Positions 1 through 14,067 are shown, counted from the first letter of the stretch. The stretch: DNA of 14,067 bases from Candidatus Bathyarchaeia archaeon (GCA_050012755.1 JBEKGO010000047.1:1-14067), one strand, 5' to 3'. Program-made: numbers and translations. The notes: a model not told the origin generated them from the letters alone.

Positions 1-1489
1 AGTAAACATCACTGCAGGCAACCCTGTCTTATGCTGTTTCAACATGACGCAAGCACTTTGGGATAGTGGCAATTCTTTCGAATGGGGTCCGTCCCTAAAC
101 GGAGTTATTAATTTCGGACTGGGAGTTATGTGGGCAGAACCGGTGCCTACGCAAATTAATGGCGTGCCCATAAGCCCGACTCTCACTTTAGGTATGTCAG
201 GATCCTTTTCAGAAACTGTGCTAACTGGTAATACAGTTTTCCTCGCTTCAGGAGTCACTCACGCTGCGGCTCAACAGGGCGGATATATCATCTTGGCAGG
301 CATGAGTCAAACTGACGGTTCAGTACTATTCTGCAAGAACTACACGTACCCAGATTATCAGTGCTTACAACCGTTCCTCAACGTTAATTTCCAGGTCATA
401 AACGGACTCATGGTCTGGACCAACACTGGAAATTGGAAAATGGACGCTATCGACGGAGCAACTGGCAACAAAGTGTGGGAGACAACTCTCACAACCCCCT
501 ACGGTGACGGAACACCAAACATATACGCGCGCCTCGGTGGTCTAAACTTCTTGGCGCAAGCAAATGGCGTGCTGGGCTTCTACTCTTTCGGCGGAGACTT
601 GTGGGGTATTAACGCAACCACTGGAAAGCAAATATGGTACACGAATACAACGACACTCTTTGGAAACCCAGGGGTTGAAACACCTTACGGCGTGTGGCCA
701 CTTTGGACTTTCCCTGGGGATCAATGTTACTCAAACGACACCGTTTACTGTGCTATTGGTCATGAGTACGATCCGCCGCTGTTCCACGGTGCACAACTGC
801 TAGCTGTAAACTTGACAAATGGAAACCTAATCTGGAATGAACTAGGCTTTTACACTGTTAGCCTTTCAACTGCCTTTAACACTGTGTTTGCATTGAATTG
901 TTATGACAATCAGATATATGCTTTCGCCAAGGGACCAAGCGATACAACAGTTTCAGCGCCTAACGTAGGAGTCACAACTGCTACACCGATAACTATAGCA
1001 GGCACTGTAACAGACATTTCACCAGGCACGCAACAATCAGCAGTCAAACTGAACTTTCCCAACGGCGTCCCATGCGTTTCTGATGCAAGCGAAAGCAAAT
1101 TCATGGAATATGTCTACCAGAGCCAACCAGAAGCACTTAACACCACAGGCGTTCCAGTCACCTTAAGCGTTATAGATGCTAACAACAACTTCAGGACAAT
1201 CGGCACTACAACAAGCGACGCAAGCGGGCATTACTCGTACACATGGACACCTGACATACCAGGCAATTACACGATCATCGCATCATTCGCAGGATCCAAC
1301 TCATACTACGGATCAACAGCTGAAGCCAACTTCTACGCCAGCCTACCAACAGCAACATCCGCAGCAACCGCCGCACCAGTGACAGGCTTCGCAACCTCAT
1401 CAGACGTCATGTACGTTGGAGTGGCTATGATAGTAGTGATAATCATTATTGGTGCCGTATTAGCATTGCTGATGACGAGAAAACGGTAA
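1..1489 (+). CDS. PQQ-like beta-propeller surface protein with C-terminal Ig-like domain and membrane anchor (5'-partial)
   Basis: The frame is open from position 2 (VNITAGNPVLCCFNM...), so the true start lies upstream of the window. Trp-docking blade motifs AIDGATGNKVW, GINATTGKQIW and AVNLTNGNLIW. C-terminal GVPCVSDAS...YTWTPDIPGNYTIIASFAGS block, Thr/Ala linker, TM helix and basic RKR tail; I recall this architecture as an expanded Bathyarchaeia family. Confidence 0.85.
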   Translation, partial: VNITAGNPVLCCFNMTQALWDSGNSFEWGPSLNGVINFGLGVMWAEPVPTQINGVPISPTLTLGMSGSFSETVLTGNTVFLASGVTHAAAQQGGYIILAGMSQTDGSVLFCKNYTYPDYQCLQPFLNVNFQVINGLMVWTNTGNWKMDAIDGATGNKVWETTLTTPYGDGTPNIYARLGGLNFLAQANGVLGFYSFGGDLWGINATTGKQIWYTNTTTLFGNPGVETPYGVWPLWTFPGDQCYSNDTVYCAIGHEYDPPLFHGAQLLAVNLTNGNLIWNELGFYTVSLSTAFNTVFALNCYDNQIYAFAKGPSDTTVSAPNVGVTTATPITIAGTVTDISPGTQQSAVKLNFPNGVPCVSDASESKFMEYVYQSQPEALNTTGVPVTLSVIDANNNFRTIGTTTSDASGHYSYTWTPDIPGNYTIIASFAGSNSYYGSTAEANFYASLPTATSAATAAPVTGFATSSDVMYVGVAMIVVIIIIGAVLALLMTRKR

Positions 1490-1518
1490 AAACGACGCAG
1501 CATACAAAAAATCAATAT

Positions 1519-1533
1519 CCCTTCCCTTTTTTT
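1519..1533 (+). terminator. Pyrimidine/oligo-T terminator candidate
   Basis: CCCTTCCCTTTTTTT about 30 nt after the stop codon; archaeal oligo-U termination. Confidence 0.5.
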
Positions 1534-1781
1534 GGGAATATAAAAAATATAGTAAAAAAACGGGGCTGAGTAGGCTCTGGTTGAAATTACGCAGAAAGTT
1601 AGAGTTTTCGTTTTGCGTTTTCCTTCATTAAGTTTGTCCAAAGCCTCAGCAAACCCAAATCGGTAGAGAAAAGGTGAGTTATGAATTAGAAAAGGCAAGT
1701 TTTATTTGCTGGACTTCACCATATGGCAATTTTGGCTTGTTTTTGTGGTGCCTTAAACATCAAACTTGAAACCATCTTACA

Positions 1782-2924
1782 TCATAGCAGTTGCATAAAT
1801 GTTTCCGCAATGAAGCGTATCTGTTCTTCTGTAACGCCTGGATGTATTGGTAATGAGAGAACTTGGTTCGCTGCTTTTTCTGTTTCTGGAAGATTAAACT
1901 GTCCAAAAGTTTCCCGGTAATATGGCATTTGATGAACTGGCGTGGGATAATAAACTTCAGCGCCTATTCCTTTGCTATGCAATTCAGAAATTATGTTGTT
2001 TCGCTGGGTTTGGGTTGCATTTCTAATTCGTACAGTGTATAGATACCAGCTTGCTGTTCGATTGGCCAGTTGCGGGGGCAACTTTATTTTCTCCGACTTG
2101 CTCAGGAGCCTATTTAGGGCTTGAGCATTGCTGGTTCGTTTAGCCAAAAACTCAGGCAACCTTTTAAGCTGCACAATACCTATGGCCGCCTGAATCTCAG
2201 TCATTCGATAATTCGTTCCCAACATAAGCGAAGTATACTTGACTTTTTCCCCATGCGTCCTAACCATCCGCACCTTCTCAGCCAAATCGTCGTTATCTGT
2301 AGTTACAACTCCACCCTCACCAGTACCAATATTTTTGGCCGCGTAAAGGCTCCAGCAAGCTAAATCAGCGAGGAAACCTACGGGTTTTCCCTGATAGGTT
2401 GCGCCATGAGACTGAGCACAATCCTCAATGACAACGAGGCCGTGTTCGGCAGCAATTTCCCCTATAGGCTTAGTATCAGCAGGTAAACCATACAAGTCTA
2501 CAGGCACTACGGCCTTAGTTTTCTTTGTTACAGCTTTTTTGATGGCATTTGGGCTAAGATTGTAGGTTTCTGGATCGATATCTGCGAAGACCGGTTTGGC
2601 ACCTGTCATCACTACAGCTTCAGCGGTAGCCACAAACGTGAAAGCAGGCAATATGACTTCGTCACCCGCGCCTATTCCAGCAGCTAACATAGCGGCGTGA
2701 AGAGCAGCAGTTCCCGTGTTAACAGCTACAGCATGCCTAACACCTGCGAACGTTGCATAATTCTTTTCAAATTCTGAAACATTTGGACCTGTACCAAGTC
2801 CACTAGTGAGCATTCCACTTCGTAGAACTCGGACGACAGCTTCAATTTCCTCTTCGCCTATTTTAGGTCGATTAATCGGAATCAATTGGCTAACCTCTGA
2901 AACGTTAGATTTACTATGGCTCAT
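1782..2924 (-). CDS. DegT/DnrJ/EryC1/StrS family PLP-dependent sugar aminotransferase
   Basis: Motifs AVNTGTAALH, GDEVILPAFTFVAT, VIEDCAQSHGA, SLYAAKNIGTGEGG (PLP lysine), GTNYRMTEIQAAIG and LSLPIHP. Confidence 0.95.
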   Translation of the reverse strand: MSHSKSNVSEVSQLIPINRPKIGEEEIEAVVRVLRSGMLTSGLGTGPNVSEFEKNYATFAGVRHAVAVNTGTAALHAAMLAAGIGAGDEVILPAFTFVATAEAVVMTGAKPVFADIDPETYNLSPNAIKKAVTKKTKAVVPVDLYGLPADTKPIGEIAAEHGLVVIEDCAQSHGATYQGKPVGFLADLACWSLYAAKNIGTGEGGVVTTDNDDLAEKVRMVRTHGEKVKYTSLMLGTNYRMTEIQAAIGIVQLKRLPEFLAKRTSNAQALNRLLSKSEKIKLPPQLANRTASWYLYTVRIRNATQTQRNNIISELHSKGIGAEVYYPTPVHQMPYYRETFGQFNLPETEKAANQVLSLPIHPGVTEEQIRFIAETFMQLL

Positions 2925-3064
2925 TTATTTCAAGTTATCTGTGATCGAGTTTTAGAGCACACAAATAATGAACAAATTAACCGAAATGTCAAAACTTGCA
3001 CTTTTCCTCGGCATTGCCTGTACCGAAATTATTATCGTGCAATTGTAAATCTAACTTTTTGAAT

Positions 3065-3292
3065 TTAGTTTGTTTGTATTTGTTCTTCTTGATTGGAAAT
3101 AACAACTAACTCGAATTCCTCTTGCTTTGCTGGCGTTTTGTTGATTGGTTTGTGCATTTGCTTTGCTTTTGGTGATCTTGATTGCCCTATCCATGAGAGA
3201 GTCCAACCGACGATAAATACAACCATAAGAATGGGTGCCAGCAGGGCTAATGTGAGTTTGTTGCGTTTTTTTCTTTTGGGTGGTTTTGTCAT
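3065..3292 (-). CDS. Small single-pass membrane protein, hypothetical (75 aa)
   Basis: Basic N-terminus KRKKRNK, hydrophobic helix LTLALLAPILMVVFIVGWTLSWIG and charged tail; TATA/BRE upstream. Confidence 0.7.
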   Translation of the reverse strand: MTKPPKRKKRNKLTLALLAPILMVVFIVGWTLSWIGQSRSPKAKQMHKPINKTPAKQEEFELVVISNQEEQIQTN

Positions 3293-3329
3293 TTCGGTGC
3301 CTGCTGCTTATCTTATTACTTAATTCTTG

Positions 3330-3346
3330 ATATATAAGTCTTTTTT
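3330..3346 (-). promoter_or_regulatory. BRE/TATA promoter for the 75-aa membrane protein gene
   Basis: Minus strand reads AAAAAAGACTTATATAT about 40 nt upstream of the ATG at 3292. Confidence 0.55.
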
Positions 3347-3431
3347 AATTGGCGCAATCAACTCACCAGTGATGAATAATTAACCTCTCATAACTACAAA
3401 AAAATAGAAATAAGCCTTAACTTTCGACAGG

Positions 3432-3557
3432 CTATTTTACTACTTTGAAGTGGTTGCAACAGTTATGGCATGTGTAAGCTTCAACGGAGAAGACTTTATT
3501 CGCGAATGATTTGTCAGGTTCTTCAACATCTTTGCCGCATTTAGGACACTTAGTCAT
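3432..3557 (-). CDS. 41-aa CPxCG zinc-ribbon microprotein with Cren7-like layout (not in ORF track)
   Basis: Hand translation: MTKCPKCGKDVEEPDKSFANKVFSVEAYTCHNCCNHFKVVK*. CPKC...CHNC knuckle pair; oligo-T tract downstream on the minus strand (3398-3410). Confidence 0.8.
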   Translation of the reverse strand: MTKCPKCGKDVEEPDKSFANKVFSVEAYTCHNCCNHFKVVK

Positions 3558-3567
3558 ATCAAGCGCT

Positions 3568-3590
3568 CAGTACGGTACTATACCGTACTG
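3568..3590. repeat. Perfect 10-bp inverted repeat with 3-nt spacer
   Basis: CAGTACGGTA-CTA-TACCGTACTG, 10 nt upstream of the ATG at 3557. Confidence 0.85.
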
Positions 3591-3728
3591 TAAGAGTGCT
3601 ATCCACTTGAAGTTATGTTGGCACAATTTGATACAACAAACCATCCCGATAGACGAATTAAGTCACTGCATGGTGTTCATTAATTGTTATTCAGCTAAAA
3701 GAAACTAATAGAAACGTTTACTTTACAA

Positions 3729-4592
3729 CTATAAATCCAACGCTGGGACAGTTTTTCCGGGTATAGTTTTTCGTTCAGTTATGTCTCGGATTAGGGCTAT
3801 GGAATACAAACGATTGTTTTCTTCAAAAACTGACGCGTGCATTTCAACAGTTCTCTCTTCGCCTGAACCATTTTTAAGAGGCAGTCTAATTTTCTTTCCA
3901 ACATGTTTACCTTCATTTTGGGATGCAAATTTCCTGATTCCCTCAAGCACATATTGCTTCGATGCTTTTGGAAATTGCTGGCTGAATCTTTCAAAGAAAA
4001 CCTGGCCAATCACTTCTCTTGTGCATCTAAACATTTGTAGCGCGGCTTCGTTCAGGTTTGTTATTTTTCCGTCGTCATCTATTACGATGATGGCGTCGCT
4101 TGATGCTTCAAAGATTGCGCGGAACCGCGCCTCGCTTTGTTTTGCAAGTTCTTGCGCCTTCGCATTGTCTGCAGCCTGTTCAATACTGGATGCGAGTTCC
4201 GTATAAACTGCCTCGGGATCCCCATTCTTGTTCAAGTATCTGAACGCACCAAGGTTCAGTGCTTTGACTGCCACCTCCTCTCGACCCCTCCCTGTAAAAA
4301 GTATGAACGGCGGGCTTTTTGCAATCTTCTTTAATTCTTCAAGAAATTGGAGTCCGTTTTTTCCAGGCATTTCATAATCTGAAACAACAACGTCATAATG
4401 AAACTGCTTCAGTTTCTCGAAGGCTTCATAGACGGAGGCAGCTGTTTCAACCTTAATTTTACCATCCATTTCCAAAATTTGCTTGGAGACATTCAAAAAA
4501 GAGTCGTCGTCATCAACGTGCAAAACTCTCAAGAAACATTCAGTATCAGTTAACTTCAACTCAATTATTGGCCGAAAAGTTGTTTCAGCCAT
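3729..4592 (-). CDS. Response regulator, receiver (REC) plus PAS domain, no kinase or DNA-binding output
   Basis: VLHVDDDD, phosphoacceptor VVSDYEMPGKNG, FTGRG and YLNK; PAS FRAIFEASSDAIIVIDDDGKITNLNEAA...RDITERK. The start is uncertain (ATG 4592 preferred; ORF extends to 4667). Confidence 0.9.
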   Translation of the reverse strand: MAETTFRPIIELKLTDTECFLRVLHVDDDDSFLNVSKQILEMDGKIKVETAASVYEAFEKLKQFHYDVVVSDYEMPGKNGLQFLEELKKIAKSPPFILFTGRGREEVAVKALNLGAFRYLNKNGDPEAVYTELASSIEQAADNAKAQELAKQSEARFRAIFEASSDAIIVIDDDGKITNLNEAALQMFRCTREVIGQVFFERFSQQFPKASKQYVLEGIRKFASQNEGKHVGKKIRLPLKNGSGEERTVEMHASVFEENNRLYSIALIRDITERKTIPGKTVPALDL

Positions 4593-5263
4593 TTGAGTTC
4601 CCGCTTCTAGGAACAGGTTGTCAGAGTTAGTTCTCTGTAGTTGTGTTGTACTGTTCATTTGTTGCACTCTGCTACATTAAGCCACTATCGCAAGTCTTAA
4701 TATATACGTTATTTTGATATTCGACATATTATAGAATATGATATATTCCCAAAACTGACATATGCTCTTGCTGCACACGTATTGCTGTTTATATATCGGT
4801 TCTCTTAAACGCTACGTTTCTATGGGCTCTACACAAAAAACCTAATGAGCGATGCCTGCAAGGGTGTTTTTCTCTATTGGCTCAACAAAACATGTTATGA
4901 TTTGGTAGTCTCTAAATACCTGCCTCAGGCAGAATAGAAACCTCTTGTTGTTTTTCTGGAAATATTGCGTTTTTCGAAATATCCCTTATATGCTTTTTCG
5001 CTGCTTGCATGAATAAAGAAGAAAAAAGAGGAGAAAGGGATGGCTTCAAATTTACATTTGAAGGAAAATTTGAGAGAGCGTTTTGTTGGTTGGGGCCATT
5101 CTGCTTGTTTTCGTCTAAATTTCACGGACTTAAATAGAAAAAACCTAAAGGAAGCTACACCGCAAAATGGTGGCTCTCTTGGGAGAGGGGTAAGCAAGGG
5201 GTTTGAAATGTAGTTAGGGTTCTCTTTTCATATCCACTTCCGTCAGGAGGGGTTTTTTAGTGC

Positions 5264-5297
5264 TAGCCAAGCTTAATTTGGCTAAAGAGCTTTAACT
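5264..5297 (+). promoter_or_regulatory. Inverted repeat beside the putative TATA box of the wHTH gene
   Basis: TAGCCAA(5264-5270)-7 nt-TTGGCTA(5278-5284), then CTTTAACT at 5290-5297; start codon at 5334. Confidence 0.4.
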
Positions 5298-5333
5298 GTT
5301 GACCAAAAAATTCTTCAGACTATCGTGATCTAA

Positions 5334-5645
5334 TTGGGCAAGAATCGTGATCGAATAAGTATTATTGCTGCAATTTTGGAAGCTGCAAATTCAGGGTCAA
5401 CTAAGACACGCATAATGTTTAATGCGAATTTGAGTTTCATGCTTCTGGAAAAATACCTCAGCGTAAGTGTTAGCGCTGGTTTTGTTAGAGTTGAAGGCCC
5501 AATCTACAAGTTAACCGTGCGCGGTCAAGAATACCTAAAACAGTACAAACTCTTTGAGGAACGCTACATAAGAGCATCAAAAAGACTTGAAGCAACTACT
5601 CCTGCCTCTCAGTACTTTAGGGATGTAAGCGCATCGTGGATCTGA
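5334..5645 (+). CDS. Archaeal winged helix-turn-helix protein (HTH_45-like); C-terminus possibly not original
   Basis: RDRISIIAAILEAANSGSTKTRIMFNANLSF...KYL...YKLTVRGQEYL is the typical small archaeal wHTH pattern. The last 69 bp overlap the antisense radical SAM gene. Confidence 0.85.
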   Translation: MGKNRDRISIIAAILEAANSGSTKTRIMFNANLSFMLLEKYLSVSVSAGFVRVEGPIYKLTVRGQEYLKQYKLFEERYIRASKRLEATTPASQYFRDVSASWI

Positions 5646-6662
5646 ACCCAGAATATCGCCTGTATAAAAAAGCGCTGACGATCGGCAGCCTCCACAAATT
5701 TCGCGGTATTCACAAACGCCGCATTTGCCTTTCAGATTGTTTTTATCTTTAGCTTTATTGAAAAACTCGCTGCTTTGCATTTCCGCCCATATTTGCTTAA
5801 GCGATTTATCTTTGATGTTTCCAAGTCTGTAGGCGTCATTGTAGCTGCAAGGTATTACATCGCCATTTTCTGCAACACTCATGAATTTGCCAAAGAAACA
5901 TCTGCCTAAAAAGAAGTTGTTATACCAGTTTTCAAAGTCAGGCATTCCTCGCTGTTTTGCAACGCGGGCGTAGAAGGGAATGTAAATGTTGATTCCAGGC
6001 TTGCCCTTGTATTCAGCAGTTAAATCATAGAGTCTGTTGCATACCCACTCGTACTGTTGCGGCGTGGGGTCGGCTTTGAGGGTGCTTTTGTCTTTGCTGT
6101 AGGGTATGAAACCGTGAAAGACCACCCAGCGGGCTTCGTATTTGCGGGCTAAATCAAGCACATGACGCATATCCTCCTCGTTAACGTTTGTGACTTTGCC
6201 AGCGTTGGCAAACGTGTAAACCAGGCAGTTTAACAGTTTCTCACGGGAAAACGTCTCAATCGCAGAAACCGCAGCGGCATAAGCACCTTTTCCACGGATG
6301 GCATCATTTGTTTTCTCTGAGCCGTCAATGCTGACTGAAATTTTAACTTCATTTTTAACGATGTTTTCAACGGCTTTCTGATCCATTAATCGTCCATCAG
6401 TTATGATACTGGCGTTTAAACCAAGCTTCCGAGCGTGACCGATGACTTCGAAAAGGTCTTTGCGCAGAAAAGGCTGCCCACCTGTGATTCCAAAGAAGCT
6501 TGCGCCAAAATCGTTTACTTGATCAACAATTTTTTTTGCGTCTGCAGTACCTAATTCGTCTGCAACTGCTGTTTTACATGCTGAAATACAGTGAACGCAA
6601 TTGCTTTCACATGCGAATGTGCATCGCCAAGGAACGATAAACAAGGGACCTTTATTTTTCAA
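5577..6662 (-). CDS. Radical SAM/SPASM domain protein (PqqE/AhbD/NirJ-like superfamily)
   Basis: CxxxCxxC (CESNCVHC), TGGQP and SVSIDG; SPASM cysteines GRCFFG...VIPC...CGVCEYREICGGCR...DPRC; GGAG 9 nt upstream of the TTG start. Confidence 0.93.
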   Translation of the reverse strand: MKNKGPLFIVPWRCTFACESNCVHCISACKTAVADELGTADAKKIVDQVNDFGASFFGITGGQPFLRKDLFEVIGHARKLGLNASIITDGRLMDQKAVENIVKNEVKISVSIDGSEKTNDAIRGKGAYAAAVSAIETFSREKLLNCLVYTFANAGKVTNVNEEDMRHVLDLARKYEARWVVFHGFIPYSKDKSTLKADPTPQQYEWVCNRLYDLTAEYKGKPGINIYIPFYARVAKQRGMPDFENWYNNFFLGRCFFGKFMSVAENGDVIPCSYNDAYRLGNIKDKSLKQIWAEMQSSEFFNKAKDKNNLKGKCGVCEYREICGGCRSSALFYTGDILGSDPRCAYIPKVLRGRSSCFKSF

Positions 6663-6777
6663 GCCTTATTTCTCCAAGGAGCCTTTATTTGCTAATTCAA
6701 AACAAGTATTTGGGTATTTAATGCTTCACAGTCTTTTATGGTTTTTTCGAGTCTACCTAGAAGAAGGAAGATTGAAA

Positions 6778-6999
6778 TTAGCACCGTGTCCTACTTCTTC
6801 CAAGCTTGAGTTGTTTTAGGCAGACCAGCAATCTATCAGTTGTCATAATGATAAGCAATAACAAAAGTGGACATGATGAAAATTCTGCAACTGTAGGTGT
6901 TGGAGTAGCGGAGATAGAGGTTAAAGGGATGGAATTTGCATCTATAGGCAAAGAACTTGAATTAACAACTCATGAAATATCGATTCAAAGATTCGTTGG
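6778..6999 (-). pseudogene. Orphan C-terminal remnant of a surface protein with a PEF-CTERM-like sorting tail
   Basis: Minus frame reads PTNL*IDIS*VVNSSSLPIDANSIPLTSISATPTPTVAEFSSCPLLLLLIIMTTDRLLVCLKQLKLGRSRTRC*: Ser/Thr/Pro linker, VAEF (cf. VPEF), hydrophobic stretch and basic tail, with two upstream TGA stops and no N-terminal part. Confidence 0.55.
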
Positions 7000-7002
7000 A
7001 AT

Positions 7003-7599
7003 ATGTCTGTAGGCTTAATTGGAGTTCTGCTCATTGCAACTCCAGCTCTTAGCAACCTCATACAGGCTTAAAACCAAGATCCATTTTCAGAGTTTTATAT
7101 TTTAGGTCCCCGAGAAGGCGGCTAGTAACTATCTCTTTAGCATTGGTGTAGGCCAAAATTACTCTGGTTATATTGACGTTGGAAACCATTGGGACTCGTT
7201 AGCATACTACAAGGTATATGTGAGGCTTCTTAATCAAACAGACATATTGCCTAATGCCACAACTGATATGCCAAGTCCGCTTCCACCAGCATATGAATAT
7301 TGTTTTCTTTGTTCAAGATAGTCGAACTGAAGAAAATCCCTTAAATTTGCAGTTCGTGAGGGGTCCATAAATGGAAATCAGTCTTTAATCAGCAAAATAA
7401 TAATAAACGATAACGTAATCAATATTGCCAAGCTTCCATTCTAGAAACAAATAAAACTGCATACGGAACTGTAAGTTTCTGCCCCTACCAGCTCTCTATG
7501 GAGCTTTGGATTTACAATAACAAATCTAATTCATTTGAGTACAATAACCGTTCACTGCAACTGTTGCTAAATTTCACAAGCAATGCACTTACATCCTAA
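7003..7599 (+). pseudogene. DUF1616-like membrane protein pseudogene
   Basis: Stitched frames: SVGLIGVLLIATPALSNLIQA*(7069-7071)NQDPFSEFYILGP / shift ~7110 / EKAASNYLFSIGVGQNYSGYIDVGNHWDSLAYYKVYVRLLNQTDILPNATTDMPSPLPPAYEY / shifts ~7310 and ~7346 / GNQSLISKIIIND...*(7442-7444) / YQLSMELWIYNNKSNSFEYNNRSLQLLLNFT. FSEFYILG, NH and ELWIY motifs match DUF1616 as I recall it. Confidence 0.8.
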
Positions 7600-7692
7600 A
7601 CGATTACATGTTAATTTTGGATTATTTACATCGTGGAAATATGCCTTAGATAATAGTTTAGAAGGTAAAAGATTACTGTGGCGAGTGAGGGA

Positions 7693-8658
7693 ATGGATAA
7701 GGTATTGATCACAGGCGGCGGGGGCTTTGTCGGAAGCCACTTAGCGAGAACACTAAAACAACAAGGAAATTTTGTACGAATAGCTGACATTAAATTCGAT
7801 GAATATTTGAAAGAGAAGTATTACTCTGAGAAGCTGACATTGGACCTTAGAGTTTGGGAAAACTGTCTTAAAGCTACAGACGGAATGGAAAAAGTCTACA
7901 ATCTTGCGGCCAACATGGGTGGAATTGGTTTTATTACTGAAATTGGAGCAGAAGTTATGCACGACAATGTCTTGATTAATACTCTAATGCTTGAAGCAGC
8001 TAGAAGAAACAAAGTAAAACGATATTTATACACCTCATCGGCTTGTGTGTACCCAACCTATAGACAAACAAACCCAGAATTGTCAGGGCTAAAAGAAGAA
8101 GATGCTTATCCAGCTGACCCGGACAACTTTTATGGCTGGGAAAAACTTTACACTGAAAAATTATGCGAAGCTTACCAGCGTGACTACAAAATGAACATAC
8201 GCGTACTTCGTTATCATAATATTTACGGCCCAGAAGGAACCTATAAAGGTGGGCGAGAAAAATCGCCTGCTGCCATTTGCCGAAAAGTCTCCGAAGCAAC
8301 AAATCTGGGAACGATCGACATTTGGGGTGATGGAAAACAAACCCGATCATATTGTTATGTTGATGATGCTGTTAAAGGAACAATAACTCTGATGGAATCA
8401 GATTATGATAAACCCATAAACATAGGTTCAGATAGGCTCGTCAGCATAAATACATTAGCAGATATGGTAATAAGGATCTCAGGAAAAAAGATATCAAAGA
8501 AATATGACCTTTCTGCGCCGCAGGGAGTTCGAGGAAGAAACGCGGATTTGACTTTAGTCAAAAAAGCGCTGAAATGGGAACCTCAAGTATCTCTAGAAGT
8601 TGGACTTGCAAAAACTTATAGTTGGATAGACGCACAGGTTGCCTTAGACAAACAATAA
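7693..8658 (+). CDS. NAD-dependent epimerase, GDP-mannose 3,5-epimerase (GME)-like
   Basis: TGGGGFVG Rossmann motif, LAANMGGIGFI, SSACVYP, YGWEK (YxxxK), GGREKSPAAICRK, IWGDGKQTRS and PQGVRGRN. Start is ATG 7693 or GTG 7678. Confidence 0.9.
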   Translation: MDKVLITGGGGFVGSHLARTLKQQGNFVRIADIKFDEYLKEKYYSEKLTLDLRVWENCLKATDGMEKVYNLAANMGGIGFITEIGAEVMHDNVLINTLMLEAARRNKVKRYLYTSSACVYPTYRQTNPELSGLKEEDAYPADPDNFYGWEKLYTEKLCEAYQRDYKMNIRVLRYHNIYGPEGTYKGGREKSPAAICRKVSEATNLGTIDIWGDGKQTRSYCYVDDAVKGTITLMESDYDKPINIGSDRLVSINTLADMVIRISGKKISKKYDLSAPQGVRGRNADLTLVKKALKWEPQVSLEVGLAKTYSWIDAQVALDKQ

Positions 8659-8844
8659 AGATATACAAAGGCTATATCGGGTCCATACAGACTCAACTTT
8701 GAATGGAATATCAAGTTTCTCATGCGATACAGGCAAGAATCATTTTCTTTCTTTTTCATTTTTATCACCTAATTTTTTGAAAAAATAGCTATTATTTCTA
8801 GCGAGAACTGCTAAAACGTCGCAAATTATATGACTTTGTTATGT

Positions 8845-8960
8845 TATCGGTGTATTAAATAATCCTGATTTAGCTTTAAGATGTTTGTGTCTATTATTAA
8901 GCAAAATCGACGAAAAACACTTTGGGAAGACGAACAAAAATCTTCAATGAATTCTTGTTT
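8845..8960 (+). pseudogene. Possible degraded glycosyltransferase C-terminal fragment
   Basis: IGVLNNPDLALR...IDEKH followed out of frame by WE..RTKIFNEFL; resembles the terminal helices of GT-B enzymes, but needs several frameshifts. Confidence 0.25.
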
Positions 8961-9078
8961 TATCAATAATGGAAGCCTTACGCAAAGCTCGGATATTAGA
9001 AATCGTGACAACTTGAAGCAGGCTTTGTTCACGGAAGTCAAGGTTCTAAAAAAACTGCAATATAGGAGAAATTGAATA

Positions 9079-9606
9079 TTGAAAATATTGGTAGTTTGTC
9101 AAAGCTTAGACCTCGCGGATAAGGAACTAGGAATTACCCCTGCGTGGTGGCAAATTCTTAAAGGATTACATGAAGTTGGCGCTGAAATCGTAGCGGTCCC
9201 TTACTTTAACAGAGCTGTTCAGTCGCTTTGGTGGACAACTTACGAAAACCCTAACCTTTGGAAAAATCGGTTATATAATAATGTCGAAAACCTTGCAACC
9301 TCATTGGGTTTGGCAAAGAACAAGATGGAATTTCGGCAAAAAAACCAGAAGCTTCTCAGTTTCTTAGCTGAGAAAGCTGTTGCAAAAAAATGGACTAAAT
9401 ACTTGGTTTCTGTAATTGAAAAAGAAGGCAATGTCGATGCTGTACTCGTTTTGACAGTACCCCTCAACCAGTTTGTAGGTGTTCCGTCATTAATCAAAAA
9501 GGAATTTGACATTCCTATTGTGTTCTACGATGGGGATACTCCAACAAGTTTGCCATCATACGGCGGGCTCTCACTTAGTTTCTACAACAATGCTGATCCT
9601 TTTTAG
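9079..9606 (+). pseudogene. Truncated glycosyltransferase (N-terminal GT-B half, CgeB/GT4-like)
   Basis: MKILVV start, TPAWWQILKGLHEVG, VDAVLVL and IPIVFYDGDTPTSLP; GGAG upstream of the TTG. It stops at 175 aa, with no nucleotide-binding C-terminal domain in the following sequence. Confidence 0.65.
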
Positions 9607-9701
9607 CAAAAGCCGCTGGAAAACCAATATTAATTCAAAATGAAACTGCGAATCAGGAAGACAAAACCGTGTCGATAGATTTCTTAGTAAAAGACAATTA
9701 A
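9600..9701 (+). pseudogene. Orphan C-terminus of an unrelated protein
   Basis: The -1 frame reads FLAKAAGKPILIQNETANQEDKTVSIDFLVKDN* with no start codon. It resembles an LAKATGKPV-type C-terminus I recall from Bathyarchaeia proteins near glycosylation loci (unverified). Confidence 0.45.
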
Positions 9702-9848
9702 GCATCTTTTTCACTCACGGACCAAAACAAGTAAACCTTAAATTTGAACCGACAGGTTCAATTGAACTACAAACTCAAAACAAAAATACTCTGCAAAACA
9801 ACAAAAAAGAAAATAAGTGAGATTTGCAAAGATGTTCAGCTAATAAGC

Positions 9849-9989
9849 TTAGTATCTTCTTGGTGGTCTACGCTTTGAGTAGCACTCACGGCAATAAACT
9901 GGCCTGGTACCGTCTGGCTTGAAAGGAACTTCACATTCTTTTCCGCAGTCAGCGCAGGTTGCCTTGTGCATTTCTCTGTTATTATACAT
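9849..9989 (-). CDS. Stand-alone CxxC-x17-CxxC domain protein (TIGR04272-like), 46 aa (not in ORF track)
   Basis: MYNNREMHKATCADCGKECEVPFKPDGTRPVYCRECYSKRRPPRRY* with exactly 17 residues between the CxxC pairs; SD-like AGGAGTTGA upstream; minus-strand T-rich tract at ~9797-9817. Confidence 0.93.
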   Translation of the reverse strand: MYNNREMHKATCADCGKECEVPFKPDGTRPVYCRECYSKRRPPRRY

Positions 9990-10059
9990 TCGCTATTTCA
10001 ACTCCTACTATGTTGGATGTGCAAAAAATTACTTTTACACGACCTTTTATCTTGTTCTC

Positions 10060-10078
10060 CATCCTTATAAATTGGATG
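10060..10078 (-). promoter_or_regulatory. TATA box for the CxxC-x17-CxxC gene, flanked by a 5-bp inverted repeat
   Basis: Minus-strand TTTATAAG at 10064-10071 inside CATCC...GGATG; implies a leader of roughly 50 nt. Confidence 0.5.
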
Positions 10079-10338
10079 CTTCCATTTTCCTGATTAACAT
10101 CAAATTGCTATGCCACAGAATTCCTTGACAGGAAAAAATGAAAACCCAAATTTCTGAAAGTCAACGTGATCATTAATTTTCACTTAATTTCTCTAAAAAC
10201 GGCCTGAAGAAGCTTTTTTTTATAGTCACACTAATATAGGTACTTTCGATATAATGTAGGCATTCGATATTGAGAGAAAGTACAAATCACTTTGAACCTT
10301 GCTTTTTCTCGACTTATACATGACAAGAGAGAGGGAAT

Positions 10339-10989
10339 TTGAGACAGAAAAAATCAACTTTAGGGGAGCACATTGCGCTTCTTTCGGTAAAACATAACAT
10401 TTACCCCTCTGAAGTTTTCCAAGCACTAATAAAAGCAAGACATAACGAAACAGCTGTCTGCGGGGCTCTTGAGGTTGAATACCGCGGCAAGGTTAAAGAT
10501 GAAATAATTTTTCTGATAAAGAAAGAGAATCGCGCTGTTGCTCAATTCAGGGTTGATGAACAATTTCTGTTAAGAAAAGATAATCCTTTTGAAAGTTGGA
10601 TGAGCACCGATAAAATAACCAAGAAAATCGCTAAACAAAATACAGAATCAGTTTTCACAGCGGTTAATGCTTTGAGAGCAGGTATGAAACGAGTTAATGT
10701 TAAGGCAGAGGTTCTTGAGATTCCTAAGCCAGTTCAAGTTCACACTCAATTTGGCAACACCGTCATGGTAGTCAACGCTTTAGTTCAAGATGATACAGGA
10801 AAAATCAAGCTTTGTCTCTGGGAAGGACAAATAAATTCAATTACGGTTGGAGAAAATATAGAAATTAAGAATGCTCATGTGTGTGTTTTTAGGGGTGAGA
10901 GGCAATTGCGTCTTGGCAAAAAAGGAGTCCTAAGCGCGTTACAAAATCCTGCCGAAGCTCTGAAGCAACAAGTGGCAACAGCCTCATGA
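10339..10989 (+). CDS. Single-stranded nucleic-acid-binding OB-fold protein (crenarchaeal SSB/RPA-like) with an extra ~100-aa N-terminal domain
   Basis: VNALRAGMKRVNVKAEVLE...DDTGKIKLCLW...GENIEIKNAHVCVFRGERQLRLGKKG parallels the Sulfolobus SSB OB fold (DETGRVKLTLW, FKGQVQL); GAGGGA upstream of the TTG. Confidence 0.88.
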   Translation: MRQKKSTLGEHIALLSVKHNIYPSEVFQALIKARHNETAVCGALEVEYRGKVKDEIIFLIKKENRAVAQFRVDEQFLLRKDNPFESWMSTDKITKKIAKQNTESVFTAVNALRAGMKRVNVKAEVLEIPKPVQVHTQFGNTVMVVNALVQDDTGKIKLCLWEGQINSITVGENIEIKNAHVCVFRGERQLRLGKKGVLSALQNPAEALKQQVATAS

Positions 10990-11090
10990 AATAAGGCGAC
11001 TGCCTTCAGTTATTTTCCTTTGCAAGAGGACTATTTTTATAGCGGAATTAAGCATTCCATTGAAGAAAACAACAGAAGGAACATTACTGG

Positions 11091-11747
11091 TTGACAGTTA
11101 TCGTTGATGACGCAGGCAGCGGCGACCTACTTTATGGCGTTGTGGTTGGCGCTTACCGAGAAGAAACAGGCGAATTCAAATATGACCTCATAGACGTAAG
11201 ATTCTATCAAGAAATCTTTCGAGAAAAAGAATACCTGCAAGAATCATCACGTATCGTCTCCAAACTTGTCGCATACTTCAACCTTAAACCAGATGAAGCA
11301 ATCCACATTTGCCAAGGCTGCATCTTTGACGTAGCTGCTGAGGAACTCCGTAAAGTCTACGGTGAAGAACGAGTTAAACGTGTAAGAGTCGTCGGCGAAG
11401 CACAAAGATTAGTAGAAATCGCTTATTTAGACGAAATCCGCAATTTAGGCTATGAACCCTTAGCTGAACGTGAAGAAAAAAGGGGCAAAAGCTTTTTTCA
11501 TATGATGCGTTGGCTCAAAGACAAACCTGAAATGCTCCGATACGCAAAAACTGGATGGCCACGCCTGAAAAATTATCATTTATTTGAGCAGTTCCATGAA
11601 GAACCCGTCTACAATGCTGTGTGCAGCGATTGTGGTTGCGAATGTGAAGTTCCTTTTCAGCCTCATGCCGACCGACCTGTATATTGCCGAAAATGCTGGC
11701 CCGCTCATAGACCTCAAAATAATCACAAGAAAAAAGCGGCAAATTAA
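11091..11747 (+). CDS. Divergent RNase HII-like (RNase H fold) protein fused to a C-terminal CxxC-x17-CxxC finger
   Basis: N-terminal VIVDDAGSGDLLYGVVVG resembles RNase HII GIDEAGRGxxxGPxVV; KTGW near the domain end; C-terminal CSDC-x17-CRKC. TTTTATA at 11035-11041. Confidence 0.7.
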   Translation: MTVIVDDAGSGDLLYGVVVGAYREETGEFKYDLIDVRFYQEIFREKEYLQESSRIVSKLVAYFNLKPDEAIHICQGCIFDVAAEELRKVYGEERVKRVRVVGEAQRLVEIAYLDEIRNLGYEPLAEREEKRGKSFFHMMRWLKDKPEMLRYAKTGWPRLKNYHLFEQFHEEPVYNAVCSDCGCECEVPFQPHADRPVYCRKCWPAHRPQNNHKKKAAN

Positions 11748-11785
11748 TCAAATCATTTTTATACCGAAGACACGCTGTCCTCAGC

Positions 11786-12100
11786 ATGAACATACTATTT
11801 GATTACAATTCAAGTTGGTACATGCTCTTTTTTGGCTTCCTAGCGGCGTGGGCAGTACTGATGGTTGTCCGCCGTAAAGGCTCAGCTAAGCGGGAAGTAA
11901 AAGAGCAGCTGTTTTTGGCTACCAGCGGAATGATTGCTTTAGCTTTCATGGAATTTTTCGCTGTGTCTAACGGTCTCTGGTCTTATACTCCTAGAAATTG
12001 GCCAGTGATTTTATGGCCGACTTATTTCACAGCAATACTTTTCGGATACCAACTACTGCGCTCAATTGAAGGCATATTCTTGCGCAGACCAATAATGTGA
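11786..12100 (+). CDS. Small polytopic membrane protein, hypothetical (3 TM)
   Basis: Three hydrophobic segments and an EFFAVSNGLWSY motif; TTTATA at 11758-11763, positioned for a leaderless transcript. Confidence 0.8.
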   Translation: MNILFDYNSSWYMLFFGFLAAWAVLMVVRRKGSAKREVKEQLFLATSGMIALAFMEFFAVSNGLWSYTPRNWPVILWPTYFTAILFGYQLLRSIEGIFLRRPIM

Positions 12101-12246
12101 GATTTTCTTTAAACGACTCTGCAATAGTGTTCGTAAACTCGTGAGGCGCTCCCTGCTCAGAACACTGCATCGCCTACAAAACATGCACAGCCGCAAGAAA
12201 AGTCACTAACATGTTTACCTACGTATACACATGCATGTTACATAGT

Positions 12247-12293
12247 CTTATAAGCAAAATTCACTCATGCACAAGGTCTCAACAAGGAGGCGA
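12247..12293 (+). promoter_or_regulatory. TATA box and strong Shine-Dalgarno for the 41-aa ORF
   Basis: CTTATAAG at 12247-12254; AGGAGGCGA at 12285-12293; ATG at 12303. Confidence 0.7.
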
Positions 12294-12302
12294 AAAAAAA
12301 AT

Positions 12303-12428
12303 ATGCTGAGTAGAGATTGCGACGGATGCACTTTGCTGCACATGTGCAGTGAACGCTACAGGCGCGTAAACAAAGACGAGAAAGTATATTGTCCAGACGG
12401 AACAGCACATCTGGTAGACCAAAACTAA
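12303..12428 (+). CDS. 41-aa Cys/His-rich microprotein, putative metal-binding (not in ORF track)
   Basis: MLSRDCDGCTLLHMCSERYRRVNKDEKVYCPDGTAHLVDQN*; has its own TATA, SD and downstream T-rich tract (CCAATTTTCTATTT). Confidence 0.8.
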   Translation: MLSRDCDGCTLLHMCSERYRRVNKDEKVYCPDGTAHLVDQN

Positions 12429-12516
12429 CCCTCCAATTTTCTATTTATCTCAATTATTTTTAGGCAAAGGCAAAAATGCATCCAGTTCTTAATTATGAAT
12501 TGCAAGGTTGAATTGT

Positions 12517-13047
12517 GTGGATAAAGCTACTTTCTTGATGTGGAGCCGAAAATACGATAAAAGTTTAGGTTGGCAGGCGCAGAAGGAACGGGAGTTGGGC
12601 GCTAGATTCCGAAAAATAAAAGCGTTAACCAAGACTGATTTGGCCCAAGTTGTTGAATGGAAGTTTAAAGATGAGCCTGAGAAAAAAACTCGGGTTTTAG
12701 ACTTAGTTTCGCGAAATGAAGAAGCAACGGTTAATCGCCTTTCAAGCCAAGCATTAAGCATTCCTTCTTGCGAAGATGGCTACCGAATGAACTGCCTCAC
12801 GCTCCTCGAAGGCGTCAACCCGGTCTTAGCCAGCGTTATCCTCGCATTCTTTGACCCCAAACAATACGCTATTTTTGATGTAGCTGTTTGGAGGGCGCTG
12901 CTTGGGAATCCCCCGCCTAACTTGTTGACAACTCAGAATTACCTAAAACTGCTCGAGGCAATCAGGAAAACTGCGGCTAAACAAAACCTAGATGTAAGAG
13001 TAATCGACAAGGCACTCTACAAGAAAAGCTTTGACGAACTCAGGTGA
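12517..13047 (+). CDS. HhH-GPD-like (DNA glycosylase superfamily-like) protein
   Basis: LTLLEGVNPVLASVIL (HhH-like) followed by YAIFDVAVWRAL (conserved Asp), plus VVEWK and terminal VRVIDKALY. GTG 12517 is preceded by AGGTTGA; the ORF track starts at 12508. Confidence 0.65.
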   Translation: MDKATFLMWSRKYDKSLGWQAQKERELGARFRKIKALTKTDLAQVVEWKFKDEPEKKTRVLDLVSRNEEATVNRLSSQALSIPSCEDGYRMNCLTLLEGVNPVLASVILAFFDPKQYAIFDVAVWRALLGNPPPNLLTTQNYLKLLEAIRKTAAKQNLDVRVIDKALYKKSFDELR

Positions 13048-13051
13048 TAGG

Positions 13052-13672
13052 TTAGAGATTTTTGGTCACCTTTTTTAGTCTTGCGAGTTGCGAGGCTGTC
13101 ATTTCTGGTTTTCTAGCTTCGATGATGTTGAGGATTTGCTGTTTGTTTTCGGCATCGATGGCGGGTAAGATGTTTTCCGCATGCATGGGTACATCGCGTG
13201 GAATATACTTTTTCAATTGCTCCATAAGGATAGGGAAGATTTTCTGCCTGTAAGTTTTGTCTGCAGCGGCGACTTTGGCGAGGGCTTTTGTGCCCCATAC
13301 TACAGTGATTAGGGTGCCTTTTTCCAAGGTGCTTTTGACTTCGTTGAGTTTGGCGTAGATTTCTCTTGGTTTTTTGTCTGCGATGGTTGCGAGGGCTATC
13401 ATGGCGCCCCAAACCATGCGATTATTCTTGCTTTGAAGCAAGGCTAGAAAGTCAGGGGCGTAGTCTACTATAAGGTCGGGTTTCAAGTAGCTGATTTCGT
13501 AAAGCACTTTAAGGCAGTCACTTTGAACGTTTTTGTTTTTATGCTGCAAATTCTGAGCGATTTCTTTAATGCCTTCCTTGTTTTCTGTTTGGACAAGCTC
13601 TCTAGCGAGTTGTTGATTGGGAACTTCATCACGCCTATTTTGAAAAAAAGCAATCCTGTTTAGGACAGACAT
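13052..13672 (-). CDS. HEAT/ARM-repeat protein
   Basis: All-helical repeats (NVQSDCLKVLYEI, LLQSKNNRMVWGAMIALATIA). ATG 13672 has AGGTG upstream and TTATATAT at ~13710-13717. Confidence 0.8.
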   Translation of the reverse strand: MSVLNRIAFFQNRRDEVPNQQLARELVQTENKEGIKEIAQNLQHKNKNVQSDCLKVLYEISYLKPDLIVDYAPDFLALLQSKNNRMVWGAMIALATIADKKPREIYAKLNEVKSTLEKGTLITVVWGTKALAKVAAADKTYRQKIFPILMEQLKKYIPRDVPMHAENILPAIDAENKQQILNIIEARKPEMTASQLARLKKVTKNL

Positions 13673-13776
13673 ACGACACTGCACCTGTAAACCACTAAAT
13701 TGCGAGCCATATATAAGCTATCGAGTCTTGAAAAAACGTAGTCAAAAAAGCAAAGTTCAATGTACTTAGATTTAGT

Positions 13777-14067
13777 AGCGGTGGATCACTGTGGTTTGAC
13801 GCCCAGACTCCGCCTGGAGCATCCAAGCCCTACGCTCTTACCCGCACCCCCTTGAGCGCATAACGTCCAAACTTAGGTTGCTCTCTCCCGAGCCTAGCCA
13901 AGTTCGCCTGGTGAACAACGAAACAACTCCCCTACGGAAGCTGCTCATTGACCGCCAGCCCCAAAGGACGGATAGTCAATGTTTCGGAAATGAAGATCCA
14001 AACGGCCTTCGGCGCCTCATCCGCAGATGTCAGCCCGTCGTATAGAGGGTTTACGGTACAATGGACC
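13777..14067 (-). ncRNA. ffs: Archaeal signal recognition particle RNA (7S/SRP RNA), 5' end beyond the window
   Basis: Helix 8 SRP54-binding motif UAGG-CUC-GGGA-GAG-AGCA (13874-13896); helix 6 GCAGCUUCC-GUAG-GGGAGUUGU (13923-13944); Alu-domain UGUA turn (14057-14060); long helix 5 pairing; oligo-T downstream (13744-13749). Confidence 0.92.

Follow-up and report, generated by a model that had tools for sequence, protein, structure and literature searches.

The DNA analysed here, called the window below, is a 14,067-nt stretch from a Candidatus Bathyarchaeia archaeon (GCA_050012755.1 JBEKGO010000047.1:1-14067); the closest homologues and loci are from Bathyarchaeia, Bathy6 and Bathycorpusculum among them. 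Three genes were studied, coding for a small free zinc finger, an SSB-like protein and an RNase H-like protein. Their open reading frames were found exactly at the positions and on the strands given by the initial annotation, and a conserved TATA-like box was present ahead of each of the three, as it had also proposed. An archaeal SRP RNA lies elsewhere in the window (13779-14067). The features are the following.

9849-9989, minus strand: free finger gene, an open reading frame of 46 aa; CxxC-x17-CxxC treble-clef finger (TIGR04272/PF23477) with a basic C-terminus
9998..10006, minus strand: Shine-Dalgarno (SD) sequence of the finger gene, AGGAGTTGA, invariant in 53/53 aligned leaders
10019..10040, minus strand: 5′-leader hairpin of the finger gene, 9-11 bp, with a purine-tract arm and a U-tract arm
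10064..10071, minus strand: TATA box of the finger gene, TTTATAAG, 55-62 nt ahead of the SD in 57 finger genes
10231..10239, plus strand: TATA variant of the SSB-like gene, common to the aIF-1A genes of related loci
10272..10310, plus strand: 5′-leader stem of the SSB-like gene, 9-10 bp, with a variable loop of 15-30 nt; the same motif is found ahead of aIF-1A
10327..10335, plus strand: SD-like site of the SSB-like gene, purine-rich and complementary to the 3′ arm of the stem
10339-10989, plus strand: SSB-like gene, 216 aa; N-terminal domain of ~104 aa and one crenarchaeal-type OB fold (~109-199)
11034..11041, plus strand: TATA box of the RNase H-like gene, TTTTATA-type, ~50-55 nt ahead of the start
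11091-11747, plus strand: RNase H-like gene, an open reading frame of 218 aa
11091..11594, plus strand: type-2 RNase H-fold domain (predicted), with D6 D7 GxG, C74, Q105, E109, W141 and KTGW
11622..11696, plus strand: fused CxxC-x17-CxxC finger, Cys178-Cys202

Gene order in related genomes

A synteny scan gave 274 relatives in GTDB genomes, and the figures reported here come from the best 80 of them; as these are all close relatives (83-95% identity), the counts are not independent. Within 10 kb, the finger and SSB-like genes were both present in 44 of the 80 loci, the finger gene only in 12, the SSB-like gene only in one, and neither in 23. For the 74 loci whose upstream sequence extended over 5 kb or more, the corresponding numbers were 42, 11, 1 and 20. 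Wherever an SSB-like gene was present, it was almost always the divergent neighbour of the finger gene (44 of 45 loci), with a start-to-start distance of 276-389 bp in 43 of these 44. The gap between the SSB-like and RNase H-like genes ranged from 731 to 9948 bp, the two genes abutting directly (at most 925 bp, start to start) in 22 loci, and the SSB link underwent at least 10 changes on the 74-locus tree. The junction was occupied by a third finger paralogue (in 18 of the best 80 loci), by membrane or secreted protein genes, or by phage head-tail genes (10 loci, plus fragments in three more), with insertions reaching 9 kb. Genes downstream of the trio were linked in 44, 62 and 63 of the best 80 loci, that is equally well or better, and linkage within the trio therefore does not exceed that of the genes around it.

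The RNase H-like gene had its own TATA box and SD in every context, with or without an SSB-like gene upstream. We therefore rejected an operon of the two genes, in agreement with the initial annotation, which had spoken of a neighbourhood rather than of a proven operon. The expectation of linkage across Bathyarchaeia was borne out in so far as all three genes occur in 44 of the 80 close relatives. An obligatory trio was discarded, on account of this incomplete co-occurrence, of the repeated changes in the SSB link and of the insertions at the junction. We concluded that close linkage is a property of the divergent finger-SSB pair, and not of the trio.

Predicted structured leaders of the finger, SSB-like and aIF-1A genes

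Transcription starts were placed from the position of the TATA box only, and the leaders are hence predicted. All 56 free-finger genes of the related loci, and that of the window, have a TATA box, an invariant SD and a hairpin in between. When 53 of the 57 leaders were aligned (four near-duplicates were left out), 93.5% of the cells were paired and 5 of the 11 pairs had changed on both sides. None of 500 shuffles covaried as strongly, and slid controls were 28-72% paired. The pairs comprised 444 Watson-Crick, 65 G-U, 4 A-C and 12 others, and this preponderance of G-U over A-C wobbles favours an RNA on the transcribed strand. The z-score was −4.9 for positions 10010-10047. A search of 1.47 Mb with the hairpin model recovered the 57 finger-gene sites plus 3 hits with E > 1, and the Rfam 15 covariance models gave no match to the leaders (best E 3.7, and in a further comparison none up to E 1). 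The finger gene thus has a covarying, strand-specific hairpin in its predicted 5′ leader, which is new here.

In 44 of the 53 leaders, the U-rich 3′ arm of the hairpin could pair with the SD instead. This alternative was ~5 kcal/mol weaker on average, and only 11 of the 53 leaders had it at no more than 3 kcal/mol from the main fold; it was 90.5% paired, with no covariation above shuffles (161/500). Switching between stem and SD pairing is possible according to these folds. Computed SD accessibility was 0.77 at 37°C and 0.52 at 4°C. Such a drop in the cold disfavours a simple cold thermometer, and protein-driven melting would be the likelier trigger.

A TAATATA box was found upstream of the SSB-like gene in 44 of 45 cases and of aIF-1A in 18 of 18, versus 0-2 occurrences in each of eight other gene sets. 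The stem of the SSB type was likewise present ahead of 41/45 SSB-like and 18/18 aIF-1A genes, and in none of the members of the eight other sets (0 of 80, 57, 20, 32, 19, 28, 25 and 29), the pattern being derived from the SSB and aIF-1A leaders themselves and some of the control sets being made of motif-found genes only; each of 5 shuffles gave 0-2 hits. In 40 of the 44 SSB leaders, 95.5% of the cells of the stem were paired, and compensatory change was absent (500/500 shuffles as high). Wobbles amounted to 52 G-U and 0 A-C. The U-rich 3′ arm could switch to the SD in 33 of these 40 leaders, again at a cost of ~5 kcal/mol on average, and with a difference of no more than 3 kcal/mol from the main fold in 8 of the 40. 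The RNase H-like gene had the shared leader stem in 0 of the best 80 loci. In 17 of these same 80 loci, aIF-1A (PF01176) and L35Ae (PF01247) genes lie ~1 kb past the finger gene, the aIF-1A and SSB promoters being ~1.3 kb apart. Because the SSB-like gene and aIF-1A share both stem and promoter variant, they are probably co-regulated post-transcriptionally. This sharing is likewise a new observation, and the initial annotation had noted neither kind of leader.

Archaeal L7Ae reportedly autoregulates through its own structured 5′ leader. The mRNAs of bacterial csp genes also have a structured 5′ leader ahead of a small RNA-binding protein, as is the case here (PMC10684826, available part). Compared with csp and L7Ae leaders, the present ones are short (55-90 nt), one element is common to the SSB-like gene and aIF-1A, and an Rfam match is absent. 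In Pyrococcus, according to the available part of PMC10746257, all cold-induced genes are leadered.

The free finger and its family

Both copies of the finger passed the family cut-offs, with 73.7 bits for the free and 54.6 for the fused one against TIGR04272 (cut-off 36), and 73.4 and 53.6 against PF23477 (cut-off 27); the same CxxC-x17-CxxC finger is thus found in both genes, as had been claimed. The free finger was highly conserved over 44 loci (mean amino acid identity 96%, pN/pS 0.09). Its synonymous divergence was 0.24, versus 0.64-0.75 for the SSB-like and RNase H-like genes, a low value which suggests that the gene may be highly expressed or constrained at the RNA level.

Longer homologues numbered 418; of the best 120, 109 had two fingers, 2 had three and 9 had one, and none of these 120 had the finger fused to another annotated enzyme. 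Outside the fingers, these 120 proteins were rich in R (15.5%), G (13.7%), N (9.7%) and K (9.2%), a make-up known from RNA-binding proteins. The nearest solved sequences were LIM treble clefs (best E 3e-4); as treble-clef fingers can bind protein, this counts against a reading of the finger as RNA-binding. Three plasmid and three phage records, with uninformative names, were also among the matches.

By its motif and its above-cut-off profile scores, the finger resembles the small TIGR04272/PF23477 proteins of Methanosarcina mazei (M. mazei A00184, A01980). Eight CxxC-x17-CxxC small proteins were detected in that organism, and two of the homologues, purified on heparin, bind zinc as measured by ICP-MS (PMC12704099, available part). 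Several paralogues per genome are a further common trait, with a third copy in 18 of the best 80 loci here and eight in M. mazei. The literature retrieved on TIGR04272/PF23477 was not found to describe a leader hairpin, a constant divergent SSB neighbour or an RNase H-fold fusion. More generally, neither the RNase H-like family nor the finger fusion nor the leaders were found described in a search of mainly open-access literature.

The SSB-like protein

The SSB-like protein scored 33.9 bits against PF21473 (cut-off 24). Its OB fold matched S. solfataricus SSB with E 4e-12, and the top Foldseek match was 1o7i; RPA and hSSB1 were also matched. The PRK06461 models all remained far below threshold (73 bits, cut-off 176). 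In an alignment of 31 of the 120 listed homologues, W161 and F184, which align to W56 and F79 of the S. solfataricus protein, were kept in 31/31 rows, and the position of W75 was occupied by His in the window protein and mostly by Gln in the homologues, so that two of three aromatics are retained. The OB fold is 34-36% identical to those of SsoSSB and SisSSB. These stand alone and have an acidic tail, whereas the protein studied here has an additional N-terminal domain of ~104 aa, Gln or His for W75, and no acidic tail. This N-terminal domain is conserved in 363 relatives; it matched no known family, the best Atlas value was 0.79, and the rows of the fold search did not extend over it. The SSB-like label of the initial annotation was therefore right for the OB fold and had missed the extra domain.

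According to the parts of the papers available, the SSB of Saccharolobus binds RNA as it does ssDNA (PMC5346138); it is up at low temperature, melts RNA, and replaces the Csps of E. coli (PMC10684826). The SSBs of Korarchaeota and Heimdallarchaeota had no chaperone action in the same source, which means that an OB fold alone does not settle a chaperone role; the Gln/His at W75 and the additional domain count against it as well.

The RNase H-like protein and its finger

The model of the RNase H-like protein (pLDDT 94) has an RNase H fold with a helical C-terminal extension. The top 7 structural matches were all RNase H2/H3 (Z 9.6-11.5, rmsd 3.0-3.9, 139-154 residues aligned; next Z 7.7), and the best was an RNase H3 bound to an RNA/DNA hybrid. 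At the sequence level, residues 1-168 matched no Pfam or NCBIfam family, and PDB sequences gave nothing beyond 1eke at E 1.5, and a classification as RNase HII by sequence was rejected on these grounds. PF01351 and the NCBIfam RNase HII/HIII profiles hit 0/98 members and 0/93 alignment rows, the RNase HII cluster of the Atlas reached just 0.75, and hhalign aligned strands 1-2 only, with a probability of 14.7%. The proposed RNase HII-like identity thus stands for the modelled fold, and falls for the sequence family. The relatives number 1764 at 90% clustering, or 190 clusters at 50% identity. A viral origin was also discarded: none of 50,697 phage records matched, 24 members gave 1 weak PHROG hit, and a Foldseek search returned integrase-like folds only.

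Conservation over the 93 rows was strong for D6 (91), D7 (88), G9 (84), G11 (89), C74 (89), G76 (87), Q105 (84), E109 (89), W141 (89) and K153 (93). In the model, strand 1 contains D6 and D7, strand 4 ends with C74, and E109 is located in the helix that follows strand 5. As described in the available part of PMC3985635, strand 4 ends with the second catalytic residue, which is D, E or H, and the third is in the helix after strand 5, RNase H2/H3 excepted. With D6, D7, C74 and E109 at these places, mapped by secondary structure and that source rather than by superposition, the four-carboxylate DEDD/DEDE set is not intact. RNase H3 has D78, E79, D180 and E206 plus a GXG motif, and D78-E79-x-G81-K82-G83-E84 of the T. 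ammonificans enzyme aligns with D-D-x-G-x-G-D here (PMC4132731, available part). By the definitions of that same source, the protein has the GXG motif (G9 84/93, G11 89/93, X being mostly W or S) and not the GRG of H2. It thus shares its fold with RNase H2 (HII) and H3 (HIII), and differs from them in that position 2 is Asp instead of Glu and strand 4 has Cys where they have Asp, in the location of the third acid (the C-terminal helix instead of a 3/10 helix), and in a KTGW motif of its own. From these substitutions, the site would be D-D-C-E, if the protein cuts at all; it is like a type-2 RNase H and not a member.

The TBP-like N-terminal domain of RNase H3 is absent from the window protein, which begins at strand 1. 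N-terminal extensions of at least 60 aa were present in 12 of the 87 full-length representatives among 150 listed. These extensions are reminiscent of the TBP-like domain, but no match to it was found in 11 N-extended relatives. The family is unnamed and in no library searched, with a predicted D-D-C-E in place of DEDD/DEDE.

It may be that the third gene does not code for a conventional two-metal RNase H. The protein could be a binding scaffold with an incomplete site, or one where Cys serves a different metal or chemistry. In 89 of 93 rows strand 4 ends with a Cys, which departs from the D, E or H reported for that position, and Prp8, which keeps only the DD pair of strand 1, offers a precedent (both in the available part of PMC3985635). 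A paralogue with Ala at position 7 is also present near the gene in 4 of the best 80 loci. The retention of D6, D7, Q105, E109 and K153 at 21-40% identity, in contrast, exceeds the usual need of a dead scaffold and counts against one; E109 moreover occupies the canonical third position of PMC3985635 (available part), which speaks against an unconventional site. We consider this alternative a serious one, though short of an even chance.

The finger at the C-terminus was present in 79 of the best 80 loci and on 116 of the 120 closest RNase H-like proteins (three of the exceptions appeared frame-shifted, one truncated), so its reported fusion is constant in the clade. Among the 87 full-length representatives (of 150 listed), it was found on one. 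The fusion has thus become fixed in a single clade, and the family as a whole can do without it. With 72% mean identity and pN/pS 0.21, the fused finger is under purifying selection, weaker than on the rest of the protein.

Positions 9922-9938 and 11640-11656 are exact reverse complements of each other, and the initial annotation had pointed out these 17 nucleotides shared by the two finger copies. The match is real, and is the longest inverted exact match within the window (the next is 14 nt). It corresponds to the codons for ECEVPF, and synonymous sites on either side differ. Runs of at least 17 nt were found in 2 of 56 pairs of free and fused fingers from the same genome, the window counted in, and in 1.4% of 4504 pairs across genomes. 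Identity between free and fused fingers was 0.586 within and 0.594 across genomes, which argues against gene conversion. A functional inverted repeat or gene conversion was rejected: these are six shared codons of oppositely oriented paralogues, and the match adds nothing beyond the homology of the two fingers.

Discussion

The genes, the fold, the linkage pattern and the conserved leader stems are established by computation. The reading that we prefer, and to which we would give an even chance, is that of a leader-controlled, RNA-binding finger-SSB pair, with an independent RNase H2/H3-like protein, bearing a clade-specific copy of the finger, encoded next to it. It is backed by the finger-SSB divergence in 44/45 loci and by the covarying hairpin, specific to the finger gene in 1.47 Mb. 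The divergently encoded finger and SSB-like OB proteins most likely bind single-stranded RNA and would work as RNA chaperones in the cold or under other stress. Each mRNA would open with a stem whose U-rich 3′ arm may alternatively pair with the ribosome-binding site, and the finger, SSB and aIF-1A genes would be co-regulated post-transcriptionally, either through temperature or through the binding of one product. The RNase H-like protein, separately transcribed and strongly conserved, would derive from RNase H2/H3, with a D-D-C-E site. In the ancestor of the clade, the neighbouring finger may have been copied into it to serve as an accessory domain for nucleic-acid binding. RNA binding, the chaperone or cold role, leader switching, nuclease activity and fusion by local duplication are what we infer from the above. 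A role in RNA or stress, as put forward in the initial annotation, gains indirect signs from the leader structures, the aIF-1A neighbourhood and the R/G-rich double-finger homologues. The fall of computed SD access in the cold goes against the preferred reading, since a simple cold switch would require a rise. Every part is a variant of something already known; none of the family libraries searched contains the D-D-C-E family or the leader elements.

A bolder version, which we regard as rather doubtful, joins these parts. SSB-like protein, aIF-1A and TIGR04272 fingers would form a post-transcriptional regulon governed by switchable anti-SD stems, an archaeal counterpart of the bacterial cold-shock response in which TIGR04272 would be an RNA-binding chaperone; and the neighbouring gene would found a widespread type-2 RNase H branch with Cys at the second catalytic position and swapping accessory domains, the finger here and an N-terminal domain elsewhere.

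Alternatively, these may be unrelated housekeeping genes in slow rearrangement, with the SSB acting in DNA replication or repair, and the repeats being simple mRNA-stabilising stems or DNA operators copied when the promoter was locally duplicated. Gene order is indeed broadly conserved (six neighbours in 44-63 of the best 80 of 274 loci), the SSB stem is near-invariant and lacks covariation, and the ~1.3 kb between aIF-1A and SSB promoters means that one may have been copied from the other; the match of the OB fold to RPA and hSSB1 also fits. A DNA palindrome is nevertheless disfavoured by the occurrence of G-U and not A-C wobbles (65 vs 4; 52 vs 0) and by the loops of 15-30 nt. The finger-SSB spacing is also far tighter than that of SSB and RNase H-like genes, and the leader element is absent ahead of eight other gene sets. 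We find this explanation unlikely, though by no means negligible.

The three-part module of the initial annotation, acting on R-loops or RNA/DNA hybrids with the finger as shared targeting part, is the weaker part of the findings and appears improbable: co-occurrence of all three genes in 44 of the best 80 loci, spread over the tree, a free finger facing the RNase H-like gene in 12 further loci, purifying selection on the fused finger (pN/pS 0.21), the RNase H3-hybrid complex as best structural match and the melting of RNA/DNA hybrids by Saccharolobus SSB (PMC10684826, available part) speak for it, and are outweighed by an unstable SSB link (at least 10 changes on the 74-locus tree, gap of 731-9948 bp), by junction insertions of up to 9 kb that include phage tail genes, by three unrelated downstream genes that are equally syntenic, by the lack of the shared leader on the RNase H-like gene (0 of the best 80), by the 86 of 87 representatives (among 150 listed) without finger, and by the fused finger being the least conserved part, at 72% versus 96% for the free one.

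Coming back to the leader-controlled finger-SSB pair, its leaders are short, exact elements with candidate binding proteins, and lend themselves to tests in model hosts. The RNase H2/H3-like family, without library profile and with an atypical yet conserved site, is a clear target for biochemistry. The leaders bear on how the crenarchaeal-type SSB rises in the cold, and the finger results on the function of the CxxC-x17-CxxC small proteins, questions posed in the available parts of PMC10684826 and PMC12704099, respectively. If the bolder version were true, the orphan TIGR04272 family would gain a function as RNA-binding chaperone.

Genes flanking the finger and RNase H-like genes

To the left of the free finger gene, the gene content of the window is unlike that of most related loci. 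To the right of the RNase H-like gene, two of the genes below recur in most related loci (counts refer to the loci, designated L0nn, of the best 80 of 274 relatives of the RNase H-like protein).

3729-4667, minus strand: receiver-PAS protein, ending without an output domain
5334-6662: HTH_45 gene and radical SAM/SPASM gene, the former overlapping the latter at its 3′ end
9079-9606, plus strand: 175-aa ORF with no family match, downstream of an NAD-dependent epimerase gene
12267-12428, plus strand: small Cys/His-rich protein of no family (62 of 80 loci)
12508-13047, plus strand: 179-aa protein with no Pfam match (63 of 80 loci)
13052-13684, minus strand: HEAT-repeat protein
13779-14067, minus strand: archaeal SRP RNA, truncated where the window ends

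The 175-aa ORF appears to be a truncated glycosyltransferase-type gene. Of the two products that resemble repair proteins, the 179-aa one seems DNA glycosylase-like and the HEAT-repeat one AlkD-like. The small Cys/His-rich protein is mostly 80-100% identical among the loci that carry it. Directly before the TATA box of its gene, a conserved palindrome-like sequence was found in related loci, which is a possible operator.

Additional copies of the finger, the RNase H-like gene and the leader element

A third finger paralogue (PF23477) was present in 18 loci (L023, L031, L036 and 15 others; for example L078:7712-7933), mostly between the SSB and RNase H-like genes. It is 98% identical, with a pN/pS of 0.02 (17 loci), and is preceded by its own conserved purine-tract/U-tract leader, whose folding is weaker and without strand bias. 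In L044, a further finger similar to the fused one stands detached from the RNase H-like gene, about 2250 bp downstream.

In four loci, a second member of the RNase H-like family, about 27% identical and with Ala at position 7, is found near the gene.

L060:8758-9330
L075:9326-9913
L078:6694-7305
L079:8738-9325

Among representative proteins of the family, eleven (P0284, P0287, P0288, P0299, P0304, P0313, P0323, P0326, P0347, P0357 and P0373) share a conserved N-terminal domain of about 75 aa, to our eyes reminiscent of the RNase H3 TBP-like domain; library searches gave no support for a TBP-like identity. P0316, P0349 and P0376 have different Cys-rich tails.

The promoter and stem that precede the SSB-like and aIF-1A genes were also seen at L012:5211-5252 (minus strand), adjoining L35Ae, where aIF-1A is absent. 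There, the element precedes a small zinc-ribbon ORF, and the same ORF comes after aIF-1A in L078.

Phage genes beside the RNase H-like gene

Upstream of the RNase H-like gene, a syntenic phage head-tail cluster was found in L019, L027, L029, L041, L050, L063, L064, L069, L071 and L075 (for example L075:1013-8860), and head-tail fragments in L028, L042 and L045. The cluster encodes portal-like, connector, tail tube (PF18906), HK97-gp10 and YQBQ-like proteins, and stops 120-1200 bp short of the RNase H-like gene; neither an attachment site nor a tRNA was seen at that end. On the tree of 74 loci, it changes no fewer than 7 times. The cluster may represent a recurrent provirus with a single insertion site; alternatively, it may be an element that has become domesticated.
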